The notes beneath the pieces are model-generated. The model saw nothing but the letters and a program-made list of their open reading frames with translations, had not been told where the DNA came from and ran no database searches. From IMG/VR virus record IMGVR_UViG_3300022602_000026: a DNA stretch of 64,000 bases. One strand, 5' to 3'. This stretch comes from a virus. Its lineage: Duplodnaviria; Caudoviricetes. The translations under genes and the position numbers were made by a program. Shown one piece after another: positions 1 through 64,000 of the stretch; the first letter of the stretch is position 1, and the number at the start of each line of letters is the position of its first letter.

Positions 1-91
1 TAAAATACCGCAAAAAACACGCATATTACATAGAAAACTGCGTAGTTTAGTAAATAAATTTACAAAGCCAATTTATTAAAGGAGTTTCTTA

Positions 92-1291
92 ATGAACAAA
101 TACGAACAGTTGATTGAACACATCATCAACGAAGACGAACAAGCAGCTAAAGAACTTTTCCACCAATTAGTGGTTGAGAAGTCACGTGACATTTATGAGT
201 CACTAATGGACGAAGACATGGGCGGAAACGAAGCTCAAGGATTCGTACAAGATATTACTAATCAAAACGATAGCGCACAAGAAATGGGACTTGGCGAAGA
301 CGACGAAGAAATGGACATGGACGGCGAAGACGAGTTTGGCACTGACGACGACATGGACGGCGAAGAAGAAACATTCGGCGGCGACGACATGGGTGGCGAA
401 GAAGGCGAAGAAGCCGAGCACAGTGAAATTGAATCACAACTAGACAGCATTACTGCACAACTAGATGACTTAAAGGCTATGTTAGCTGGCGAGCAAGGTG
501 ATGAAGAGCATGACATGGGCGACGACATGGATGATATGGGCGGCGAAAGCGACTTCGACATGGACAGTGAAGAAGAGCCTGCAGAGGAAGGCATGAACAT
601 GGAATCTGCTAATCCTTTTGCCAAGAGTGGTTCAGCATCAGGCAAAAGCGGTTCAGCAAGTGGATCTGGTAAGTCTGGTAGCGGAATGAAAGAAGCTAAG
701 AAAATGAGCGGTTCAGGCATGAGCGGTTCAGGTAAGTCTGGCTCTGGCATTAAAGAAGCTGCTAAGAAAAGCGGTTCTGGTGTAAGCGGTTCTGGTAAGT
801 CTGGTTCAGGCAAAATGGAAAGCTACAAAAAGACCGACGTAGAGATCATGAAAGAATACGTTGACAAGATCGGCGAGATCTACAAAATAGACAATCCTAA
901 CAGTGAAACAGGTAAGACTGTTGGTACTGGTGGTGACGAGCCAACTATTAACAAAAAGCAAGTTAGTTTAGACAAAGGACCTGACTTTGGCGGTACTAAC
1001 GAAAACATTCTAAACGGCAAAGGCAATGAAGAAGCTGCTGATGGCAAGCAATTCAAAGCTCCAAACAACGAGTATAGCAAGAAGCGTGGTGACTTACCTC
1101 ATGCAGGTCAGTTCAAGAACGTTCCTGGCAACAAGAAAGTTTGGGATGCAAAAGGACCTAGCGATGGTCACGGAGCTGAGAAGAAAGGTACTGAGACTGG
1201 TAAAACAGTTGGTACCGGTGGCGACAAGCCAAGTCTAAATACCAAAGGTATTGAAGGCGGAGCAGGTCAGCCAACAGGTAAAAAGAAGTAA
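92..1291 (+). CDS. Acidic low-complexity prohead core-like protein
   Basis: TAAATA at 51-56 and SD AAGGAG at 79-84; D/E-rich N-half, SGSGKSGSG repeats, duplicated GKTVGTGGD; sits immediately before the prohead protease, where T4 has core genes 67/68. Confidence 0.6.
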   Translation: MNKYEQLIEHIINEDEQAAKELFHQLVVEKSRDIYESLMDEDMGGNEAQGFVQDITNQNDSAQEMGLGEDDEEMDMDGEDEFGTDDDMDGEEETFGGDDMGGEEGEEAEHSEIESQLDSITAQLDDLKAMLAGEQGDEEHDMGDDMDDMGGESDFDMDSEEEPAEEGMNMESANPFAKSGSASGKSGSASGSGKSGSGMKEAKKMSGSGMSGSGKSGSGIKEAAKKSGSGVSGSGKSGSGKMESYKKTDVEIMKEYVDKIGEIYKIDNPNSETGKTVGTGGDEPTINKKQVSLDKGPDFGGTNENILNGKGNEEAADGKQFKAPNNEYSKKRGDLPHAGQFKNVPGNKKVWDAKGPSDGHGAEKKGTETGKTVGTGGDKPSLNTKGIEGGAGQPTGKKK

Positions 1292-1306
1292 TAGGAACTT
1301 ATTATA

Positions 1307-1948
1307 ATGGCTTTGTTCCTAAAGGAAACACTATCATTTGACAACGCTGGACTTCAGGTTATCTCTGAAGATTCCGGCGATGGCAAAGGTGGTAAGCATT
1401 TCTATATGGATGGGATATTCATTCAAGGTGGCGTACAGAATGCCAACAAACGTGTATATCCCACTCACGAAATTAAAAAAGCTGTTGAGACCATCACTGA
1501 GCAATTAAAGGGTGGTTATAGTGTACTGGGCGAATTGGATCATCCAGATGACTTAAAGATTAACTTGGATCGTGTTAGCCACATGATAACAAAAATGTGG
1601 ATGGACGGGCCAAACGGATTTGGAAAACTAAAAGTGTTACCAACACCAATGGGTAAACTAGTTGAAGCGATGCTGACAAGCGGAGTTAAACTGGGTGTAA
1701 GCTCGCGTGGATCAGGTAACGTTAGTGAAAGTAGTGGACACGTTAGTGATTTTGAAATCATTACCGTAGACATTGTTGCACAACCCAGTGCACCTAACGC
1801 ATATCCAAAAGCGATTTACGAATCGTTAATGAACATGCGTGGTGGACAACAGTTGTTCAACATGGCTAAAGACGCCAGCACCGATCAAAGAGTACAGAAG
1901 TACGTGGAAAAGGAAGTGGTGCGCCTTATCAACGATTTGAAACTATAG
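1307..1948 (+). CDS. gp21: Prohead core protease (T4 gp21-like)
   Basis: LGELDHP, GVSSRGSG and DIVAQPSAPNA motifs; position before scaffold and capsid genes. Confidence 0.92.
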   Translation: MALFLKETLSFDNAGLQVISEDSGDGKGGKHFYMDGIFIQGGVQNANKRVYPTHEIKKAVETITEQLKGGYSVLGELDHPDDLKINLDRVSHMITKMWMDGPNGFGKLKVLPTPMGKLVEAMLTSGVKLGVSSRGSGNVSESSGHVSDFEIITVDIVAQPSAPNAYPKAIYESLMNMRGGQQLFNMAKDASTDQRVQKYVEKEVVRLINDLKL

Positions 1949-1961
1949 GAGAACAAATCCA

Positions 1962-3074
1962 ATGTTAGACGCCTTAAAACCAATGTTAGACAGCGGTATT
2001 ATCAACGAGTCTACACAACAAGCTATCAATGAAGCTTGGGAAACCAAGTTGACTGAAGCACGTGAGCAATTGCGTGCCGAGCTTCGTGAAGAATTCGCTG
2101 GCCGTTATCAGCATGACAAACAAGTTATGGTTGAGGCTCTAGACAAAATGGTTACAGAATCTTTAACTGCCGAGATTGAAGAATTCAAAGCAGCTAAACT
2201 AGCTCTTGCCGAAGACCGTGTAAAGTTTAACGCTCGCATGGTTGAAAGCGCAGGTAAGTTTGATCAATTCCTAGTTACAAAACTAGCCGAAGAGATCCAA
2301 GAACTACGCAATGACCGCAAACAATACGAGAATAGCATCGCTAAACTTGAGTCGTTTGTTATCAAAGCACTTGCAGAAGAAATTAAAGAGTTTGAAGCAG
2401 ACAAGAAAGCAGTTGTTGAGACTAAAGTTCAACTTGTTGCCGGAGCTAAAGCAAAATTAGCCGAGCTACAAAAGAACTTTGTTGCAAGAAGTGCTGAAAT
2501 GGTTAAAGAATCTATTACCGCAAAACTAGAGTCTGAAATGACTCAACTAAAAGAAGACATCAATATTGCTCGTGAGAACATGTTTGGTCGTCGTTTATTC
2601 GAAGCTTTTGCAAGCGAGTTTGCTGTTACTCATTTAAATGAGAACAAAGAAATTGCTAAGATGCAAGAACTTTTAAACAAACAAAATGCAGTTATTGCCG
2701 AAGCTAAAAAAGCTATCGAAAATAAAGCAATGTTAGTTGAATCAAAAGAAAAAGAAATTCGTATTATCCGGGAATCTACAGAACGCAAGCAAAAACTTGC
2801 CGAAATGTTGAAACCTCTAAACAAAGAGAAAGCTGCTGTAATGAGCAGTCTACTCGAATCAGTGCAGACCGACAAGTTACAGTCCGCATTTGATAAGTAT
2901 CTACCTGCAGTTCTAAACAACGGTACTACAAAGCAACCTGCACCTAGTTCACAAGTTTTGACAGAATCACGTTCAGAAGTAACAGGAGACAAAACTGCTA
3001 AAAGCGCAACATTTGAAGACACAACAGCATCCGCTAATGTGTTTGAATTGAAACGTCTAGCAGGGCTAAAGTGA
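1962..3074 (+). CDS. gp22: Prohead scaffold protein (T4 gp22-like)
   Basis: E/K/A-rich coiled coil between protease and MCP; SD AGGAG. Confidence 0.85.
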   Translation: MLDALKPMLDSGIINESTQQAINEAWETKLTEAREQLRAELREEFAGRYQHDKQVMVEALDKMVTESLTAEIEEFKAAKLALAEDRVKFNARMVESAGKFDQFLVTKLAEEIQELRNDRKQYENSIAKLESFVIKALAEEIKEFEADKKAVVETKVQLVAGAKAKLAELQKNFVARSAEMVKESITAKLESEMTQLKEDINIARENMFGRRLFEAFASEFAVTHLNENKEIAKMQELLNKQNAVIAEAKKAIENKAMLVESKEKEIRIIRESTERKQKLAEMLKPLNKEKAAVMSSLLESVQTDKLQSAFDKYLPAVLNNGTTKQPAPSSQVLTESRSEVTGDKTAKSATFEDTTASANVFELKRLAGLK

Positions 3075-3103
3075 CTTAACCCTAAAAGGAAAAAGGAAAT
3101 ATT

Positions 3104-4276
3104 ATGACACAAGCATTATTAGAAAGCCGTTGGGGCGAGACAAAAGACGCTCTGTTAGAAGGCTTAAACGGTTCTAGAAGAACTACAATGGCAGTTGTAT
3201 TAGAAAATACACGCAAGCACCTAGTTGAAAATGCAACAGCTGGCGCAACATCGGCAGGTAACGTAGCAACACTTAACCGTGTTATTCTACCAGTTATCCG
3301 TCGTGTTATGCCCACAGTTATTGCAAATGAAATTATTGGTGTACAACCAATGACTGGCCCAGTTAGCCAAATCCATACATTACGTGTACGTTATGCAGAT
3401 AACGTTATCGGAACAAATGGTGCTACTGGCGCAACAGCTGGTGACGAAGCATTATCACCATTTAAGATTGCAACTGCTTATTCAGGTGGCACAAACGGCT
3501 ACCCATCAAGCACTGCAACACTTGAAGGTGTACCTGGCAACCGTATCAACGTTCAAATCTTGAAACAAGTTGTTGAAGCGAAGACACGTAAAATGTCAGC
3601 ACGTTGGACATTTGAAGCTGCGCAAGATGCACAATCTATGCACGGTTTGGATGTAGAAGCAGAAATTATGGCTGCTCTAGCACAAGAGATCACAGTTGAA
3701 ATTGATCAAGAAATTATCGGTTCACTAAGTTCTTTAGCTGCTACTGACTACGCTTTTGACCAATCAGCAGTAAGTGGTACTGCAACATTCGTTGGTGACG
3801 AACATGCTGCTCTAGCAGTTCTAATCAACCGTAGTGCAAACTTGATTGCACAACGTACACGTCGTGGCGCTGGTAACTGGGCGATTGTATCTCCAGGTGC
3901 ATTAACAGTACTACAAAGTGCTACAACAAGTGCATTTGCACGTACAACAGAAGGTACTTTCGAAGCTCCTACAAACACAAAGTTTGTTGGTACATTGAAC
4001 GGTGCTATGCGTATCTATGTAAATGCATACGCAAATGATTCAACTCCAGTATTGGTTGGATACAAAGGTTCTAGCGAGGCTGATGCAGCTGCGTTCTATT
4101 GCCCTTATATTCCTCTAATGTCTTCTGGTGTTGTATTGGATCCAAATACTTTTGAACCAGTAGTTGGATTTATGACACGTTACGGTTATGTAGAGTTAAC
4201 AAACACTGCATCATCACTAGGTAACGCAGGCGACTACTTGAGTGAAATCAGTATTGCAAACTTATCATTCCAATAA
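3104..4276 (+). CDS. gp23: Major capsid protein (T4 gp23-like)
   Basis: IIGVQPMTGP, VEAKTRKMSARWTFEAAQD, AAFYCPYIPL and GFMTRYG motifs. Confidence 0.95.
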   Translation: MTQALLESRWGETKDALLEGLNGSRRTTMAVVLENTRKHLVENATAGATSAGNVATLNRVILPVIRRVMPTVIANEIIGVQPMTGPVSQIHTLRVRYADNVIGTNGATGATAGDEALSPFKIATAYSGGTNGYPSSTATLEGVPGNRINVQILKQVVEAKTRKMSARWTFEAAQDAQSMHGLDVEAEIMAALAQEITVEIDQEIIGSLSSLAATDYAFDQSAVSGTATFVGDEHAALAVLINRSANLIAQRTRRGAGNWAIVSPGALTVLQSATTSAFARTTEGTFEAPTNTKFVGTLNGAMRIYVNAYANDSTPVLVGYKGSSEADAAAFYCPYIPLMSSGVVLDPNTFEPVVGFMTRYGYVELTNTASSLGNAGDYLSEISIANLSFQ

Positions 4277-4298
4277 TCCATTATTGGTTTGTTTAACA

Positions 4299-4322
4299 AA
4301 AAGGCTCTTCGGAGCCTTTTTT
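4299..4322 (+). terminator. Intrinsic terminator after MCP
   Basis: AAAAGGCTC-TTCG-GAGCCTTTTTT (UUCG tetraloop plus U tract). Confidence 0.9.
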
Positions 4323-4410
4323 ATTGGCGGCGTTATCGGTAATATAAATATCTATGTGACAACAGTCACAAGCTCGTGTTTAACACACATACACACAAAG
4401 GAGAAAAACT

Positions 4411-4638
4411 ATGAGCAAAACACCTTACGAGATTCGTCTCGAACTTCTCAAAATGGCTAACGAAATTCTTGTGACGCCAGTATTTCAAAAACGACAATCA
4501 TTGACTGATGAGTATCACTCTAAGTTAACTGATGCTAATCGCGGTACGCTACCTTTCCCAACATTGCCTGACTTTCCATCTAGTACAGACATTGTGACCA
4601 AGGCCGAAGAACTCAAAAAGTTTGTAGACCAAGCGTAA
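4411..4638 (+). CDS. Small hypothetical protein of a type common in T4-like phages
   Basis: TATAAATA at 4343-4350, SD AAGGAG; MSKTPYEIRLELLKMA...IVTKAEELKKFV pattern. Confidence 0.8.
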   Translation: MSKTPYEIRLELLKMANEILVTPVFQKRQSLTDEYHSKLTDANRGTLPFPTLPDFPSSTDIVTKAEELKKFVDQA

Positions 4639-4641
4639 AAT

Positions 4642-4665
4642 AAAAGGCTCTTCGGAGCCTTTTTT
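4642..4665 (+). terminator. Second identical intrinsic terminator
   Basis: Same AAAAGGCTC-TTCG-GAGCCTTTTTT sequence as 4299-4322. Confidence 0.9.
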
Positions 4666-4702
4666 ATTGGCTCCAATAAATATAATAACATAGGAGATCA
4701 AC

Positions 4703-4873
4703 ATGGCAACAAAATCAGTTCCTGCAGTAGCAGTACCAACTAGAAGCGCAGTAGTAGCACAACCACAAGTGGCAATAAAACCCAAAGCACTAGCAGTGGT
4801 ATCGGCACCAGCAACAGCAGGTTATAAAGCACCTAAACCTGCTAATCCACCAGTTGCGAAACCAAAAGTATAA
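4703..4873 (+). CDS. 56-aa Ala/Pro/Val/Lys-rich small protein (not in ORF track)
   Basis: TAAATA 4677-4682, SD AGGAG, ATG 4703, TAA 4871-4873; MATKSVPAVAVPTRSAVVAQPQVAIKPKALAVVSAPATAGYKAPKPANPPVAKPKV. Confidence 0.7.
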   Translation: MATKSVPAVAVPTRSAVVAQPQVAIKPKALAVVSAPATAGYKAPKPANPPVAKPKV

Positions 4874-4953
4874 ATACTGTGTTCACTCCCACAGAGGGGT
4901 TCTCGGAGTAGCCACTTCGGGTAGCCTAGAACGCTAACACAAGGAGAAAATAA

Positions 4954-5676
4954 ATGGCAAAACTAAAAATTACGCAAACAGACTCTAGCGGTCAAATACA
5001 CGATCGTTATACCGGTCCAGAATCTATCAATGGATCATACGTTGGTGGTACCGGCGGTTTAACAAGCCAAACCGGTCGTCAAATTCAAGGACAAAGTTAT
5101 GTTGTGGGATCTAGCTCACAACAATGTAGTATTCTTGCACAAAAAGGTTCACACAAGTTCCGTGTACAAGATGCACTATCGGCCAAAGGCACTTGCACAT
5201 TGACAAATTCACCAAACCCAACTGCGGGTCAAATGAACATTTTGTTGACTTTGAACAATGCAGCTGCTAATATTGCTGCTGCTAACGTTGCTGGCGGTGC
5301 TACTAGTACCACAGTGACATTTGACACACGTACAGCAGTAACTGGTCCAGTTGCTCTTCCTAGAGTTGGTGATTACTTGAGCTGGACAAGTCCAACTTCT
5401 AATATTGCTAACTTTACACAAGTTACAGCAGTTACCAATAGCACAATCACTATTGCTACTAGCGGTAATGTTCCTGCGTACACTGGTGTTACAGTAAGTA
5501 CTAACACATACGCAAGTAAACTAAACAACAGACACGTTTGGGATTGGTACAGTGACGGTCAAATAGACAGTACACAGGGTATTACAACATTCTATACCAC
5601 TGGATATAACCCAACTCGTTATCGTTACCACTTGGCAGCTCCAGATTCTACTTTCATCCAAGTACAATACGCATAA
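4954..5676 (+). CDS. Putative virion structural protein
   Basis: TATAAATA 4869-4876, SD AAGGAG; T/G/A/N-rich beta-type composition. Confidence 0.6.
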   Translation: MAKLKITQTDSSGQIHDRYTGPESINGSYVGGTGGLTSQTGRQIQGQSYVVGSSSQQCSILAQKGSHKFRVQDALSAKGTCTLTNSPNPTAGQMNILLTLNNAAANIAAANVAGGATSTTVTFDTRTAVTGPVALPRVGDYLSWTSPTSNIANFTQVTAVTNSTITIATSGNVPAYTGVTVSTNTYASKLNNRHVWDWYSDGQIDSTQGITTFYTTGYNPTRYRYHLAAPDSTFIQVQYA

Positions 5677-5718
5677 TAACAACTATTAGCTGTATTTGAC
5701 TACGGCATGACTCGACTT

Positions 5719-5747
5719 GAAGCGGCTCTTTTGGGCCGCTTCTTTTT
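5719..5747 (+). terminator. Intrinsic terminator
   Basis: GAAGCGGCTC-TTTT-GGGCCGCTTC-TTTTT. Confidence 0.8.
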
Positions 5748-5801
5748 GATATTTCGATATCTTTGAATCGGATAAATATACAATAAACAAGGCATTCCGA
5801 A

Positions 5802-6353
5802 ATGAGTAGCGTAAAAAGAATTTCCGGGCAATACACAATTGAAACTGTGAATTCCACAGATCAAATCAATTTGAATAGTCCCTTGGTTGTAGTAAATGGT
5901 AACCTATGGGTAACCGGCAATAGCCAAGTAGTTTCCAGCACAGATACAGCAATAACCAATAACACAATTACTCTAAACAACGGAGTAACCAATCCAAATC
6001 CACTAGGTGCCAATATCATAGTTGATCGTGGTACGAGTCCAAATGTAAGTATACGCTGGAACGAGACTGTAACGGCCTGGCAAGTTACCACTAACGGCAG
6101 TACCTATGCCAATATTGCAACCGCATCAGGATCGTTTTCAAATGTCTACGCTGACAGTGCACCTGCAATCAGTGCAAACCTAGATTTACGCGGGCACTCG
6201 ATTTGGGATAGTACCAACAACGCAAACGTACAACTCTTTGCAAGCAGTGTCGGAAACGGCGGAACAGGAATACACGTAACAAATACACAATATACTGACA
6301 AGGAAATTATGTTGAAACAACGTAGTATTGCTTACAGTATTTTATTCGGATAA
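5802..6353 (+). CDS. Virion structural protein (tail-fibre-associated)
   Basis: TAAATA 5773-5778; NITITLN, IIVDRG, IRWNE segments typical of phage fibre proteins. Confidence 0.6.
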   Translation: MSSVKRISGQYTIETVNSTDQINLNSPLVVVNGNLWVTGNSQVVSSTDTAITNNTITLNNGVTNPNPLGANIIVDRGTSPNVSIRWNETVTAWQVTTNGSTYANIATASGSFSNVYADSAPAISANLDLRGHSIWDSTNNANVQLFASSVGNGGTGIHVTNTQYTDKEIMLKQRSIAYSILFG

Positions 6354-6364
6354 TAGGAACAAAA

Positions 6365-6670
6365 ATGTCATTACAAAACGCATCAATACCAAATACAACA
6401 GCAACTGCAATATATACCAGTTCGGGCAACAACGTGATATCTACAGTGCATATATGTAACAACACAAATGCCACAATTTATGCCAACGTATATCTAGTGC
6501 AAAATACATTTATTGCAAATGCAGTAAACATAATTTATGGCAACGTTGCGGTCAGTGCATACAACACCTTGATCACACAAGAAAAATTTGCACTTGGCAC
6601 TGGTGATGCAGTTTATGCAAACGCAAGTACCACTGGATTATCGGCTACTATCAGCTATATTGGAATTTAA
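6365..6670 (+). CDS. Small virion structural protein
   Basis: SD AGGA; beta-sandwich-like composition within the structural cluster. Confidence 0.6.
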   Translation: MSLQNASIPNTTATAIYTSSGNNVISTVHICNNTNATIYANVYLVQNTFIANAVNIIYGNVAVSAYNTLITQEKFALGTGDAVYANASTTGLSATISYIGI

Positions 6671-6672
6671 CA

Positions 6673-7128
6673 ATGGCACGATTTCTTAAAAACCCACAAC
6701 TTGCTCCGGGGGCGCAGGGAGCAATTTTGCCTGTAGTACCCAGCAGTGCTTATGGCGATGCACCGGTATCGGGACTGATTAGATTCAATCAGGCATCAAG
6801 CAGAATTGAATTCTATTACAACGGTGCCTGGAGTCAAATTGCCAAAATTGGTAGTGTAACTATAGTAGTAGATTCGTCCAATGGCGGAACCAATGGCGGC
6901 ACAACATTGCCTTATGGTAATGGATCCACACAGACATTTACTATGAGTCAAGCCGAAACAGATCCAAATGCTGTTGCAGCATTTGTTGGCGGTGTTTATC
7001 AAGAACCCAATACTTACACAGTTTCGGGAACTAGTATTACATTTTCCACTGCACCGCCTTTGGGAACTATCAACCCAACTCAGATCACGATCATACACAA
7101 CATCAACAGCACCAACGTGCCGGCATAA
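6673..7128 (+). CDS. Virion structural protein with G-x-IRFN motif and Ig-like module
   Basis: GLIRFNQASSRIEFY and AFVGGVYQEP..YTVSGTSITF, shared with the two larger fibre genes. Confidence 0.6.
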   Translation: MARFLKNPQLAPGAQGAILPVVPSSAYGDAPVSGLIRFNQASSRIEFYYNGAWSQIAKIGSVTIVVDSSNGGTNGGTTLPYGNGSTQTFTMSQAETDPNAVAAFVGGVYQEPNTYTVSGTSITFSTAPPLGTINPTQITIIHNINSTNVPA

Positions 7129-7137
7129 GGGGCACAA

Positions 7138-8685
7138 ATGGCACTGGCAAAAATTAATGGACCGATGCTGCAAGCGAACCTGGAACGCCATGGTGTCAAC
7201 ATCTCCATTGATTCTGCTGCCTATTTTGACGTAAACAATTATCGTGTTGGTGTCAATAATTCAAGTCCGATGTACACATTGGATGTGTCGGGAAATGCAC
7301 ATCTAGGCAATATGTATATGTTGGGAAACACAATCACAACCGATCCCGGATACAAACTAAATCTCGGAAATATTGCCAACATCACCATTAGCGGTGGACA
7401 ACCAAATTATATTATATACACTGATGGCGCTGGTAATTTGACCTTTGGCGATGTAGATGCATTGCCCGAAGTATCGGCAATACTTGCCAACATTGCAACT
7501 GCAAATTTAGAAATTGCTGGAGCAAATGCTGCAATCGTAACTGCTAATAACGCAGTGGTTGCGTATGTTAACACACTAAATTCTGCAATGGCATCAAACG
7601 TGGCCGGAGCTAATGCTGCGATTGTAACCGCTAACAGCGCAGTAGTCGGTTATGTGAACTATCTAAACACACAGATGGCTGCTAATGTAGCCGGAGCAAA
7701 TGCTGCTATAGTTACTGCCAATACCGCAGTGGTAAACTATGTAAATACTGCCAACGCCGCAGTGGTAAACTATATTAATCAAGAAATAGGCAATCTTTCC
7801 GCTGGCGGAAACGCAAATATTGCTGCCTACTTATCAACGTTCACCGGAAATATCAGTGCAGGAAATATCAGTGTAGACACTATATCGCCCCTTCAAACCA
7901 CAGTAACAGTTTTCAATTCAAATACAGCAATTGGTATTCCCAGCGGAAATTCAGCACAACGACCTTCAAATCCCGGTATCGGATACATTAGATACAATAC
8001 CGTATCGGAAACAATCGAAGTTTATACTGCCAATGGTTGGACCACAATTGGTGGAGAACTGATAAGCCAAACAATTACTCCCGACGGAGTTGCTAATACT
8101 TTTGCACTAACCAATGCAGCAGCCGCAGCCGATATGTTGGTAAGTATTAACGGTGTTGTGCAAAGACCAGGATCGGCATACACTGTTTCGGGATCTAACA
8201 TTGTATTCACCGAAGTTCCTTTGATAACAGATATAATTGATGTTCGTATCTTGGTATCTTTAGTGGAATTTGGTGATACTGTATCGGGAAATTTAACAAT
8301 TGGCGGAAATGTAATTGTTGCCAATAATATTTCAGTGTCGGGCACAGTAACTGGCGGAAAATCACAATCGGGATCGGTACTCTTTACTGCAAATGCCACA
8401 GTAAATTCCACATTCATGGGCGGGGTTTTAGAAGCCGCCGGCACATTGCCCTATACTCTGACATTGCCAAATCCAACTTTATACCGGGGTCAAATAACAA
8501 TGTGGCTAAATGCTTCGGGCACATTGACCTTGACCACCCCGGCCGGTGTTATTTATGTGACCTATAGCGGCACAACCTCGGGATCGGGAACAGCTACAGT
8601 TACCCTTGCCAACAACAATACTACGTTGTTTACCCTAATGGCCGATGGATATAATTGGTCAATTTGGGGTGTCAAAACAGCCTAA
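7138..8685 (+). CDS. Tail fibre-like protein with coiled-coil repeats
   Basis: Three 29-aa AGANAAIVTAN..VV.YVN repeats (7516, 7603, 7690); GYIRYN; LVSINGVVQRP module. Confidence 0.7.
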   Translation: MALAKINGPMLQANLERHGVNISIDSAAYFDVNNYRVGVNNSSPMYTLDVSGNAHLGNMYMLGNTITTDPGYKLNLGNIANITISGGQPNYIIYTDGAGNLTFGDVDALPEVSAILANIATANLEIAGANAAIVTANNAVVAYVNTLNSAMASNVAGANAAIVTANSAVVGYVNYLNTQMAANVAGANAAIVTANTAVVNYVNTANAAVVNYINQEIGNLSAGGNANIAAYLSTFTGNISAGNISVDTISPLQTTVTVFNSNTAIGIPSGNSAQRPSNPGIGYIRYNTVSETIEVYTANGWTTIGGELISQTITPDGVANTFALTNAAAAADMLVSINGVVQRPGSAYTVSGSNIVFTEVPLITDIIDVRILVSLVEFGDTVSGNLTIGGNVIVANNISVSGTVTGGKSQSGSVLFTANATVNSTFMGGVLEAAGTLPYTLTLPNPTLYRGQITMWLNASGTLTLTTPAGVIYVTYSGTTSGSGTATVTLANNNTTLFTLMADGYNWSIWGVKTA

Positions 8686-8806
8686 AGAATTCAATTCTAA
8701 CAATACAGTAATAATTTTTTAAATCATACCATAAATAACACCCCTAGAGTGGTTTCGTCACGGCTAAACTAAATATGTTTAACACACGAATTTTTAAGGA
8801 AAAAAC

Positions 8807-11503
8807 ATGTCCGGATCAGCAACCAGAATTACCAATAATCAGATCACAGTTGCAACGATTGATTATACACGTATTGCGTCGGGAACCTTAGTAGGATCAC
8901 TATTCAATCCAAATTTAACTTTAAACAGTAACGTCAGCATTTTAGGAAACTTCAGTGTTCAAGGCAACACCGAAACAATTAATGCTACAAATACCTACAT
9001 CAATGACCCGTTGGTTGTTTTTAACAATGGTTATACCGGAAGTTTAGCAGGTTACGACATTGGTATTGTTATTAATAGAAATTTGGCCAGTTTAGGCCCC
9101 TACGGTTCGGTTAACACATTTTTGGGATGGGTCGAAAGCGATCAAGCATTCGAAGCACTGGCAACAACCAATACTGGCGGTAACGTACAAAGTATCAACA
9201 ACAGTGGATTTGCCAACGTTAAAATTGGTAACTTAACCAGTGTATCTGCAAACATTACTGGAACTGTATTAATTTCGGGCAATACCGCAGTTAACAATAC
9301 ACTGTATGCTCAGGGCGTATACGACAACGGAGTTCGTGTAGCAAGTACCAGTGGCGGTGCAGGTAATTTAAGCATTGTCGGCGGGAACATTACACTACCA
9401 CTTAGTGGTCCAGGTAATTTAGCAGTTACAGGTAGTGCAACACAGATTCCAGTAATTACAACAGATGCATATGGACGTATTTTGACAATGTCAAATACTG
9501 CTGTATCAACCACTGTTACCTTGGCCGGTACCAGCGGATCTGGCAGTTTTGCTGGTGGCGGAACACTAACATTTGCAAGCACAAACGGTGTAACGATCGC
9601 AGTTGGTACAAACTATGCAAACATCAGTACTCCGCAAGACCTAAGAGTAACAGCAACTCCAACATTTAACGGTTTATATTCCAACGTTGGCGCAAGTAGT
9701 TTGTCAATATCGGGCAACACTATAATCAGTAACACCGGCATTATCAGCTTGGGCAGTATTGCCAATTTACAAGTAACCGGTGGTGCAACAGGATATGCAG
9801 TGACCACAAACGGCACAGGAACATTGAGTTTTAGTGCTGCCAATGTGATTGTGCTTGGTGCAAATGCTTCGGGACAACTAGTAAGTAATGCAGTGACATT
9901 AACAAGCACCACAGACGTAACCGATGCAATAGCACAGTTGAACGCAATTTTAGGCAAATTGACTCCAAGTAGTCCGCCAAACTTCCCAGCTACCACATTG
10001 ACTCAATCCACTGCTACCACTACTGGATTAATGGCCAGCTTTACGCAGACCGACAACTCGGGATGGGGCAACCTAAGCGTTAGTGGTGGAACCTCAACCA
10101 ATGCTGTAAGGGTTGCAACTTTTGCTACCAGCACAGTGACCAATTCGGGCACTACTCCTAGTGGTGGTAACATTCAGTTATACATCAATGGTGTTGTACC
10201 GCCAAGCAATTTCCATGCCTTAACATCAACTCCAACCAGTGCAGACAACGGCACATACGGTAACTTGGTGGTATCAGGTGTACAAGATTATCACAACATT
10301 GTAAGCACTGTGGCAGCTGGATTCTGGAACGTGTTTTCAGCATCGGTTGCAGCAACCAGCATCCCGGCAGGATGGAATCGAGCCAATATATTCTACACTG
10401 GCGATGCAGCAGCAACACCTACCTTGACTTGGTATTATGATTCAAGCGCACCAACTGCACCGGCATTTAGTGCAACCAGTATTGCATTGAGCAGTAACGT
10501 GGTATCTTATTCAAGTACTATTCCGCATTTAAACTCCAGTGCTGGCTTTACAATAAATGGCACAGTACAAAACTTGAGTGGCGATATGTATTACTCGGCT
10601 TGGACTAGTACTGGTGCCAACTTCTTCTCAAGCCTTGGTGCAGGCGGAGCATTACTAGCACCAGCCAATAGAACACTGGCACAAGTGGGTGTACCTGTAC
10701 CACTAACACGTAACAACACCAGTGCATACTCGTTCTCAACTACCAGTAACGTAACAACCGGCTTTGGTAGTGCTGTAGCAACTGCCGGACCATCAGTGAG
10801 CGTTTCAACTCCGTATGCAACTACTAGCAGTGGAACATTCCAACCGGGCAACATTATTTTGTACAAAACAAATACAACCAATCAAATTGAAGAAACCAGT
10901 TTGACAAGTAGTTACGGAACTGCTGCTCGTATTACCAATCCAGACGGCGGTACTGCTGCAGATACTCCCGCATACACAGGAACTGAGACAACATTTAATA
11001 GTCAAACCAGCGCATTGTTGGCAACAGATGCAACAGTTGTTGCTGCAAAATTACAATACGATGTAACCAATTATTCAACTGGATACTATCCTGTAGGACC
11101 CAATTTAAGTTCTGGTCGTGCATCGAGTCAGTATTTTACATTCAAGTTTAACTACGCAGCGCTTTCTAGTTTTTACATTCACTATACAGGAACACTTGCA
11201 GGCTTATGGATAGCTTGCCCGGGTGTGACAGATACGCCAGCAAGCCCAACCAACGGATGGTTAAATGCAGCAGCGGCTTATGCAGGATCTGGAGTACCAG
11301 GAACAGGTACAGGCGGTAACGGAAGTAACGGATGTGCTGTTGGCGGAACTGCAACACTAAATTCAAATGGTACTTACAATATCAACGTGACATTTGGATC
11401 AGTAAACACATCAAGTGCAGGTAACAAGAGTAACGAAGTTTACGTTAGAGTTAAATTGACAAGCGGTCAGTCACTAACTGTATTAACAGTACAATCATCA
11501 TAA
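8807..11503 (+). CDS. Large tail fibre or baseplate appendage protein
   Basis: 898 aa T/G/S/N-rich; INDPLV..N..YDIGIVINR segment typical of phage fibres; TAAATA at 8732 and 8770. Confidence 0.65.
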   Translation: MSGSATRITNNQITVATIDYTRIASGTLVGSLFNPNLTLNSNVSILGNFSVQGNTETINATNTYINDPLVVFNNGYTGSLAGYDIGIVINRNLASLGPYGSVNTFLGWVESDQAFEALATTNTGGNVQSINNSGFANVKIGNLTSVSANITGTVLISGNTAVNNTLYAQGVYDNGVRVASTSGGAGNLSIVGGNITLPLSGPGNLAVTGSATQIPVITTDAYGRILTMSNTAVSTTVTLAGTSGSGSFAGGGTLTFASTNGVTIAVGTNYANISTPQDLRVTATPTFNGLYSNVGASSLSISGNTIISNTGIISLGSIANLQVTGGATGYAVTTNGTGTLSFSAANVIVLGANASGQLVSNAVTLTSTTDVTDAIAQLNAILGKLTPSSPPNFPATTLTQSTATTTGLMASFTQTDNSGWGNLSVSGGTSTNAVRVATFATSTVTNSGTTPSGGNIQLYINGVVPPSNFHALTSTPTSADNGTYGNLVVSGVQDYHNIVSTVAAGFWNVFSASVAATSIPAGWNRANIFYTGDAAATPTLTWYYDSSAPTAPAFSATSIALSSNVVSYSSTIPHLNSSAGFTINGTVQNLSGDMYYSAWTSTGANFFSSLGAGGALLAPANRTLAQVGVPVPLTRNNTSAYSFSTTSNVTTGFGSAVATAGPSVSVSTPYATTSSGTFQPGNIILYKTNTTNQIEETSLTSSYGTAARITNPDGGTAADTPAYTGTETTFNSQTSALLATDATVVAAKLQYDVTNYSTGYYPVGPNLSSGRASSQYFTFKFNYAALSSFYIHYTGTLAGLWIACPGVTDTPASPTNGWLNAAAAYAGSGVPGTGTGGNGSNGCAVGGTATLNSNGTYNINVTFGSVNTSSAGNKSNEVYVRVKLTSGQSLTVLTVQSS

Positions 11504-11518
11504 TAAGAGAACTAAAAA

Positions 11519-14500
11519 ATGGCCATAACACAAACACAAATTGTTGACTACTTAAATAAAAAGGTTGGATACGGAGTAGCCAAGACCGACACGTCTACTG
11601 CAAAATATCCATTTAACGAGAGTATTGCTAGTCCGTTATTGGTACCTGGGGCAACAATTTTACAACAAGATTTCGCAATTCCCAACGTATCAAGTGCGCC
11701 TAGTGCAAATACAGTATTAAATGGTAGCACTATTGTTTCTGTTTACAACACATCAACAAGTGCAGTGGTACAAGGAACTTCGCTAAGTGAGTCAGTGACA
11801 AACGAAACTTGGAGTACTGGTATAACAAACTGGATACCGCCAAGTTTTGGATCAGGATACCAACTTAAAATTTATGCAGGCCCCCCAGGCGCAAGTGTGT
11901 CGACTGCAGCAACTTATACAAATTTGCCTGTTGCAGGTAGCGGTAACAGTGACTCTTGGTTCTTTGATTACCAATCAGGTATACTTAACTTTGCTGATAC
12001 AAACGTTCCTACAGCGGCTGCAAACGTTTCCAACGTTGTTTACTTTATGGGTGCAGTTTATACTGGTACTCTTGGTATTACTAACTATGCCAATTTGAGC
12101 GTAACTGGTAATCTAACAAGTATAAACGGTAATATAGTACTGACTAACGGCAATATAACCGCAGCGAATCACATCGGAACCGGCAATGTAACTGCTGCAA
12201 ACTTGGTAGCAACATCGGGAATTTACGGTACATTTTATGGTACTGTGTACGGACAATCAGGTTCGTCATCAGTGGGTAACGTTTCGTACTTTGTTAACGA
12301 AGCAACTACAACTACCAATGCCACATACTATCCATTGATTGGTAACACTGGCGGAGTAACCAGCGGTAATACCGGAGTATTTACAAACAGTTCTTTGGGC
12401 TACAATCCCAGTACCGGAACCTTGTTTACAAACACACTAAATGCTGCCACAATTGGTAACACCGGTGCTGCTATTAGCGGCGCAACATTAAATCTAACAA
12501 GTACTGCATCAATTGGCGGTACTGCTACAGTAAATGCACTGACCAGTAATGGTGCAGTGTCGGGAACAACCGGCACATTTAACACACTAAATGCTGCCAC
12601 AATTGGTAACACCGGTGCTACATTGACAGGTACTTTGAGCACTGCTGCTCAAACAAATATTACTAGTGTTGGTACACTAACTGGCTTGACAGTGGCCGGT
12701 ACCGAAGCAGTAACTACACTTAATGCTACAACTGTAAATGCTGCCACAATTGGTAACGCCAGTGCTGTATTAACCGGAGCAACAGGTACATTTAGTTCTT
12801 GGGCCAACGTAACTGGCGCAACACAATCAACAAGTGCCTCAACCGGCGCTTTAATAGTTGCAGGTGGTGCAGGTATTGGGGCAAACTTGTTTGTTGGCGG
12901 TAACGCAACCATTGCCGGTAACTTGCAAGTCAATGGAACATTAACATATCTAAACACAACAACTACACAAATTTCAGGTACAGAAATTGTTGCTGGTGTA
13001 ATCCAAGCCAATTCAGGAACTGCAAGTACAAGTACCACAACAGGTGCATTACAAGTATTGGGCGGCGCAGGTATCACTGGTGCAGTTTATGCCGGCAGTA
13101 TTCAAAACACGCCAATTGGCAGTACAACTGCAAGCAGTGGTTCGTTTACTACATTGGGCACAAGCGGCCTAGTATCTTTAAACAATACAACACCAAATAC
13201 CGGTAGCGGTACTGGAGCACTACAAGTTTCTGGTGGCGCATACATTGCCGGTAACTTGTTTGTTGGCGGTAATATTAATTTATCACAAGCAAACGTTTCT
13301 GTGTTTACTGGTAATAGCGGACAATTCTTTGGTAATGCAGCAGGTTATGGTGCATTGTATGCTGGTATTCCAATTGGATATGTTGCAGACCCCTATACAG
13401 TAACTCAAATAACTGCTAATTTTAACAATTATGCAGGTGTTGTTACCGGACAAAATTTAAATAGCGGGCCACTTGCATCGGCTGATATATTCTTAACTCC
13501 AAACAACGGTACTTTCAACGACACATATCTTGATATGGGTATTGCAAGTAGCACATATAACTATCCAGGTTATAGCTTGATTGGCGCAAATGATGCTTAT
13601 TTGTTTAACTGGGGTAATGCTACAACCGGCGGCGGTAACCTAATAGTAGGCACCGGCACTGCAAACGATATTATATTTGCAGTTCAAGGTATCAACACCA
13701 ACAACGAGGTAATGCGTATTACTCGTGCCAACGTTGTTGCAATCAAATCAACAGTATCAGCATCAAGCACATCAACTGGTGCGCTGACAGTGGCTGGCGG
13801 TGTTGGTGTTACTGGGGCAATTTACGCAGGCAGTATTCAAAATACTCCAATTGGTAGTACAACTGCATCAACCGGTGTGTTTACTACAGTAACAACGCCA
13901 ACAGTCAACGCCACAAACATCAACAGTGCCACAATTGGTAACACGGGTGCTACAATTACTGGTGCTATTGTAACTGCAACAACTTCGGTAACAACCGCAA
14001 CAGTGAGCGCAACCAGCGTATATGCATCAACAATTGGTAATAGTGCAGCTGCACTAACAGGTGCAACATTAAACGCAAGTACCAGTGTTACAACTGCTAC
14101 AGTTAATGCTACCACAGTCAATGCTACAAACGTAAACGGTGCTACAATTGGTAATACCGGCGCAGTATTAACTGGTGCTACTGTAACTGCAACAACATCG
14201 GTTACAACACCAACTGTGACTGCCACCACACTAAATGCAGCCACAATTGGTAATACTGGTGCTGCATTAACTGGCTCGACTCTAACTGCAAGTACCAGCG
14301 TTACAACTGCTACGGTTAACGCCACTAACGTTAATAGTGCCACAATTGGTAACATTGGCGCAAGCATTGTTGGTAACGGTGGATTCTTAAGCAATTTGAT
14401 TGCTGCCAACGTCGTTGGAACAGTAACAACTGCCAACGTTGCCTACTATAACAACGTGGCAACGGCAAGCTCTAATGCAACTTACTACGTGGATTTTGCA

Positions 14501-16699
14501 CCTGCCACAAGCGGTAACGTGGCAACATATACTAATAGTGCACTGAACTACAATCCAAGTACAGGTAATTTGGCATCAACATATTTTGTTGGATCAGGAC
14601 AGTACTTGACCAACCTCAACGTGGGCGCAATTGGACAAGTTCCACAGGCCAACGTGGCATCGTTCTTGAACGAAAGCCCAACTACTTCAGGTAGCACATT
14701 CTATCCGTTTATTGGTAACACTAATGCCACAAACGGTAACAGTGGTATCTTTACTGCTACAAGTCTTAACTATGTTCCTTCAACTGGTACATTGAGTGCA
14801 ACCACATTCAGTGGTGCAGGTACAGGACTAACAGGCACTGCTGCTAGTTTGAGCATTGGCGGGTCGTCTAATTCGGCAACATACGCGACCCAAGCAAGTT
14901 CAGTGGCCATCAATGCAGCAACCACATCAAGCGTATATTATCCTGTATTTGTACCAGCCAACACATCTACTGTTCAATACGAGTATGTAGACGGCAACAA
15001 TTATCTACAATACAATCCTGGTACTGGCAACTTGTCAACCAAGACTGCATACGTCGGAGCCGCTGGCGGAACTACAAGTACCAGTAACGTAACTGGAGCA
15101 CTAGTAGTAAACGGTGGATTAGGTGTAAGCGGTAATATCAATGTTGGATCAGTAACAGCACAACATAATATTATGGGTAACTTGTTAGTGGGCAATGGTA
15201 CAGTTTCTGCATCGGCAGTGACCACACTAGAAGTTAACCAAAATTCAGTTGCACCGTTAAATTCAACTTCGGTAGTACACATCAGTGCCAACAGTGGCAC
15301 AGTTGGTAAAGTCAGTTTAGATTCGTTTGGTAATGCATCGGTCTTTATTGCTAGACGAGCCGACGGAACATCAGCAAGTCCAACAGCTGCACAGTCAGGC
15401 GATATTCTAGGCGGATTCCTCATGCGAGGTTATGGATCCACTGGATTCAATTTACAACCTGCACCTCAAAGTACTGGTATGGTAGCAAGTGCATCTCAAC
15501 TGTTTACAGACACTGCACAAGGTACCGTATTAAACCTAATCACAGTTCCTACCAATAGTAATCTTGGTGTTAGTGCATTAACAATCAGCAGTGGTAGTGC
15601 TGCTGGGTATGCAGGTACAGTGGCAGTAACATCAAATACACAACCAACAAGCTCATCAACTGGCGCATTTACTGTAGTTGGCGGTGCTGGCATCCAGGGT
15701 AATTTGAATATTGGAAATGCAGCAATATTCAACAGCAGTCAAGGAACTGGTAACGACTTTATTGTACGTGGCAAAAACGATGCTACATTGATTTGGGCAC
15801 GTCCAAATACCAGCTACGATACAGTTATTATTGGTAACAGTGCAACTGCAAGTAACTATGTTGGTGGTGCTAAACTAAACATCAACACCACAGATTCAAT
15901 ATTGTTGCCGGTTGGTACTACTGCACAACGTCCGGGCAGTGCTGGATTTAGTGATGTAACTGGTATGTTGCGTTATAGCACAACACAAGGCGCAATTGAG
16001 TGGTACAACGGTACTAGTTGGGCAAGTGCAACTACCAGTTTCACAGTTGTTGCTGATGCTCAGTTTACTGGTACAGGAAGCCAAACAATATTTACATTAC
16101 CAAGTAGTCAAACTACCAACAGTTGTCTTGTAAGTATTAACGGTGTTATGCAAATACCAACCACATCTTACTCGGTCAGCGGAACAACTTTAACATTCAC
16201 AGAAGCTCCTTTGAACACTGACGTTATTGATGTACGCATGATAACAACAACTGCAACAGTTAACCAGTTATATGATACAAGTGGTTATAACACAGTCAAT
16301 ACTATTACTGGTGTGGGTATTACATTTACAACTGGTACGGCAGCGGCCACTACTCAGTACACAATTAACACTTCAGGTGCAATTGCAAGTACAGTGGCAA
16401 ACGTTACAATCTCAACTGCAAGTACACCAACTACAGTTGATAGTTTCTTTGCCAATACTTATAGTACCGCAAAGTACATTTTAACCAGTACATTTGCCGG
16501 AGTAAAAGAAGCAACAGAAGTGTTAGTGGTTACTAACGGTTCAGTAGCAAACGTTGTAACATATGGTACAATTAATACTGCCGGAAATGCTTTAACAAGT
16601 TGGAGCGCAACAATGTCAGGCAATATTGTTCAACTACAGGGTACAACAACAAATAATGGTACTGTAATTAGAATGACTAAACAGTATAACGCAAACTAA
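11519..16699 (+). CDS. Long tail fibre protein
   Basis: 1726 aa; recurrent NAATIGNTGA and TGAL.V.GGAGI repeats; GMLRYS; C-terminal VDSF..TYSTAKY domain. Confidence 0.75.
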   Translation: MAITQTQIVDYLNKKVGYGVAKTDTSTAKYPFNESIASPLLVPGATILQQDFAIPNVSSAPSANTVLNGSTIVSVYNTSTSAVVQGTSLSESVTNETWSTGITNWIPPSFGSGYQLKIYAGPPGASVSTAATYTNLPVAGSGNSDSWFFDYQSGILNFADTNVPTAAANVSNVVYFMGAVYTGTLGITNYANLSVTGNLTSINGNIVLTNGNITAANHIGTGNVTAANLVATSGIYGTFYGTVYGQSGSSSVGNVSYFVNEATTTTNATYYPLIGNTGGVTSGNTGVFTNSSLGYNPSTGTLFTNTLNAATIGNTGAAISGATLNLTSTASIGGTATVNALTSNGAVSGTTGTFNTLNAATIGNTGATLTGTLSTAAQTNITSVGTLTGLTVAGTEAVTTLNATTVNAATIGNASAVLTGATGTFSSWANVTGATQSTSASTGALIVAGGAGIGANLFVGGNATIAGNLQVNGTLTYLNTTTTQISGTEIVAGVIQANSGTASTSTTTGALQVLGGAGITGAVYAGSIQNTPIGSTTASSGSFTTLGTSGLVSLNNTTPNTGSGTGALQVSGGAYIAGNLFVGGNINLSQANVSVFTGNSGQFFGNAAGYGALYAGIPIGYVADPYTVTQITANFNNYAGVVTGQNLNSGPLASADIFLTPNNGTFNDTYLDMGIASSTYNYPGYSLIGANDAYLFNWGNATTGGGNLIVGTGTANDIIFAVQGINTNNEVMRITRANVVAIKSTVSASSTSTGALTVAGGVGVTGAIYAGSIQNTPIGSTTASTGVFTTVTTPTVNATNINSATIGNTGATITGAIVTATTSVTTATVSATSVYASTIGNSAAALTGATLNASTSVTTATVNATTVNATNVNGATIGNTGAVLTGATVTATTSVTTPTVTATTLNAATIGNTGAALTGSTLTASTSVTTATVNATNVNSATIGNIGASIVGNGGFLSNLIAANVVGTVTTANVAYYNNVATASSNATYYVDFAPATSGNVATYTNSALNYNPSTGNLASTYFVGSGQYLTNLNVGAIGQVPQANVASFLNESPTTSGSTFYPFIGNTNATNGNSGIFTATSLNYVPSTGTLSATTFSGAGTGLTGTAASLSIGGSSNSATYATQASSVAINAATTSSVYYPVFVPANTSTVQYEYVDGNNYLQYNPGTGNLSTKTAYVGAAGGTTSTSNVTGALVVNGGLGVSGNINVGSVTAQHNIMGNLLVGNGTVSASAVTTLEVNQNSVAPLNSTSVVHISANSGTVGKVSLDSFGNASVFIARRADGTSASPTAAQSGDILGGFLMRGYGSTGFNLQPAPQSTGMVASASQLFTDTAQGTVLNLITVPTNSNLGVSALTISSGSAAGYAGTVAVTSNTQPTSSSTGAFTVVGGAGIQGNLNIGNAAIFNSSQGTGNDFIVRGKNDATLIWARPNTSYDTVIIGNSATASNYVGGAKLNINTTDSILLPVGTTAQRPGSAGFSDVTGMLRYSTTQGAIEWYNGTSWASATTSFTVVADAQFTGTGSQTIFTLPSSQTTNSCLVSINGVMQIPTTSYSVSGTTLTFTEAPLNTDVIDVRMITTTATVNQLYDTSGYNTVNTITGVGITFTTGTAAATTQYTINTSGAIASTVANVTISTASTPTTVDSFFANTYSTAKYILTSTFAGVKEATEVLVVTNGSVANVVTYGTINTAGNALTSWSATMSGNIVQLQGTTTNNGTVIRMTKQYNAN

Positions 16700-16706
16700 T
16701 AGTGAT

Positions 16707-16735
16707 AGTTAGGGGAGGATGGGCTTTCCCTAACT
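16707..16735 (+). promoter_or_regulatory. Intergenic hairpin (terminator-like or stabilising)
   Basis: AGTTAGGGGAGG/CTTTCCCTAACT 12-bp stem with G-U pairs, followed by T-rich sequence. Confidence 0.45.
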
Positions 16736-16779
16736 TAGTTTAATTTTTTCGTGGATAGTGAAACGAAAAGGAAGAGAAA

Positions 16780-18756
16780 ATGGCAAATAATAATTTTATA
16801 GTACAAAACGGATTGAGTGTTGGGGGAGCAGCAGGGGCAAATATCAGTGTTGATCCTGTATCGGGAGCAATGTATATTATTCCGGCAGCAACAACCGCAA
16901 TACCAAATCCAACAGCAATGGTGTTTACCAGCAACGGAACAATTACCACAGTCACAACAGTGGCCGGCGTGGCCAACGTGGCCAATATTGCCACAGCTGC
17001 AAACATTGCATCAGCAGGAACAGGCTTAACAACTTTTTCTAATATCACAGTTGGTAACATTTATGTCAATGGATCAACTGGCACAAACGGACAGCTTCTA
17101 AGCTCAAACGGTGCTGGATTGTCTTGGGTTACCTTGAGTGCAAGTAGCATAAGTAATGGCACCAGTAATGTTATAGTAAATTCTGGTAATATCACAATTG
17201 GCGTAAATGGAAATCAAGTTTGGACGGTAAACCCATCTGCCGTAACTATTTCCGGTAACGTAAATATTCCAACACAATTGACTACCACTACATTAGTTGC
17301 AAACGTCGGTACATTAAATGTTGGCGGCAACATCAATTACGGCCCAGACTATGGTTTGGTAGCTTCGTTTGTGTCCAACATTGCCGGCTATAACTATGTT
17401 GCTGTACAGAATTTAAGCGCAACTGGAAATGCTAGTTCTAGTTTTACTGCTTACAACAACACAGGTACCAGCTATATTGATGTGGGTGTTAATAGCAGTG
17501 CTTTTAATGCGGTTGCTAGCGGATTTGTCAACAACGCATTAAACACAGCAAATGCCAGTTATGCTTACGCTTATGGTGGTGATATGGTTGTGGGTACTTG
17601 GAACAACAACGGGATTCACTTTATTACCAATGCTGTGACCACTGCTGGTGACAGCATGTACATTGCCGGTAACGGCAACGTGTACATTTCGGGTAACTTG
17701 ACAGTGAGTGGTAATACTAACTTTACTTACACCACTACCAACTTTGTAACAGAAAGTGCAAACTTGGTTCAAACGGCATATTTGGCCGGTAACGCATCTA
17801 CTAATAGTAGTACAATCACATTAAATAATAACATAGTGCCAAATGGTAACACAACAATTAATTTGGGTTCAGGCACTGCTTATTACGGCACAACTTACAC
17901 AGGCCAATTGACGGCAAATACGGTAACTGCAACTTCGTTGGGCGGGACGCTAACCACTGCAAGTCAACCAAATATTACAACACTCGCTGGTGTTACATCA
18001 ATTGGTGCAAGTAGCAGTACAACATTAACGGGTACTCTGCAAACTGCAAGCCAGCCAAATATTACTACATTAGCTGGTGTTACATCAATTGGTGCAAGTA
18101 GCAGTACAACATTAACAGGTACATTGCAAACCGCAAGTCAACCAAATATTACAACACTCGCTGGTGTTACATCAATTGGTGCAAGTAGCAGTACAACATT
18201 AACGGGTACTCTGCAAACTGCAAGTCAAACCAATATTACAGCAGTTGGTACCCTGGCTGGATTGACTGTGAGCGCAGCAATTGTGCCTAATGCCAATACA
18301 TCAGTTAACTTGGGTAGTACCAGTGTTTGGTGGAACAACATATACGGTGTAACTTTTGTAGGCACATCAACCAGCGCAAAATACGCTGACTTGGCAGAGA
18401 ATTATCAAGCCGACAAGTTCTACAATCCCGGAACAGTATTGATGTTTGGAGGAGCCAACGAAGTCACATTGGCCGACGCAGATACCACTCGAGTTGCTGG
18501 GGTAGTTTCTACCAATCCAGCCCACTTGATGAACGGTGGATTGAACGGTGCATCAGTAGCAGCAGTGGCCCTGATGGGACGTGTTCCTTGTAATGTGGTC
18601 GGGCCAGTTGCCAAAGGCGATTTGATGGTATCGGCCGGATTTGGATTTGCTAAAGTTAATAACAATGCTCAACCCGGGCAAGTAATTGGTAAAGCACTTG
18701 CCGACTTCCCAATCGCAGCAAAAGGTGTTATTGAAGTGGTTGTGGGTAGATTATAA
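16780..18756 (+). CDS. Tail fibre protein with C-terminal intramolecular chaperone (autocleavage-type) domain
   Basis: SAKYADLAENY..GTVLMFGG..GVVSTNPAHLMN..VALMGRVPC..KGDLMVS C-terminus starting at 18373. Confidence 0.8.
   Translation: MANNNFIVQNGLSVGGAAGANISVDPVSGAMYIIPAATTAIPNPTAMVFTSNGTITTVTTVAGVANVANIATAANIASAGTGLTTFSNITVGNIYVNGSTGTNGQLLSSNGAGLSWVTLSASSISNGTSNVIVNSGNITIGVNGNQVWTVNPSAVTISGNVNIPTQLTTTTLVANVGTLNVGGNINYGPDYGLVASFVSNIAGYNYVAVQNLSATGNASSSFTAYNNTGTSYIDVGVNSSAFNAVASGFVNNALNTANASYAYAYGGDMVVGTWNNNGIHFITNAVTTAGDSMYIAGNGNVYISGNLTVSGNTNFTYTTTNFVTESANLVQTAYLAGNASTNSSTITLNNNIVPNGNTTINLGSGTAYYGTTYTGQLTANTVTATSLGGTLTTASQPNITTLAGVTSIGASSSTTLTGTLQTASQPNITTLAGVTSIGASSSTTLTGTLQTASQPNITTLAGVTSIGASSSTTLTGTLQTASQTNITAVGTLAGLTVSAAIVPNANTSVNLGSTSVWWNNIYGVTFVGTSTSAKYADLAENYQADKFYNPGTVLMFGGANEVTLADADTTRVAGVVSTNPAHLMNGGLNGASVAAVALMGRVPCNVVGPVAKGDLMVSAGFGFAKVNNNAQPGQVIGKALADFPIAAKGVIEVVVGRL
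17956..18240 (+). repeat. 87-nt (29-aa) tandem repeat, three full copies plus partial
   Basis: Units start at 17956, 18043, 18130, 18217: TASQPNITTLAGVTSIGASSSTTLTGTLQ. Confidence 0.95.
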
Positions 18757-18772
18757 TACCCAAAACCCCAAG

Positions 18773-18795
18773 AAAAAGGGCCTAGGGCCCTTTTT
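18773..18795 (+). terminator. Intrinsic terminator (symmetric A/T tracts)
   Basis: AAAAAGGGCC-TAG-GGCCCTTTTT. Confidence 0.85.
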
Positions 18796-18832
18796 CATTT
18801 GCAATAAATATACAATAACACGGATGTAATAA

Positions 18833-20068
18833 ATGGCTTTAACTCGCCCACTGATTAACAATTTAAATACCAATATTGAAATATTCAATGATACAATAAC
18901 GGTTTTACATGGCAATGCCAGCATAGCCAACAGTGATATTGGTTTGTTAATGAATCGTGCTGGCGGACTTGTGCCAAATGCAGCATTTTATTGGAACGAA
19001 ACCACACAGGCATTTGTTGCAGCCCTGACCTCAAATACCGGGGTGGGCTATAGCAATATAACTGCTACGAGCTATGCCAATATTACTACAGGATCTTTAA
19101 ACGCCAGTAGTGTGACTGCAAGTGGAACAGTTGTGGCCACAGGATTTTATTATCCCAACGGACAAAACGTAAGTGCTGGGTCGGTTAATCTCAGTATCTA
19201 TCTAAATAAAGTTACCGCTACGAATACCGCTTACACATTAGTTGATAGTTTATCAAATGTGGGCAACACCAGTGTGCGTTGGACTGTGTCTAGCAGTGAT
19301 AACATATACTCAAACTTTAAAATGAGTACTATCAATGCAGTAACCAATGGTGCAAACGTTTATTATACCGAATACGGTGTACTGCAAAACAACAATAGTG
19401 CAAACGTTGCTACATTTACCAGTAACGTTTACAATGGATTGATCAGTTTATGGGCGTTGGGCGGAAGCGGTAACGTAACTGTGGCAATTGAACGTGAAAG
19501 TTTGGGCACTGGAATTACCGCAGGATATTTAAGTAGTACAGGGCCACAAGGGGCTCAAGGTAATATAGGCCCAACAGGAACTGTAGCAAACACCACAAGT
19601 TGGATTGTGACTACAAATTTAACAACCGCAACCAGCACAACAACTGGAGCATTACAAGTTTCGGGTGGTGCAGGTATTGGGGCAAACTTGTGGGTCGGCG
19701 GCACTATAAACGGTAATGCCGCGGCCGGATCCGCTTATTCAAATGCAGTAGGTTACATTGGATTACCTCAAAATGCACAGTCCAGTAGCTACACGTTGGC
19801 GTTGACTGACCAAGGCGAACAAATTTATTTAAGTTCTACTGCAAACGTAACTATACCAGCAAACGCCACCGTGGCGTTCCCCGTTGGTACAACAATCAAC
19901 ATTATCACAGGGCCCACTGCCACTGCCAACGTATTAATAAATTCTGACACACTATACTTAGGTGGAATTGGTACTACAGGTACTCGAACACTGTCAACTT
20001 ATGCAATGGCCACATTGGTCAAGGTTGGTACTACTTCTTGGTACATTGGCGGAACTGGAGTTAGTTAA
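18833..20068 (+). CDS. Tail fibre-like protein
   Basis: TAAATA 18805-18810; DIGLLMNR, TGALQVSGGAGIG and YTLALTD..IPANATVAFPVGT segments. Confidence 0.7.
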   Translation: MALTRPLINNLNTNIEIFNDTITVLHGNASIANSDIGLLMNRAGGLVPNAAFYWNETTQAFVAALTSNTGVGYSNITATSYANITTGSLNASSVTASGTVVATGFYYPNGQNVSAGSVNLSIYLNKVTATNTAYTLVDSLSNVGNTSVRWTVSSSDNIYSNFKMSTINAVTNGANVYYTEYGVLQNNNSANVATFTSNVYNGLISLWALGGSGNVTVAIERESLGTGITAGYLSSTGPQGAQGNIGPTGTVANTTSWIVTTNLTTATSTTTGALQVSGGAGIGANLWVGGTINGNAAAGSAYSNAVGYIGLPQNAQSSSYTLALTDQGEQIYLSSTANVTIPANATVAFPVGTTINIITGPTATANVLINSDTLYLGGIGTTGTRTLSTYAMATLVKVGTTSWYIGGTGVS

Positions 20069-20763
20069 TGGTTGCTAGTGTATCACGTCCTACTGGCATT
20101 GTAAAGAACGGATTGATATTGAATTTAGATGCCAGCAATACCGCAAGTTATCCCGGAACCGGCACAACCTGGACTGATTTAACCGGCCGTGCAAATGGCA
20201 CAGTTGCTGGTGCAGTGACATGGGTTAATAACGGAAATCAAAGTTATTTTAACTGGGCCACTAAGGGATCGGGCAATTACATCAGCAGTTCAGTAACACA
20301 AAAGTATCTGCATTTTACTATAGTATTTTATCCAGACTTTACATTAAGCAACGATGCTAGTTTAGTTGGTATATTGGGTACCAGTTCAGATTCAACAAAT
20401 TTAGATACCAGTCTAAGATTTGGTGGTGCAAATGGTACAGGGCCGTGGACCATAAATAATCCAGACAATAATGATGGGTACGCAAGTACTGCAATCTCAT
20501 ATTATGTAAACAATCAAGTTTATACCGGATCAGGTAATGTATCGTCAGGATGGAACATACTGTCGGCATATCGAAGCAACCAAACCAAAGCTGCTTGGGG
20601 CGACTCAGGGTCGGGATTTGCCTACTACCTAGGCACAGAAGGATACAGTACAGTCAGAGATTTTCAAGGAAGAATTGCTCTAGTATTGGGATACAATAGA
20701 CAACTTACCGCCGCAGAAAATTTACAAAACTATACTGCGCTTAGAAGTAGGTTTGGGGTATAA
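20068..20763 (+). CDS. LamG/ConA-like beta-sandwich protein (putative receptor-binding or virion appendage)
   Basis: GLILNLDASNTASYPGTGTTWTDL start and FQGRIA..YNRQLTAAE..QNY end; TAATG coupling. Confidence 0.75.
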   Translation: MVASVSRPTGIVKNGLILNLDASNTASYPGTGTTWTDLTGRANGTVAGAVTWVNNGNQSYFNWATKGSGNYISSSVTQKYLHFTIVFYPDFTLSNDASLVGILGTSSDSTNLDTSLRFGGANGTGPWTINNPDNNDGYASTAISYYVNNQVYTGSGNVSSGWNILSAYRSNQTKAAWGDSGSGFAYYLGTEGYSTVRDFQGRIALVLGYNRQLTAAENLQNYTALRSRFGV

Positions 20764-20783
20764 ATACATTAACAGGATAACCC

Positions 20784-21536
20784 ATGCAACAAATTAAACG
20801 ACTTTATAGATCAAACTACGCAGGCGAAAATTTTGTCAAATCATTGACTTACGAAAATGCCACTTGGATTCAAGAAAACGAGTACGCACCAAATGCAGTT
20901 ACTAACCTACAGATATCCAACAAGGCCGTGGTGTTGGGCAATGGTATTAGCAGAACCGAACTGTATCCTCAAGGAGACTTGTTTGGTTTATTAAAAAATC
21001 ACAAGGGCGGACTGTTGGCAGCAGGTGCAGTACAAACTTATGGATGTAATGCGATTGTGCGTGATTTTATTCCTGACTTTGTTGTTTGTAATGATGTATT
21101 GGCACATGAAATGGTAAATGATGGTTACTGTGATAAAACCATTGTGTATGGTAATGCCAATATGATTCTAAGTTATCCCGGAAAGTTTTATCTAACCCCG
21201 CAAGATCCCAGCTGGGACATGGGCGCCATTGCAGCATACCTTGCTTGTTTTGACGGTCACACAACAGTTTATTTAATGGGATTTGATTGCCATACCGGGG
21301 AATCATATTACCACATGAATGTTTATTCTGGCACCGACGGGTATCCTGATGTAGCCGAGCCCACTACTGAAGAGTTCTTTAGTCAGACTCTGCAATTGGT
21401 AATGAAAACTTACCCCAATGTGGACTTTGTGCGAGTAACTCCTACGCCAAATTATTACATGCCCGAGCGTTGGAAATATCAACTAAATCTAAGACAAATT
21501 ACTTTTAACGAGTTTGTTAAAGAAGTTGATTTATAA
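20784..21536 (+). CDS. Nucleotide-sugar or glycosyltransferase-like hypothetical protein
   Basis: VVLGNGISR, YGCNA, VYLMGFD motifs resembling sialyltransferase/DUF115-type Rossmann folds; TAAATA 20761-20766. Confidence 0.5.
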   Translation: MQQIKRLYRSNYAGENFVKSLTYENATWIQENEYAPNAVTNLQISNKAVVLGNGISRTELYPQGDLFGLLKNHKGGLLAAGAVQTYGCNAIVRDFIPDFVVCNDVLAHEMVNDGYCDKTIVYGNANMILSYPGKFYLTPQDPSWDMGAIAAYLACFDGHTTVYLMGFDCHTGESYYHMNVYSGTDGYPDVAEPTTEEFFSQTLQLVMKTYPNVDFVRVTPTPNYYMPERWKYQLNLRQITFNEFVKEVDL

Positions 21537-21959
21537 AACTGTTTCTAGAGTTTTAATTTTATCAATAACACTATTGAACTTGAATGTTCGCCAAACACCG
21601 GGATGTAGGGGTTTGGGGTAATCATCTAAATGCACCCAACAATAACCTCGATGTTCGTTGTTTAAGATAGGCACAAATTCTTCGTCGACATTAATAACAT
21701 AAGTATGGTATTCAAATTTACTCGAGTCACTGGTAAACTTTTCAATTGGAATAAGTTTTGCATCTCGAATCACACCGCCTAACTCTTCAAGTATTTCTCG
21801 ATTCAATCCATCAATCACTGTTTCTCCGGATTCGATTTTACCACCAACCAATCCCCAAGTTCCAGCATAGCTACCGCCGTGGCGTAGTAAAAAAAGATAT
21901 CTGTGAGTTGTTCTACAATAAATTAATGCACCGGCGCTGATTAGATTGACAGATTCCAT
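21531..21959 (-). CDS. NUDIX hydrolase
   Basis: Nudix box GKIESGETVIDGLNREILEELG; start taken at MESVNL (21959), overlapping the upstream stop. Confidence 0.9.
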   Translation of the reverse strand: MESVNLISAGALIYCRTTHRYLFLLRHGGSYAGTWGLVGGKIESGETVIDGLNREILEELGGVIRDAKLIPIEKFTSDSSKFEYHTYVINVDEEFVPILNNEHRGYCWVHLDDYPKPLHPGVWRTFKFNSVIDKIKTLETVL

Positions 21960-23317
21960 GCTCCTTCGGGGTAGACCCCGTCGTAGCTCTTTGTCCATTG
22001 ATTGTTTTGCCATTTATATTGAATTCCGGTTGTTAGATTAGTTAAGTATTGTAACGTATTAGTGGTCTGGCTGTCAAATACCACACTCCAGTGTTGTCCG
22101 TTGTATTGTATTATGTCATTGGCATGTGCCACTAGATCTTGATTGTCACGACCGCGCCAGGCCAGCGCACCTTCTGGGTTATCAAAATCTCCAATGTCGT
22201 TGATAATTAAATATCTTGTACCAGTTGCCGGGCTAGTCAAGTAACTGCCCACGTTGACATTGCGCGGGTCAATGATGGCATTTATTGCATTTAATGTATT
22301 GGCCGGAGTTGTATTGGTAAACGGACTGTAGATCAACAAACTGGGATCTGTGGGATGATTTGCAACTGTACCAATTATTTCGCTGCCGTTGGATTGTGTT
22401 AGGCGTATTTGACTGCTTCCTGAAATAAATTTACCGTAACGATCCAACAACGGCGCCCAGGACTGTCTAGTGCCAGAAATTACAGTATCGTTGTTGAAGG
22501 CATCATTGGTGGTAACATCGGTACTGTTTAATAATTGTAACGTATTGCCGCTGTCGCTGGTGCTTAACAACACACTATATCCCAATATACTCACAATTGT
22601 TTGCCCTAGACTTTGTAAAGTATCCAAGTCTTGCATATTGGTAATAACCGTTTGAATAACACCCATCTTCTTGACCTTGATGCTGGTGCTTAACCAAATT
22701 GGTAAATCAAAAGTCATTGTGGCAACATCAATGGGTTCTTCACCACCAGTGGGCACAGTTCTACTGCTCCAAGTGATATCGGTTAGTAACACATAGCTCA
22801 GACTGGTCCAATCGATATAGTTGTCGGTGCTTTGCATCTCCATGGCAGGATTAAACAACACACTCAGCTGCTCGATCAATTGCAACTTTTGTTCGGTGTT
22901 ACTGGTCCAAATATCCATCTTGAGAGTCAACTTATAGGGACTGGGCATTAGACGTTCCACAGTGTATGCTTCGCCTTGATTGGCACTGTAAGTTCCAGTT
23001 ACTGGATCAAATTGTCGTTGACGTATCTGCATGGTCTGCACCAAGGTGGGATCTTGTAATCGAGTTTGGTCATAGGTCAATGCATTGATATAAACAGCCA
23101 TTGCCGGGACTGCATTAATTGTATTCTCGCTGTTATTGCGTATAATCTGCGCGACTTGTCTACTGGGATCACCGTACATCACAGGCACACGTTGTAGGCT
23201 AGTAACTCCGTTGCTGTCAGCGCCAAACTCTACATAAAAGTTTGATACCATGCGTATAAATTGACTTATAAAACGACGTATCTGTCCGTCATAAAAATAA
23301 TTGCTAGGATTGCTCAT
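21941..23317 (-). CDS. gp15: Tail completion / sheath stabiliser (T4 gp15-like)
   Basis: YFYDGQIRRFISQF..VPVMYG..P.PY.L..DIWT..QLIEQ..LFNP pattern; follows gp14-like gene. Confidence 0.75.
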   Translation of the reverse strand: MSNPSNYFYDGQIRRFISQFIRMVSNFYVEFGADSNGVTSLQRVPVMYGDPSRQVAQIIRNNSENTINAVPAMAVYINALTYDQTRLQDPTLVQTMQIRQRQFDPVTGTYSANQGEAYTVERLMPSPYKLTLKMDIWTSNTEQKLQLIEQLSVLFNPAMEMQSTDNYIDWTSLSYVLLTDITWSSRTVPTGGEEPIDVATMTFDLPIWLSTSIKVKKMGVIQTVITNMQDLDTLQSLGQTIVSILGYSVLLSTSDSGNTLQLLNSTDVTTNDAFNNDTVISGTRQSWAPLLDRYGKFISGSSQIRLTQSNGSEIIGTVANHPTDPSLLIYSPFTNTTPANTLNAINAIIDPRNVNVGSYLTSPATGTRYLIINDIGDFDNPEGALAWRGRDNQDLVAHANDIIQYNGQHWSVVFDSQTTNTLQYLTNLTTGIQYKWQNNQWTKSYDGVYPEGAWNLSI

Positions 23318-24672
23318 TAATTATCGGCCTTTGGTGTTAGGGCAGTACTTAAACTTTGTCGTTCATTTACAGTAGCACCATCATTGTTTACAAATGTATT
23401 TGTATCGTTTAAGAATGTTCCTACCAACGTTTGATTGCTGGCGCCCTGTGTTAGACTTGTGCGTTGTGCATCGTATATGGCCACCCACATTTTTCCATTA
23501 TATTGGAACAAACGATTTGGCAAATAGTCGGTGCGTAAAAAATAAGTATTGGTTCTTGGGCTAACCGGGAACATGATTCCCGACTGTACCGGAGCTCCAT
23601 TTGGAGGAAGTGCTGATCCGGTTAAATATCCAGTGACAGGAGTTCCCAATGTTGCAGGAGCTTCGTCGGCAGTATCAGCAACATCATCGGCAGTATCGCC
23701 AACATCATCAGCAGTTTTGTCGGCTTGAACTGCGATACCTTTGGGCAATGTATACAACGAACTGGTATCGTACCCGCTCAAGGGAACATTTGCAGTTCCC
23801 TCGGCAATGACCGAATCGTTGATCTTTAAATTGGTATCCAGTGTACTTAGAATCTTTCCAATCGGAGTATTGCTATTTCCGGCCATAACGTTGTTAAGAA
23901 TATCTTTGTATTCTTGTGCGTCTACTAGAGGATTTAATTTAACACGCCATAAATGTGGCCACCATGTGGGACTAAATCCCTCGGCAGGCCAACTGCCGTC
24001 ACTGACCACATAAAACCGTTTTAGAGCAGCCGGCACATCTTGATTCAGCGCATCATAATCGGTCAAATGTTGAAATTCTAAAACATCGCCACTCATTAAT
24101 TTGCGCCCGATCAGGTCCACCATATCGCGCAAATGAAACACCATGAACAATGTTCCAGTGGCCAAAAACAATCCAAATTGACTTAGGTCAAAGTCTTGAT
24201 CGGCACGTTGATAAATGCCGCGCATCTTGTAAACATTATTGTCGTATTTTCTATCTCGATTTTCTAACCATAACATATCCTGTATGTTTTGTTCGCTTTG
24301 ATTTGTGTAACTGGGAATACTGGGATTGCTACTGATACCAACCGCAACACCAATTCCCAGTGCCGAAGTTGTGTTTGCACTGATTGTAATAGTGCTGGCA
24401 TCTTTGGCAATTACTGTAGAATTTAAAGGTACTCCAACGGCAGTTACAGTATCGCCAATATTAATATTGGTAGTACTTGGCAAAGTGATAACAGGCCCTG
24501 CACTGCCTTGAGCAGCAGTCGTTGCAAGTTGCGTACCTTGAGTAGTTGGACCCAAGTATTTGTGTAATAGTATACCAGTTCCGCCGAGAGTGAACATTTC
24601 ACTGATACGTCTATCAAAAAATTTATAGTCGTTTGTGTGTCGGCCGTCTTGCCATAAACTTAATCTTGCCAC
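23317..24672 (-). CDS. gp14: Neck / head-closure protein (T4 gp14-like)
   Basis: DLSQFGLFL..LFMVFH..LIGRKLMSGDVLEF pattern; minus-strand TAAATA at 24694-24699. Confidence 0.7.
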   Translation of the reverse strand: MARLSLWQDGRHTNDYKFFDRRISEMFTLGGTGILLHKYLGPTTQGTQLATTAAQGSAGPVITLPSTTNINIGDTVTAVGVPLNSTVIAKDASTITISANTTSALGIGVAVGISSNPSIPSYTNQSEQNIQDMLWLENRDRKYDNNVYKMRGIYQRADQDFDLSQFGLFLATGTLFMVFHLRDMVDLIGRKLMSGDVLEFQHLTDYDALNQDVPAALKRFYVVSDGSWPAEGFSPTWWPHLWRVKLNPLVDAQEYKDILNNVMAGNSNTPIGKILSTLDTNLKINDSVIAEGTANVPLSGYDTSSLYTLPKGIAVQADKTADDVGDTADDVADTADEAPATLGTPVTGYLTGSALPPNGAPVQSGIMFPVSPRTNTYFLRTDYLPNRLFQYNGKMWVAIYDAQRTSLTQGASNQTLVGTFLNDTNTFVNNDGATVNERQSLSTALTPKADN

Positions 24673-24705
24673 TGTTTTCCCCAGATTATTGTATATTTAC
24701 CATAT

Positions 24706-24734
24706 TTGACTGGGAATGATTTATCTAGTATAAT
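24706..24734 (+). promoter_or_regulatory. Sigma70-type promoter
   Basis: TTGACT-17-TATAAT, back-to-back with the minus-strand late promoter at 24694-24699. Confidence 0.8.
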
Positions 24735-24741
24735 AGAGATT

Positions 24742-24996
24742 ATGCAGTCACATAGCCCCATGCTCTACAATAGAATCGCAGATGCTCGCCCCATAGTTAG
24801 AAATTTGGGCGATGCCAACCTCAATCTAATGTTTCAAAATTGTGTAGCACTTTGGGCAAAACTAGATGGCGAATTTGTAGAGTGTAGACGCCGAAACAGA
24901 TTAACACAAAAGTACACAGAAATAGCCCAAAATTTGGACGAGGCCCTTGTTGTCTTAGAACAACACTTGACATTTGGCACTTTGCTCAAGATGTAG
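24742..24996 (+). CDS. Hypothetical protein (probably leaderless)
   Basis: ATG 7 nt after the -10 box; the TTG start at 24706 lies in the -35 box and is rejected. Confidence 0.7.
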   Translation: MQSHSPMLYNRIADARPIVRNLGDANLNLMFQNCVALWAKLDGEFVECRRRNRLTQKYTEIAQNLDEALVVLEQHLTFGTLLKM

Positions 24997-25002
24997 TATA
25001 AT
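24974..25002 (+). promoter_or_regulatory. Sigma70-type promoter
   Basis: TTGGCA-17-TATAAT, followed by SD AGGAG. Confidence 0.7.
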
Positions 25003-25022
25003 ATAGTTTTACAGGAGATAAC

Positions 25023-25820
25023 ATGGCCCGAGGTCAAAAGATGCCAATGCCGTTCGCGGTGTTCAAACAACAATGTGCGGACCGCGGATACACGAATGCT
25101 ATAGATCAAACTCAGTATTCAGATCCGCAGTTTATCTACGCCATGCGTACCAACAACGGTATCAAGTGCGAGATCAAGCCCGACATGTATACTTTAGGGC
25201 TACAAAGCAAGTACCTAGAGGATATACGCATTGCCTGTGAAGCTGAAGGTTACGAATTTACTAAAAAGACCGGCAAGTATTATTGCATCAAACACGAAGA
25301 TGACGATGATTGGTTTGAAGTGTTTTTTGATATTGTGGACATAATTGAAAACATTGAAACAATACCACAAAATCGCAGAACCAGTGCAGTTAAGGTGTTC
25401 ACCAAGGAAGTTGCCGAGCGCAACATCTTTGAAAAGATTGCCAAGCGTTATCGTAACGCCTATGATAACAAAGATCAATATATGCTAGATGCCGCAAGAC
25501 AATTGCTCAGTGGCGATGACATTGATCATTTGCTCACTGTTGGCGAAAGTGTTGCTAGAACTGATACCAATACTTACAGAGAACACATTGTGCCCTGTAT
25601 CTTGATTCACAATCATGCAGTTGAAATGACAGTTAACGGGGCAACCATTGCGGCAGTGGCACAAATGATCAAAAGCAATTTGGCAATTGTGCTAATTACA
25701 ACTGAAGAAGCCGACAAGTTAGATACTGAATTGGGATTACAGACTGTAATGCCCGACGGATGGCAGTTCGGGCAAGACCCTTTTGCCAGGTTAGTGACCG
25801 CTAATATTGCGTTAAAATGA
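25023..25820 (+). CDS. Hypothetical protein, possible nuclease-like C-terminal domain
   Basis: SD AGGAG; YREHIVPC motif reminiscent of His-Me/HNH folds. Confidence 0.55.
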   Translation: MARGQKMPMPFAVFKQQCADRGYTNAIDQTQYSDPQFIYAMRTNNGIKCEIKPDMYTLGLQSKYLEDIRIACEAEGYEFTKKTGKYYCIKHEDDDDWFEVFFDIVDIIENIETIPQNRRTSAVKVFTKEVAERNIFEKIAKRYRNAYDNKDQYMLDAARQLLSGDDIDHLLTVGESVARTDTNTYREHIVPCILIHNHAVEMTVNGATIAAVAQMIKSNLAIVLITTEEADKLDTELGLQTVMPDGWQFGQDPFARLVTANIALK

Positions 25821-25835
25821 ACTAGATGTTATAAT
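25807..25835 (+). promoter_or_regulatory. Sigma70-type promoter with extended -10
   Basis: TTGCGT-17-TATAAT, with TG one base upstream of the -10. Confidence 0.7.
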
Positions 25836-25854
25836 ACTATTTTGGGAGTTAAAG

Positions 25855-27024
25855 ATGGCAACAGTCGCAGGCATTAAGATTAAAACAAAACAAACCAAAG
25901 TTCGTAATCCGGCTTTTCACGATGAAAAGTATACCGGAGGCGAACCTGATTGGGATGCTAGTGATATTGAACTAAGCGATGCCGACTTTGACCACAAACT
26001 TCGTAAAAGTTTTTACTACTACAATTATTACTACAGTCAAAAAGACGCACGTAAAAATGTGATAGAGTGGTTGCGATTACAAACCAAACGCTATACCAAA
26101 GAGCAAATTCGAGCCTTTGAACGCAGTGGCGATCGCAGTATCCCAATGACCGCTTGTTGTATTGTAATGGCGCATATTCGTGCCAACATGCCATTGAAAC
26201 CCAGACACATTGAGTTCTTGGACGAGTGCATTTTAAAAGCAATTGATGGCGCCGATCCCGAAGTTGTTGAAGTTGTTGAAGAAAAAGTCGTAGTAAAAGC
26301 GCCTACAATTCAAGATCGTTTGAATGAGAAAACAAGCGAGATTATCGGCGAGCTAGAAGGGCATTACGATGAAGCAACTCTAAATGTCAAAAGCACATTC
26401 AAGCCGTATGATTATCTTGTCAGCAACAATGTGGTACAAAGCCAATTGGGCAAGTACGAAGCAGTTTACAATGCTCGCAAAGCCGAACTTGAAGCGGCAA
26501 TGGCCAAAAAAGATGCAGACTTAAAAGAGGGGTATTCACACTACAAGGCCGCAGACTTCAAGCGTATGATCAATTGGATTGATAATTTAATAGCTGCGAT
26601 TGAACAATATCGCGGGGTTAAAAAAGCCACAAAGAAAGCCAGAGTTAAAAAGGCTCCCAGCAAAGAAAAGGTAATTGCCAAACTCAAGTACGCTAAAACG
26701 CACGCCGAGCTAAAGATTGTGAGTATCAATCCTGCAGAAATTGTGGGCGCACAAGAACTTTGGATTTACAACACCAAGTATCGCAAGTTAGGCAAGTATG
26801 TTGCTGAAGCATACAAGACCTTGAGTGTGAAAGGTACAAGTATCATCAACTTTGATGAAAGCAAGAGCGTATGCAAGACTTTGCGTAAGCCCGAAGAACA
26901 ACTTAGAGAGTTTGCCAAAGCCGGTAAAGTGCAATTACGCAAGTTTTTGGACGATATCAAGGCCACAGAATCTAAGTTAAATGGGCGTATGAATGCCGAG
27001 ATTGTGTTACTCAAAGTAGTTTAA
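25855..27024 (+). CDS. Hypothetical basic protein
   Basis: 389 aa, K-rich, SD GGGAG; no function recognised. Confidence 0.7.
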   Translation: MATVAGIKIKTKQTKVRNPAFHDEKYTGGEPDWDASDIELSDADFDHKLRKSFYYYNYYYSQKDARKNVIEWLRLQTKRYTKEQIRAFERSGDRSIPMTACCIVMAHIRANMPLKPRHIEFLDECILKAIDGADPEVVEVVEEKVVVKAPTIQDRLNEKTSEIIGELEGHYDEATLNVKSTFKPYDYLVSNNVVQSQLGKYEAVYNARKAELEAAMAKKDADLKEGYSHYKAADFKRMINWIDNLIAAIEQYRGVKKATKKARVKKAPSKEKVIAKLKYAKTHAELKIVSINPAEIVGAQELWIYNTKYRKLGKYVAEAYKTLSVKGTSIINFDESKSVCKTLRKPEEQLREFAKAGKVQLRKFLDDIKATESKLNGRMNAEIVLLKVV

Positions 27025-27039
27025 TCTAGCTCAAACTTT

Positions 27040-27072
27040 AAATCCTGTTATAAATATACTATAACAGGATTT
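27040..27072 (+). promoter_or_regulatory. Late promoter TATAAATA inside a 13-bp hairpin that covers the gp13 SD
   Basis: AAATCCTGTTATA (27040-27052) / TATAACAGGATTT (27060-27072); TATAAATA 27049-27056. Confidence 0.8.
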
Positions 27073-27076
27073 TTTC

Positions 27077-28009
27077 ATGGCTGAATATAGCATACCCAAT
27101 ACAACCCCGCAGATTGATGGCAACTTAACTGTCTTTGGCAGCATGCCAACTGCCAGCCTGTATGATCCAAATACTGGAACTGGCCCGGGCCCAATTCAAT
27201 TTGATCCTACTACATTACCTACCCCGGATCTACAACGTGCGGCTATCACTGATTATATTCGTATGCGTTTGGGTGACGGTATCATTGATGTTGAACTAGA
27301 ACAACAACATTACGAAATGGCAATCAATCAAGCACTTGTCAAATATCGTCAACGTGCCGCCAACAGTGTAGAAGAAAGTTATGCGTTCTTAGACCTATTG
27401 CCTGAAACACAAGAATACATATTGCCCAAAGAAATTATGACAGTACGTGCGGCTTTTAGACGCGGTATTGGAAGTGTGACAGGAACAACAGCCAGTCAAT
27501 TTGAACCGTTTGCATCGGGATACTTGAACACATACATGTTGGTGGCAGGACGTGTTGGCGGACTTACCAACTACGAATTGTTTGTAGACTATCAAAAATT
27601 GGCCATGAAAATGTTTGGCGGACAACTTAATTTTACGTTTAACCCAACAACCAAACGTTTGACAATTGTTCGTAAAATGCCGTATGCTTATGGCGGATCC
27701 ACTGGCAACAGCACCGAACAAAATCCCTATGAATCAGTTTTGCTTTGGGTTTACAATCAAAAACCCGACCAAGTTATATTGAACGATACTTATGCTTTTC
27801 CCTGGGTACAAGAATATGCTTACAGCTTTGCCAAACGCATATTGGGACAAGCATACAGTAAGTTTAATACTATTGCAGGACCACAGGGCGGTACCAGTTT
27901 AAATGGTGCGGCCATGGTAGCAGAAGCACAAACCGAAATGGAAAGATTGGAATACGAGATTGTTAATTACGTTGACAATGGTATGCCGCTAACTTGGGTA
28001 ACAGGATAA
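27077..28009 (+). CDS. gp13: Neck protein (T4 gp13-like)
   Basis: DYIRMRLG..IDVELEQQHYE..WVQEYAY..K.ILGQAYSKF..GPQGG..LNG pattern. Confidence 0.85.
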   Translation: MAEYSIPNTTPQIDGNLTVFGSMPTASLYDPNTGTGPGPIQFDPTTLPTPDLQRAAITDYIRMRLGDGIIDVELEQQHYEMAINQALVKYRQRAANSVEESYAFLDLLPETQEYILPKEIMTVRAAFRRGIGSVTGTTASQFEPFASGYLNTYMLVAGRVGGLTNYELFVDYQKLAMKMFGGQLNFTFNPTTKRLTIVRKMPYAYGGSTGNSTEQNPYESVLLWVYNQKPDQVILNDTYAFPWVQEYAYSFAKRILGQAYSKFNTIAGPQGGTSLNGAAMVAEAQTEMERLEYEIVNYVDNGMPLTWVTG

Positions 28010-28012
28010 AAT

Positions 28013-28444
28013 ATGAAAATTAATGAAATTATCACAGAAGATTTGGAATTAAATCAACAGTTTGACCTCATTGAGGAAATGGTTGAAAGCTGGGCTGCAA
28101 CTCACGGAGTTGACAGTGATCTTATTTGGGAAGATATTGAGTCGGTTGATGACGCAGAATTACTTGCCGAAGCCGAAGCTTGGCAAACCAGCAAGGGCAA
28201 AAACAAAAACGGTGGCCTGAATAAAAAAGGTGTTGCCAGTTATCGTAGAAGCCATCCGGGTTCAAAACTACAAACTGCTGTAACTACCAAGCCCAGCAAG
28301 TTAAAGAAAGGCTCAAAAGCTTCAAAGCGTAGAAAGAGTTTTTGTGCTAGAATGAAGGGCATGAAGAAACATCGCGCCGGAGCCAAAACCAAACGAGATC
28401 CAAACAGCAGAATTAATAAAGCTCTAAGAAAGTGGCATTGCTGA
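28013..28444 (+). CDS. Basic protein (DUF6321-like) with acidic N-terminal propeptide
   Basis: GKNKNGGLNKKG..RRKSFCARMKG..SRINKALRKW; N-terminus MKINEIITE. Confidence 0.65.
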   Translation: MKINEIITEDLELNQQFDLIEEMVESWAATHGVDSDLIWEDIESVDDAELLAEAEAWQTSKGKNKNGGLNKKGVASYRRSHPGSKLQTAVTTKPSKLKKGSKASKRRKSFCARMKGMKKHRAGAKTKRDPNSRINKALRKWHC

Positions 28445-28447
28445 TCG

Positions 28448-28496
28448 TTGACACGGCTACATAAAAATGTAATAATGCTCTTACGGGAGCATTATT
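28448..28496 (+). promoter_or_regulatory. Sigma70-type promoter plus SD-sequestering hairpin
   Basis: TTGACA-17-AATAAT; ATAATGCTC/GAGCATTAT stem covers SD GGGAG (28485-28489). Confidence 0.65.
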
Positions 28497-28497
28497 C

Positions 28498-29175
28498 ATG
28501 ATTATAGGTATATGTGGTTTTATTGGTTCGGGCAAAGACACTGCCGCTGATTATTTGGTTAACTTTCACGGATATCGTAGAGAAAGTTTTGCAAGCAGTT
28601 TGAAAGATGCAGTTGCAAATGTATTTGGCTGGGATAGGATGTTGCTGGAAGGCAGAACTACTCAAAGTCGAGAATGGCGCGAGCAACCGGATGAATGGTG
28701 GAGCGCAAGATTGGGTCGAGATATTACGCCAAGATACATTCTCCAATACTGGGGCACAGAAGTTATTCGTGATGGCTTTCATGACGACATGTGGATAGCC
28801 AGTTTAGAAAATAAGATTCGAAATAGTCGAGACAATATCGTTATCACAGACTGCAGATTTCCCAACGAGATCAAGGCAATACGAGCACAGGGCGGCAGGA
28901 TAATTTGGGTTCAGCGTGGCCCGTTGCCCGATTGGTATCCAGTAGCAGTTAGAGCAAACGCCGGCGACGCAATGTTCATAGAAAACTTAAAAACTCTAGG
29001 AGTGCATCCCAGCGAAACTGCTTGGGCCGGAACCAAATTTGATGCCGAAATTGACAATAACGAGACCATTGACGACTTGTACACGCAACTTAAAAATCTG
29101 GTACAAGCGAAGCCGGCTTCCAAGGTAGCCGGGACTTATGTACCTCTTGGACGCAGTTTAAACACACAGTCTTGA
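28498..29175 (+). CDS. gp1: Deoxynucleoside monophosphate kinase (T4 gp1-like)
   Basis: IIGICGFIGSGKDT P-loop, FASSLKD, TPRYILQYWGTE, ITDCRFPNE. Confidence 0.92.
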   Translation: MIIGICGFIGSGKDTAADYLVNFHGYRRESFASSLKDAVANVFGWDRMLLEGRTTQSREWREQPDEWWSARLGRDITPRYILQYWGTEVIRDGFHDDMWIASLENKIRNSRDNIVITDCRFPNEIKAIRAQGGRIIWVQRGPLPDWYPVAVRANAGDAMFIENLKTLGVHPSETAWAGTKFDAEIDNNETIDDLYTQLKNLVQAKPASKVAGTYVPLGRSLNTQS

Positions 29176-29437
29176 GATTAAAGTGATTGTTATTTTTTAA
29201 GTTGCCATCTAAATAATAAACTGCACTCTGTTCCGTTGGGAACTTGAACTTGAAGCCGCATTTTTCACACTGCGGCTTTTTTCTATATCCACTTTTGTAC
29301 CAAGCAGGAACGGCCTTGTCTTTTCGGCCAGCCCGGGCGCAGACATCGCATTTGGATCGATAATGAGTTATATTGTTTTTGATATAATTTATCGCAACCA
29401 ATCGTTGATTACAGGTGGAACATATTTTGCGTGTCAT
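29090..29437 (-). CDS. Zn-finger protein with degenerate HNH motif
   Basis: Four CxxC pairs; YYLDGNLKNNNHFNLKTVCLNC; minus-strand TAAATA at 29442-29447. Confidence 0.65.
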   Translation of the reverse strand: MTRKICSTCNQRLVAINYIKNNITHYRSKCDVCARAGRKDKAVPAWYKSGYRKKPQCEKCGFKFKFPTEQSAVYYLDGNLKNNNHFNLKTVCLNCVQEVHKSRLPWKPASLVPDF

Positions 29438-29510
29438 AGAGTATTTATAGCAGACTCAGAATATAAACCTTTGCAAAGGGCACCCAAAACACCAGAAAAA
29501 TACTATTATA

Positions 29511-29518
29511 TATAAATA
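29511..29518 (+). promoter_or_regulatory. T4-type late promoter
   Basis: TATAAATA 30 nt upstream of the sheath start. Confidence 0.8.
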
Positions 29519-29548
29519 TCAATAACAGTATTTAAAAGGAAAGTTACT

Positions 29549-32500
29549 ATGGCATTAGTATCCCCAGGCACAAGCATAACAGTTACAGACGAAAGCGCAT
29601 ACGTTTCAAACGCAATCGGAACAGTACCACTAGTTATAATGGCCACCGCAGAAAACAAAACTCTAAATGGCGCATTGTGCACCGGCACAACAGCTGCTAA
29701 TGCAGGGCAATTACAGATTTTTGGAAGTCAACGAGACCTAAGTACCGCAATGGGATATCCAATATTCCAACAAAGCAGTGCAGGAACTCCTTTACATGGA
29801 AACGAATTAAACGAATACGGCCTAATGGCAGCATACAGTGCATTGGGTCTAGGTAATCAGTTATATGCAATTCGTGCCGATATTGATTTAAATCAATTAC
29901 AAGGTACCAGTGTTCGCCCAACAGGCGCAGTAGCAGACGGTACCAATTGGTTTGATCTGGCAGATACAAGTTGGGGGATTTACGAGTGGAGCGCAAGCAC
30001 ACAGAGCTTTACGGCACAAACTCCCACAGTAATTACATCAACATCACAGACCACAACCTCTACACAAGGTAGCTTGACAAACGAGCCAACTCCACTACAA
30101 AGTATTGGTACTGTTGGTAGCTATGCAGTGGTTGCAACAACAATAAACAATCGTGTGTTTTATAAAGCCGGCGACGACAGCGGCGATTTGAACTTAAGAA
30201 GTATTTCTAATACATGGGTATTGGTTGGAACTCCTGCTTGGCACAAGTGCCACCCAACTGTATTGGCTACAACTGCAAATACAACCGCATTGGCTTCATT
30301 GACCAGCAGTGGTAATTTAAGCATTAACGGACATACTGTTACTTTAGGTTCTGTTGCAACAGCAGCAGCATTTGCAGCTAATATTAATAGCGCGGCTATT
30401 ACTGGTATTTCTGCTGACGTGGTCAGCAATCAACTTGCTATTTACAGTGACGGAACTTCAACTGGTCTAAATGCCGGTGATGGTAGAATCGTAATTTCTA
30501 CGGCCTACAATGGTGCAGGTAATACTGCATTAATTAATGCATTGGGTCTAACTTCTGGTACTTATAACAATACCAGTTTCCAATACAGTAACTACGCCAG
30601 TGTTCCATATTGGACCACTGCAGATTCTTATTCAGCCGGAACACCTACTGCCCCTGGATCGGGTGCTGCCCCAAGTGGTAGCGTTTGGTTCAAAGTTGGC
30701 GCAATTGGTGGCGGAGCAAACTTTGTATTCAAAACATACAATGCAACTACACAATTGTGGAATCCAGAAACTTCACAAGCGTACCCAATAACCGCTCAAG
30801 CAATATATGGATTAGATCCAAGTGCTGGCGGAAGCAATATTGCAAAGGGAACAATTTTTCTTGATGAAGATCCAAATCCTGCAGGAACTGGAAAGCTGGG
30901 TTATGCTGGTTTCAAACCAAAAGTTCGCCAAGTCAGCGGACAAGTTAGTGCTACCGGTAGCGCATTGAATCCAACTTTCACAAACGGGTCGATCTTTACA
31001 ATGGCTGTAACTCAGCCCGGAGCAACTACTTCGACAACATATACAATTACTCTTGCAGGCACAGGCGCAACTGATTTCGTAACAGCAATCCTCAAAGCCA
31101 ATATTCCAAATGTAAGTGCACAAGTTAATTCAAATGGCAGCATTACTATTACACATTTAGCTGGTGGCGATATTGTATTAACTCCAAACGGCAGTTATCC
31201 TACAGTGATTAGTGCTGCAGGATTTATCAGCGGTGTTACCAATGTTTATGTATACGGAACAAGCGCAGTAATCAGTGGATTTGCACCGTTAACATATACA
31301 TACAGTGCGACCCAACCAGTTGCAGATCCTGCAAATGGCACATTGTGGTACTACAGTGATCCTACAATTGTTGATATCATGATCAACACTGGAACAACTT
31401 GGAAAGGTTACCAAAATGTAACTTCGGATGCTCGTGGATACAACCTATCAGTAACTGACTCAAATGGTGTCAATGTACAAGCCAGCGCACCAGTAGCACA
31501 AAGCGATGGCAGCAGTCTTGTTGCTGGTGATTTATGGTTGAACACAAGTGATTTAGAAAACTGGCCAGCATTGTATCGTTATAACGGCAGTGCTTGGGTA
31601 TCAATTGATAACACTGACCATGTAAGTCAAAACGGTATCATATTTGCCGATGCACGTTGGGATACAAGTGGTACAACTGATCCTATTAGTGGAACAGAAG
31701 TATTAACCACCGGCACAACTGCATCGCCAAGTCCGTTCCTAACAAGTAATTATGTTGACTTAGACGCACCTAACCCAGAATTATATCCACGTGGTATGTT
31801 GTTATTCAACACACGTCGCAGTGGTTACAATGTTAAGAAATACATTGCAGATTACTTCACCCCAACTGCATTTAATGTAGCAAACTGGAGTAGCACTACA
31901 ACCTATAACACAGGTTCAACAGTGTACTACGGATCAACAATTTATGTTAGCTTGCAAAATTCTAACACAAATCAGAATCCAGCATCGCAGACAACTTACT
32001 GGACTCCGTTACAAACTGCATCTTGGGTAACTGCAAGTGGCCTAAACACCACAAACAATACTCCATATGCTGGACATTATGCTCAACGCCAAATGGTAGT
32101 TGCTGCAATGAATGCCGCAGTTGAAGCAAACACAGAAATCCGTGAAGAACAATTTAGCTACCAGTTAATTTGTGCTCCTGGATATCCTGAATTGATTCCT
32201 AACTTGGTTGCACTAAACAATGACCGTGCTAATACAGCATTTGTTATTGGTGATACACCAATGGGACTAGATACAAACGTTGTAGACATTACAAATTGGA
32301 GCAATGATACTAATGGTAATGGATTGGCAACTGATGACCCTTATTTGGCAGTGTACTATCCAAGCGGATTGAGCACAGACCTAAGCGGAAATACTATTAT
32401 GGTTCCGCCAAGTCATATGGCACTACGCACATACTTGTATAGCGATAACGTAAGTTATCCTTGGTTTGCTCCTGCAGGTACACGTCGTGGATTGGTTAAC

Positions 32501-33001
32501 AATGCTACAGACTTAGGTTATGTAGATTATGCAACTGGAGAATTTGTACGTACTGGTGTACAACAAAGTCTACGCGATGCATTGTACCAACTAAAGATTA
32601 ATCCAATCACAATTTTACCAGGAATTGGTATTGTTGTTTGGGGTCAAAAGACTCGTGATCCAAATACAGAAAGCATGGACCGCGTTAACGTAAGTCGTTT
32701 GGTAAATTACTTGCGTACTATTTTTGCTAGTGCTGGTAATGCGTTCTTATTTGAACCCAACGATAAGACTACACGTGACCAGTTTGCAGCAGTCTTAAGT
32801 AGTGCATTAAACGACTTGGTTGCAAAACGTGGTATTTACGATTATTTGGTGGTTTGTGATACAACAAACAATACTCCAGATATTATTGCAAATAATGAGC
32901 TTTATGCGGATGTTGCTATTGAGCCTGAAAGAGCTGTTGAGTTTATTTACGTTCCGATTCGCTTGTATAACCCAGGTCAAATCGCTTCGCTAGGTAAGTA
33001 A
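29549..33001 (+). CDS. gp18: Tail sheath protein (T4 gp18-like) with large insertions
   Basis: MALVSPGTSITVTDES start; LICAPGYP, SYPWFAPAGTRRG, INPI, RVNVSRL, LFEPND, EFIYVPI. Confidence 0.95.
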   Translation: MALVSPGTSITVTDESAYVSNAIGTVPLVIMATAENKTLNGALCTGTTAANAGQLQIFGSQRDLSTAMGYPIFQQSSAGTPLHGNELNEYGLMAAYSALGLGNQLYAIRADIDLNQLQGTSVRPTGAVADGTNWFDLADTSWGIYEWSASTQSFTAQTPTVITSTSQTTTSTQGSLTNEPTPLQSIGTVGSYAVVATTINNRVFYKAGDDSGDLNLRSISNTWVLVGTPAWHKCHPTVLATTANTTALASLTSSGNLSINGHTVTLGSVATAAAFAANINSAAITGISADVVSNQLAIYSDGTSTGLNAGDGRIVISTAYNGAGNTALINALGLTSGTYNNTSFQYSNYASVPYWTTADSYSAGTPTAPGSGAAPSGSVWFKVGAIGGGANFVFKTYNATTQLWNPETSQAYPITAQAIYGLDPSAGGSNIAKGTIFLDEDPNPAGTGKLGYAGFKPKVRQVSGQVSATGSALNPTFTNGSIFTMAVTQPGATTSTTYTITLAGTGATDFVTAILKANIPNVSAQVNSNGSITITHLAGGDIVLTPNGSYPTVISAAGFISGVTNVYVYGTSAVISGFAPLTYTYSATQPVADPANGTLWYYSDPTIVDIMINTGTTWKGYQNVTSDARGYNLSVTDSNGVNVQASAPVAQSDGSSLVAGDLWLNTSDLENWPALYRYNGSAWVSIDNTDHVSQNGIIFADARWDTSGTTDPISGTEVLTTGTTASPSPFLTSNYVDLDAPNPELYPRGMLLFNTRRSGYNVKKYIADYFTPTAFNVANWSSTTTYNTGSTVYYGSTIYVSLQNSNTNQNPASQTTYWTPLQTASWVTASGLNTTNNTPYAGHYAQRQMVVAAMNAAVEANTEIREEQFSYQLICAPGYPELIPNLVALNNDRANTAFVIGDTPMGLDTNVVDITNWSNDTNGNGLATDDPYLAVYYPSGLSTDLSGNTIMVPPSHMALRTYLYSDNVSYPWFAPAGTRRGLVNNATDLGYVDYATGEFVRTGVQQSLRDALYQLKINPITILPGIGIVVWGQKTRDPNTESMDRVNVSRLVNYLRTIFASAGNAFLFEPNDKTTRDQFAAVLSSALNDLVAKRGIYDYLVVCDTTNNTPDIIANNELYADVAIEPERAVEFIYVPIRLYNPGQIASLGK

Positions 33002-33035
33002 GAAAACAGATAAATAAAAGTATACAGGAGAAGAA

Positions 33036-33674
33036 ATGTCAACAGCATCCTTAACAAATATAACAGTACCCCTAGCGGCCGGCGGTAGTTCGGCCACTGG
33101 GCAAGGTCTGTTAATGCCAAAATTAAAATTTAGATTCCGTTTAAGTTTTACAGGATTTGGCGTCAGCGCAGGACAATTAGTTGAACTAACAAAACAAGTT
33201 CAAGATGTAAAGCGTCCAACTTTAAACTTTAATCCAATTACCATTGATGTTTACAATAGCAAGGTATACTTGCAAGGTAAACCTGAGTGGGGCGAAATTA
33301 CAATTACATTGCGTGATGATGCAGGCGGTAATGTTAGCCAATTGGTTGGTGAACAGATTCAGAAACAGTTTGACTTTGAAGAACAGTCAAGTGCTGCATC
33401 TGGTATCGATTACAAGTTTACACTATTACTAGAAATACTAGATGGCGGAAACGGTACAAATACCCCAATAACTTTGGAATCATGGCAATTATACGGATGC
33501 TTCTTGAGTCAAGTTGACTACGGTGAAATGAACTATGCCACTAACGAACAAGCAACAGTACAATTGACTGTACGTTACGACAATGCAGAACAAATACCAC
33601 AAGGCAATCAAACAACTGCTGCTGGTGTTGGTGCAACAATTGCTCGTACTGTTGGAGCAACAATTACTGGTTAA
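33036..33674 (+). CDS. gp19: Tail tube protein (T4 gp19-like)
   Basis: LMPKLKFRFR..GKPEW..ITLRDD..WQLYGCF..LTVRYDNA; directly after sheath. Confidence 0.9.
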   Translation: MSTASLTNITVPLAAGGSSATGQGLLMPKLKFRFRLSFTGFGVSAGQLVELTKQVQDVKRPTLNFNPITIDVYNSKVYLQGKPEWGEITITLRDDAGGNVSQLVGEQIQKQFDFEEQSSAASGIDYKFTLLLEILDGGNGTNTPITLESWQLYGCFLSQVDYGEMNYATNEQATVQLTVRYDNAEQIPQGNQTTAAGVGATIARTVGATITG

Positions 33675-33691
33675 TCCTGGTAATTATAAAG

Positions 33692-33715
33692 AACCCGCTA
33701 ACGGCGGGTTTTTTT
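33692..33715 (+). terminator. Intrinsic terminator
   Basis: AACCCGC-TAACG-GCGGGTT-TTTTT. Confidence 0.85.
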
Positions 33716-33731
33716 ATGGCTAAATAATAAT

Positions 33732-34754
33732 ATGAGTATAATAAATGATTTCTTAGGCGGTGCAGTTACCGGGGCAAATTTGCGTGACTTCAAGCACGCC
33801 CATAATTTATTTACAAACAACAACTATTCACTAAGCCCCAAGTATAGTTTTCTATTTCATGTTGCATTTGACATCAATCCACAACTGAGTAGATTGCCTA
33901 ATCTAGAAAAAATACAAGCTGGTATGATGGTTAAGAGTGTAAACTTGCCCAAGTACACCATGGATGTAAAGACATACAATGCCTACAATCGTCCTAACTA
34001 TGTAAATACCAAAATAAAATACGATCCGGTACAAATTACGTTTCACGATGACAGTGCCGATGCAGTAAGAGACTTTTGGTATGATTACATGAGTCACTTT
34101 TATCGTGACAGTGACTATGGAGCCAATCCCGGCTTTTATCAACAACACACAAAGTACAATGCACAACAAACTGAACATTGGGGATATTTGCCGGCCAAGT
34201 ATACACAGAGTGGTGCAGAAGAAAGAATTTTAAACTTTATTAAAATTTACAGTTTACATCAAAAACGATTCACCGAATACATCTTGGTCAATCCTGTTAT
34301 TACAAGTTTCCAACACGGGCAACATGTACAAGGACAAAATGAATTTATGGAAAATACAATGACAGTTGAGTACGAAACTGTCATTTACAATTACGGTTCA
34401 TTTAAACTCGGCGGCGAGCCTGCCGGCATCATGCCCGATTATGATAAACAACCAAGTCCATTGACTCCTGGTGGTGGTGGAACAACAAGCCTACTGGGTC
34501 CTGGCGGTTTATTAAGTTCAGCAGACGGTATAGCACAACAAGTTGGCTCTGGTAATTTATTGGGTGCTGGATTGATTGCAGGACAAACATTTAATAAACT
34601 CAAAGGTCAAAATCTTGGCGCACTAGCCGGAACCGAACTTAAAAATCTTGGCATGAGCATATTAAGCGGCGACACTAATGCTTTGAACCGATTGGCTCTG
34701 CCCAAAGCCGGATCAGCCAACGGAACTAATAGTTTGGTCTCGGCTGGAGATTAA
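33732..34754 (+). CDS. Tube-fold baseplate / tail-tube initiator (gp48/gp54-like)
   Basis: VKSVNLPKY..YDPVQITFHDD..MTVEYE tube-like fold; TAAATA 33721-33726. Confidence 0.55.
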   Translation: MSIINDFLGGAVTGANLRDFKHAHNLFTNNNYSLSPKYSFLFHVAFDINPQLSRLPNLEKIQAGMMVKSVNLPKYTMDVKTYNAYNRPNYVNTKIKYDPVQITFHDDSADAVRDFWYDYMSHFYRDSDYGANPGFYQQHTKYNAQQTEHWGYLPAKYTQSGAEERILNFIKIYSLHQKRFTEYILVNPVITSFQHGQHVQGQNEFMENTMTVEYETVIYNYGSFKLGGEPAGIMPDYDKQPSPLTPGGGGTTSLLGPGGLLSSADGIAQQVGSGNLLGAGLIAGQTFNKLKGQNLGALAGTELKNLGMSILSGDTNALNRLALPKAGSANGTNSLVSAGD

Positions 34755-34755
34755 T

Positions 34756-35004
34756 ATGGCGCAAAAACCTATTATATTAATTTACAATAATAATTCCGGA
34801 CCCACTGGACCCACTGGCGGTAATCCTAATCAAAATCTTGCCGGAGTTGCAGCAGTAAGTTTATATGCTATTGCCCCTGGCATCGCTCCGCAAGCGCCAA
34901 TACCGGGCAACACCGACGCAGCGTCAGTTATACAAAGCAATGGCGAGCTAATAGGCAATGCACAACTTCCATACAATCCACTACCTCGAGGACTTAACAA
35001 ATGA
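34756..35004 (+). CDS. Small hypothetical virion protein
   Basis: Tightly packed in-frame ORF, P/G/N-rich. Confidence 0.55.
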   Translation: MAQKPIILIYNNNSGPTGPTGGNPNQNLAGVAAVSLYAIAPGIAPQAPIPGNTDAASVIQSNGELIGNAQLPYNPLPRGLNK

Positions 35005-35381
35005 GCTCACCATCAAACATAACCGGCGTCAATGTTGCCAGCAACAGTGACACTTCGGCACAGACCTACTTCAACAATTATTTTGTAGGAACTCCAAACA
35101 TATCCAGCAATCAAAACGATGCAGTAACGGCCTACTTTCAAAAAGTCACAGGCGGTAATACTCAATCAGCACAAATATTGGCCAGTACCGTGATCTATAC
35201 AGCAATGAGCCAAGGCTTAGATCCAATGAGTATTATTCAACAGTTCCAAGAAGTTCCACAAGGGCAACTTACATTGTATCTTGCTATGTTTTTAAATCTA
35301 AATAGAGTTGGAACAAGCCTAGTTGGATTAAACAATCAACCCATTGTGAACAAATATATTACACGATCAATATTGGCATAA
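35001..35381 (+). CDS. Hypothetical virion protein
   Basis: ATGA overlap with the upstream ORF. Confidence 0.65.
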   Translation: MSSPSNITGVNVASNSDTSAQTYFNNYFVGTPNISSNQNDAVTAYFQKVTGGNTQSAQILASTVIYTAMSQGLDPMSIIQQFQEVPQGQLTLYLAMFLNLNRVGTSLVGLNNQPIVNKYITRSILA

Positions 35382-35382
35382 C

Positions 35383-35820
35383 ATGAGCAAATATGCAAAT
35401 GGGTTTTATCAATTACTCAACCCAGAAAAATATATAGGCAAAAAAGCACCACACTATCGCAGCAGTTGGGAACACGCAGTAATGCGTATGTGCGATGCCA
35501 ATCCCAGTATACTGCAATGGGCCAACGAAGCACTGCACATCAATTACAAGAATCCCTTTACCAATCGCAACACCATTTATGTACCCGACTTCTTTGTGAT
35601 GTATCAGGACGCCAACAATCGACAACATGCCGAACTTTGGGAAATAAAACCGCAAAAAGAAACCACACTGGAAGCCGCGGGCAATAGCAAACGTGCCCAA
35701 GCAGCTGCAATACTCAACATGTGCAAATGGCAAGCGGCCCGCGCCTATTGTCAAGCCAACAATCTTACATTTAGAATCATTACCGAAAATGATTTGTTCC
35801 ATCAAGGTCGCGCCAAATAA
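35383..35820 (+). CDS. gp4: Head completion nuclease (T4 gp4-like, TnsA-type fold)
   Basis: YRSSWE..QWANE..INY.NP..IYVPDFF..EIKP..NMCKWQAA. Confidence 0.85.
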   Translation: MSKYANGFYQLLNPEKYIGKKAPHYRSSWEHAVMRMCDANPSILQWANEALHINYKNPFTNRNTIYVPDFFVMYQDANNRQHAELWEIKPQKETTLEAAGNSKRAQAAAILNMCKWQAARAYCQANNLTFRIITENDLFHQGRAK

Positions 35821-35828
35821 ATATTGGT

Positions 35829-36329
35829 ATGACTAAAAAATTAGAAAACTTATTGAATCTTCCCACATCCACCAGTGAAGATACCACTGCACAAGAAGCC
35901 TTGGATTTTATCAAAGAAAACCAGGATGTAATCGCTGACGTAGACAGTGCTATCGGTAAAATTGATGCTGCCCTGCCCCTAGTACGAGACCTAGAAGCCG
36001 GGGACGCCGAACTCGACGAACTTGCTGACCTAGCAAAAAGCAAAGCCGAAGACTTGATGGATTTGGGTATGAATATTGATCCTAGATTCGCAGGGGTTAT
36101 TATGCAGACTGCGGGCACTATGTTGGGCCATGCAATCACTGCCAAAACTGCCAAAATGGACAAGAAGTTGAGAATGATCAATCTACAGTTGGCCAAAGCT
36201 CGATTAGATCATCAAATTAAAAAAGATGCTAAAGTAATTGACGACCCTGAAGAAGCAGTTGACGGCAAAGGCATTGTGCTTGATCGTAATGAACTGCTAA
36301 AACAAATCTTAGCAGGCCAAAAGAAATAA
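35829..36329 (+). CDS. Helical protein, possibly terminase small subunit
   Basis: Helical acidic protein downstream of gp4; functional call is a weak recollection only. Confidence 0.35.
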   Translation: MTKKLENLLNLPTSTSEDTTAQEALDFIKENQDVIADVDSAIGKIDAALPLVRDLEAGDAELDELADLAKSKAEDLMDLGMNIDPRFAGVIMQTAGTMLGHAITAKTAKMDKKLRMINLQLAKARLDHQIKKDAKVIDDPEEAVDGKGIVLDRNELLKQILAGQKK

Positions 36330-36362
36330 ACTTTAATAAATATAGTAATAGGATAACACACT

Positions 36363-37013
36363 ATGCCAGTAACACAATCATACCAAAATTACTACTTCAA
36401 TGCAAAGAAATTGTATGAATTTCGCATCAAAGTAGCTAATTTAGACATCACTAACAAAGCAATAATGGAAGCCATTAAAAATGCTTTGAATGCCTACGAA
36501 GTAGAATCAATTTCTGCACCAAAACGTTTGCCCATACAAGAACACAAGGACTTTGGAAAATTAGGTCCCTGTGAAGTTTATGTGGTTGATGTAGCAGTAA
36601 ACTACCCAACTATAGCCGAACAAGTTCGTCAGTTAGTTATCAATCGTGCACGGGTTCCTAACCATTGTGTATGTGTTGAAACATTAAATCAAGCCGAACA
36701 AGAAGACGAAGTCAATGCTAAAATTTTAGAGCAAGGCGAAGGTGGCCCTATAATTGAAAACCCAGAACTAAAAGAAGCTCCTGGAGGTCAAGAAATCGCT
36801 GGACAACGACGAGTGGACAGTCTACTAAAAGATCTAGCCAAACGACCACAAATGTCAAGAGCATACGAGGTGTCGGGCACAGATACTACCATTGGTGGCG
36901 ACAAGCAATCATCATATGGCAAGACAACAAACGATTTACCAATGGGAGATAAGACTCCTATGACACAACAAAACAAAGTTTACCAAGGCAGTAAAGGATT
37001 GAAACTAAAATGA
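36363..37013 (+). CDS. Hypothetical protein (late)
   Basis: TAAATA 36337-36342, SD AGGA. Confidence 0.7.
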   Translation: MPVTQSYQNYYFNAKKLYEFRIKVANLDITNKAIMEAIKNALNAYEVESISAPKRLPIQEHKDFGKLGPCEVYVVDVAVNYPTIAEQVRQLVINRARVPNHCVCVETLNQAEQEDEVNAKILEQGEGGPIIENPELKEAPGGQEIAGQRRVDSLLKDLAKRPQMSRAYEVSGTDTTIGGDKQSSYGKTTNDLPMGDKTPMTQQNKVYQGSKGLKLK

Positions 37014-38947
37014 GCAGCAACAACATGTACAACATTCTAAACACATTAAAAAGTTTAGAGCCCACTCCCGAACAAACAGTTAAAGAAACTGCTCGTCGTA
37101 TCTATGAAAGCGTGGAAGCGCAGGGCAGTATTACTGCAGGTGTTACATCTGTTGAACAAACACTAAGCGAAAAGTACATGGGCTTTAAAAAAACTGCAGC
37201 CGCAGTGGCAAAAAATCCCAAGGTACGTGATCCTGAAGCAGTGGCTGCCTCAATTGGTCGTAAAAAATATGGTAAGGACGCATTCCAAAAGGCTGCTGCC
37301 AAAGGCAAAAAGATGCACGAATCACAACATGTTCCAATTGGTCAACAAATGGCAAATGATGGTATTACATACAGTCGTGAAAAAGAACGGGAACTTATTG
37401 ATTTAATGGCTCAATACATGAAGAAAGATGGAATGAGCCCAAAATCAATTCGTTATTACCTAAGCTATGACGAAGATTATATTCCTGATCAATTAGGTTA
37501 CTTGCCAAGAGAGCAAGGTATGGCAGAAGGCGCAAAGCCCGACTTCCTTGATTTAGATCACGACGGTAATGAAAAAGAGTCAATGAAAAAAGCTGCTAAG
37601 GATAATGTACGTGTGCACAAAGGCACATACGGTACAAGTTATGATCCTAGCGACGAAGAGAAAAAAGACAAGCCCAAACGTGAAATCAAACACGGACAAA
37701 AAGGTCGCCCAAAAGCCGAAAAGCCACTAGATTCTAAATCAGCCCCAAAAGGCGATATCTTTGGACGTACTACAGGTGATGTGCCAAAAGGTAAAAAAGG
37801 CACACGTGTCAAGGGCAAAGACATGGTGGACGAAGTTATAACAAAGAAAACACCAGCTGGTGATATTATACATGACTTCATGCATAGCAAAAACAAAAAG
37901 TTTGCTGGCAAGAGCAAAGAGCAACGTAAGAACCAAGCACTAGGTGCTTACTATGGTATGCATCCTGAAAAGAGCAACGAAAGCGTGACCGAAAGCACCA
38001 AGTACAAAAAGCAAAACTTCATGTTTGAAAGTTTTAACTTTGCCAACATGATGAAAGAAACAGATCAAACTGTTCAAGAAATGTTGACCGAGTTACAAAG
38101 CGACATTGCTAACTTTAAACTAACTGGCGAGTGCAGTCCAAAACTAGATGCGTTCTTACGTGTACATGGACATAGCAAAAAGCAATTGGCCGATGAAGCC
38201 AAAATGCCCAAAGTATTGGACAAAATTGGTAGCGCAGTTAAAACAGGTTGGGAAAAAGTAAGCCATCCCGATGATGACGCAATGCTGGACAAACTGTACA
38301 AAGATACATTACCACCCGGAGCAAGTAGTGCTCCTGACAACGCACATGATGAGTTGGATGAACTAGCACAACTAGCTGGTATCACTGATGAAGGTAATGC
38401 GTTTACTGGCAAGCTGGCCAAGACTGCACACGGTGACAGTTTTGACCTAGATGGTAAAACTTACAAAGATACAAGTCAACTTGATGAAGAAACATGCAAC
38501 GAATGTGGCATGTACGAAAGCCAATGTAGTTGCACAGAAGGTAACTTGTTTACTAAGAAATTGGCACAAACACCCAAAGGTGGCGAATTTGAGCTAGATG
38601 GTAAACAGTACAAAGACACAAGCAATTTAGATGAAACTTCAATGAAGTTAGAAGACATTGCTCGACTAGCAGGTATTGCAGTAGAAGGTAAAGACTACGG
38701 TGATACAAGTTTCAATGAAGCACCCACATATGACAATACTCCCAACGAAGAAGTGCAAGGTGAAGATGTATTGTTAAAAGGTGGCGATGGCGAAGTTGCT
38801 GGCCAAGAAAAGAAAATGGCCAAAGATGGTGCAGCACGCTTCAGTGACAACCCACTTGCAATGAAAGAAGCCGCAACTTTTGATCCAATTGAAGCAATGG
38901 GCCGTAAGTTGATGAAACAATACGAGAGTATTAAACTACAAAAATGA
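37010..38947 (+). CDS. Modular charged protein, probable internal head protein
   Basis: Short modules separated by xxE sites; duplicated EGNxFT..LDGKxYKDTSxLDE; DFLDLDHDG. Confidence 0.6.
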   Translation: MSSNNMYNILNTLKSLEPTPEQTVKETARRIYESVEAQGSITAGVTSVEQTLSEKYMGFKKTAAAVAKNPKVRDPEAVAASIGRKKYGKDAFQKAAAKGKKMHESQHVPIGQQMANDGITYSREKERELIDLMAQYMKKDGMSPKSIRYYLSYDEDYIPDQLGYLPREQGMAEGAKPDFLDLDHDGNEKESMKKAAKDNVRVHKGTYGTSYDPSDEEKKDKPKREIKHGQKGRPKAEKPLDSKSAPKGDIFGRTTGDVPKGKKGTRVKGKDMVDEVITKKTPAGDIIHDFMHSKNKKFAGKSKEQRKNQALGAYYGMHPEKSNESVTESTKYKKQNFMFESFNFANMMKETDQTVQEMLTELQSDIANFKLTGECSPKLDAFLRVHGHSKKQLADEAKMPKVLDKIGSAVKTGWEKVSHPDDDAMLDKLYKDTLPPGASSAPDNAHDELDELAQLAGITDEGNAFTGKLAKTAHGDSFDLDGKTYKDTSQLDEETCNECGMYESQCSCTEGNLFTKKLAQTPKGGEFELDGKQYKDTSNLDETSMKLEDIARLAGIAVEGKDYGDTSFNEAPTYDNTPNEEVQGEDVLLKGGDGEVAGQEKKMAKDGAARFSDNPLAMKEAATFDPIEAMGRKLMKQYESIKLQK

Positions 38948-39387
38948 AAACATTTTTAGATTACTTGGCCGAAGCCGAAGGACGACAACTGACCGAAAGC
39001 AACGGTCCCGACGATATTCCAGCGGATCCGGACAAGCTACACGGGCCACATGTGTCGGCATTGAACGGAGCAATATCAACTCCTGACATCAGTAACAATA
39101 AGTCATTTGGCCGTCAATACACTCAAATGCGTTATTTTATTGCCTTAGCTGGTGCACACAGTGACAAAGACAAGAGTGAAGAAATGGATCCGATTGGAGC
39201 ATTTGCTGGCGATCCTTTGGCTCTAGGCTACACCGATGAAGAAGATCGAATGATTCAAAATGCTCTCGACATGGTCAATGGTGGACGTGCACTACCAATG
39301 GGCAACAATCGTAGTACCGAACATTCAGATGTTTATAAAGTAAGTCCACATCGCAATCCTGGACCAATTAAACTAAATCGCAAATGA
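38944..39387 (+). CDS. Probable internal head protein
   Basis: N-terminus MKTFLDYLAE resembles the T4 capsid-targeting sequence. Confidence 0.6.
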   Translation: MKTFLDYLAEAEGRQLTESNGPDDIPADPDKLHGPHVSALNGAISTPDISNNKSFGRQYTQMRYFIALAGAHSDKDKSEEMDPIGAFAGDPLALGYTDEEDRMIQNALDMVNGGRALPMGNNRSTEHSDVYKVSPHRNPGPIKLNRK

Positions 39388-39767
39388 AAATAAACGAGAT
39401 CATTCGAGAAGGTAGAGGCCCGGTTGGCGAACATCCCGACCATGCCAAACATGCCAATACCGGCGAGTGGCAATTTCGTGACGTTGGCGGTTGGTATCCC
39501 ACGTATAATCTAAATCGTGTCATGATGGCAGCCGGCATGTCTGATGGAAGCAACAAAAAGATAGAAATAGATCCGGCCAGTTGGGTCAGTGTGTTCAACG
39601 TGGCTCGTCCCTATAGCGATATCGAACACAAAATGATGCAACAGGCATTCAAAGCCATTGGCAGTGAAGTTTATCATACCGAAGCAGACCACAAGAGCAA
39701 AGAACATCCCGAGACACATAATCGAAGCCCACATCGCAATCCCGGCCCTATTAAATTACGAAAATGA
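39384..39767 (+). CDS. Probable internal head protein, paralog of the preceding gene
   Basis: N-terminus MKINEIIRE; shared C-terminal SPHRNPGPIKL. Confidence 0.6.
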   Translation: MKINEIIREGRGPVGEHPDHAKHANTGEWQFRDVGGWYPTYNLNRVMMAAGMSDGSNKKIEIDPASWVSVFNVARPYSDIEHKMMQQAFKAIGSEVYHTEADHKSKEHPETHNRSPHRNPGPIKLRK

Positions 39768-40153
39768 AACAGATACGCATAACTTCTGAACACTTTGTGC
39801 CCCGGGGCGAACAAGGTTATCCCGACGCCGGCATGGATCCTGCAGATTTGCGTAGACTAAAGCAACTGGCCGGAGTTCCTGTTAACGAGGACTATTATCA
39901 AGCCGGTGGGCACGATCCTGCAATAGATACTCCCAACAATAACGATCAAGCAATGCCAAGTGTATTAGGCGGCATTGGCAATAAGAACGTCACTGACAAA
40001 CGCAAAATAGAAAAAGAAAAAGGCATCAAGCCTGGTAGTGATGAATGGTTTAAACTTTGGTTTGCAAAGCCATTATTAACCGGAGAAAAGCCGGTGGGTG
40101 ATGCACCGGCTCCGCGTATAGATCGAATGACTAAAAAACCCTCTAGCGACTAG
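39764..40153 (+). CDS. Hypothetical protein
   Basis: ATGA overlap; LRRLKQLAGV and IKPGSDEWFKLWF motifs. Confidence 0.65.
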   Translation: MKQIRITSEHFVPRGEQGYPDAGMDPADLRRLKQLAGVPVNEDYYQAGGHDPAIDTPNNNDQAMPSVLGGIGNKNVTDKRKIEKEKGIKPGSDEWFKLWFAKPLLTGEKPVGDAPAPRIDRMTKKPSSD

Positions 40154-40679
40154 CTACTTTTTTGTCAGTACCCAAGTATTGATTCCATGACTCTTGCCGT
40201 ACTGTAAATGGCATTTCTTTCCACTTTTTAACTAAAGCATAGTAGTCGGGCTTGTAGGGCCTAATACGAGGCAGGATGTTGGTCTTACTGCCCTTATTAA
40301 AGTTACAGGTCTTGCAAGCAGTCACACAGTTAGTCCAATTGGTCTTACCACCACTAACACGTGGTAAAACGTGATCAATAGTTAAATCTTCAAAATCAAA
40401 CACATCATTACAGTACTGGCATTGAAACAGGTCACGCAGGTACATGTTGTAACGACTAAATCTAACTCCTTTCTTGAAATGAAAGTAATCTTTGGTAACA
40501 CATACGCTGGGAACATTGATGGTCAAATGCTCAGAACGGATTAACCAATCTGGGTAAGTTTCCAGTACATTAACTCTGCCCAAAAACATAAGTTTAATGG
40601 CATGTTGCCAGTTGATTACACTCAGAGGCAGGATTGAAATTGGTTCGTAGTTGCTGTTGAGCAACAAAGTATCACTCAT
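40143..40679 (-). CDS. HNH endonuclease (McrA-like)
   Basis: RDLFQCQYC..LTIDHVLPRVSGG..NWTNCVTACKTCN; SD GAGG. Confidence 0.9.
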   Translation of the reverse strand: MSDTLLLNSNYEPISILPLSVINWQHAIKLMFLGRVNVLETYPDWLIRSEHLTINVPSVCVTKDYFHFKKGVRFSRYNMYLRDLFQCQYCNDVFDFEDLTIDHVLPRVSGGKTNWTNCVTACKTCNFNKGSKTNILPRIRPYKPDYYALVKKWKEMPFTVRQESWNQYLGTDKKVASR

Positions 40680-40740
40680 TTTGATTACCTCTTTTTGAAA
40701 TGGTGTTAAATATACTTATATTATATAGCAAAAATCATTT

Positions 40741-42303
40741 ATGAGCAAAGAATTAGAAACCGCAATTATACGTAGCCCTTATAAGGCCTTGAGTATGACT
40801 GAGGAACAGATCCTTGAGTTTGCTCGATGTGCCGATCCAGTAACCGGTCCCAAATACTTCATGACCAATTACTTTTATATCCAACATCCTACCAAGGGAA
40901 GTATCCAGTACAAGCCGTACGAATATCAGGTACGCCTAATAGATGCTTATCATAACAATAGATTCTCAATAAGTCTAATGCCTAGACAAACAGGTAAGAC
41001 CATCAGTGCCGCAGGATACTTGTTGTGGTTTGCTATGTTTGTTCCGGATAGTACCATTCTTGTTGCGGCGCACAAGTATTTGGGTGCACAGGAGATTATG
41101 CAACGTATAAGATACAGTTATGAAAACTGTCCGGACTTTATACGTGCCGGTGTTACCAGTTATAACAAAGGTAGCCTGGACTTTGAAAACGGTAGTCGCA
41201 TAGTAAGTCAAACAACAACCGAAAACACCGGTCGTGGTATGTCCATATCGCTCCTGTACTGTGACGAGTTTGCGTTCGTACGGCCCACTATTGCAAGTGA
41301 ATTTTGGACTGCGATTACACCAACATTATCAACTGGTGGTAAGTGTATTATTACAAGTACCCCCAACTCAGATGAAGATCAGTTTGCACAGATATGGCGA
41401 GTTGCCAACGACACATTTGATGCCAATGGCAATACAACTGCTTTGGGCAAAAACGGATTCAAAGCATTTACCAGCAAGTGGCAGGAAACTCCCGGCAGAG
41501 ATCAAGCCTGGGCCGACCAAATGAAATCCCAACTTGGCGAAGAACGTTTCCGTCGTGAAATGGAATGTGAATTCATTATTTTCGACGAGACCTTGATCAA
41601 TCCGCTTAAACTTGTAGAGATGTCGGGTATAGAGCCTATAGAAAAACAAGGACAAGTGCGCTGGTACAAGAAGCCCACTAAGGGCAACATATATGTAGTG
41701 GCATTAGATCCCAGTTTGGGTACAGGTGGTGATCCTGCAGCAATGCAGATTGTTGAATTGCCCAGTATGATGCAAGTTGGCGAATGGCGTGACAATAAAA
41801 CTCCGGTTCAACGACAAGTTAGAATATTACAAGAAGTAACACAACATATCTTTGACTGCACCGGAATAGAAACCGATATCTATTACAGTGTAGAAAATAA
41901 TACCCTAGGTGAAGCTGCCTTGGTAGAAATTAGCAATATCGGCGAAGAAAAGATTCGTGGTATATTTTTACATGAGCCAGCCAGAAGCGGAACAGGAAGA
42001 AGTTACCGCAAAGGATTTACAACACTAAACAAGTCAAAAATTGCGGCCTGTAGTAAATTAAAAAATTGGGTAGAAACCACCAAGCTCAAACTAGCAAGTA
42101 AGATGTTAATCAGCGAGCTAAAGAATTTTGTAGCCAAAGGTACCAGTTTTGAAGCAAAAATTGGAGAAACTGACGATTTGGTAATGGCCATGTTGTTGGC
42201 AATTAGAATGATGCAACTGATACAGAACTTTGACTCGGCAATTGATGAAAAATTACGCAGCGATGAAGAGTTCGTTTCCCCTATGCCTTTTATAATGATG
42301 TAA
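40741..42303 (+). CDS. gp17: Terminase large subunit (T4 gp17-like)
   Basis: Walker A PRQTGKT, Walker B LLYCDEF, nuclease ALDPSLG and DDLVMA; TAAATA 40707-40712. Confidence 0.95.
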   Translation: MSKELETAIIRSPYKALSMTEEQILEFARCADPVTGPKYFMTNYFYIQHPTKGSIQYKPYEYQVRLIDAYHNNRFSISLMPRQTGKTISAAGYLLWFAMFVPDSTILVAAHKYLGAQEIMQRIRYSYENCPDFIRAGVTSYNKGSLDFENGSRIVSQTTTENTGRGMSISLLYCDEFAFVRPTIASEFWTAITPTLSTGGKCIITSTPNSDEDQFAQIWRVANDTFDANGNTTALGKNGFKAFTSKWQETPGRDQAWADQMKSQLGEERFRREMECEFIIFDETLINPLKLVEMSGIEPIEKQGQVRWYKKPTKGNIYVVALDPSLGTGGDPAAMQIVELPSMMQVGEWRDNKTPVQRQVRILQEVTQHIFDCTGIETDIYYSVENNTLGEAALVEISNIGEEKIRGIFLHEPARSGTGRSYRKGFTTLNKSKIAACSKLKNWVETTKLKLASKMLISELKNFVAKGTSFEAKIGETDDLVMAMLLAIRMMQLIQNFDSAIDEKLRSDEEFVSPMPFIMM

Positions 42304-42335
42304 AAGCATAAATAACAAATATACCAGAGACTAAT

Positions 42336-43829
42336 ATGGCCCGTGAAGTAGAAGCAATAGCATCAGCATTATTTGATAAAATTCGTACCAGATTCGACGA
42401 CGTGAGACTGGGCGACGAAAAAAGCAAAGCCACCACAGATCCGGAAAAAGCTCGTTTTGTTAATTTTGATTACAAAGTTGATGGTAACAAAGTTGGCACT
42501 ATCACAATCAGTTTAATTGACGAAAACAGTTTAAAAGTCTACTATGGACAGAACATTGTTGACAATCTCAAGAAGATTGACGATGGCACGGCCGAAATAC
42601 AATGGTATAAATTTTTACGAGGTTTACGTGGATTTGCCAAACGTAACCTATTGAGCTTTGATGCACGTGATATTGCCAAAAAGAATTTGCAAATCAAAGA
42701 TGTCAAACAACAGAGCAAGGCCGACTCTACATTGGACACCGATGATATAGCAGTGAACGAAAGTCGTATGCACGGCACTAGTCGTAGTAGCTATCAAGAG
42801 TGTGGTCCGGTTAGAATTATTGTGCGCCACACTGACAATGTTGATGAAGAAAAGCGCGGAGCACGAGCACGTAATATCGAGTCGGTATTTATCGAAACAC
42901 ACCTAGGCGAGCGCAGACTGTTGCCGTTCAAGAACTTGCACGGTGCCAGAGCAATGGCACAACACATGAGCCAAGGTGGCGATGTGTATGACGAGCTAGG
43001 TGAAGGCATTACCAACATGGTAACAGAAATGGAAGCCATGCGACATTTTGTACGTGGAGCGGTCCGTAGACAATTTGAAGATGCCGAAACTGGTGAAATG
43101 GCACATGCTGCTGTCGGCAGATATAATCAATTAAAGCATCAACTTAGACACATTGGCGGACGTCGTGGTTATGGGGATTATAAATTAGAATCTTATAGCT
43201 CAGAATCACACGATGACGAAGATATAAATTTACAAGAGCTACGTGATCGTTTTGCCAAAAAAGTTTACAATGATCGATTTGACGAAGCGTTACCATACGT
43301 ATATAGAGCTTATATGAAACACAAACAACAAGAAACACCAATGGCCGAAGAATTTGAGTCTTGGGCCAACGAAGTCACTGAGGGAAGTTGGGCATTGCCC
43401 GATCAAGATGAAGAAGTTCAAGATCTAGATAAAATCATGACTCAACCTTTGGAAGTTGGCTCCGAAGCAGAAAATGCCACCGGTGTACTATACAACATAA
43501 TTGGCGACGATACTTTGTTTGACAAATTGCACATGCTGGCCAGCGCCGAAGGCCCCGATGCCGATGCACGCGGAGTGGTAATCGAGTGGTTACGTGACCA
43601 CAGTTATACCGAATTAGCCGATAGATACGATCAACAGTACACTCAAAATACTGCACCGTTGCAGGCCCAAGCACAACAAAACCAACAAGATGCAGCCATG
43701 CAACAGGCCCAAGCACAGGGACAGGGCATGGTTGGCGCTCCTGGAACCGACCCCAGTGCAGTTAAGCCCGCAGCCGAAAGTGCAGATCCACTCGAATTCA
43801 TGCGTAGATTGGCTGGATTAAATAAATAA
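42336..43829 (+). CDS. Hypothetical acidic late protein
   Basis: CATAAATA 42307-42314; C-terminus MRRLAGLNK resembles the scaffold C-terminus. Confidence 0.7.
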   Translation: MAREVEAIASALFDKIRTRFDDVRLGDEKSKATTDPEKARFVNFDYKVDGNKVGTITISLIDENSLKVYYGQNIVDNLKKIDDGTAEIQWYKFLRGLRGFAKRNLLSFDARDIAKKNLQIKDVKQQSKADSTLDTDDIAVNESRMHGTSRSSYQECGPVRIIVRHTDNVDEEKRGARARNIESVFIETHLGERRLLPFKNLHGARAMAQHMSQGGDVYDELGEGITNMVTEMEAMRHFVRGAVRRQFEDAETGEMAHAAVGRYNQLKHQLRHIGGRRGYGDYKLESYSSESHDDEDINLQELRDRFAKKVYNDRFDEALPYVYRAYMKHKQQETPMAEEFESWANEVTEGSWALPDQDEEVQDLDKIMTQPLEVGSEAENATGVLYNIIGDDTLFDKLHMLASAEGPDADARGVVIEWLRDHSYTELADRYDQQYTQNTAPLQAQAQQNQQDAAMQQAQAQGQGMVGAPGTDPSAVKPAAESADPLEFMRRLAGLNK

Positions 43830-43844
43830 ATAAATAAATAAATA
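43819..43844 (+). repeat. (TAAA)6 microsatellite made of overlapping late-promoter cores
   Basis: TAAATAAATAAATAAATAAATAAATA spanning the upstream stop codon. Confidence 0.9.
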
Positions 43845-43860
43845 TATAAAAGGAATAAAA

Positions 43861-44436
43861 ATGGACCCAAGATTTTTTAGAAAATATTCAAACTTAGTTG
43901 AGGCTGCAGAAAAAGATTTATCAGTTCAACAACTGGACGAAGGCTTAATGGACACGTTACAAGCGCCAATGAAAAAATTGGCAAATGCTATCATGAGCAA
44001 ACTTGATCCACAAACTTTACAAGGCTTGCAACAAGCATACCAGGCCAGCGGTGGCGATCGTGACAAAATGATGGCAACAATTGGTATTACCAAACAAGAC
44101 CTGGCACCATTGGTCAAAAAAGCCCAACCCGGTCAAGCCCCTGGTCAACCCGCACCGGTCAACGAAGATTGGAACAATAGCTCGTTGAAAGGAAAAATTC
44201 TAACAGTGCTCATGAATGTTTTACCATTAACTGGAGTACTAGATTTATTATCTGGTGGACATATTGGCTTTGGAATGATGGGAGACGGCATCATGACTGC
44301 TATATGGTATGTGGTAAGTGCTGCTTTGGTTTGGGGTTGTGGACACTATGACTTTACCGACAACGCAAATGCCAAACCTGGTCAAGCACCTGCTGCAGGC
44401 GGATTGTCTACTGGAATGGGACAAGGTAGCTTCTAA
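43861..44436 (+). CDS. Hypothetical protein with two hydrophobic segments
   Basis: SD AAGGA; ILTVLMNVLPLTGVLDLL and IMTAIWYVVSAALVWG. Confidence 0.7.
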   Translation: MDPRFFRKYSNLVEAAEKDLSVQQLDEGLMDTLQAPMKKLANAIMSKLDPQTLQGLQQAYQASGGDRDKMMATIGITKQDLAPLVKKAQPGQAPGQPAPVNEDWNNSSLKGKILTVLMNVLPLTGVLDLLSGGHIGFGMMGDGIMTAIWYVVSAALVWGCGHYDFTDNANAKPGQAPAAGGLSTGMGQGSF

Positions 44437-44457
44437 ACTATTTTTGAGCATTCGTCC

Positions 44458-44514
44458 AAAGGCACAAAAATTTGTGCCTTTTTCCTTGACTAGGCATAAA
44501 TATTATTATACAAT
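44458..44514 (+). promoter_or_regulatory. Terminator hairpin followed by nested sigma70 and late promoters for gene 32
   Basis: AAAGGCACAAA/TTTGTGCCTTT hairpin; TTGACT (44486)-17-TACAAT (44509); CATAAATA 44495-44502 inside the spacer. Confidence 0.75.
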
Positions 44515-44574
44515 GCGGGAGTGCATTGTATATTTAGGCACAAAACATTAAGGCACATTATTAAGGAGAACATT

Positions 44575-45573
44575 ATGGCCATGACATTAGCAGAAATTCG
44601 CGCAAAACTACAAGCGAACGAGAACCGCGGTAGCGGTAAAACACAAGGCGACAACGCCATTTACGCACACTGGAACATTCCAGAAAACACAACGGCTCGC
44701 GTAAGATTCCTTCCCGACGCAAATACAAAAAATTCCTTCTTTTGGGTAGAACGTGCAATGATTCGTTTACCATTTGCCGGCATTAAAGGCCAAGCAGATA
44801 GTAAAATGGTTAATGTACAAGTACCTTGCATGGAAATGTGGGGCGAGGCATGTCCAATCTTGGCCGAAGTACGTCCTTGGTTTAAGGATCCCAATCTTGA
44901 AGAAATGGGACGTAAGTATTGGAAGAAGCGTAGTTACTTGTTCCAAGGCTTTGTAAGAGAAAACCCAATTGGAGATGACAAGACTCCAGAAAATCCAATA
45001 CGTAGATTTATCATCAGCCCACAGATCTTTAACTTGATCAAGAACGCCCTGATGGATCCCGACATGGAGAACTTGCCCACAGACTATAGTGCTGGACTTG
45101 ACTTTAACATTAAGAAGACAAGCAAGGGTGGCTATGCAGACTACAACACATCAACATGGGCACGTAAAGAAACTGCTCTTAATGCTGATGAAGCTGAAGC
45201 AATTGAAAAGTTTGGTTTGTATGACTTACAAGACTTTTTGCCCAAGAAGCCAACAGACGTTGAATTGAAAGTAATCAAGGAAATGTTTGAAGCCAGTGTA
45301 GATGGACAACCTTACGATCCCGATCGTTGGGCCAACTACTACAAGCCAAGTGGCTTTAAAGGCGGTGACGGTGTAGATGCCGACGCATTGCCAGCAGCAA
45401 CTCCAGTTGCTCAAGCCAAGCCTGCAGTGGTAGCATCTGCTCCAGTAGAGCCAGATGATATAGAGGATGATGTTCCGGTAGCAACTGCTCCGGTAGCAAC
45501 ACCAGCAGCAAAGCCATCAAGTCAAAAAGCCGAAGACATTTTGGCAATGATTCGAAACCGTAAATCTACATAA
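44575..45573 (+). CDS. gp32: Single-stranded DNA-binding protein (T4 gp32-like)
   Basis: VRFLPD, CPILAEV, YWKKRSY, DFNIKKT, DYNTSTW, acidic tail; SD AAGGAG before ATG 44575. Confidence 0.92.
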   Translation: MAMTLAEIRAKLQANENRGSGKTQGDNAIYAHWNIPENTTARVRFLPDANTKNSFFWVERAMIRLPFAGIKGQADSKMVNVQVPCMEMWGEACPILAEVRPWFKDPNLEEMGRKYWKKRSYLFQGFVRENPIGDDKTPENPIRRFIISPQIFNLIKNALMDPDMENLPTDYSAGLDFNIKKTSKGGYADYNTSTWARKETALNADEAEAIEKFGLYDLQDFLPKKPTDVELKVIKEMFEASVDGQPYDPDRWANYYKPSGFKGGDGVDADALPAATPVAQAKPAVVASAPVEPDDIEDDVPVATAPVATPAAKPSSQKAEDILAMIRNRKST

Positions 45574-45592
45574 ACAGTAGATGCTTGTGTCG

Positions 45593-45612
45593 GGTAGGGT
45601 ACGGTCCCTACC
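45593..45612 (+). terminator. Hairpin after gene 32
   Basis: GGTAGGG-TACGGT-CCCTACC followed by T-rich sequence. Confidence 0.6.
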
Positions 45613-45631
45613 TATTTCTTGTTTTACTTAA

Positions 45632-46507
45632 ATGATTATATCAAATAACGGCATTCATGTATTTGTATTTTGTTGTGCAGAATACGAACACTTTCTTGAC
45701 GAATGCATTGATTCAATCAAGCTAAATGTACTTGATACCGTGCTATCACTTAACATAGTAACAAACACATCGATAACACGTACTGGATGTAACACAATTA
45801 AAGATCCCGACTTTTGGGCACGAATCGATCCCGACTTTAAGTTTAAAAATTTATACAATCACAATTGGATTAAACAACAAATTTTTAAACTTGCAGTTGA
45901 CGAATATGTCAATGGTAATGCATTGATTGTCGACGCCGAAGTTTTATTCGTCAATAAAACTCAATGGATTGTTGACGGACGAGTAGATATGTACACCGAA
46001 GACATAATGCCACAATTGGACCGTGACACTAGAAACATGTTACGAGATGTTGTAGATCTAGAACGACAACTTGATGCCAGTTTTGTAACCGAAAGTATGA
46101 TTTTTGTTACCGACGTATTAAAAGAAATAAAAACTCAAATAGAACAAAAACATCGCCAACCCTGGCTTGAAGTGTTTGCCGATCTGCTACTAGTAGGAAT
46201 AGAAAGAAATCCTTTGTACATCATGTCCGAGTATGACATATACGGGAATTACTTTTACAAAAATTATAGGCCATTGGTCAATCAAATTAAACAAAAACGT
46301 TTCGACAATTATATTAGTCGACCTCGAGCCAACGCAACCAGCAACACCGGCGGCAAAACCAAATGGTTGACTTTTTATCAACAAATACGTGGCCAGGAGT
46401 GGCCCGACTGCAACAACGAAGAAGATTTTAAAAATCTTCCGTATCATATACAACAAGAATGTATCAATGAATTTGGTTACAACCCCGAATTACACGGTAA
46501 CAAATAA
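45632..46507 (+). CDS. Glycosyltransferase-like protein (DUF6492-like)
   Basis: WIKQQIFKL, LIVDAEVLF (DxD-like), MSEYDIYGNY; C-terminal YQQIRGQEWPDC module. Confidence 0.55.
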   Translation: MIISNNGIHVFVFCCAEYEHFLDECIDSIKLNVLDTVLSLNIVTNTSITRTGCNTIKDPDFWARIDPDFKFKNLYNHNWIKQQIFKLAVDEYVNGNALIVDAEVLFVNKTQWIVDGRVDMYTEDIMPQLDRDTRNMLRDVVDLERQLDASFVTESMIFVTDVLKEIKTQIEQKHRQPWLEVFADLLLVGIERNPLYIMSEYDIYGNYFYKNYRPLVNQIKQKRFDNYISRPRANATSNTGGKTKWLTFYQQIRGQEWPDCNNEEDFKNLPYHIQQECINEFGYNPELHGNK

Positions 46508-47469
46508 TGTCTATTAACAATCTTTACATAACAACAGTTGACTATCATTGGAAAGACGCCAGCATCAAATTGTTGGATAAAGGAAATTTGAATCAAGCAT
46601 TAATATTACGAAATCTAGTAGACTACCATACCACCATTGATGACATAACAACTCAAAATTTACAAAAAGTTTGCCAATCCGCTAACAAAATACATCTAGT
46701 AGACATTGATTTGAACACAGTGGTGCAACAAGACTATAAAAATAACGACCAATACAGTTATGGTCGATTATTTTACGAATTGATCAAGGTACGACACAAA
46801 GTACAAAATTTTGATTTCATTGACGGTTTTAATCTAGATAAGTTTGATAACCTAGATAGCGTTAGAGCAACTGATGATCCAGTATTGTGGACCATTGGAT
46901 GTTCGTTTACTGCCGGCGAAGGTGTCACCAATGAACAACGTTATGGATATTTGTTGGGCAAACAACTAAATCGTCCCGAGATTACACTGTCACGTAACGG
47001 AGCCAGTCAAGCCTGGGCTGCCGATCAGTTGTTAAGATCAGATGTCAGGGCCAACGACATTGTGGTTTGGGGACTAACCAACATACAACGATTTGAATAT
47101 GCACTAGATTGGGATCTATACTCGATGCCGGCGGCACGTTACAATCAAATACCAAAAGAACTTAGATATTGGCCTTTGGAATACTTTGACAGTACCACAA
47201 TGATAACTCAATCTGTCCGTAAAGTTTTACAAGTTATGAACTTTTGTAGTAAAATAAACGCTAAACTATATCTAGTAAATTTATATGATATAACTTGGAT
47301 GTCGACGGTGCTCAAGGACAACGAATCGTTCTTGGATCTAACCAAAGACTTTCCAATAAGTGAATGTCTAAACAAGTATTTTGATATTGGAACAGATGGA
47401 TTACATCCGGGACCTATTACACAAAAATGGTACTCGGAACAAATATACAATTTTATTAAGGAAAAATAA
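46507..47469 (+). CDS. SGNH/GDSL-hydrolase-like protein
   Basis: GCSFTAG (block I), LSRNGAS, DGLHPG (block V). Confidence 0.7.
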   Translation: MSINNLYITTVDYHWKDASIKLLDKGNLNQALILRNLVDYHTTIDDITTQNLQKVCQSANKIHLVDIDLNTVVQQDYKNNDQYSYGRLFYELIKVRHKVQNFDFIDGFNLDKFDNLDSVRATDDPVLWTIGCSFTAGEGVTNEQRYGYLLGKQLNRPEITLSRNGASQAWAADQLLRSDVRANDIVVWGLTNIQRFEYALDWDLYSMPAARYNQIPKELRYWPLEYFDSTTMITQSVRKVLQVMNFCSKINAKLYLVNLYDITWMSTVLKDNESFLDLTKDFPISECLNKYFDIGTDGLHPGPITQKWYSEQIYNFIKEK

Positions 47470-47471
47470 TT

Positions 47472-48548
47472 ATGGCAAAAGCATTTGACGTTAGCAAATT
47501 TAGAAAAGGCATTACTAAAAGTATTGACGGTATCAGTATAGGTTTTACTGACCCAACCGATTGGATTAGTACAAACAACTATGCGTTGAACTATCTTATC
47601 TCGGGTGACTTTAACAAGGGAATTCCCATGGGCAAGGTCACTGTATTTGCCGGAGAATCGGGCGCAGGTAAAAGTTTTATTTGTTCGGGTAACTTGATTA
47701 AAAATGCACAAGCACAGGGCATTTATGTTATCCTAGTAGATACAGAAAACGCACTAGATGAAGCTTGGTTGCAGGCACTGGATGTAGACACCAGTGAAGA
47801 CAAGTTACTAAAATTGAACATGGCCATGATCGATGATCTTGCCAAAATGATCAATGACTTTGTAAAAGAATACAAAACCATTCCCGAAACCGAACGTCCC
47901 AAGGTGTTGTTTGTTATTGACAGTTTGGGCATGTTGTTGACTCCCACTGACGTAAATCAATTTGCAGCTGGTGACTTGAAAGGTGACTTGGGACGCAAGC
48001 CCAAAGCACTTACTGCCCTAGTTCGTAACTGTGTTAATATGTTTGGTGATTTAAACATTGGCTTGGTGGCAACCAATCACACCTACGCCAGCCAAGACAT
48101 GTTTGATCCAGAAGACAAGATTTCGGGCGGACAAGGATTCATTTATGCATCAAGTATCGTTGTTGCTATGCGTAAGTTGAAACTAAAAGAAGACGAAGAT
48201 GGTAACAAGATTAGTGAAGTCAAAGGTATCCGTGCTGCATGTAAGATCATGAAAACACGTTACGCAAAACCGTTTGAAAGTGTACAAGTCAAAATTCCTT
48301 ACGAAACTGGTATGAATCCTTATTCGGGCTTGACTGATCTAGTTGAAGGTAAAGATCTTTTAAAGAAGGAAGGCAATAGTTTGGTATATACAACAGTGGA
48401 TGGCGAAATCATTAAAAAGTTCCGCAAAGCATGGGAACGCAATGATGATGGATGTTTGGATCGGATTATGAGTGATATCACTGCACATCCGCATGTACTA
48501 TCAAAGACCACACCAATTGAACAAACAGAAGAGGAAGCAACAGAATGA
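47472..48548 (+). CDS. uvsX: RecA-like recombinase UvsX
   Basis: Walker A GESGAGKS, FVIDSLG, ISGGQGFIYASS. Confidence 0.95.
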   Translation: MAKAFDVSKFRKGITKSIDGISIGFTDPTDWISTNNYALNYLISGDFNKGIPMGKVTVFAGESGAGKSFICSGNLIKNAQAQGIYVILVDTENALDEAWLQALDVDTSEDKLLKLNMAMIDDLAKMINDFVKEYKTIPETERPKVLFVIDSLGMLLTPTDVNQFAAGDLKGDLGRKPKALTALVRNCVNMFGDLNIGLVATNHTYASQDMFDPEDKISGGQGFIYASSIVVAMRKLKLKEDEDGNKISEVKGIRAACKIMKTRYAKPFESVQVKIPYETGMNPYSGLTDLVEGKDLLKKEGNSLVYTTVDGEIIKKFRKAWERNDDGCLDRIMSDITAHPHVLSKTTPIEQTEEEATE

Positions 48549-48769
48549 GTATAGATGTAGACGTACTTGGCGAAGTATATACTATTTTAAAACAGTATAT
48601 CCCGGTAAAAGACAGACAAGAAGCTGCAGACAATTTAATGAGCGTGCTAGTAGATATGTTGAACGACATTGATCTGCAAGAGTTTGGTGGCACCGACAGT
48701 AATCTTAAAAAGGCACTTAAAGAGTATGTGGTTGACGAAGACGACAACTACAACGAAGAAGATGAATAA
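48545..48769 (+). CDS. Small acidic hypothetical protein
   Basis: ATGA overlap with uvsX; 74 aa. Confidence 0.7.
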   Translation: MSIDVDVLGEVYTILKQYIPVKDRQEAADNLMSVLVDMLNDIDLQEFGGTDSNLKKALKEYVVDEDDNYNEEDE

Positions 48770-50001
48770 TGCTACCCAATTATTTTCCGATTCAAACAGA
48801 AACTGCTTGTAAATTAAAATGGAGTTGGAGTACTATTTATTTAAATTCTGGAACAACTGCATCCTGTCATCGAGCTTCCAAAAGCGATATTGATACAGAT
48901 AATTTCCATAATTTTCATAATACGGAAACAAAATTACAAGCACGTGAGTTGATGTTTGACGGAAAATGGCCTGCGGGCGGTTGCGAGTACTGCCAAGGTA
49001 TAGAAAATTCTGGCGGTTTCAGTGACAGGATGTTGCATAATTCTATTCCGGGACTGCACCCCGGTTCATTGGACTCTACTACAGTAGATCCTGCGATATT
49101 AGAAGTATATTTTAATAACACCTGCAACTTGTCTTGTTTGTACTGCAAGCCAGAACTAAGTTCTAGTATAGATCAAGAAAATAATAAATTTGGTGTTTTT
49201 AACAAAAACGGAATAATTTTATCGCCCTTGAGCAAAAAGCATATTGGAGAACTAGAGCCAAAATTTTGGCAGTGGATGAAAGATAATTTTTCTAAACTTC
49301 AAAGATTTCATTTTTTAGGTGGCGAACCTTTTTATCAAAAACAATTAAACACATTGATTGATTTTATTCAAGACAATGCCAATCCCAATCTCGAACTTAA
49401 CCTTGTAACAAACCTCATGATTTCCCATGATACACTGGTTAAAAAAATTGATGAAATTAAACAATTAATTATTAAAAGAAAAATTAAAAGATTTGATTTA
49501 ACTGTCAGTATTGACTGTTGGGGCCCGGAACAAGAATATGTGCGTTACGGATTAGACTTAAACACTTGGTTAGAAAATTTTACATATCTATTGGATCAAA
49601 AATGGATTAAATTAAATATCAATCAAGCAATATCGGTACTAACAATTAAAACCATGCCAGAGTTAATTGTAAAATTAAATGAATGGAACTGTAAAAGGCC
49701 AGTGGGACATTTTTTCAGTGTCGTACAACCTGGTCCCAGTTACATGAGACCAAATATATTTGGCCCCGGAGTATTTGACAACGATTTCGAAAATATATTA
49801 AAATTAATGCCAAGCAACACCGCCGACGAACAACGAGCAGTTCATGCCATGTCCGGTATAGCAAACGAAATTAAATCAAACAACATCAACGCCGTTGAAA
49901 TTAATAAATTGTTTACATTCTTAAACGAAAAAGATCGCCGACGCCAAACCAATTGGCGCACAACCTTTCCATGGTTAACCGAGTACGAAAATGTGGTATA
50001 A
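48769..50001 (+). CDS. Radical SAM protein with N-terminal Cys-rich (twitch-like) domain
   Basis: CNLSCLYC, FLGGEPF; N-terminal C..W..SCH..CEYC. Confidence 0.88.
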   Translation: MLPNYFPIQTETACKLKWSWSTIYLNSGTTASCHRASKSDIDTDNFHNFHNTETKLQARELMFDGKWPAGGCEYCQGIENSGGFSDRMLHNSIPGLHPGSLDSTTVDPAILEVYFNNTCNLSCLYCKPELSSSIDQENNKFGVFNKNGIILSPLSKKHIGELEPKFWQWMKDNFSKLQRFHFLGGEPFYQKQLNTLIDFIQDNANPNLELNLVTNLMISHDTLVKKIDEIKQLIIKRKIKRFDLTVSIDCWGPEQEYVRYGLDLNTWLENFTYLLDQKWIKLNINQAISVLTIKTMPELIVKLNEWNCKRPVGHFFSVVQPGPSYMRPNIFGPGVFDNDFENILKLMPSNTADEQRAVHAMSGIANEIKSNNINAVEINKLFTFLNEKDRRRQTNWRTTFPWLTEYENVV

Positions 50002-50443
50002 TAAAATAGTCAGCAACTTGGGCGAAATCCCGGCATTTATTGATTACTACGAGCACGAATTAATCGGTGCCAAATCTGAAATTAAAATATCGGGTAATGT
50101 AGAACGAGCACTAAGTAATCTGCCGGGAGTCACCGAACACCGATTTAATCAGCTGCAAGAAATTGAAGCAGTATTGAATTATCTCAATATTCAATTACGC
50201 AAGATCAAACAAACACACTACAAAAAATATTTAGAAGCCTATGCACGAGCACTAACAAGTCGTGACGCAGAAAAGTATGCCGAAGGCGAGGACGAAGTTA
50301 TTGATATGGAAACTATCATCAACGAAGTGGCATTGTTACGTAACAAATGGCTAGGGGTAATGAAAGGCATAGAGAGCAAAAACTTCATGCTGGGACACGT
50401 GGTTCGTTTGCGAACTGCCGGAATGGAGGACGTGGTAGTCTAA
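49991..50443 (+). CDS. uvsY: Recombination mediator UvsY
   Basis: EVALLRNKWLGVMKG..K.FMLGHVVRLRTAGMED. Confidence 0.85.
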   Translation: MWYNKIVSNLGEIPAFIDYYEHELIGAKSEIKISGNVERALSNLPGVTEHRFNQLQEIEAVLNYLNIQLRKIKQTHYKKYLEAYARALTSRDAEKYAEGEDEVIDMETIINEVALLRNKWLGVMKGIESKNFMLGHVVRLRTAGMEDVVV

Positions 50444-50709
50444 TGGATTGGCAACAACGTGCAACTGAATTGCTAGAAGAATACGATGCTTGTTGTCGTG
50501 CACGGCCTTATCACAATGCTCTTGATGTTGAGATAGCCAAAGAAAGTTGTGCAACTTGGGCTAGTCATTTGGCAACACAACGTGCCTGGGGCGAGCCAAA
50601 CGATATAGCCGAGGCCTGCTATCAACTAGAACCCCGCCTTAAAAAATTTAAAGAAACAGTAGTATTGGATATATTAACAGATGAATCAATTCAAAAACGC
50701 ATTAGCTAG
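50443..50709 (+). CDS. Hypothetical protein
   Basis: TAATG coupling to uvsY gives start MDWQQR. Confidence 0.65.
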   Translation: MDWQQRATELLEEYDACCRARPYHNALDVEIAKESCATWASHLATQRAWGEPNDIAEACYQLEPRLKKFKETVVLDILTDESIQKRIS

Positions 50710-51433
50710 TCACGAACACAGTCTAAAAATTCTAGATTTATTATACACCTACGATAGTTTCATGGATGGTATAAAAGTGGTAGCAGACATGGGATGCGGC
50801 GCAGGACTAGACACACATTGGTGGGCAAACGTGCTGACACGAGAAGAGCCATACGAACCTAGAAATTATGTATGCTACGCTATAGATAAAAATATAGATC
50901 AAATCGAACCCGAAGTACTAGCAAATAAAAATGTTGTCGCAATACAAGGAGATTACAGTGAACGTATTATTCCCAGACAAGTGGATTTACTATGGAGTCA
51001 CAATAGTTTTCAGTTCAGTCTTGACCCGTTAAAAACTTTGCGTGCCTGGAATTCAACAATGAATGTCAACGGTATGTTGGTTCTAAGCGTGCCACAACAT
51101 CAAACATATCAATACGATCGTATTCAAACTAGAAGTTATAATGGTTGTTACTATCATTACAATGTGTGTAATTTAATGTACATGTTGGCAGTGTCGGGAT
51201 TTGATTGCAGAGATTGTTACCTGTTCATGGAAGAAAACAATCCTTGGATACAGTTTGCAGTATATAAAAACAGCAATCCGTTAGATCCCGAAACAACATC
51301 CTGGCACGATCTAGTAGATCTAAGAGTAGTAAATGACAGTGTAATTGCCAGTTTGAACACCTACGGGCATGTACGACAAGAAGACTTGGTGTTTAATTGG
51401 CTGGATCGCGATTGGAGATTGGCAAAGAACTAA
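50681..51433 (+). CDS. Class I SAM-dependent methyltransferase
   Basis: VADMGCGAG motif I, YAID, VDLLWSH, LNVNGML-like segment. Confidence 0.85.
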   Translation: MNQFKNALASHEHSLKILDLLYTYDSFMDGIKVVADMGCGAGLDTHWWANVLTREEPYEPRNYVCYAIDKNIDQIEPEVLANKNVVAIQGDYSERIIPRQVDLLWSHNSFQFSLDPLKTLRAWNSTMNVNGMLVLSVPQHQTYQYDRIQTRSYNGCYYHYNVCNLMYMLAVSGFDCRDCYLFMEENNPWIQFAVYKNSNPLDPETTSWHDLVDLRVVNDSVIASLNTYGHVRQEDLVFNWLDRDWRLAKN

Positions 51434-51446
51434 TAAATACAGTACT

Positions 51447-53009
51447 ATGACCGATTTACGCAAACTAATAGATCTAATTGAAAATTTATCTGCCCCTATC
51501 ACTGAAGGACGTGGGCTAGCCGCTAGAAAACCCGGCGAGCAATACGCCAACGCCAATGGCGATGTTATCACATTTCAATCAATTGAATTTTATCCCGCAC
51601 GAGGACAATTTGCCACTCCCGAAGAGATGGATCAAGCCATACAGGCCTTGGGCTTGAATATACACTGGGTCAACCGGCGCAACGCTGGTACTCTGGGATT
51701 TGGCATAGCCACATTTGATATACAGGGCGGACAATATTATTTAGGCAAGTATTTTAAACAAATCAGTCCCAATAAAACCGACAACAGTTTTGCCACCGAC
51801 GACATTCCCGGAGGATTCAAATTACAAAGCGGCCTGGGCAAAAAAGAAAGTGCCGGTTATAAGGCCAGTGAAATATTGACCACGTTTGAAGATTTAAGCC
51901 CAGTGGACATTGTTAGACAAATTACCGATCACTTTGGGCAAGACAGTGACGAAGCAAATGCCGCAAGAATATTTCTAGCATCAAGATCGTTCCCGGTAAC
52001 AGTGCCCAAAGGCAACATGAATCTTGAAGCATTTAGAGATTACTTCTGTGAAATGCTACAACCCATTGCACTAGTCAAAGGCATGAATGTAGAAGGCGAT
52101 GCCGGCAAAGCTGCCGACATATTCTTTGGCAAAGGTACCGATTATCGAAATTGTAAAATCAAATTTCATCAAGGAGTCAGCGGCGGCCTGTATGACAGTT
52201 TGCTGACCAGCCCCGATGGCGGGCGTATTAAATTAAGCAGTAAGGGCAAGTCAGGTGCCAGTGCCAGTGTCAGCAACCTATTGACCAGTGTTAGAGAATT
52301 AGAAGTTGCTCCTGATGGTAAAAAACTAGTAAGTGATTTCAAAGAAGAAATTGAAATTTTACAAACCATCTTTGAACGTGGCCATACCGATGCACCGCTG
52401 GATCTTGCGGTCAAATACGGTATAATCAACGCAGTAGAAGCAAAACAAGTCAAGGGCTTGAAACAGTTTGCACCCACAGATGATATTATTGGATCAGGAG
52501 TATTGACCAAGCGTCTAGAAAAGTTCTATACTGATCGTAAAGCCAAGGACATGAGCAAGATTATTCCACTAGAGCATTTGTTAGCAGCCATTGCGTATCG
52601 AGTGGCCGACTATGTCAATGCCAACACACAATTTGGCCTAGCAGCCAGTAAAATTTTAAATCGCAGTGCCTTGGTACAGATGTATACCACTGCAAAAGAA
52701 ATGAACAACAACATTGTAATTGAAAGTTTCAATGCAGTATATCCCAGTGACACTGTTACTGGTGTTTTGCTTGATGCCAGCAAGGCATATATGAGCACAC
52801 AAGGCAAAGGCAACTTTACATTTGAAATTTTGAAGGGCGGGGCCAAGCCCACCAAGAAAGGTAAAGAAGACGAAGCTCCGGCAGTGGACACAGTTGCAGT
52901 CAATCAAAAAATCAGCACAATAGGCCAACAACACTCAATTGGTGCAGACGTTATTGCACGTCCCGGAAAGAAAGCCGCCAGTGGTGGCATAGGACGAGAA
53001 CGCCGTTAA
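51447..53009 (+). CDS. Late hypothetical protein, possible packaged enzyme
   Basis: TAAATA 51434-51439; N-terminus MTDLRKLIDLIE; YDSLL..IKLSSKG is weakly PD-(D/E)xK-like. Confidence 0.6.
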   Translation: MTDLRKLIDLIENLSAPITEGRGLAARKPGEQYANANGDVITFQSIEFYPARGQFATPEEMDQAIQALGLNIHWVNRRNAGTLGFGIATFDIQGGQYYLGKYFKQISPNKTDNSFATDDIPGGFKLQSGLGKKESAGYKASEILTTFEDLSPVDIVRQITDHFGQDSDEANAARIFLASRSFPVTVPKGNMNLEAFRDYFCEMLQPIALVKGMNVEGDAGKAADIFFGKGTDYRNCKIKFHQGVSGGLYDSLLTSPDGGRIKLSSKGKSGASASVSNLLTSVRELEVAPDGKKLVSDFKEEIEILQTIFERGHTDAPLDLAVKYGIINAVEAKQVKGLKQFAPTDDIIGSGVLTKRLEKFYTDRKAKDMSKIIPLEHLLAAIAYRVADYVNANTQFGLAASKILNRSALVQMYTTAKEMNNNIVIESFNAVYPSDTVTGVLLDASKAYMSTQGKGNFTFEILKGGAKPTKKGKEDEAPAVDTVAVNQKISTIGQQHSIGADVIARPGKKAASGGIGRERR

Positions 53010-53065
53010 TTAATTTTTCCTATAAACGCAATTAAAAAATATTTGGTAAAAACCTATTATTTTCA

Positions 53066-53094
53066 TTGACTTAATTGTTAAATACTATTACAAT
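53066..53094 (+). promoter_or_regulatory. Sigma70-type promoter of ahpC operon
   Basis: TTGACT-17-TACAAT. Confidence 0.75.
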
Positions 53095-53151
53095 AAGAAC
53101 ATTAGTGAAAACACTAATATAGTTTTCAAACAACATTTAAAGGAGAAAAAC

Positions 53152-53694
53152 ATGAAAACAATCGGCGATAAATTAACTCACTTTGCAGTAACCGGTGTCA
53201 AGCCCGGACAACCAGAAGATGCTTTCTTCACTATTGACGAAACAAGTTTTGCGGGCAAGTGGAAAGTAATTGTATTCTATCCCAAGGACTTTACATTTGT
53301 ATGCCCAACAGAAATTGTAGCATACGACAAACTAAATCAAGACTTTGCGGATCGTGATGCAGTATTGCTTACAGGTAGCACAGACAACGAATTCTGCAAA
53401 TTAGCATGGCAAAAATCACACGAAGACTTGATCAAGATCAAGCACAATCAGTTTGCTGATACACAACGTGGTGAATTAAGTCTTGCTGAACAGTTGGGTG
53501 TATTCTATGCTCCAGCCGGTGCTGCACTACGTGCCACATTCATTGTTGATCCCGACAACACAATCCAACACGTTACTGTCAACAACTTGGACGTGGGTCG
53601 TAGCCCAGAAGAAACATTGCGTATCCTTGATGCATTGCAAACTGGTGAATTGTGTGCATGTAACCGCACAGTTGGCGGAGCAACACTGGGATGA
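53152..53694 (+). CDS. ahpC: 2-Cys peroxiredoxin AhpC
   Basis: FYPKDFTFVCPTE (peroxidatic Cys), ALRATFIVDP, GELCACN; SD AAGGAG. Confidence 0.97.
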   Translation: MKTIGDKLTHFAVTGVKPGQPEDAFFTIDETSFAGKWKVIVFYPKDFTFVCPTEIVAYDKLNQDFADRDAVLLTGSTDNEFCKLAWQKSHEDLIKIKHNQFADTQRGELSLAEQLGVFYAPAGAALRATFIVDPDNTIQHVTVNNLDVGRSPEETLRILDALQTGELCACNRTVGGATLG

Positions 53695-54092
53695 TTGATT
53701 GCTTGATCATTGGCGACAGTATCGCAGTTGGCACAAAAATGTTCAGACCTGAATGTAGGGACTATGCCAAAGGCGGTATTACTAGTCATGGTTGGGACAA
53801 GCGATTTGGCATGAATGACTTGTCTGCTGAAACCGTTATTATCAGTTTAAGTACCAATGATTGGGAACAAGCAGACACTCACGCAAAACTGATTGAAATT
53901 CGTAACAAAGTCCGGGGCAAGCGAGTATTTTGGATTGAGCCCAATCCCGAAAGCAAACCCCGAGCAGTCGAGAATGTGAGATCAGTTGCTGAACAGTTTG
54001 GTGATGTAGTTATACCTACAACACGTTGGCAAGCAGACAAGATTCATCCAAGTTGGGCAGGATATAAACAAATAGCGGAGAAAACAAAATGA
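53691..54092 (+). CDS. Small SGNH-hydrolase-like protein
   Basis: IIGDSIAVG, ISLSTND, DKIHP; ATGA overlaps at both ends. Confidence 0.8.
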   Translation: MIDCLIIGDSIAVGTKMFRPECRDYAKGGITSHGWDKRFGMNDLSAETVIISLSTNDWEQADTHAKLIEIRNKVRGKRVFWIEPNPESKPRAVENVRSVAEQFGDVVIPTTRWQADKIHPSWAGYKQIAEKTK

Positions 54093-54595
54093 ATTTTATA
54101 GAATCAGTAAAAGGTGCTTTACCGGACTATGCAAAAGACACCAAGTTAAACATGGATGCGGTATTACTACGTAGTACCTTAGATGCAGATGTGGCTATAG
54201 GATGTGCAGTGGCTGCCTTGGCTGCAACTGGCAATGGTAAACTTTTAAGCGTACTACTAGCAGATGCTCCTGTTTATGCAGATGCAGCAATGACTGCAGC
54301 GTCAATCATGGCCCAAAACAATGTATGGTATCCCTACGTTGAAATGGCCGATGATCCTGCACTTGCCGGACTACCTGCAGGCTTACGCATGAACGCTATT
54401 GCCTCACATGGCGGAACAACCAAAAGCAATTTTGAAGCATTTAGTTTGGCTGCCTCAATTGTGGGCAAGTGTCACTTCTGTGTCAAGGCACATTATGAAA
54501 CACTGAAAAAAGAAGGCTATACTGTAGAGCAACTACGCGACATCGGACGTATTGCCTCAGTTATCAACAGTGCCGCAAAGGTGTTGAACAGTTAA
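54089..54595 (+). CDS. ahpD: Alkylhydroperoxidase AhpD
   Basis: LPDYAKDTKLN, MAQNNVWYPY, SIVGKCHFCVKAH (CxxC..H). Confidence 0.95.
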   Translation: MNFIESVKGALPDYAKDTKLNMDAVLLRSTLDADVAIGCAVAALAATGNGKLLSVLLADAPVYADAAMTAASIMAQNNVWYPYVEMADDPALAGLPAGLRMNAIASHGGTTKSNFEAFSLAASIVGKCHFCVKAHYETLKKEGYTVEQLRDIGRIASVINSAAKVLNS

Positions 54596-55497
54596 ACTCT
54601 AACCGCAGTTACTCGAGTATTACAAGCAACGGCTACAAACCTATCCTGTCCAAATGTGATGGCAGTCCAAGGTTGTGTAGCCGGCATCGCTTCGGTGTGC
54701 CAAGTTATGCCATCACTACTGACTGCTGCCACATTGCTGTTATGTGCAACCGATATAAAAGTACCATTCCCGTAAGCAATACTGGTCCATTGTTGTGCAC
54801 CGGGCAACGTAGAAGCAGTCCAAGTATGTCCATTTAGACTGTATGCAGCAACATTGCTATTGGCAGCAACTGCAACAAATCGATTATTGCCAAATGCCAA
54901 TCCAGTCCAATTTTGTGCCACGGGCATGGCATTACTGGTGACCCAACTTGCTCCAGTGGTACTGCTAGAACTACTGTTACTATTTGAAGTTATAGCAACA
55001 AATTGACCAAGACCATATGCTACCTCGGTCCAAGGCAAACTTATGTCCATCAAGCTATTGGCCCAATCATGTGGATCTGGGGTAACTCCCACAGTTTGAT
55101 TTCCGTAAGGGTAACCAAATTTTGTAGTAAATCCCGACCCTACTGCAACAAAGTAATCAGAACCGTAAGCAACACTCTGCCAATTTTTTGATTTTGGTAA
55201 GTTAACAAAAGTCCAATTGGCACCGTCAATGCTGATAGCCGAATACGCACCTGTAGCAACAGCAACAAACTTGCCGTTACCGTATGTGATATTTTGCCAA
55301 TACGCATTGACCGGCATTATACTGGTTAAGTATCTACTGGGACTAGAAGGTTGTGTAACTCCCGGAGTCCAAGTTATTCCGTCGGTACTGTACGAAGAGT
55401 TAGAGCTTATATTGGCAACAGTGGCAAATATACCGGCACCGTATGCGATTCCTGACCAAGCGTCGGGGGTGTTTATTGTTCCTGTGGTCCAGGTCAT
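54592..55497 (-). CDS. Beta-propeller-like repeat protein (WT..MP..W..IAYGNG.FVAV repeats)
   Basis: About seven 40-aa repeats; minus-strand TAAATA (TATTTA at 55514-55519) and SD AAGGA place the start at 55497. Confidence 0.8.
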   Translation of the reverse strand: MTWTTGTINTPDAWSGIAYGAGIFATVANISSNSSYSTDGITWTPGVTQPSSPSRYLTSIMPVNAYWQNITYGNGKFVAVATGAYSAISIDGANWTFVNLPKSKNWQSVAYGSDYFVAVGSGFTTKFGYPYGNQTVGVTPDPHDWANSLMDISLPWTEVAYGLGQFVAITSNSNSSSSSTTGASWVTSNAMPVAQNWTGLAFGNNRFVAVAANSNVAAYSLNGHTWTASTLPGAQQWTSIAYGNGTFISVAHNSNVAAVSSDGITWHTEAMPATQPWTAITFGQDRFVAVACNTRVTAVRV

Positions 55498-55550
55498 TTT
55501 GAGTCCTTTTGAGTATTTATTGTAAAAATACAACAATTTATCCAAAGAGC

Positions 55551-55579
55551 TTTACAACGAATCATAAATAAACTATAAT
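55551..55579 (+). promoter_or_regulatory. Sigma70-type promoter of the RNA island, with nested CATAAATA
   Basis: TTTACA (55551)-17-TATAAT (55574); CATAAATA 55563-55570. Confidence 0.8.
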
Positions 55580-55585
55580 ACGAAC

Positions 55586-55720
55586 ATGATGCAAAACATT
55601 ACGAAACATTCGCAACTACAACTGATAGCCAATTTAGGTGGGACAACCTATTGGTCACAGTTCGATGCAATGCCCGCATCAATTAATAGTGATCGTGAAC
55701 CAAGAGAGGGTTTAAGTTAA
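55586..55720 (+). CDS. 44-aa putative leader peptide (leaderless)
   Basis: ATG 6 nt after the -10 box, no SD; MMQNITKHSQLQLIANLGGTTYWSQFDAMPASINSDREPREGLS; stop lies on the antiterminator strand. Confidence 0.6.
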   Translation: MMQNITKHSQLQLIANLGGTTYWSQFDAMPASINSDREPREGLS

Positions 55721-55778
55721 CGTATAATATCAAATCATATTTTAACTTAAACCCTGGACTAAACACCCAGGGTTTTTT
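55707..55778 (+). promoter_or_regulatory. Attenuator-like antiterminator/terminator
   Basis: AGGGTTTAAGTTAA (55707-55720) pairs perfectly with TTAACTTAAACCCT (55742-55755), which overlaps terminator AAACCCTGG..CCAGGGTTTTTT (55749-55778). Confidence 0.75.
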
Positions 55779-55793
55779 AATGAGGAAAGAAAT

Positions 55794-55946
55794 ATGAGAA
55801 CAGAAAAGAAAAAGTTATTGGAGCAAGTGCCTGCTGTTCTTACACAGGAACAAAGGCTAGCTCTAATAGAAGCCAAGTTGGCAAGGGCCGAGCACTATGT
55901 GCAGGCTCTAGCCAAACAGGCAAAACGATTAGCTGAAAAACGCTGA
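55794..55946 (+). CDS. 50-aa helical basic protein (not in ORF track)
   Basis: SD GAGG; MRTEKKKLLEQVPAVLTQEQRLALIEAKLARAEHYVQALAKQAKRLAEKR. Confidence 0.7.
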   Translation: MRTEKKKLLEQVPAVLTQEQRLALIEAKLARAEHYVQALAKQAKRLAEKR

Positions 55947-56088
55947 TCAAAAGTGTTAAGGAAACGAGGTCCTAGCATCACTTTAAAAATGCAAACGGGC
56001 GGACAGGATACATGAATGGCATGGCGACAACTTGCCGAGTAAGACTCCTGGGTAGGGTATCAACCCTATCATATCCTCTACCAAGAGG

Positions 56089-56183
56089 GTATTCTAAAAC
56101 ACACCAGATGACAATTCCTGGGGGCAATGAGAGCCCACTAAGGCAGGCACGGATCCCGTGATAACTGGTGTGTTTTAGAATAC
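56089..56183 (+). ncRNA. Candidate ncRNA closed by a perfect 19-bp stem
   Basis: GTATTCTAAAACACACCAG / CTGGTGTGTTTTAGAATAC around a 57-nt GC-rich insert. Confidence 0.55.
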
Positions 56184-56277
56184 AACACCCAGACGAAAGA
56201 AGCCGATAGATTGATAAACTATGACGGGGCAGTTCGCAAGATAAGTGTTCCAACTGTGGTGTTGTGTTACTTACAAT

Positions 56278-56368
56278 GGAAGGCCAATCCAAATGGCGAT
56301 GGAACCGGTCTTGAAAACCGTCGAGCGTTAATAACGCCTTTAGAGTTCGACTCTCTAGCCTTCCGCCA
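56278..56368 (+). tRNA. tRNA-Ser(TGA)
   Basis: Cloverleaf, loop CTTGAAA, long variable arm, TTCGA, CCA. Confidence 0.95.
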
Positions 56369-56413
56369 AAATCTCACCGCTTCCGCCAATGTTGTATTTG
56401 TGCAACACCGCAG

Positions 56414-56658
56414 TTGTTCAGAAATGACAACTCAGTTATAATAGATACAAGTTAAGCAATTAACTGAAGTTAAGCAATTAACAAGTGTTGTATAACAACA
56501 ACATCAAATTTGCAAAGAAATGATGTCTAAGTTATAATAGATACATGTTAAGAAATTAACTAAGTTTAATTGATTAGCAAGTGTGTAGTGTAAATGCAAC
56601 ATCAAATTTGCAAAGAAATGATAAAGCAGTTACAATACATATATGTTAAGAAATTAAC
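56414..56658 (+). promoter_or_regulatory. Three tandem sigma70 promoters, each followed by a GTTAA-N4-TTAAC palindrome
   Basis: TTGTTC-17-TATAAT (56414), TTGCAA-17-TATAAT (56510), TTGCAA-17-TACAAT (56608); palindromes at 56451, 56469, 56547, 56645. Confidence 0.75.
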
Positions 56659-56735
56659 AGTAACAAATGATTGAGTTAGTTACAGAGTTCATTAAAAAAT
56701 TATTTAGGTAGTGCTAGTTTTGCTTGGCAACAAGC

Positions 56736-56995
56736 ACTACTTTAAAACACATTTGAGGTTACCTACACCGTTAGGTTCTCTAGGAGAGGAGCAAGGGTGC
56801 CGACTCACGCAATCCTAGGGCAACATGAAACAGAGCAGTAATGCTTGGCGATAGCGGCGGACAGGTAGGCAGTAATGACGAACTGAAGTCTGTGCAGACG
56901 GTGCACCGGGATGTTATCGAGCGTAAACCCTTATTAGGTAACGAACGGGTTGTGAGACGACAGAGGGGAGTTCCTCAAGTGTTTTTTAAAGTAGT
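56736..56995 (+). ncRNA. Candidate 260-nt multibranch ncRNA
   Basis: 23-bp near-perfect closing stem; internal CTCTAGGA/TCCTAGGG, CCTAC/GTAGG, AACCC/GGGTT helices and a GAGCA-GTAA-TGCTT GNRA hairpin. Confidence 0.6.
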
Positions 56996-57066
56996 TGAAA
57001 CTCTAGATTAAATCCACTGGTAATAAAGAGAGAAGTGAGTGGTACTCTCCAACTACTAACAATTTT

Positions 57067-57144
57067 GGTCTCATAGTATAGTTGGCCTAATATGCCTGCC
57101 TGTCACGCAGGAGATCACGGGTTCGAATCCCGTTGAGACCGCCA
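57067..57144 (+). tRNA. tRNA-Asp(GTC)
   Basis: CCTGC-CTGTCAC-GCAGG, TTCGAAT, CCA. Confidence 0.95.
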
Positions 57145-57214
57145 AAGTTTTCTGGCATTTTAACAAGGCGAGCCGTCAATGCAGAGTCTAGTTAAATGTA
57201 AGTCCAATCTAATT

Positions 57215-57290
57215 GCATCGTTCTTCTAGAGGCCAAGGAAAACCGCCTTTCACGCGGTCAACACCGGTTCGAATCCGGTACGATGTACCA
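57215..57290 (+). tRNA. tRNA-Glu(TTC)
   Basis: ACCGC-CTTTCAC-GCGGT, TTCGAAT, CCA. Confidence 0.95.
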
Positions 57291-57296
57291 AAATTT

Positions 57297-57385
57297 GGGG
57301 GCTAATCCACACGGGAGACTGTAAATCTCTTGCCATAATATGTGTGGTGGCTGGCAGTTAGGTTCGATTCCTTTAGTCCCCACCA
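57297..57385 (+). tRNA. tRNA-Tyr(GTA)-like, lacking a D-arm
   Basis: GGGGGCT/AGTCCCC acceptor, GGAGA-CTGTAAA-TCTCT, TTCGATT, CCA; only 10 nt between acceptor and anticodon stems. Confidence 0.75.
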
Positions 57386-57396
57386 TTTGTAGTTGT

Positions 57397-57550
57397 TATT
57401 GATAAGTGTTTGAGATGAACATGGGGTATCGTGGACTGATCATCCGCTATGCGGGCCTAACTGGCGTGGAACAGGTCCTGACATAACCCGCCATACGCTG
57501 TTGCCGGAAACGATCCGACGCATAAATTGGCACTCAAGCACTTTTCAATA
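57397..57550 (+). ncRNA. Candidate ncRNA closed by an 18-bp stem ending flush with tRNA-Arg
   Basis: TATTGATAAGTGTTTGAG / CTCAAGCACTTTTCAATA; internal GGGCCT/AGGTCC and ATGG/CCAT helices. Confidence 0.55.
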
Positions 57551-57625
57551 GTCGCTATAGTATAATGGATAATACGCCGTGCTACGAACGCGGTGATTGT
57601 GGTTCGATTCCATATAGCGGCACCA
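57551..57625 (+). tRNA. tRNA-Arg(ACG)
   Basis: CCGTG-CTACGAA-CGCGG, CCA. Confidence 0.95.
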
Positions 57626-57631
57626 AACAAT

Positions 57632-57706
57632 GGAGTTGTTAGTTTAGTGGTAAAACCGCGGGTTGTGATTCCGCTATCACGAGTTCGATTCTCGTACTTC
57701 TCCCCA
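57632..57706 (+). tRNA. tRNA-His(GTG)
   Basis: GCGGG-TTGTGAT-TCCGC; encoded G-1:C73; CCA. Confidence 0.92.
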
Positions 57707-57720
57707 GTGTAAAAGTTTTT

Positions 57721-57796
57721 GGGGGTATAGCTCATTTGGTAGAGCAGGACCTTTGCAAGGTCAAGGCGGCGGGTTCGAATCCTGTTACCTCCACCA
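57721..57796 (+). tRNA. tRNA-Ala(TGC)
   Basis: Loop TTTGCAA, G3:U70, CCA. Confidence 0.95.
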
Positions 57797-57802
57797 GAAT
57801 AC

Positions 57803-57894
57803 GGAGACTTGGATGAGTGGTTTAAATCGGCACCCTGCTAAGGTGTTGTATATAGTAATATGTACCGAGAGTTCGAATCTCTCAGTCTCCGCCA
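57803..57894 (+). tRNA. tRNA-Ser(GCT)
   Basis: GCACC-CTGCTAA-GGTGT, long variable arm, CCA. Confidence 0.95.
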
Positions 57895-57897
57895 AAT

Positions 57898-57926
57898 TTG
57901 ACAGTAAATGATGTTACTGTTACAAT
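57898..57926 (+). promoter_or_regulatory. Internal sigma70-type promoter
   Basis: TTGACA-17-TACAAT, ending 11 nt before tRNA-Gln. Confidence 0.8.
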
Positions 57927-57937
57927 AAGAAATCAGT

Positions 57938-58011
57938 TGGGGATTAGTTAAATGGTATAACAGTGGATTTTGATTCCATCGTCGAAAGTTCGATTCTTTC
58001 ATCCCCTGCCA
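57938..58011 (+). tRNA. tRNA-Gln(TTG)
   Basis: GTGGA-TTTTGAT-TCCAT, G73, CCA. Confidence 0.93.
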
Positions 58012-58158
58012 AAGTTTGTTAGTTATTAAAAAGGAAGTTAACATGAAAGACACTGCTAAACACTAGTGTCAATCTTGATCCCGTATTGGTCAGGGTTGGC
58101 ACATTAAAGAACTCTTTAATATAGTATTAAGACATTAAAGAAACTTTTAATACACCAA

Positions 58159-58234
58159 CCCTCTGTGGCGCAATTGGTAGCGCAACGGACTCTTAATCCG
58201 CTGGTTGGCAGTTCAAATCTGCCCGGGGGGACCA
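58159..58234 (+). tRNA. tRNA-Lys(CTT)
   Basis: Loop CTCTTAA, CCA. Confidence 0.95.
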
Positions 58235-58237
58235 TAT

Positions 58238-58313
58238 GGGACGTTAGCTCAGTAGGTAGAGCAAGAAACTTTTAATTTCGAGGTCATGTGTTCGAATCAC
58301 ATACGTCCTACCA
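58238..58313 (+). tRNA. tRNA-Lys(TTT)
   Basis: Loop CTTTTAA; its CCA forms the start of the first array stem. Confidence 0.95.
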
Positions 58314-58925
58314 TATAAAAACACATTAAGTAAGTCCCGGGCAAGATTCGTTTAATAGGCATTAGTGTGTTTCTATATGGTAAGTAATGATACAAGAGGG
58401 AGTAATTACCCTTCAAGTATGACCTAGAAGCGAGTGGACGAACGTGACTGTGGGCCACTAAGGTAGTCAACATTACAATCCATATAAAAACACATTCTTG
58501 TGGGTAAGTGACTTGGTTAACGCCGATATCGACCGCCCGTTTGTAGTGTGTTTCTATATGGTAAGGGCAAGGTGTGCTGTTGGTATCTGGCTTAGACCTC
58601 CGGACTGTCACTAGAATCATTACCGCTCTACTGCTTGGTCGGCAGTACCATATAAAAACACATTAGAGTAGCGACTATTGCTGGAGGCGGTAACACGTAA
58701 TTAGTGTGTTTTTATATGGTATATCAGTTTTTAGTAAGTCATACACGGGACTGCTACCTACGGGATAGATATCGAGGCTCGGAATCTCGGATACTAATTA
58801 CAGACTCAATGACGGATGCATACGGCATTGTTGATACGCCATATAAAAACACATTATCTAACCTGTAGTGCGGTCACAGGACATCGTAAGGTGTGGTAGC
58901 CGTGTTAGTGTGTTTCTATATGGTA
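58311..58925 (+). repeat. Array of four inverted-repeat stems with unique loops and unique spacers
   Basis: Left arm CCATATAAAAACACATT at 58311, 58480, 58648, 58839; right arm TAGTGTGTTTYTATATGGTA at 58363, 58544, 58702, 58906. Confidence 0.95.
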
Positions 58926-58997
58926 ATATAGCATAGTGGCTAATGCAGTTGCTTCATACGCAACCTATCGTTGGTTCGAGTCCAACTATTACCACCA
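58922..58997 (+). tRNA. tRNA(CAT), elongator Met or Ile2
   Basis: GTTGC-TTCATAC-GCAAC, G1:C72 paired (not initiator), CCA. Confidence 0.9.
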
Positions 58998-58999
58998 AG

Positions 59000-59168
59000 T
59001 TTCGGGATAGACGGCGCGATTGAGTCCCTTGACGGTCTTAGTGCTACAGGCTGTAGCATGACACACCAGTAGACCATAAGGTAGCATAAACTCTTGCGTT
59101 CGAGACAAAGACTAATCTTCTACACCGGGAAGTGGCGGTGTAGTCCTCTCTAGATCAGTTTCCCGAAA
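59000..59168 (+). ncRNA. Candidate 170-nt ncRNA
   Basis: TTTCGGGA/TCCCGAAA closing stem; TGCTACA/TGTAGCA, CTACACCG/CGGTGTAG and GGTCT/AGACC helices. Confidence 0.55.
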
Positions 59169-59309
59169 ATCTTTATGTTGCGGGGGTTGTGCGTCTGGCA
59201 CAAACTCCGCTGGAAGACACGTAAACATCTTTTGTTTATAAGGTCGATTTGAGTGTACTTTGTACAACATTTGAAATTCTGTGTAGATGTCTTCCATACA
59301 GTATTTATA

Positions 59310-59386
59310 GCCCCGATAGCTCAGTTGGTAGTAGCACCGTCTTGATAAGGCGTAGGTCCCTGGTTCGAGTCCAGGTCGAGGCACCA
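59310..59386 (+). tRNA. tRNA-Ile(GAT)
   Basis: Loop TTGATAA, TTCGAGT, CCA. Confidence 0.93.
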
Positions 59387-59400
59387 AATTAAAAATTTAT

Positions 59401-59483
59401 TCCACGGGAGCCGCCGGGTGTGGCAGCGGACTGTTAATCCGTGTCGAAAGACTAGCTAGGTTCGAGCCCTAGCCGTGGAGCCA
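59401..59483 (+). tRNA. tRNA-Asn(GTT) with long variable arm
   Basis: GCGGA-CTGTTAA-TCCGT; variable arm GTC-GAAA-GAC; CCA. Confidence 0.9.
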
Positions 59484-59498
59484 ATCATAAATAACTAT

Positions 59499-60104
59499 AT
59501 GTATAATTGTATAGTTTGTGAAAAATCTTTTGTCAGCATTATGTCCTTAACCGGTCATAAAAGAATGCACGGTCAATCTAATGGCAAATCTAAAAAGATA
59601 TTGTGTTCGTGTTTAATTACACGTAAGGTAATGCCGCATCAATATTTAGAAAAATATCAAGACAGTTTAATGGGTTGTAAGCAATGTAAAAAATTGTTTA
59701 AACCAACTGCACAAAGAACTACTTTTTGCTCTCAATCTTGTTCGGCAACATATAACAATACAGTTTACATAAAACGTAAGAAAAAAGAAAAACTGCCAAA
59801 GATTATTAGAGAGAAAAAAGTTTACTCAGAAGCCGAGAAAAAGGCTGCAAATGTTTCAGCAGTACAAGCCTACAGAGCTCGAAAATATAGTGCGACACTA
59901 CCAGATACAAATCGCAAACTTATTAATGAGATTTACAAAATGTGCCCAAAAGGTTATGAAGTAGATCATATTATTGCGTTAAGCGAAGGTGGTCCGCACC
60001 ATCAAGACAATTTACAGTATCTTCCTGCTATAGAAAATAGACGGAAGAACCGAACACAAAATTACGACAAAAGTCTTGCTATCAAATGGCAAGATGTGTT
60101 ATAA
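59499..60104 (+). CDS. C2H2/CxxC zinc-finger HNH endonuclease (homing-type)
   Basis: CIVC..H..MH finger, FCSQSC, EVDHIIALSEGG.HHQDNLQYL; TAAATA 59488-59493. Confidence 0.88.
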   Translation: MYNCIVCEKSFVSIMSLTGHKRMHGQSNGKSKKILCSCLITRKVMPHQYLEKYQDSLMGCKQCKKLFKPTAQRTTFCSQSCSATYNNTVYIKRKKKEKLPKIIREKKVYSEAEKKAANVSAVQAYRARKYSATLPDTNRKLINEIYKMCPKGYEVDHIIALSEGGPHHQDNLQYLPAIENRRKNRTQNYDKSLAIKWQDVL

Positions 60105-60200
60105 TAAAAACAAATACAAGTCAGTTCCCGGATGACTCGAAAAATGCGGGCTGCTCAATCGCCAACGGAGCGAGCGTAAGGTAACAGTTGGACAAATTTC

Positions 60201-60285
60201 GCCCCTTTGCGCCGAATGGGATGGCAACGGATTTGTAATCCGTCTTCGTAAGATAGAGAGTGTTCGATTCACTCAGGGGGCACCA
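60201..60285 (+). tRNA. tRNA-Thr(TGT) with long variable region
   Basis: ACGGA-TTTGTAA-TCCGT; 14-nt variable region; CCA. Confidence 0.9.
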
Positions 60286-60292
60286 AACAACA

Positions 60293-60541
60293 ATGTGGAC
60301 ATACTTAGAAACTTTTTTATTAGTATTTGCAACCGACATACTTTATATCTATTATGTTAAAGCCGTAACAGATCATAAAATATGGCGTGCAACCTTTTGG
60401 AGTATGGTAGTTACATTTACTGCTAGTATAGCAGTGATCAACTACACCGAGAACCATTGGACACTGATATCAAGTTTACTGGGTGCCGGAGCCGGCACTT
60501 ATATAGGTATGCGATTCATTAAAAAGAATAACGGAGTATAG
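60293..60541 (+). CDS. Small membrane protein
   Basis: Three hydrophobic segments ending LLGAGAGTYIG; start taken after tRNA-Thr; stop lies inside tRNA-Pro. Confidence 0.75.
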   Translation: MWTYLETFLLVFATDILYIYYVKAVTDHKIWRATFWSMVVTFTASIAVINYTENHWTLISSLLGAGAGTYIGMRFIKKNNGV

Positions 60542-60609
60542 CGCAGTCTGGCTAGCGCATCTGCTTTGGGAGCAGAGGGTCCAAGGTTCGAATCCTTGTA
60601 CTCCGACCA
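60532..60609 (+). tRNA. tRNA-Pro(TGG)
   Basis: TCTGC-TTTGGGA-GCAGA, CCA. Confidence 0.95.
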
Positions 60610-60621
60610 ATTAAATATAGT

Positions 60622-61692
60622 ATGAAAAGAATAGTTTGGCCATTAAAGATTTATGGTGACAAAGATTTATCGGGCAAAATTTGCACGATCCCTTTTAATA
60701 CTGTAGCAATATCAATTGAAGGTGATGTTCGTATATGTATGTGTACTGATTGGATGCTATCCACAGTTGGCAACATTTATGAAAATTCCTTACAAGATAT
60801 TTTAGTTAATGCAAGATCCACAACAATAAGACAATCTATTGTTGATGGTAATTTTAGATACTGTGACGAAACCAGATGCGGAGTATTGCTTAATTCAGAC
60901 ACAGGATTAATTACAGTAACGCAAGAAGATCAATTATTAAAAAATTTACTTGATCCTGCAAATTTTACAATACCATCTGAGATATGGATAAGTGGTGACA
61001 TGACCTGTAACCTTTCTTGTCCATCTTGTAGAAAAAGCATAATTCGAGAAACAGAAGCACAACAACGACAAAATCAAGAGCTATTAGATAATTTAGTTCA
61101 ACATATTTTTCCTGGCTCCAGCGATAAAGAAATTACCTTGTACATGAGCGCAACTGCTGAAGTATTTGCTAGTTCACTGTTACTGGGTTTGTTGGAAAAA
61201 TTGCCCATTGATCGATACCCTAACATTAGATTAAGTCTACAAACAAACGGGTTATTGGCCGAACGTAGATGGTCTAGGATCCAACATTTAGAAAAGAATA
61301 TACATCGTATCACAGTTACCATAGATAGTTGTACCAAACAAAACTATGAACTATTGAGACGAGGTGGTAAATTTGAAGATATGGAAAGTAGCTTAGAGTT
61401 TTTTTCAAAGAAAAAACGCGAGCTAGGGTTTCAGTATTATATTAGATCAGTAACGCAACAAACAAATTGCAACGAGATCGAACAATTTTATGATTATTGC
61501 AAACAACACGACGCTGATCGAGTTGAATACTGTAAGTTGGCCAATTGGGGAACTTTCACCGAGCAAGAATTTTTAGCACACGATGTGCTTGATAACGCAC
61601 ACCAACAGTACCAATCAACAATTGATACTTTTAATCGACTCAAAGAAAAATACAACGATGTATTTTTTATAGGCTTCGCAAGTATGGCGTAA
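60622..61692 (+). CDS. Radical SAM protein with N-terminal Cys-rich (SPASM/twitch-like) domain
   Basis: CNLSCPSC; CTIPF..GDVRICMC..CDETRC; stop lies inside tRNA-Leu. Confidence 0.88.
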   Translation: MKRIVWPLKIYGDKDLSGKICTIPFNTVAISIEGDVRICMCTDWMLSTVGNIYENSLQDILVNARSTTIRQSIVDGNFRYCDETRCGVLLNSDTGLITVTQEDQLLKNLLDPANFTIPSEIWISGDMTCNLSCPSCRKSIIRETEAQQRQNQELLDNLVQHIFPGSSDKEITLYMSATAEVFASSLLLGLLEKLPIDRYPNIRLSLQTNGLLAERRWSRIQHLEKNIHRITVTIDSCTKQNYELLRRGGKFEDMESSLEFFSKKKRELGFQYYIRSVTQQTNCNEIEQFYDYCKQHDADRVEYCKLANWGTFTEQEFLAHDVLDNAHQQYQSTIDTFNRLKEKYNDVFFIGFASMA

Positions 61693-61763
61693 TCGGTAGC
61701 CGCAGCAGACTTAAAATCTGCCGAGTTTGACTCGTCCCGGTTCGATTCCGGGTACTTGCACCA
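61678..61763 (+). tRNA. tRNA-Leu(TAA)
   Basis: GCAGA-CTTAAAA-TCTGC, long variable arm, CCA. Confidence 0.95.
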
Positions 61764-61765
61764 AC

Positions 61766-61842
61766 ACCACTGTAGTCTAACTGAATAAGGCACCGCTCTT
61801 CTAAAGCGTACGATGTGAGTTTGAATCTCGCCAGTGGTACCA
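61766..61842 (+). tRNA. tRNA-Arg(TCT)
   Basis: Loop CTTCTAA, ACCACTG/CAGTGGT acceptor, CCA. Confidence 0.92.
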
Positions 61843-61884
61843 TTTATCATAAATACTTCTATGTAAAGACTAGGAGTAGAAGTA

Positions 61885-62586
61885 ATGGATTATAAGAAAA
61901 TATACGAAAATTTAATAGATCGTGCTAGAGATCGATGTTTAATAGATGGTGAATATTATGAATCGCACCACATTGTTCCTAGATGTTTAGGTGGTAATGA
62001 TAGTATTGATAATTTAGTAAATCTAACAGCTAGAGAACATTTTATAGCACATTTATGCCTAGTTAAGAATAATCCGGGTAATCATAAACTTGTGAAAGCG
62101 GCCGTTATGATGACTGTTAGTGGCACAGTTCATAATAGAATAGGGAATAGAGTTTATGAATGGTTAAGAAAAAAGCATTCAGTTGCAATGAGTATTTCAC
62201 AATCCGGAAAAGGTAATAGCCAATTTGGATCTGTCTGGGTATTTAACGATATCTTAAAAGAAAATAAAAAAGTTAAAAAATCTGAATTATCTACGTTTAT
62301 TGCCGCCGGGTGGCATGAAGGAAGAGTTTATGATTTTGATAGCGTATATCAAAATTGTGCAGTTTGTGGAAAAGACTTCAGAAACCATTTTAAGAAAAAG
62401 ACTTGCAGTTACACATGTCAAGAAATCTTAAAAGGCAAATTTAAAAGTTTTGAAGGCAAAGAAGAAGAATTAAAAATGCATTATGCAAATACTAAGAGTA
62501 TGAATAAAGCATTAAAGGCAATGGGATATCCTGGAGCAGTTAGCCATTATTATCAATGGGCTAAACGTATCCTAAAGCAAACATAA
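61885..62586 (+). CDS. HNH homing endonuclease
   Basis: YESHHIVPRCLGG..NLVNLTAREHFIAH; TAAATA 61850-61855, SD AGGAG. Confidence 0.92.
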   Translation: MDYKKIYENLIDRARDRCLIDGEYYESHHIVPRCLGGNDSIDNLVNLTAREHFIAHLCLVKNNPGNHKLVKAAVMMTVSGTVHNRIGNRVYEWLRKKHSVAMSISQSGKGNSQFGSVWVFNDILKENKKVKKSELSTFIAAGWHEGRVYDFDSVYQNCAVCGKDFRNHFKKKTCSYTCQEILKGKFKSFEGKEEELKMHYANTKSMNKALKAMGYPGAVSHYYQWAKRILKQT

Positions 62587-62589
62587 TTT

Positions 62590-62664
62590 GCGACTATAGC
62601 ATAGCGGTAGTGCCGCGAACTCATAATTCGTACGGGGGTGGTTCGAATCCACCTGGTCGCACCA
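62590..62664 (+). tRNA. tRNA(CAT), elongator Met or Ile2
   Basis: GCGAA-CTCATAA-TTCGT, G1:C72 paired, CCA. Confidence 0.9.
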
Positions 62665-62669
62665 AATTT

Positions 62670-62745
62670 GCAACTTTAGCTGATGTGGTCATAGCGGTGG
62701 CGTGAAGAGCCATTGAACTAGGTTCGATTCCTAGAGGTTGCACCA
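62670..62745 (+). tRNA. tRNA-Phe(GAA)
   Basis: GTGGC-GTGAAGA-GCCAT, CCA. Confidence 0.92.
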
Positions 62746-62749
62746 AATC

Positions 62750-62827
62750 GCCCCCGTGGACAAATTGGCAAAGTCATTTCTCTCAAAAGGAAAAGTTTTC
62801 TCCGTTCGACTCGGAGCGGGGGTACCA
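62750..62827 (+). tRNA. tRNA-Leu(CAA) with short variable loop
   Basis: TTTCT-CTCAAAA-GGAAA; variable region only about 6 nt; CCA. Confidence 0.9.
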
Positions 62828-62829
62828 AG

Positions 62830-62903
62830 GCTCTTGTAGTTAAGTGGCATAACACAGTCTTGGTAAGACTGAATAGAAAGTTCGATTCTTTCCTAGAGCA
62901 CCA
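62830..62903 (+). tRNA. tRNA-Thr(GGT)
   Basis: CAGTC-TTGGTAA-GACTG, CCA. Confidence 0.95.
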
Positions 62904-62904
62904 G

Positions 62905-62933
62905 TTGACAAATAAATAGAATGATAGTATAAT
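62905..62933 (+). promoter_or_regulatory. Consensus sigma70 promoter
   Basis: TTGACA-17-TATAAT, ending 10 nt before tRNA-Gly. Confidence 0.9.
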
Positions 62934-62943
62934 AGATACTAAT

Positions 62944-63017
62944 GCGGGATTAGTTTAATGGTAAAACAGAACCTTGCCAAGGTTCGGACAGGAGTTCGAT
63001 TCTCCTATCCCGCTCCA
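62944..63017 (+). tRNA. tRNA-Gly(GCC)
   Basis: GAACC-TTGCCAA-GGTTC, U73, CCA. Confidence 0.95.
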
Positions 63018-63024
63018 AGAGTTC

Positions 63025-63098
63025 GCCTCGGTAGTTTAATGGTAGAACGGCATCCTTACACGGTGCATACGGGAGTTCGATTCTCCAACGAGGTACCA
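63025..63098 (+). tRNA. tRNA-Val(TAC)
   Basis: GCATC-CTTACAC-GGTGC, CCA. Confidence 0.95.
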
Positions 63099-63106
63099 AG
63101 AAAGAT

Positions 63107-63180
63107 GGGTCATTAGTATAATGGTAGTACAAGAGTCTCCAAAACTTTTAGCGGTGGTTCGATTCCATCATGACTCGCCA
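63107..63180 (+). tRNA. tRNA-Trp(CCA)
   Basis: AGAGT-CTCCAAA-ACTTT, CCA. Confidence 0.95.
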
Positions 63181-63186
63181 AACAAT

Positions 63187-63264
63187 GTAAGGGTGGCAGA
63201 GTGGCCCAATGCAACGGATTGCAAATCCGTAAAACCGTCGGTTCAAATCCGACCCCTTACTCCA
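63187..63264 (+). tRNA. tRNA-Cys(GCA)
   Basis: ACGGA-TTGCAAA-TCCGT, U73, CCA. Confidence 0.95.
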
Positions 63265-63271
63265 ACAATTT

Positions 63272-64000
63272 ATGCACAATAGATCATTTAGACCCGAACA
63301 AGAAAAAAAATTGCGGGAAAATATTGGTCCCAGCGGAGTTGTAGAAAACTTTTTAACCCATGATGAATTCGAGTTGTGTAGAAAACTACATGCCGAAAAC
63401 ATAGACAAAATAAAAATGGGATTTGTGTTTAGGCAAGCAGCATTTGATTGGGAGTCCGAATACGGGGCCATGTTTAAATGGATACAGCCCAAGATTGATG
63501 CAATAGTTCCTGCTGAATGGGAATTGGATTTTATTGCTTTGCAGGATACTCCGGATCCTTGGAGGATACATATTGATCTTGCCTGGAACGCAGACAAGTT
63601 GCCGTATAAGGTATTGCTAGTTCCAGTAGATGTACTACCTGAATCAGGACCAGTAGATCCCGTCAATTGGCCTGCGGTTTACACAATAATTTTTAATCAA
63701 AGAAACTTTTTATCAAATTGCAAGCCGTTGCCTCCGGGGGCTAGTTGGATACGATCCATTGATGATCCCAGTGTTGAAAATCTTGAAACAGGGTTTTGTA
63801 TAACTAGAGAATTTTGGCAACAGTATCTAACACATGTCGACTATGAAGCTTTAGAAGGATTAACAGTAGAAACTTTGCTTCCTTGGAAACCAAAGTCTGT
63901 ATTGTATTGGGATACTTCGGTATTGCACATAGCAGACAATTTTGTCAAGAATAAAGTTAAAACAAAGAAGTCAGTGATATTTTTTATACGACATAAACTA
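63272..64000 (+). CDS. Partial ORF, putative 2OG-Fe(II) oxygenase-like protein (runs off window)
   Basis: Open frame from ATG 63272 to the window end (243 codons, read manually); WRIHID (HxD) and WDTSVLH distal His. Confidence 0.6.
   Translation, partial: MHNRSFRPEQEKKLRENIGPSGVVENFLTHDEFELCRKLHAENIDKIKMGFVFRQAAFDWESEYGAMFKWIQPKIDAIVPAEWELDFIALQDTPDPWRIHIDLAWNADKLPYKVLLVPVDVLPESGPVDPVNWPAVYTIIFNQRNFLSNCKPLPPGASWIRSIDDPSVENLETGFCITREFWQQYLTHVDYEALEGLTVETLLPWKPKSVLYWDTSVLHIADNFVKNKVKTKKSVIFFIRHKL

What the first reader, a model, noticed from the sequence alone, without database searches (positions are those of the whole stretch)
55551..55778. Leader-peptide attenuator gating the tRNA/ncRNA island
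Seen: TTTACA-17-TATAAT, then an ATG at the expected +1 (leaderless) opening 44 codons. The last 14 nt of the ORF, including the stop, pair perfectly with 55742-55755, which overlaps the 5' arm of a U-tailed terminator (55749-55778). Established: this is the geometry of ribosome-mediated attenuation (trp/his/pyr type). Inference: a ribosome reaching the stop masks the antiterminator strand and termination occurs, while a stalled or absent ribosome gives read-through. The peptide has 18 of 20 amino acids and no run of one residue, so it would sense general translation failure (for example host anticodon nucleases or starvation) rather than one amino acid.
Basis: partly seen in the sequence, partly recalled or inferred. 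Interest (0 to 1): 0.85.

Follow-up and report, generated by a model that had tools for sequence, protein, structure and literature searches.

The report
Leaderless mini-gene attenuator in phage
At the head of the tRNA/small-RNA region of an uncultured freshwater jumbo phage, a short gene without a ribosome-binding site ends inside an RNA hairpin that competes with a transcription stop signal. The stop signal should therefore work mainly when ribosomes finish the mini-gene; this known kind of bacterial switch is here in an unusual, non-amino-acid-specific phage form, and it is predicted, not yet shown.

Summary
Observation confirmed: every coordinate is exact, and the arrangement recurs in 17 distinct variants from related freshwater phage contigs.

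All 17 variants share these features:
- A sigma-70 promoter matching 10-12 of 12 consensus positions, with a 17-bp spacer.
- An ATG 6-10 nt after the -10 hexamer and no Shine-Dalgarno sequence.
- An open frame of 39-45 codons whose TAA forms the last 3 nt of a 14-bp helix (H1).
- A U-tailed terminator (T) that shares 7-9 nt with H1's 3' arm.

Comparative evidence:
- H1, T and a hairpin inside the ORF (P2) all show compensatory changes.
- The shared strand stays complementary to both of its partners in every variant.
- The ORF looks translated. Ten of 12 indels are multiples of three, and the other two cancel each other.
- Folding gives H1 by default, and T once a ribosome footprint is placed on the stop codon.

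Best reading (about 0.5): a ribosome-mediated attenuator. Completed translation leads to termination; stalled or absent translation leads to read-through.

- The cargo is a conserved ORF50-family gene, a conserved RNA and tRNA-Ser(UGA). The main tRNA block has its own promoters.
- No codon bias ties the leader to the tRNAs.
- The signal that is sensed is untested.

This scan has noted codon-barcoded leader attenuators before tRNA genes in other phages; this leader is not barcoded.

The parts
55551..55579 (+). Sigma-70-type promoter: TTTACA, 17-nt spacer, TATAAT
   Evidence: It matches 11 of 12 consensus positions. Both hexamers and the 17-bp spacer are kept in all 17 variants (10-12 of 12), while the spacer sequence and the flanks vary.
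55586..55720 (+). Leaderless 44-codon ORF (ATGATG start, TAA stop), here called ORF44
   Evidence: The ATG lies 6 nt after the -10 hexamer and there is no Shine-Dalgarno sequence. The frame is open for 39-45 codons in all 17 variants. In a column-shuffle test on 10 variants, all frames stayed open in only 5 of 5000 shuffles. Ten of 12 ORF indels are multiples of 3 and the other two compensate, against 1 of 7 in the non-coding 3' part. pN/pS is 0.48, with depressed pS. Gene callers predicted it in 25 protein clusters.
55628..55655 (+). P2: a conserved 9-bp hairpin inside the ORF (codons 15-24); role unknown, possibly an RNA polymerase pause hairpin
   Evidence: RNAalifold on 17 sequences finds 3 pairs with changes on both sides. 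In L056 the inner stem is replaced by a longer, different one.
55707..55720 (+). Arm A: the 5' arm of the antiterminator helix H1; its last three bases are the stop codon
   Evidence: It is perfectly complementary to 55742-55755. In 17 variants, 13-14 of the 14 positions pair. Positions 1, 6, 7, 8 and 10 show compensatory double changes.
55721..55741 (+). H1 apical part: a 21-nt loop region with an inner 4-bp stem (55722-55725 with 55737-55740)
   Evidence: The inner stem is kept through G-U to A-U and U-A to U-G changes. Length varies from 18 to 22 nt, and the indels here are not multiples of 3.
55742..55755 (+). Arm B: the 3' arm of H1; its last 7 nt are also the start of the terminator's 5' arm (the shared strand)
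   Evidence: At every shared position the base can pair with both its arm A partner and its terminator 3'-arm partner in all 17 variants. Position 14, for example, reads A:T:A, G:C:G or G:T:A.
55749..55778 (+). Intrinsic terminator T: 9-bp stem (6 G-C-rich core pairs plus 3 A-U), 9-nt loop, U tract
   Evidence: The stem occurs in at least four compensatory versions, and T alone folds at -12.4 to -20.1 kcal/mol. The gap from the stop codon to the hairpin is 28 nt here and 23-29 nt in relatives.
55782..55946 (+). First cargo: a Shine-Dalgarno sequence (GAGGA) and ORF50, a basic coiled-coil-like 50-aa protein of no known family
   Evidence: ORF50 starts 15 nt after the U tract and has no promoter-like site of its own. 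Its pN/pS is 0.24. A family member directly follows the switch in nearly all variants.
56064..56368 (+). Further cargo without a promoter of its own: a highly conserved RNA-like region (56064-56273) and tRNA-Ser(UGA) (56278-56368)
   Evidence: Column identity is 0.93 across relatives. A perfect 19-bp inverted repeat lies at 56089-56107 and 56165-56183. The tRNA was found. tRNA-Ser(UGA) follows the unit at the same distance in the close relatives.

Best explanation
This is a ribosome-mediated (leader-ORF) transcription attenuator at the head of a phage transcription unit.

Proposed mechanism:
1. Host sigma-70 RNA polymerase starts at, or within 3 nt of, the ATG, so the mRNA is leaderless.
2. 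If a 70S ribosome loads and translates all 44 codons, it sits on the TAA, which is the top of arm A. It then covers arm A but not arm B, which starts 22 nt downstream.
3. Arm B is then free to pair with the terminator's 3' arm, and transcription stops at about 55776-55778.
4. If no ribosome loads, or it stalls anywhere before about codon 36, arm A pairs with arm B as soon as arm B emerges. This 14+4 bp helix is H1.
5. Forming the terminator then needs strand displacement with no net energy gain. The polymerase reads on into ORF50, the conserved RNA region and tRNA-Ser(UGA), and adds to transcription of the tRNA block.

Shown here: the sequence anatomy, its conservation, covariation of both helices, the coding signature of the ORF, and the thermodynamic switch.

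Inferred: the transcription start, leaderless translation, transcription-translation coupling, actual termination, and what physiological state is sensed.
For: - Anatomy is exact.
- The unit is conserved in 17 distinct variants whose peptides are down to about 50% identical. Each has the promoter with a 17-bp spacer and an ATG 6-10 nt after the -10 hexamer. In each, the stop codon is the last 3 nt of arm A, although ORF length varies from 39 to 45 codons.
- H1 has 5 positions with compensatory double changes.
- The terminator stem exists in several compensatory versions.
- The shared strand remains complementary to both partners everywhere, including G:C:G triplets in 5 variants.
- The ORF is selected. 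All frames stayed open in 5 of 5000 column shuffles. Indel lengths are 10 of 12 in-frame inside the ORF against 1 of 7 outside it. In L056 a -13/+7 pair of indels restores the frame.
- The 5'-terminal 21 nt are unpaired in the consensus fold.
- Energetics: H1 folds at -18.6 to -20.9 kcal/mol. With H1 present, forming T is energy-neutral (-18.5 against -17.4 to -18.2), compared with -13 when arm A is unavailable. A ribosome mask at the stop codon gives the full terminator in the 10 closely related variants tested.
- The 28-nt gap between stop codon and hairpin matches a distance at which a ribosome at a stop codon did not repress a terminator in E. coli: about 90% termination at 28 bp against under 10% at 5 bp (PMC4824070).
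- No promoter-like site lies between the terminator and ORF50 or tRNA-Ser, so these conserved genes need read-through.
Against: - There are no experimental data. The transcription start, translation and termination are all unverified.
- There is no run of regulatory codons. Leader codons are not enriched for those read by the phage tRNAs (38 of 44 against an 83% background, p=0.35). UCR codons are not enriched either (p=0.055).
- The C-terminal half of the peptide (W..F...SDREPG.GLS) is conserved with synonymous changes, and pN/pS is about 0.5 even in unpaired codons. The peptide may have a function of its own.
- Leaderless initiation is inefficient in many Gram-negative hosts, and the host is unknown.
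- The branch-migration landscape between H1 and T is flat, so some termination could occur without a ribosome.
- The role of the conserved hairpin P2 is unexplained.
Confidence: 0.5

Rival explanations
1. ORF44 is an ordinary small-protein gene. Its peptide is the functional product, perhaps a partner of ORF50 or a substrate of the radical SAM enzymes nearby. H1 plus T would then be its 3'-end structure, giving a fixed, unregulated ratio of short to read-through transcripts.
For: - The C-terminal half of the peptide is conserved with synonymous changes, and pN is as low as in ORF50.
- In some diverged relatives a radical SAM/SPASM gene follows within 0.3-0.5 kb. One of these is 41% identical to the window's gene at 60622-61692.
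- No regulatory codons are present.
Against: - It does not explain why the shared strand stays complementary to both arm A and the terminator 3' arm through compensatory changes.
- It does not explain why the stop codon is always the last triplet of arm A.
- If the ORF is translated, the ribosome must open H1, so termination would depend on translation anyway.
- The N-terminal third of the peptide is not conserved and is read in another frame in L056.
- The peptide has no Cys in most variants and matches nothing in Pfam, NCBIfam or the Atlas.
- Radical SAM adjacency is not constant: the gene lies 5 kb away in the window.
Confidence: 0.25
2. The roughly 193-nt terminated transcript is itself the product. 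It would be a stable structured small RNA, possibly dual-function, whose hairpins P2, P3 and H1/T act in trans or bind a factor.
For: - Nucleotide conservation is 0.86-0.91, above ORF50 and close to the neighbouring RNA modules.
- Synonymous divergence is depressed: pS is 0.23 against 0.50 in ORF50.
- P2 and H1 covary.
- The block AAACATTCGCAA is kept although it is read in another frame in L056.
- The region lies in an island rich in small RNA modules.
Against: - The frame is kept open in all 17 variants and the indels are in-frame, so translation is selected.
- No Rfam family matches.
- A plain small RNA needs no competing helix on its own terminator.
- Attenuator-derived small RNAs are known, so this reading can coexist with attenuation (PMC6614838, abstract seen).
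Confidence: 0.1
3. H1 is a processing or protein-binding site. It could be an RNase III-type cleavage site (about 20 bp of near-continuous helix). Alternatively it could be the target of a phage protein, such as the basic ORF50 product, that sets termination in an autoregulatory loop.
For: - repeat finder reads H1 as 22-nt arms that are 86% complementary.
- ORF50 is small, basic, helical and always adjacent.
Against: - Only 14+4 bp are conserved; the apical part varies in length and pairing.
- Nothing ties ORF50 to RNA binding, and it has no family match.
- It does not explain the conserved ORF or the position of its stop codon.
Confidence: 0.08

Closest known systems
Leader-peptide attenuators of amino-acid operons (E. 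coli trpL, hisL, pheL, leuL, thrL, ilv leaders; textbook knowledge; PMC1183508 abstract)
   Same: - A promoter-proximal short ORF.
- An antiterminator and an intrinsic terminator that share one strand.
- A ribosome that reaches the stop codon masks the antiterminator's 5' strand, so the terminator forms.
- A ribosome stalled upstream allows read-through.
   Different: - No run of cognate codons, and 18 of 20 amino acids are used.
- No segment 1 or anti-antiterminator, so an untranslated leader should read through rather than super-attenuate.
- No Shine-Dalgarno sequence (leaderless).
- A longer ORF (39-45 codons) with a partly conserved peptide.
- Encoded by a phage.
- The cargo is a small protein, RNA modules and a tRNA, not biosynthetic enzymes.
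Ribosome-stalling attenuators that sense translation inhibitors (for example the Bacillus vmlR and Listeria lmo0919 leaders found by Term-seq; recalled from memory, not checked here)
   Same: A leader ORF reports the general state of translation rather than one amino acid. Stalling gives read-through of an intrinsic terminator.
   Different: Those leaders are very short, start from a Shine-Dalgarno sequence and control resistance genes in Firmicutes. No stalling motif is known here.
pyrBI attenuator of E. coli (44-codon leader; from memory)
   Same: The leader length is similar. The outcome depends on how closely the ribosome follows the polymerase, not on one amino acid.
   Different: In pyrBI the ORF runs through the terminator and the ribosome blocks the terminator hairpin directly, so translation gives read-through. 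Here the stop codon lies 28 nt before the hairpin and the sign is reversed.
Leaderless polycysteine short ORFs of mycobacteria (bioRxiv 10.1101/834739)
   Same: A leaderless short ORF, as the first cistron, controls downstream genes through an RNA structure that the ribosome opens or blocks.
   Different: - Those act on translation by sequestering the ribosome-binding site, not on an intrinsic terminator.
- They carry a Cys codon run.
- They are found in Actinobacteria, where leaderless mRNAs are common.
Codon-barcoded leader attenuators before phage tRNA operons noted earlier in this scan (AI notes, unpublished)
   Same: A short, often leaderless ORF plus a terminator/antiterminator pair sits in front of phage tRNA genes.
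   Different: Those leaders are written in the codons read by the downstream tRNAs. This one is not, and its first cargo is a protein gene.

Membership tests
Ribosome-mediated (leader-peptide) transcription attenuator | An intrinsic terminator lies between a promoter and the regulated genes, with no promoter in between | tested here: met
   The terminator is at 55749-55778. ORF50 starts 15 nt later. The next promoter-like site on the + strand is at 56509. The terminator stem is kept by compensatory changes.
Ribosome-mediated (leader-peptide) transcription attenuator | An alternative antiterminator helix is mutually exclusive with the terminator | tested here: met
   The two helices share 7-9 nt in all 17 variants, and the shared bases pair with both partners. 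Local minimum-free-energy folds form H1, not T.
Ribosome-mediated (leader-peptide) transcription attenuator | A short translated ORF positions the ribosome so that it decides which helix forms | tested here: inconclusive
   The ORF is conserved, shows a coding signature, and its stop codon lies inside arm A. A ribosome mask switches the predicted fold. Translation itself cannot be tested with these tools, and no RNA holder was listed.
Ribosome-mediated (leader-peptide) transcription attenuator | A run of regulatory codons cognate to the controlled pathway | tested here: not met
   No residue run is present and 18 of 20 amino acids are used. UCR codons give p=0.055. Codons readable by the phage tRNAs are 38 of 44 against an 83% background, p=0.35.
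Ribosome-mediated (leader-peptide) transcription attenuator | An upstream segment 1 / pause hairpin that pairs with the antiterminator strand (anti-antiterminator) | tested here: not met
   A conserved hairpin P2 exists at 55628-55655, but it does not pair with arm A in any consensus fold. Its pause function cannot be tested.
Leaderless mRNA | Transcription starts at, or within a few nt of, the start codon, and there is no Shine-Dalgarno sequence | tested here: inconclusive
   The ATG lies 6-10 nt after the -10 hexamer in all 17 variants, with no room for a Shine-Dalgarno sequence. The geometry matches lambda PRM-cI as I recall it. The 5' end has not been mapped.
pyrBI-type attenuator | The leader ORF extends through the terminator, so the ribosome blocks the terminator hairpin | tested here: not met
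   The stop codon lies 23-29 nt upstream of the hairpin.
T-box or other curated cis-regulatory RNA (Rfam) | A match to a curated covariance model | tested here: not met
   cmscan with E up to 1 over 54500-64000 gives only tRNAs and chance hits, and nothing at 55551-55778.
RiPP precursor peptide next to a radical SAM/SPASM maturase | Constant adjacency to the maturase, and a recognisable precursor family or modifiable core | tested here: inconclusive
   A radical SAM gene follows in L054 and L056, but it lies 5 kb away in the window and is absent from the fetched DNA of several loci. The peptide has no family match. The enzymes belong to the N-terminal twitch radical SAM subfamily, whose function is unknown.

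The most novel reading that the evidence does not exclude
The phage carries a general translation-capacity sensor. A leaderless 'test ORF' with no codon specificity lets host RNA polymerase pass into a small basic protein gene, structured RNAs and tRNA genes only when ribosomes fail to load on the leader or fail to finish it. Such failure could occur early in infection, under tRNA depletion or cleavage by host defences, or when leaderless initiation is disfavoured. The conserved C-terminal peptide and the P2 hairpin would tune ribosome dwell time and polymerase pausing.
Probability: 0.2. Interest if true: 0.8.

Novelty: new variant of a known kind. Interest (0 to 1): 0.6.

Why it matters
Leader-ORF attenuation is a textbook bacterial mechanism tied to amino-acid supply. 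In the full-text searches made here I found no description of a phage-encoded version that is leaderless, lacks regulatory codons and sits in front of a small protein, RNA modules and tRNA genes.

If real, it would show three things:
- Large phages measure the host's translation state in cis to time or dose an accessory translation module.
- There is a compact natural switch in which translation turns transcription off. It is driven by a consensus sigma-70 promoter, so it could be tested directly in E. coli.
- It supplies a case for studying leaderless initiation coupled to transcription.

The comparative data set of 17 variants with compensatory changes in both helices makes the prediction unusually concrete.

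Tried and rejected
- GenBank phage DNA search with the 900-nt region: no match.
- The window's own genome is not held. The nearest record, G001, is identical across the unit.
- Relatives found through the upstream 302-aa gene (L006, L007) have other genes next to it, so that synteny was of no use.
- The 16-mer from the downstream RNA module gave three chance hits with no homology (L050, L051, L053).
- The metagenome scan with the ORF50 alignment mostly re-found the same contigs.
- RNA evidence: no RNA holder was listed in either search.
- Pfam, NCBIfam and the protein Atlas gave nothing for ORF44 or ORF50.
- Codon tests were negative. UCR enrichment before tRNA-Ser(UGA) gave p=0.055. Leader codons matching the phage tRNA set gave p=0.35.
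- Leaderless-type promoter geometry is not enriched elsewhere in the window (10 hits among 40 promoter-like sites against about 5 expected; my estimate).
- TATAAT in the H1 loop (55723-55728) is rejected as an internal promoter: it has no -35 hexamer and is not conserved.
- A consensus pause signal after P2 is not conserved (read by eye).
- The P1 pairing (55607-55614 with 55666-55672) appeared with 10 sequences but was dropped by RNAalifold with 17.
- A minus-strand terminator role is rejected: the reverse strand has no T run, and there are no minus-strand genes downstream.
- The count of structure pairs was not run, to avoid typing a long structure string. Pair counts come from fold_alignment and my own scripts.

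Full report
**Context.** The window comes from an uncultured freshwater jumbo phage.
- CheckV rates a 120-kb relative contig as 34% complete.
- The DNA holders are lake and freshwater metagenomes.
- Tail sheath and terminase genes are present.
- The nearest cultured terminase is that of Pseudomonas phage PA5oct, at 53% identity.
- From 56278 onward the window carries 25 tRNA genes on the + strand.

- TTTACA at 55551-55556, a 17-nt spacer and TATAAT at 55574-55579 form a promoter matching 11 of 12 consensus positions.
- Six nt later, ATGATG opens a 44-codon frame (55586-55720). There is no room for a Shine-Dalgarno sequence.
- The last 14 nt of the frame, arm A (55707-55720, including TAA), are perfectly complementary to arm B (55742-55755).
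- After one mismatch the helix H1 continues for 4 more pairs.
- Arm B's last 7 nt are also the start of the 5' arm of a terminator, T. T has arms at 55749-55757 and 55767-55775, a 9-nt loop, and a T run to 55778.
- The simple terminator scan missed T only because of its 9-nt loop.

**Relatives.**
- I collected relatives by four routes: the downstream ORF50 protein, two DNA patterns, the peptide, and then a peptide profile.
- DNA was fetched for 17 distinct variants. Their peptides are down to about 50% identical to the window's.
- All come from freshwater phage contigs.
- The genes upstream of the unit differ among them. The unit is therefore a module in its own right.

**Promoter and start.** All 17 variants have a -35/-10 pair matching 10-12 of 12 consensus positions, with a 17-bp spacer. 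An ATG follows 6-10 nt after the -10 hexamer. Where the spacing is 6-7 nt the start is a doubled ATGATG, so every variant has an ATG 9-10 nt after the -10. This is the geometry of a leaderless or near-leaderless mRNA, like lambda PRM-cI as I recall it. The consensus fold leaves the first 21 nt unpaired.

**The ORF is selected.**
- It is open in all 17 variants (39-45 codons), while the other five frames carry 1-7 stop codons each.
- Column shuffles of the 10-sequence alignment left all ten frames open in only 5 of 5000 trials.
- Inside the ORF, 10 of 12 indel events are multiples of three. The two exceptions (-13 and +7, both in L056) cancel each other. In the non-coding 3' part, only 1 of 7 internal indels is a multiple of three.

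**Evolution of the ORF is unusual.**
- Variable columns are spread evenly over the three codon positions (18/14/17), against 19/12/33 in ORF50.
- Synonymous divergence is halved: pS is 0.23 against 0.50, with similar pN. RNA-level constraint therefore overlies the coding constraint.
- The N-terminal third of the peptide is not conserved. In L056 a 10-nt deletion puts the conserved nucleotide block AAACATTCGCAA into another frame.
- The C-terminal half (W..F, then SDREPG.GLS) is conserved with synonymous changes. pN/pS is about 0.5 even in unpaired codons.

**The two helices.**
- H1 pairs at 13-14 of 14 positions in all variants. Positions 1, 6, 7, 8 and 10 show compensatory double changes.
- The terminator stem exists in several compensatory versions.
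- Every base of the shared strand can pair with both its arm A partner and its terminator 3'-arm partner in every variant. When the last shared base is C, both partners are G, which occurs in five variants.
- The stop codon is always the last triplet of arm A, although ORF length varies.
- The gap from the stop codon to the terminator is 23-29 nt.
- A further hairpin inside the ORF, P2 (55628-55655), also covaries. In L056 its inner stem is replaced by a longer one. Its role is unexplained; a polymerase pause hairpin is only a guess.

**Energetics.**
- H1 folds at -18.6 to -20.9 kcal/mol, and T alone at -12.4 to -20.1.
- In local folds H1 wins in the 10 closely related variants tested.
- The branch-migration path from H1 to T is flat (-18.5 against -17.4 to -18.2 kcal/mol). 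With arm A available, forming T yields no net energy, compared with about -13 when arm A is unavailable.
- Masking a ribosome footprint (-15 to +14 nt) around the stop codon gives the full terminator in the same 10 variants.
- In E. coli, a terminator placed 28 bp after a stop codon worked at about 90%, and one placed 5 bp after it at under 10% (PMC4824070). Here the gap is 28 nt. A terminating ribosome should therefore open H1 without blocking T.

**What is gated.**
- ORF50 has a strong Shine-Dalgarno sequence and starts 15 nt after the U tract. An ORF50-family gene follows the switch in nearly all variants.
- No promoter-like site lies between 55579 and 56509.
- ORF50, the highly conserved RNA-like region at 56064-56273 and tRNA-Ser(UGA) therefore depend on read-through.
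'Gating the island' is therefore an overstatement.

**Mechanism.**
- If the ORF is translated, which the indel evidence makes likely, a ribosome reaching the stop codon must unwind arm A. Termination then depends on translation.
Completed translation gives termination. A ribosome stalled before about codon 36, or no ribosome at all, gives read-through.
- This is the 2:3 / 3:4 logic of the trp attenuator, but without segment 1, without regulatory codons and without a Shine-Dalgarno sequence.
- I put this reading at about 0.5.
- What it senses is open. Leader codons are not enriched for those read by the phage tRNAs or by the adjacent tRNA-Ser. This differs from the codon-barcoded leaders that this scan noted in other phages.

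**Rivals.**
- A functional small protein or radical-SAM substrate with an ordinary leaky terminator (0.25). A radical SAM gene follows the unit in some relatives.
- A stable, possibly dual-function small RNA (0.1).
- A processing or protein-binding hairpin (0.08).
- None of these explains why one strand is kept complementary to two partners, with the stop codon fixed in the first of them.

**Literature.** Full-text searches found no description of a leader-ORF attenuator in front of phage tRNA or accessory genes. The nearest published relatives in kind are the amino-acid operon attenuators and the leaderless polycysteine short ORFs of mycobacteria.

**Verdict.** This is a real, conserved RNA switch with a translated leaderless ORF. 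It is best read as a new variant of ribosome-mediated attenuation.

Noticed in passing
window 55523-55549; L012, L013, L019, L021 and L039 upstream of the -35 hexamer: A conserved block (ACAACAATTTATCCAAA) lies just upstream of the -35 hexamer. In several relatives it is the right arm of a perfect 13-bp palindrome (GGATAAATTGTTG ... CAACAATTTATCC). Its half-site TTATCCAAA differs by one base from the DnaA box as I recall it. It could be an operator or an UP-like element. It is absent in L014 and L018.
   Followed up: no
window 56064-56273: The stretch between ORF50 and tRNA-Ser(UGA) is the most conserved part of the unit (0.93 column identity). It holds a perfect 19-bp inverted repeat (56089-56107 with 56165-56183). 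It is probably a structured RNA with no Rfam match.
   Followed up: partly
window 55794-55946 and relatives: ORF50 occurs in two C-terminal forms (46 and 50 aa). Their distribution does not follow the leader variants, for example L029 against L033, which have the same leader. This suggests recombination within the module. More distant relatives carry 55-70 aa members of the same coiled-coil family.
   Followed up: partly
window 48769-50001 and 60622-61692; L054 1866-2562; L056 1693-2526: The window has two N-terminal twitch-domain radical SAM genes, one of them inside the tRNA island. In diverged relatives a homologue lies directly after the leader/ORF50 module. Their function is unknown.
   Followed up: partly
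window 53152-54595: Just upstream of the divergent gene lies a peroxiredoxin (AhpC/TSA), a GDSL-like hydrolase and an AhpD-like CMD-family gene. This looks like an oxidative-stress accessory set that is unusual for a phage.
   Followed up: no
window 54592-55500 (-): The divergent 302-aa protein is built of repeated W..(I/V)(A/T)YG.G.FVAV units and looks propeller-like (weak EPTP hit). In L006 and L007 other genes separate it from the leader module.
   Followed up: no
window 59475-60104 and 61885-62586: HNH endonuclease genes lie inside the tRNA island. They are likely homing elements.
   Followed up: no
window 44521 and 24742: Two more promoter-like sites have a start codon 6-7 nt after the -10 hexamer: TTGACT-17-TACAAT-6-GTG opening a 350-aa ORF, and TTGACT-17-TATAAT-7-ATG opening an 84-aa ORF. 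They may be further leaderless genes, but the count is not above chance.
   Followed up: partly
window 56440-56660: The promoters after tRNA-Ser are each followed by GTTAA-GNRA-TTAAC. As RNA these would be small tetraloop hairpins at transcript 5' ends. The same GTTAA/TTAAC stem forms the top of H1.
   Followed up: no

What the first reader, a model, noticed from the sequence alone, without database searches (positions are those of the whole stretch)
56736..56995. 260-nt multibranch RNA closed by a stem sharing the AAAACACAT core of the array
Seen: ACTACTTTAAAACACATTTGAGG (56736-56758) pairs with CCTCAAGTGTTTTTTAAAGTAGT (56973-56995). It encloses 214 GC-rich nt with several helices and GNRA-type loops, directly downstream of three tandem promoters. 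The AAAACACATT word matches the array left arm. I do not recognise it as RNase P, tmRNA, SRP or 6S. Inference: a highly expressed phage ncRNA processed by the same signal as the array.
Basis: partly seen in the sequence, partly recalled or inferred. Interest (0 to 1): 0.72.

Follow-up and report, generated by a model that had tools for sequence, protein, structure and literature searches.

The report
Uncatalogued folded RNA of giant lake phages
The 260-base stretch is a real gene for a folded non-coding RNA that matches no catalogued family, is shared by many uncultured giant freshwater phages, sits right behind very strong promoters (here at the head of the phage's tRNA genes), and has an unknown job.

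Summary
Window 56736-56758 pairs with 56973-56995 (21 Watson-Crick pairs, 1 G-U, 1 mismatch) and encloses 214 nt at 52% GC. It is one member of a large RNA family: 61 distinct sequences from about 100 viral and freshwater metagenome contigs.

A covariance model gives 91% paired cells, against 71% in shuffles and 36-45% in slid controls. 40 of 46 pairs show changes on both sides.

No Rfam 15 family matches. There is no match in 50,697 phage records, in species-representative prokaryote genomes, or in the nearest cultured relative (Pseudomonas phage PA5oct).

Three large contigs, one 98% complete, carry one copy each; one small contig carries two. Every member follows a strong sigma-70 promoter. 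About half lead tRNA arrays, and their closing stems share a word with other stem-closed modules. The rest stand among small early genes and use a different closing stem.

Best reading: a stable, early, trans-acting phage RNA, cut out or end-protected through its roughly 22-bp closing stalk. The partner and function are unknown. Expression was not shown.

The scan had already found relatives on other DNA (e1-5375691, e1-5322397, e1-5322417).

The parts
56414..56636 (+). Three tandem sigma-70-type promoter units upstream of the RNA. Their -10 boxes end at 56442, 56538 and 56636.
   Evidence: Consensus scan lists 56510-56538 at 10/12 and 56608-56636 at 9/12. The first unit (TTGTTC-17-TATAAT) was read. 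Homologues carry 10-12/12 promoters in the same position.
56708..56740 (+). 5' hairpin (GTAGTGCT / AGCACTAC). Its 3' arm overlaps the outer 5 nt of the closing stem.
   Evidence: Read. It is conserved, with compensatory changes, in L005, L029, L041 and L033.
56736..56758 (+). P1 closing stalk, 5' arm
   Evidence: The inner 8 bp covary across the family (helix 1).
56759..56972 (+). Conserved folded core of 214 nt; the family core is usually 160-180 nt.
   Evidence: cmsearch with model R1: 86.1 bits, E 1.3e-20. nhmmer E 2e-124.
56762..56772 (+). 5' strands of P2 (CCUAC, 56762-66) and P3 (CCGUU, 56768-72). They pair long-range with 56865-69 and 56856-60.
   Evidence: Helices 2 and 3 are 99.7% and 98.7% paired, with changes on both sides in 4 of 5 pairs each. 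The paralogue on L094 has CCUAG/CUAGG and CCAC/GUGG.
56778..56820 (+). P4-P5 arm: P4 is 56778-85 with 56813-20; P5 is 56795-98 with 56803-06, with loop GCCG.
   Evidence: (helices 4-8).
56821..56833 (+). Conserved junction J4/6, family consensus AUGAA followed by a purine and a pyrimidine.
   Evidence: Consensus from alignment A6.
56834..56845 (+). P6 hairpin with a GNRA tetraloop (GUAA).
   Evidence: Helix 9 is 97.6% paired and all 5 pairs show changes on both sides. The loop is GNRA in nearly all members.
56856..56877 (+). 3' strands of P3 and P2, followed directly by the near-invariant mini-hairpin CA-GUAA-UG (56870-77).
56892..56906 (+). P8 hairpin with the conserved 7-nt loop AGACGGU.
   Evidence: Helix 12 is 90% paired and all 5 pairs covary. 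The loop is conserved.
56907..56962 (+). Lineage-specific insertion in the 3' domain, present only in the window, L003, L005 and L026 group. Its structure is not resolved.
   Evidence: Alignment gaps. Only two sequence variants are available. The insertion made the model end its match early, at 56936.
56973..56995 (+). P1 closing stalk, 3' arm
56990..57057 (+). Separate conserved 3' module (AGTAGTTG ... CAACTACT) that overlaps the outer 6 nt of P1. It also occurs on its own inside a tRNA array in L055.
   Evidence: (L055 6098-6219).
57067..57144 (+). tRNA-Asp(GUC), the first tRNA downstream.

Best explanation
The stretch encodes one member of a previously uncatalogued family of structured non-coding RNAs carried by giant (120 to over 350 kb) uncultured freshwater phages.

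Most likely mechanism:
(1) Host sigma-70 RNA polymerase transcribes it from consensus-grade promoters immediately upstream, so it is made early and abundantly.
(2) It folds into a compact unit. The P2/P3 long-range helix encloses a three-way junction with the P4-P5 arm and the GNRA-capped P6. Next to it lie an invariant CA-GUAA-UG mini-hairpin and the P8 hairpin with loop AGACGGU. The 5' and 3' flanks close the whole fold as P1.
(3) P1, typically 20-25 bp, acts as a processing stalk and end clamp. Either host RNase III cuts it, as it cuts the stems flanking 16S and 23S rRNA and phage T7 early RNAs, or exonucleases trim back to it. This would free the RNA from the neighbouring tRNAs or mRNA and stabilise it.
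(4) The mature RNA acts in trans through its invariant junction and loop nucleotides, probably by binding a host or phage macromolecule.

Step 2 is shown. Step 1 is read from sequence. Steps 3 and 4 are inference, and the partner is unknown.
For: Family and structure:
- There are 61 distinct sequences from IMG/VR and freshwater metagenome contigs.
- In the alignment, 91.4% of cells are paired, against 70.8% in shuffles (0 of 500 reach the observed value) and 36-45% when partners are slid. 40 of 46 pairs show changes on both sides.
- Frequent G-U pairs fix the strand as + and the level as RNA. Examples: UG 60/61 at one P3 pair and UG 36 at the next.
- It is not coding: the median longest open frame is 54 codons in about 215 nt, and length varies in steps that are not multiples of three.

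Promoters:
- Every member with enough upstream sequence has a strong sigma-70 match, often 12/12.
- In 16 members of the non-tRNA group the -10 box ends 6-7 nt before the first P1 base, so P1 starts at about +1.

Stalk:
- 47 of 61 members have at least 20 paired positions in P1, with a mode of 22.
- The RNase III dimer accommodates about 22 bp of dsRNA and processes rRNA and T7 early precursors (PMC6212723).
- Near-identical cores occur in different stalks according to context, as expected for a cargo-plus-adaptor design.

Trans action:
- Many members are followed by a second consensus promoter before the next gene.
- Downstream genes differ from phage to phage.

Distribution:
- Three large contigs, including a 98% complete genome of 353 kb, carry one copy each.
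Against: - No expression data. The four metatranscriptome runs that could be laid covered only tRNA-Asp.
- No RNase III cut has been seen, and no phage RNase III gene is present, so processing would depend on an unknown host.
- About a quarter of members have P1 below 20 pairs, and two have only 4 bp. The long stalk is therefore not essential to the core function.
- In L024 the RNA runs straight into a ribosome-binding site and start codon, which would also fit a cis-acting leader.
- No partner, ligand or target was identified. Neighbouring proteins have no informative Pfam match.
Confidence: 0.55

Rival explanations
1. It is a cis-acting co-transcriptional element. Like phage HK022 put RNA or the rrn leader, the nascent RNA would modify the transcribing RNA polymerase into a processive, terminator-resistant form, so that the long, structure-rich tRNA array or early operon is read through.
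For: It is always the first element behind a strong promoter and on the same strand as what follows. Here it heads a block of more than 6 kb containing tRNAs, structured modules and homing-endonuclease genes. In L024 it is a direct 5' leader of a gene.
Against: Many members are followed by another consensus promoter before the next gene, so most downstream transcripts would lack the element. The tRNA array has its own internal consensus promoters at 57898 and 62905. A 22-25 bp perfect duplex invites cleavage, which would break the tether such elements need. No conserved terminators were found downstream: the terminator-like count equals the shuffle expectation. The fold is far more elaborate than put RNA.
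Confidence: 0.12
2. It is a decoy or sponge against a host defence. An abundant early RNA would soak up a host nuclease or sensor, for example a tRNA-directed defence nuclease, and so complement the phage's large tRNA set.
For: It has early consensus promoters and sits at the head of tRNA arrays in about half of members. It is restricted to virulent-type giant phages and was not found in cellular genomes. One contig carries two diverged paralogues, as would be expected if targets diversify.
Against: There is no resemblance to tRNA or to any known defence RNA in Rfam. No defence system or host has been identified. The strongly conserved core sequence argues for one conserved partner and against an arms-race target.
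Confidence: 0.12
3. It is a ribozyme of a new class, either self-cleaving or self-processing, or acting on the phage's tRNA precursors.
For: It has many invariant unpaired nucleotides in junctions, three GNRA-type loops typical of large self-folding RNAs, and a compact multi-helix core. It is linked to tRNA arrays.
Against: There is no match to RNase P, group I/II, hammerhead, HDV, twister, pistol, hatchet or glmS models even at E <= 10. No conserved cleavage-site context is evident. Half of the members are not near tRNAs.
Confidence: 0.1
4. It is a self-assembling RNA-only particle, like the ROOL and GOLLD nanocages, but built from a smaller unit.
For: The ecology is the same: phage-encoded, often beside tRNA islands, function unknown (bioRxiv 10.1101/2024.12.08.627333). 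GNRA loops could mediate contacts between molecules.
Against: The core is only about 180 nt, against more than 500 nt for ROOL and GOLLD. No conserved self-complementary loop was found in the core. The covarying palindrome lies in the separate 3' module.
Confidence: 0.07
5. It is a ligand-sensing riboswitch that controls the downstream operon.
For: It has a conserved aptamer-like core just behind promoters. In tRNA-context members the outer P1 nucleotides can alternatively pair with the 5' hairpin and with the 3' module.
Against: A P1 of 20-25 bp (-20 to -38 kcal/mol) is far too stable to switch. There is no conserved terminator or SD-sequestering platform. Downstream genes are unrelated from phage to phage, and many have their own promoter.
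Confidence: 0.04

Closest known systems
GOLLD and ROOL RNAs (large ornate phage and prophage RNAs)
   Same: They are phage-encoded, often beside tRNA islands, have strongly covarying complex folds, have no known protein partner or function, and are probably abundant.
   Different: There is no sequence or structure match to either Rfam model. This RNA is three to four times smaller (core about 180 nt). It was found only in virulent-type giant freshwater phages and not in prophages. Oligomerisation was not tested.
Phage T4 stable RNAs RNAC and RNAD (species 1 and 2) in the T4 tRNA gene cluster
   Same: They are small stable phage RNAs co-located with phage tRNA genes, and their function is still unknown (PMC9697503).
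   Different: No similarity was detected: there was no blastn match in 50,697 phage records. The T4 RNAs are classed as late, whereas this family sits behind early-type sigma-70 promoters. The T4 RNAs are shorter (about 120-140 nt, from my own knowledge).
RNase III processing stalks flanking 16S and 23S rRNA and phage T7 early RNAs
   Same: Distant 5' and 3' flanks form a duplex of about 22 bp that encloses a structured RNA. It lies in a transcript driven by tandem strong promoters and shared with tRNAs (PMC6212723).
   Different: Cleavage has not been observed here. The enclosed RNA is 160-260 nt and is not rRNA. Some members have short stalks.
Phage HK022 put RNA and other processive-antitermination RNAs
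   Same: They are promoter-proximal structured RNAs on the operon strand.
   Different: This RNA is much larger and more elaborate. It is often separated from downstream genes by another promoter, and it is closed by a cleavable duplex.

Membership tests
Any Rfam 15 family (including RNase P, tmRNA, 6S, SRP, GOLLD, ROOL, group I/II introns, self-cleaving ribozymes, riboswitches, Phage_pRNA) | Covariance-model score at or above the family's gathering threshold | tested here: not met
   Whole window at gathering thresholds: only tRNAs. Region 56380-57070 at E <= 10: one chance SAM-II hit in the promoter region. Ten loci holding other family members at E <= 1: only tRNAs and a weak YrlA hit over tRNAs.
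GOLLD/ROOL kind (ornate phage RNAs by tRNA islands) | Phage-encoded and frequently adjacent to tRNA genes | tested here: met
   All members lie on viral or freshwater metagenome contigs. About 22 of 61 have a tRNA within 2-270 nt downstream.
GOLLD/ROOL kind (ornate phage RNAs by tRNA islands) | Very large size (over 500 nt) with many pseudoknots | tested here: not met
   Core length is mostly 160-180 nt, and 214 nt here. No pseudoknot with convincing covariation was found.
GOLLD/ROOL kind (ornate phage RNAs by tRNA islands) | Homo-oligomeric RNA-only assembly | not testable with these tools
   This needs native gel electrophoresis or cryo-EM.
RNase III processing stalk | Intramolecular duplex of about 20 bp or more formed by sequences flanking the mature RNA | tested here: met
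   Here: 23 positions, of which 22 are paired. Across the family, 47 of 61 members have at least 20 paired positions.
RNase III processing stalk | Staggered double cleavage leaving 2-nt 3' overhangs | not testable with these tools
   No RNA-end data. RNA runs covered only tRNA-Asp.
Riboswitch | An expression platform (terminator or SD-sequestering helix) coupled to a short switchable P1, and a consistent class of downstream genes | tested here: not met
   P1 energies run from -20 to -38 kcal/mol. Downstream genes are unrelated and often have their own promoter. There is no excess of terminator-like sites.
T4 RNAC/RNAD | Sequence homology to the T4 stable RNAs | tested here: not met
   No blastn match in the phage collection at E <= 1. 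I did not confirm separately that T4 is in that collection.
Protein-coding gene | A conserved open reading frame spanning the element | tested here: not met
   The longest open frames have a median of 54 codons and are not conserved. Substitutions are compensatory in helices.

The most novel reading that the evidence does not exclude
The family is a new functional RNA class of giant phages with an activity of its own. It could be a new ribozyme acting on the phage's tRNA precursors, or an RNA-only assembly or ribonucleoprotein core that reprogrammes host translation or RNA decay early in infection. In that reading the exchangeable closing stems form a general cassette system by which these phages deploy many structured RNAs.
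Probability: 0.15. Interest if true: 0.85.

Novelty: new variant of a known kind. Interest (0 to 1): 0.6.

Why it matters
Giant phages are known for carrying parts of the translation apparatus, but their non-coding RNAs are almost unexplored. This is a well-supported and widespread RNA family: 61 distinct sequences and strong covariation. It is placed behind the strongest possible host-type promoters, and in many phages it is the first product of the tRNA operon.

That makes it a defined, testable object for a long-standing open question: what do the large structured RNAs found beside phage tRNA islands (GOLLD, ROOL, T4 RNAC/RNAD) do? At about 180 nt the core is small enough for SHAPE, crystallography or cryo-EM, and pull-downs.

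The cargo-in-adaptor-stem design may also explain how these phages process and shuffle many small RNAs.

Tried and rejected
- Rfam at gathering thresholds and at permissive E-values, on the window and on ten homologous loci: nothing but tRNAs.
- blastn (near and distant modes) against 50,697 phage records, using the window RNA, its flanks, 24 kb of the window and a compact homologue: no match.
- Expression: the look-up of sequencing runs gave lake and freshwater DNA holders (share up to 0.37) and six RNA runs with small shares. The four RNA runs that were laid covered only 57072-57146, which is tRNA-Asp of other organisms. Nothing can be said about transcription.
- Pattern hits in GTDB genome contigs (7 loci, including a Burkholderiales MAG): none scores with the model, so they are chance matches.
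- 151 Burkholderiales genomes searched with the model: not found in those searched.
- Phage-encoded RNase III and RtcB: not found in four related viral records.
- Neighbouring proteins: small ORFs with no informative Pfam family and no fixed partner gene.
- Pseudoknots and tertiary pairs:
  - A candidate GGACU/AGUCC pairing is absent in members that share the same 3' domain (read).
  - A P7-like CUGGA/UCCGG pairing fails for the same reason.
  - A scan of unpaired columns found only a P4 extension and a few correlations that may be phylogenetic.
- The thermodynamic MFE pairs CACCGU with the P8 loop. Covariation in L047, L050 and L094 supports the GACGG strand next to P2 as the partner.
- Hand comparison with RNase P CR-I/CR-V, the hammerhead core, group I P/Q/R/S elements, the sarcin-ricin loop, the L11-binding region and the 16S 3' end: only short resemblances of chance level. 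All were dropped.
- Complements of the conserved loops elsewhere in the window: single hits at chance level.
- Supplement of the IMG/VR structured-RNA survey (PMC10690425): not held, so I cannot tell whether this family is among its 8,495 unnamed candidates.

Full report
**What is there.** Window 56736-56758 and 56973-56995 form a 23-position duplex of 21 Watson-Crick pairs, one G-U pair and one C/U mismatch. It encloses 214 nt that are 52% GC, in a 41.6% GC window; the arms are 30% GC. The + strand folds to -84.9 kcal/mol (z = -3.5) and the - strand to -69.5 kcal/mol.

The element lies between tRNA-Ser(UGA) at 56278-56368 and tRNA-Asp at 57067-57144. It sits at the head of a block of 25 tRNA genes interspersed with homing-endonuclease genes. 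Three promoter units lie upstream, with -10 boxes ending at 56442, 56538 and 56636.

The window belongs to a myovirus with a 1150-aa tail sheath. Its large terminase is 53% identical to that of the Pseudomonas jumbo phage PA5oct.

**It is a family.** A 20-nt word from the core found four viral contigs. Three further patterns and nhmmer raised this to about 30 distinct sequences. One metagenome scan added 62 loci. I tested 52 of them with the model, and 46 score as true members. After removing duplicates there are 61 distinct sequences.

The contigs range from 1 kb to 356 kb. The DNA runs that hold part of the window are lake and freshwater metagenomes.

Where the family was not found:
- any of 50,697 phage records;
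- PA5oct and Sinorhizobium phage Phosso, searched whole with the model;
- species-representative prokaryote genomes, where the pattern hits do not score with the model;
- 151 Burkholderiales genomes.

Three large viral contigs carry exactly one copy each, including one of 353 kb that is 98% complete. One 1.1-kb contig carries two diverged copies.

**Structure.** I derived helices by hand from compact members. From them I built a covariance model of 180 positions and 46 pairs and realigned all members.

On 61 distinct sequences, 91.4% of cells are standard pairs. Shuffles give 70.8% (0 of 500 reach the observed value), and sliding the 3' partners gives 36-45%. 40 of 46 pairs show changes on both sides.

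Supported helices:
- P1, the closing stem.
- P2 (CCUAC/GUAGG) and P3 (CCGUU/GACGG). Together they form a long-range helix enclosing a three-way junction.
- The P4-P5 arm.
- P6, capped by a GNRA loop.
- A near-invariant CA-GUAA-UG mini-hairpin stacked on P2.
- P8, with the conserved loop AGACGGU.
- P7 is weak, at 70% paired.

Invariant single-stranded stretches are UUA, AGG, AUGAA, GGAGAAGCG and GUUCC.

Invariant and frequent G-U pairs show that the selected molecule is RNA read from the + strand. The paralogue on L094 changes P2 to CCUAG/CUAGG and P3 to CCAC/GUGG.

In the window the family fold costs -77.4 kcal/mol against the MFE of -84.9. The MFE mispairs the P3 strand with the P8 loop, which covariation does not support.

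The window lineage has an extra insertion of about 55 nt in the 3' domain (56907-56962). Its fold I could not settle, because only two sequence variants exist.

The region is not coding.

**Context.** Every member follows a strong sigma-70-type promoter. There are two main contexts.

- In 28 members the closing stem is of a GACAGTTAG type. No tRNA lies within 400 nt. In 16 of these the -10 box ends 6-7 nt before the first P1 base, so transcription starts at the foot of P1; in most of the rest the best promoter lies about 115 nt upstream. In about half of the 28 a second consensus promoter follows within about 80 nt.
- In about 22 members, including the window, the stem carries an AAACA(C/U)A word. 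The promoter lies 64-98 nt upstream and a tRNA follows within 2-270 nt.

Nearly identical cores occur in both stem types (L041 versus L049). The stem is therefore an adaptor that follows context, and the core is the cargo.

In the window the same AAAACACA / UGUGUUUU core sits in six stems: 56089/56165, this one, and the four array stems.

In tRNA-context members a 5' hairpin and a 3' module share 5-6 nt with the outer end of P1. Either P1 frays there, or the three helices meet in a junction.

Downstream genes are small, unrelated between phages and of unknown function.

**How it probably works.**
- Shown: a conserved, independently folding RNA.
- Read from sequence: strong early-type transcription.
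- Inferred: the 20-25 bp P1 (47 of 61 members have at least 20 pairs, mode 22) is the size that RNase III binds. It has the same layout as the stems through which RNase III releases rRNAs and T7 early RNAs (PMC6212723). P1 should therefore serve to excise the RNA, or to stop exonucleases at its foot.
- No phage RNase III or RtcB gene was found, so host enzymes would do this.

The RNA is probably trans-acting. A second promoter so often separates it from the next gene, downstream genes vary, and the core is conserved in sequence as well as in pairing. What it binds is unknown.

Rivals are a cis-acting antiterminator, an anti-defence decoy, a new ribozyme, a ROOL-like assembly and a riboswitch. 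They are listed with their tests in the rival explanations. None is excluded except, in practice, the riboswitch (P1 is far too stable) and a coding or DNA-level reading.

**Comparison with what is known.** No Rfam 15 model matches any member.

The nearest kinds are GOLLD and ROOL: phage RNAs near tRNA islands whose function is unknown and which are now known to form nanocages. Also close are T4 RNAC and RNAD, stable RNAs of the T4 tRNA cluster whose function is still unknown. This family shares their ecology but not their sequence, size or fold.

It may be among the 8,495 unnamed IMG/VR candidates of PMC10690425. I could not check this.

This scan had already flagged relatives on other genomes. 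e1-5375691 was followed up with the same conclusion; e1-5322397 and e1-5322417 are first-reader notes.

**Verdict.** This is a real, well-supported and apparently undescribed RNA family of giant lake phages. Its function is open.

Noticed in passing
window 56990-57057; also L055:6098-6219, L003, L005, L050: A separate conserved module of about 68 nt lies directly 3' of the RNA. It is closed by AGTAGTTG/CAACTACT and has interleaved CCACU / GAGAG / AGUGG / CUCUC segments, a possible H-type pseudoknot. It also holds a 6-nt palindrome that changes between phages but stays palindromic (TCTAGA, ACTAGT, CCCGGG, ACCGGT, CTCGAG), which suggests a kissing-loop dimer or a dimeric protein site. In L055 it occurs on its own inside a tRNA array.
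   Followed up: partly
window 57165-57213; 11 other distinct loci: There is a second small conserved motif: GGCAUU, then a variable hairpin, then UGUAAGUCCAAUCUAAU. Here it lies between tRNA-Asp and tRNA-Glu. In L039, L083 and L087 it begins immediately after the closing stem of the RNA, so the two modules often travel together.
   Followed up: partly
L094:1-183 and 834-1029: Two diverged paralogues of the RNA lie about 650 nt apart on one contig. P2 and P3 differ by compensatory changes, and the 3' domains are of different types. The two are separated by other modules and two small genes that have their own promoters.
   Followed up: partly
3' domain of L016, L009, L041, L040, L049, L039: A 47-nt 3' domain, from GAAGGCAGACG to GGAGUU, is identical in members whose P4-P5 arms are quite different. 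This points either to domain-level recombination (a mosaic RNA) or to very strong sequence constraint on that hairpin.
   Followed up: no
window 56708-56740, 56736-56740, 56990-56995, 57050-57057: Four mutually complementary 5-6-mers (GTAGT, ACTAC, GTAGT, ACTAC) link the 5' hairpin, P1 and the 3' module. Alternative local or long-range pairings are therefore possible. The set covaries in L005 (ACTATC/GATAGT). These may be junction points for cassette exchange or a folding pathway.
   Followed up: partly
window 57898-57926 and 62905-62933: Consensus-grade sigma-70 promoters (11/12 and 12/12) lie inside the tRNA array, so the array is not a single transcription unit.
   Followed up: no
window 56278-56368; L026:1476-1562, L054:1365-1451: ARAGORN calls the tRNA-Ser(UGA) upstream of the promoters, but it is absent from the Rfam tRNA gathering list. 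tRNA-like stretches at the corresponding upstream position in two related contigs, which I take to be its counterparts, score as tRNA-Sec-like below threshold (41 bits against a gathering score of 47).
   Followed up: no

What the first reader, a model, noticed from the sequence alone, without database searches (positions are those of the whole stretch)
57297..57385. D-armless tRNA-Tyr with a possible D-remnant/variable-arm pairing
Seen: intact acceptor, GTA anticodon arm, T-loop and CCA, but only 10 nt (AATCCACACG) replace the D-arm. The 27-nt variable region forms TGCCA/TGGCA and holds GTGTGG (57342-57347), exactly complementary to CCACAC (57307-57312). The T-stem has two U-U pairs. It is the only Tyr decoder in an otherwise complete 20-amino-acid set in this window. 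Established: D-armless tRNAs are known mainly from mitochondria. Inference: a re-engineered fold, or a decoy or tRNA mimic.
Basis: partly seen in the sequence, partly recalled or inferred. Interest (0 to 1): 0.7.

Follow-up and report, generated by a model that had tools for sequence, protein, structure and literature searches.

The report
Pseudoknotted phage tyrosine tRNA, rewired D-arm
This 89-base gene in a giant phage's tRNA cluster is an intact tyrosine tRNA that is not a cloverleaf: it rebuilds its missing D-stem by pairing with a strand inside its variable arm, a design conserved in many uncultured phages, missed by gene finders and absent from the papers I could search.

Summary
Window 57297-57385 (+) has an acceptor stem, a GUA anticodon arm, a T-loop, discriminator A and CCA, but no D hairpin. 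CCACAC (57307-57312) is exactly complementary to GTGTGG (57342-57347).

This pairing is not chance. I collected 62 distinct relatives from viral metagenome contigs. All six pairs of the helix covary and 99.5% of cells are paired, with G-U pairs that fit only this RNA strand.

The family also shows:
- an 8-bp acceptor stem and a 4-bp T stem;
- a short variable stem that covaries, which makes the fold a pseudoknot;
- an invariant GG just 3' of the relocated strand.

The tRNA stands in for a normal tRNA-Tyr. Close relatives carry a cloverleaf tRNA-Tyr in the same slot (L074/L077) or four genes further along (L004). In 26 family-bearing arrays with at least 15 amino-acid specificities, ARAGORN called no Tyr. 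In nine arrays, including this window, Tyr is the only gap.

ARAGORN and the Rfam tRNA model miss the gene. No paper in the searchable library describes the fold. This scan has already met the same family on other DNA.

Most likely it is a working elongator tRNA-Tyr with rewired D-arm connectivity. Expression, charging and any role in evading nucleases are untested.

The parts
57297..57304 (+). Acceptor stem 5' strand, 8 nt (GGGGGCUA)
   Evidence: Pairs with 57374-57381. Pair 8:78 covaries in the family (GC 47, AU 9, UG 5). The helix is 98.6% paired.
57305..57306 (+). 2-nt linker (A9 U10). U10 is nearly invariant in the family.
   Evidence: Alignment A2. Linker is UU in 49/62, AU in 6/62.
57307..57312 (+). 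5' strand of the rebuilt D stem (CCACAC). It runs straight into the anticodon stem, so it is topologically the equivalent of canonical positions about 20-25.
   Evidence: 6/6 pairs with changes on both sides and 99.5% paired over 62 distinct sequences; 29 different strand combinations.
57313..57331 (+). Anticodon arm. G17 and U35 are equivalent to the 26:44 pair. The stem is 5 bp (57314-57318 / 57326-57330). The loop is CUGUAAA, with anticodon GUA at 57321-57323.
   Evidence: stem covaries. The GUA loop is kept in all 54 copies retrieved with a pattern that does not fix the anticodon.
57332..57335 (+). Variable-arm stem, 5' strand (GCCA)
   Evidence: Pairs with 57352-57355. The family stem is 3-5 bp with 19 strand combinations (GUCA/UGAC, GGCA/UGCC, ACCU/AGGU and others). 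Mean length is 3.42 against 2.74 with shuffled partners, 0/500 shuffles as high.
57336..57341 (+). A/U-rich connector (UAAUAU) inside the variable loop. It contains the nearly invariant A42.
   Evidence: Alignment A2. Length is 6-8 nt in most members.
57342..57347 (+). 3' strand of the rebuilt D stem (GUGUGG), lying inside the variable loop. Topologically it is the equivalent of the canonical 5' D strand.
57348..57351 (+). UGG + C. The GG is invariant and is the proposed stand-in for D-loop G18 G19, which dock on the T-loop.
   Evidence: UGG in 62/62 viral copies. CGG in the Neorhodopirellula copies. The role is inferred, not tested.
57352..57355 (+). Variable-arm stem, 3' strand (UGGC). It crosses the rebuilt D stem, so the fold is a pseudoknot.
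57356..57358 (+). 3-nt linker (AGU) to the T arm
   Evidence: 2-3 nt in 56/62 members.
57359..57373 (+). T arm. The stem is 4 bp (UAGG/CCUU, with U-U at the base). The loop is UUCGAUU.
   Evidence: Base pair 68:82 of the alignment is UU 38, GU 11, AU 6, GC 6.
57374..57381 (+). Acceptor stem 3' strand (UAGUCCCC)
57382..57385 (+). Discriminator A and encoded CCA
   Evidence: The discriminator A is invariant in 62/62. ACCA is encoded in 49/62.

Best explanation
It is a functional elongator tRNA-Tyr(GUA) gene of a jumbo phage, and a member of a conserved family of non-cloverleaf tyrosine tRNAs.

The fold keeps these features:
- a 12-bp acceptor/T branch, split 8/4;
- a normal anticodon arm and a normal T-loop;
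- the bacterial tyrosine identity marks G1-C72, A73 and the GUA anticodon.

The D arm is rewired. The strand just 5' of the anticodon stem (CCACAC) plays the part of the canonical 3' D strand. Its partner (GUGUGG), followed by an invariant GG, has moved into the loop of the variable arm. The result is a 6-bp D-like helix that crosses the short variable stem, which makes a pseudoknot.

Shown: the helices, their covariation, the conserved anticodon and identity nucleotides, and positional replacement of canonical tRNA-Tyr.

Inferred: that the GG docks on the T-loop like G18 G19 to give an L shape; that host TyrRS charges the tRNA; that EF-Tu and the ribosome use it.
For: Structure:
- Over 62 distinct copies, 95% of cells are paired against 75% in shuffles. 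The covariation score is 0.547 against 0.153, with 0/500 shuffles as high. Slid registers drop to at most 0.127.
- In the D-like helix all 6 pairs change on both sides. It contains G-U pairs, so the pairing is at RNA level on this strand.
- The variable stem covaries.

Constraint:
- Window and L001 are 89/89 identical here. The neighbouring tRNA-Glu is only 57/76 identical.
- L070 differs from the window by three consecutive compensatory pairs.

Decoding function:
- A search that did not fix the anticodon returned 54 copies, all with a GUA anticodon.
- G1-C72 occurs in 61/62 copies and the discriminator A in 62/62. A73, U35 and G1-C72 are the bacterial tyrosine identity elements (PMC9976931).
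- CCA is encoded in 49/62 copies.

Replacement:
- L074/L077 have Glu, a cloverleaf Tyr, the same 165-nt RNA, then Arg, exactly where the window has this gene.
- L004 has its cloverleaf Tyr between Ala and Ser instead (Rfam 35.3 bits).
- Each of these arrays has one Tyr gene.

Gap-filling:
- Of 26 family-bearing arrays with at least 15 specificities, none has an ARAGORN Tyr. Nine, including the window, lack only Tyr.
- In each of the 17 family arrays with at least 18 specificities that I checked, and in L004 and L074, there is a single GUA anticodon arm on the array strand.
Against: - There are no transcript, processing, aminoacylation or ribosome data for any member.
- The T stem has a U-U pair and only 3 Watson-Crick pairs. 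The variable stem is short, 3-4 bp.
- Only 1-2 nt connect the invariant GG to the variable stem. An L-shaped fold with GG docked on the T-loop is therefore plausible but unproven. No 3D modelling tool for RNA was available.
- T-loop invariance follows from the search patterns, which fixed it.
- In the cellular genomes checked (two Phycisphaerae MAGs) a canonical tRNA-Tyr coexists. In 7 of 85 viral loci ARAGORN also calls a Tyr in the locus (one of these calls, L161, overlaps the odd gene itself). The odd tRNA is therefore not always the only Tyr gene.
- The whole phage genome is not held. A canonical tRNA-Tyr outside the 64-kb window cannot be excluded.
Confidence: 0.75

Rival explanations
1. 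It is a tRNA-Tyr mimic that acts as a decoy or sponge for host defence nucleases aimed at tRNA-Tyr (Septu/PtuAB, retron-Eco7). It is made in quantity but not used for decoding.
For: [quoted passage not shown] Overexpressed tRNA-Tyr neutralises PtuAB toxicity (PMC12673091, PMC13096335, PMC11555353). The fold changes exactly the variable-arm region.
Against: A decoy would not need a conserved 7-nt GUA anticodon loop, G1-C72, A73, encoded CCA and a 12-bp acceptor/T branch all at once. It fills the only gap in otherwise complete 19-amino-acid arrays. It sits in the slot of a canonical tRNA-Tyr in close relatives. In the published cases the protective phage tRNA-Tyr is itself a working tRNA.
Confidence: 0.12
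2. It is a tRNA-like RNA with a role outside translation, such as a processing signal, a primer or a regulator. It keeps only the acceptor/T half for RNase P and the CCA enzyme.
For: Phage tRNA clusters hold other structured RNAs of unknown role, such as the 165-nt RNA next door. Gene finders do not recognise it as a tRNA.
Against: The anticodon arm and the GUA anticodon are conserved while the stem covaries. That constraint is on the decoding half, which such roles do not need. The Tyr-specific gap-filling would have no explanation.
Confidence: 0.08
3. It is a decaying tRNA-Tyr pseudogene or an assembly deletion. The 6-nt complementarity is chance.
For: There is no D hairpin. The MFE fold is not better than shuffles (z = -1.12). 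It scores below threshold in Rfam (22.5 bits to tRNA-Sec).
Against: The copy is identical in two other assemblies whose flanks are about 87% identical. There are 62 distinct relatives with compensatory changes in every helix. Random decay would break pairs rather than swap them.
Confidence: 0.02

Closest known systems
Canonical bacterial and phage class II tRNA-Tyr(GUA), such as the cloverleaf copies in relatives L074 9173-9258 and L004 16244-16328, E. coli tyrT, and T5/T6/SP15 phage tRNA-Tyr
   Same: GUA anticodon in a CUGUAAA loop, G1-C72, discriminator A73, encoded CCA, UUCGAUU-type T-loop, an extra (variable) arm, a 12-bp acceptor/T branch, and the same slot in the phage tRNA array.
   Different: There is no D hairpin. 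The 5' half of the D arm (strand plus GG) lies inside the variable loop and pairs back across the anticodon arm, forming a pseudoknot. The acceptor/T branch is split 8/4 rather than 7/5. The D-like helix is 6 bp.
(8/4) tRNAs and allo-tRNAs of bacteria and phages (Mukai et al., PMC5389517)
   Same: 8-bp acceptor plus 4-bp T stem giving a 12-bp branch. They are found in phage tRNA clusters and came to light because standard finders miss them.
   Different: Those are cloverleaves with a normal D hairpin, described for Ser, His, Cys and Sec-like identities. That paper mentions no Tyr species and no pseudoknot.
D-armless mitochondrial tRNAs, such as nematode and mammalian mt-tRNA-Ser (PMC7609411)
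   Same: There is no D hairpin between the acceptor and anticodon stems.
   Different: Mitochondrial forms replace the arm by a short flexible connector and are shortened. Here the molecule is full length (89 nt) and the helix is rebuilt with a distant strand. The context is phage or bacterial, not organellar.
tRNA-Sec (Rfam RF01852)
   Same: It is the best, though sub-threshold, Rfam hit. It shares the long acceptor stem, the 6-bp D-type helix and the long extra arm.
   Different: The score is 22.5 bits against a gathering score of 47. The anticodon is GUA, not UCA. The branch is 12 bp, not 13 bp. The D helix is not a hairpin.
Tyrosine-accepting tRNA-like structure of bromoviruses (BMV TLS-Tyr; PMC9976931)
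   Same: A viral RNA with tyrosine identity marks and a pseudoknot.
   Different: The TLS is the 3' end of a plant RNA virus genome. Its pseudoknot is in the acceptor arm, it has the C1-G72 type and it is not used in translation.

Membership tests
Canonical cloverleaf tRNA (Rfam RF00005) | D hairpin (stem 10-13:22-25 with a G18 G19 loop) between acceptor and anticodon stems | tested here: not met
   There is no RF00005 match at this site even at E up to 10. ARAGORN makes no call. Only 10 nt lie there.
Canonical cloverleaf tRNA (Rfam RF00005) | Acceptor stem, 7-nt anticodon loop with U33, T arm with a T-psi-C type loop, discriminator and CCA | tested here: met
Bacterial-type tRNA-Tyr (identity set) | G1-C72, A73 and a GUA anticodon with U35 (PMC9976931), plus a long variable arm | tested here: met
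   All are present in the window copy. In the family, G1-C72 occurs in 61/62, A73 in 62/62, and GUA in 54/54 copies retrieved without fixing the anticodon.
Bacterial-type tRNA-Tyr (identity set) | Charged with tyrosine by TyrRS and used by EF-Tu and the ribosome | not testable with these tools
   This needs biochemistry or charged-tRNA sequencing.
(8/4) tRNAs (Mukai et al., PMC5389517) | 8-bp acceptor stem plus 4-bp T stem | tested here: met
   Pair 8:78 is GC 47, AU 9, UG 5. The alternative fifth T pair of a 7/5 reading is mostly U-C, A-C or U-U.
(8/4) tRNAs (Mukai et al., PMC5389517) | Cloverleaf with a normal D arm; Ser, His, Cys or Sec-like identity | tested here: not met
   No D hairpin. 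The anticodon is GUA. The paper lists no Tyr member.
D-armless mitochondrial tRNAs | D arm replaced by a short unpaired connector; truncated molecule; organellar genome | tested here: not met
   The 'connector' forms a covarying 6-bp helix. The length is 89 nt. The context is a jumbo-phage tRNA array.
tRNA-Sec (RF01852) | Score at or above gathering; UCA anticodon; 13-bp acceptor/T branch | tested here: not met
   22.5 bits against 47. The anticodon is GUA. The branch is 8+4 = 12 bp.
Pseudoknotted phage tRNA-Tyr family (unpublished; defined here by model R1 and met before by this scan) | 8/4 branch, 2-nt linker, 6-nt strand paired to a variable-loop 6-mer followed by YGG, short variable stem crossing it, GUA anticodon | tested here: met
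   The window copy has every element. It scores 99.4 bits against R1, of which it is a training sequence. The next best hits in relatives, about 32 bits, are canonical Tyr.

The most novel reading that the evidence does not exclude
The rewired fold is an anti-defence design. Moving half of the D arm into the variable loop and locking that loop in a pseudoknot would give the phage a fully functional tRNA-Tyr whose variable arm cannot be recognised or cut by the Septu/PtuAB-type nucleases (retron-Eco7 and relatives) that destroy host tRNA-Tyr during infection. If so, a non-cloverleaf elongator tRNA has evolved and spread among phages and mobile tRNA arrays under immune pressure.
Probability: 0.3. 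Interest if true: 0.9.

Novelty: new variant of a known kind. Interest (0 to 1): 0.8.

Why it matters
Outside mitochondria, elongator tRNAs are taken to be cloverleaves, and gene finders and Rfam are built on that. This family keeps all the parts of a tRNA but connects them in a different order, closed by a pseudoknot. If it is charged and decodes, three things follow:

- The L shape can be reached by another topology.
- Phage and mobile-element tRNA sets are being under-counted. Here a '19 of 20' array is really complete.
- There is a natural test case for what TyrRS, RNase P, EF-Tu and the ribosome truly require.

It also bears on phage-host conflict. tRNA-Tyr, and specifically its variable loop, is a known target of Septu/PtuAB and retron-Eco7. 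Phage tRNA-Tyr with altered variable loops is known to escape (PMC12673091, PMC13096335).

It could also serve as an orthogonal tRNA scaffold.

Tried and rejected
- The whole genome is not held. A canonical tRNA-Tyr elsewhere in the phage could not be excluded.
- Single-sequence MFE folding is uninformative. It breaks the anticodon arm, z = -1.12. The nested D-helix structure has -25.6 kcal/mol against an MFE of -28.2. Neither can represent the pseudoknot.
- Rfam gives only a sub-threshold tRNA-Sec match.
- blastn of the window copy and of a typical member (L089) against 50,697 isolate phage records found no member. There were only weak partial hits to cloverleaf tRNA-Tyr of T4-like Klebsiella phages. 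No cultured phage carrier was identified this way. A covariance search of that collection was not possible.
- My first anticodon-free pattern had one G too many and found nothing. The corrected pattern worked.
- A scan of the array gaps for further unannotated acceptor/T modules found none.
- I looked for a cellular genome in which the odd gene is the only tRNA-Tyr, which would prove function. It was not found. ARAGORN finds a cloverleaf tRNA-Tyr in both Phycisphaerae MAGs as well. Neorhodopirellula has three odd copies plus a 32-bit hit whose identity I did not check.
U35 equally fits the 26:44-like pair with R17 (GU 51, AU 9).
- A 9-bp acceptor, as in the Rfam Sec alignment and the MFE fold, is rejected. 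L070 has U9, which breaks that pair.

Full report
**What is in the sequence.** Window 57297-57385 (+) lies in a co-oriented tRNA array (56278-63264). The phage is a jumbo phage whose large terminase is 53% identical to those of PA5oct-like phages. Reading the sequence, with window coordinate = 57296 + n:
- G1-A8 pairs with U78-C85.
- A9 U10 form a linker.
- C11-C16 is CCACAC.
- G17 precedes the 5-bp anticodon stem G18-A22 / U30-U34.
- The loop is CUGUAAA, with anticodon GUA.
- U35 follows, then G36-A39 (GCCA).
- U40-U45 is UAAUAU, then G46-G51 is GUGUGG.
- U52 G53 G54 and C55 follow, then U56-C59 (UGGC) and A60-U62.
- The T stem is U63-G66 / C74-U77, with T-loop UUCGAUU.
- Discriminator A86 and CCA end the gene.

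ARAGORN tRNAs for 19 amino acids and no Tyr. Rfam finds 22 tRNAs at gathering threshold over the whole window and none here. The only Rfam match at this site is a sub-threshold 22.5-bit alignment to tRNA-Sec.

**Is the pairing real?**
- An exact search of IMG/VR found the identical 89 nt in two other assemblies, L001 and L002. Their flanks are only about 87% identical to the window.
- Segment by segment against L001: the adjacent tRNA-Glu is 57/76 identical, with many compensatory changes. The odd gene is 89/89 identical.
- A search with the T-arm and acceptor end found L070/L071. Here CCACAC/GUGUGG has become CUCUAC/GUAGAG, three consecutive compensatory pairs.
- A gapped pattern (anticodon loop, 26-38 nt, T-loop) returned 93 stretches. 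Of these, 62 distinct sequences share the architecture and 5 are ordinary cloverleaves.
- On their alignment A2 the five-helix structure has 95.0% of cells paired, against 75.1% in shuffles. The covariation score is 0.547 against 0.153, with 0/500 shuffles as high. Slid registers give at most 0.127.
- The long-range helix (11-16 with 46-51) has changes on both sides in all six pairs and is 99.5% paired. It occurs in 29 strand combinations. Its G-U pairs would be A-C on the other strand, so this is RNA structure on the + strand.
- Position 8 covaries with position 78 (GC 47, AU 9, UG 5). The acceptor stem is therefore 8 bp and the T stem 4 bp.
- The variable stem, which starts right after U35, is 3-5 bp in 19 strand combinations. 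It is longer than with shuffled partners (3.42 against 2.74; 0/500).
- Because this stem crosses the long-range helix, the fold is a pseudoknot.

I obtained these results before consulting the scan's earlier notes.

**What the rewiring amounts to (inference from connectivity).**
- In a cloverleaf, the strand that runs continuously into the 5' side of the anticodon stem is the 3' strand of the D stem (22-25, then 26). Here that place is taken by C11-C16, then G17.
- G17 with U35 behaves like the 26:44 pair (GU 51, AU 9).
- The partner strand G46-G51 therefore corresponds to the canonical 5' D strand. It is followed after one nucleotide by an invariant GG. That GG is UGG in 62/62 viral copies and CGG in the Neorhodopirellula copies.
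- The spacing from the first stem nucleotide to the GG is 7 nt, against 8 nt (position 10 to G18) in a cloverleaf.
- So the 5' half of the D arm, strand plus GG, appears to have been moved behind the anticodon arm, into the variable loop.
- The nearly invariant U10 and A42 are candidates for a U8:A14-like contact.
- Docking of the GG on the T-loop, and an L-shaped fold, are proposals I could not test.

**Does it stand for tyrosine?**
- A second pattern fixed only the variable-loop motif and the T-loop. It returned 54 stretches, nine of them new, and all have a GUA anticodon: 53 in a CUGUAAA loop and one in UUGUAGC.
- G1-C72 (61/62) and the discriminator A (62/62) are conserved. A73, U35 and, in Bacteria, G1-C72 are the tyrosine identity elements (PMC9976931). 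CCA is encoded in 49/62.
- Synteny is telling. L074 and L077 have tRNA-Glu, a cloverleaf tRNA-Tyr, the same 165-nt RNA, then tRNA-Arg(ACG), exactly where the window has the odd gene.
- L004, the closest relative by the flanking protein (98%), has tRNA-Met(CAT) in that slot. Its cloverleaf tRNA-Tyr lies between Ala and Ser (Rfam 35.3 bits). The window has only 6 nt there.
- Each of these arrays has one Tyr gene, of one type or the other. The three acceptor stems are unrelated, so these are cassette replacements.
- Homing-endonuclease genes lie within the array.
- Of the family-bearing loci, 26 have at least 15 amino-acid specificities by ARAGORN, and none has an ARAGORN Tyr. Nine, including the window, have 19 and lack only Tyr.
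- In each of the 17 arrays with at least 18 specificities, the only GUA anticodon arm on the array strand is the odd gene.

**Limits.**
- No member has expression or charging data.
- The T-loop is invariant by construction of the searches.
- In 7 of 85 loci ARAGORN also calls a Tyr in the locus; at least one of these calls (L161) overlaps the odd gene itself.
- The family also occurs in bacterial assemblies: Phycisphaerae MAGs, Neorhodopirellula pilleata Pla100 with three copies in 22-26-gene arrays, Tateyamaria omphalii, and Spiribacter, Flavobacteriales and Neisseriaceae MAGs. The two Phycisphaerae MAGs also carry a cloverleaf tRNA-Tyr.
- So I found no organism that must rely on the odd tRNA alone. 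The rest of this phage genome is not held.

**Comparison with what is known.**
- Mukai et al. (PMC5389517) described 8/4 and 9/3 tRNAs, including phage tRNA-Ser and tRNA-His. Those are cloverleaves, and the paper mentions no Tyr species and no pseudoknot.
- A review of non-canonical tRNAs (PMC7609411) has no phage or pseudoknot case.
- Five further full-text searches found no description of this fold.
- The scan's own earlier notes report the same family on other genomes, with the same conclusion. This is therefore a further member of a family the scan already knows, not a first sighting.
- As a possible reason for the design: retron-Eco7 PtuAB and Septu cut tRNA-Tyr in the variable loop (U47/C48, C48/A49). 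Phage tRNA-Tyr with a different variable loop escapes (PMC12673091, PMC13096335, PMC11555353). A link between that conflict and this fold is my inference only.

**Verdict.** The gene is most likely a working tRNA-Tyr with a strand-swapped, pseudoknotted D arm (confidence 0.75). A decoy role (0.12) or another non-decoding role (0.08) remains possible. A pseudogene or artefact is excluded for practical purposes.

Noticed in passing
window 57386-57550 (core 57397-57550): The 165 nt between the odd tRNA-Tyr and tRNA-Arg(ACG) is a conserved structured RNA closed by an ~18-bp stem. It recurs in L001, L074/L077, L073/L076 and L075, in different contexts; the L075 locus has no ARAGORN tRNA calls. RNAalifold on 5 sequences gives 45 pairs, 14 of them with compensatory changes. 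There is no Rfam match. The scan has already noted it on this window and has related 'stem-wrapped' RNAs in other giant phages.
   Followed up: partly
window 59401-59483 and 60201-60285: tRNA-Asn(GUU), 83 nt, and tRNA-Thr(UGU), 85 nt, carry class-II-like extra variable arms (GUCGAAAGAC and CUUCGUAAG). Relative L004 has ordinary 75- and 74-nt versions. The Asn gene does not appear among the Rfam tRNA matches. Several Lys(UUU) genes in relatives are also 88 nt.
   Followed up: partly
window 57291-57550 versus L004 15908-15992 and L074 9168-9424: tRNA genes are swapped as cassettes with breakpoints within a few nt of the gene ends. The window has the odd Tyr plus the 165-nt RNA. L074 has a cloverleaf Tyr plus the same RNA. 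L004 has a single tRNA-Met(CAT).
   Followed up: yes
window 59475-60104 and 61885-62586: HNH-type and homing-endonuclease ORFs (phrog_1035, phrog_655) lie between tRNA genes. This fits endonuclease-driven shuffling of the array, as reported for SegB in T-even phages (PMC13096335).
   Followed up: no
L178/L184/L188/L190 (Neorhodopirellula pilleata Pla100, contig NZ_SJPM01000014.1): A cultured planctomycete carries three copies of the rewired tRNA-Tyr on one 153-kb contig. Two of them were seen inside repeated arrays of 22-26 tRNA genes. This looks like a mobile tRNA-array element and is a handy experimental system.
   Followed up: partly
L004 16244-16328; also L006 15873-15940 and L060 19699-19766: ARAGORN makes no tRNA-Tyr call at these sites; in L004 Rfam scores the site 35.3 bits as tRNA. 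ARAGORN-based 'no Tyr' counts therefore need a second check. I made that check by searching for GUA anticodon arms.
   Followed up: yes
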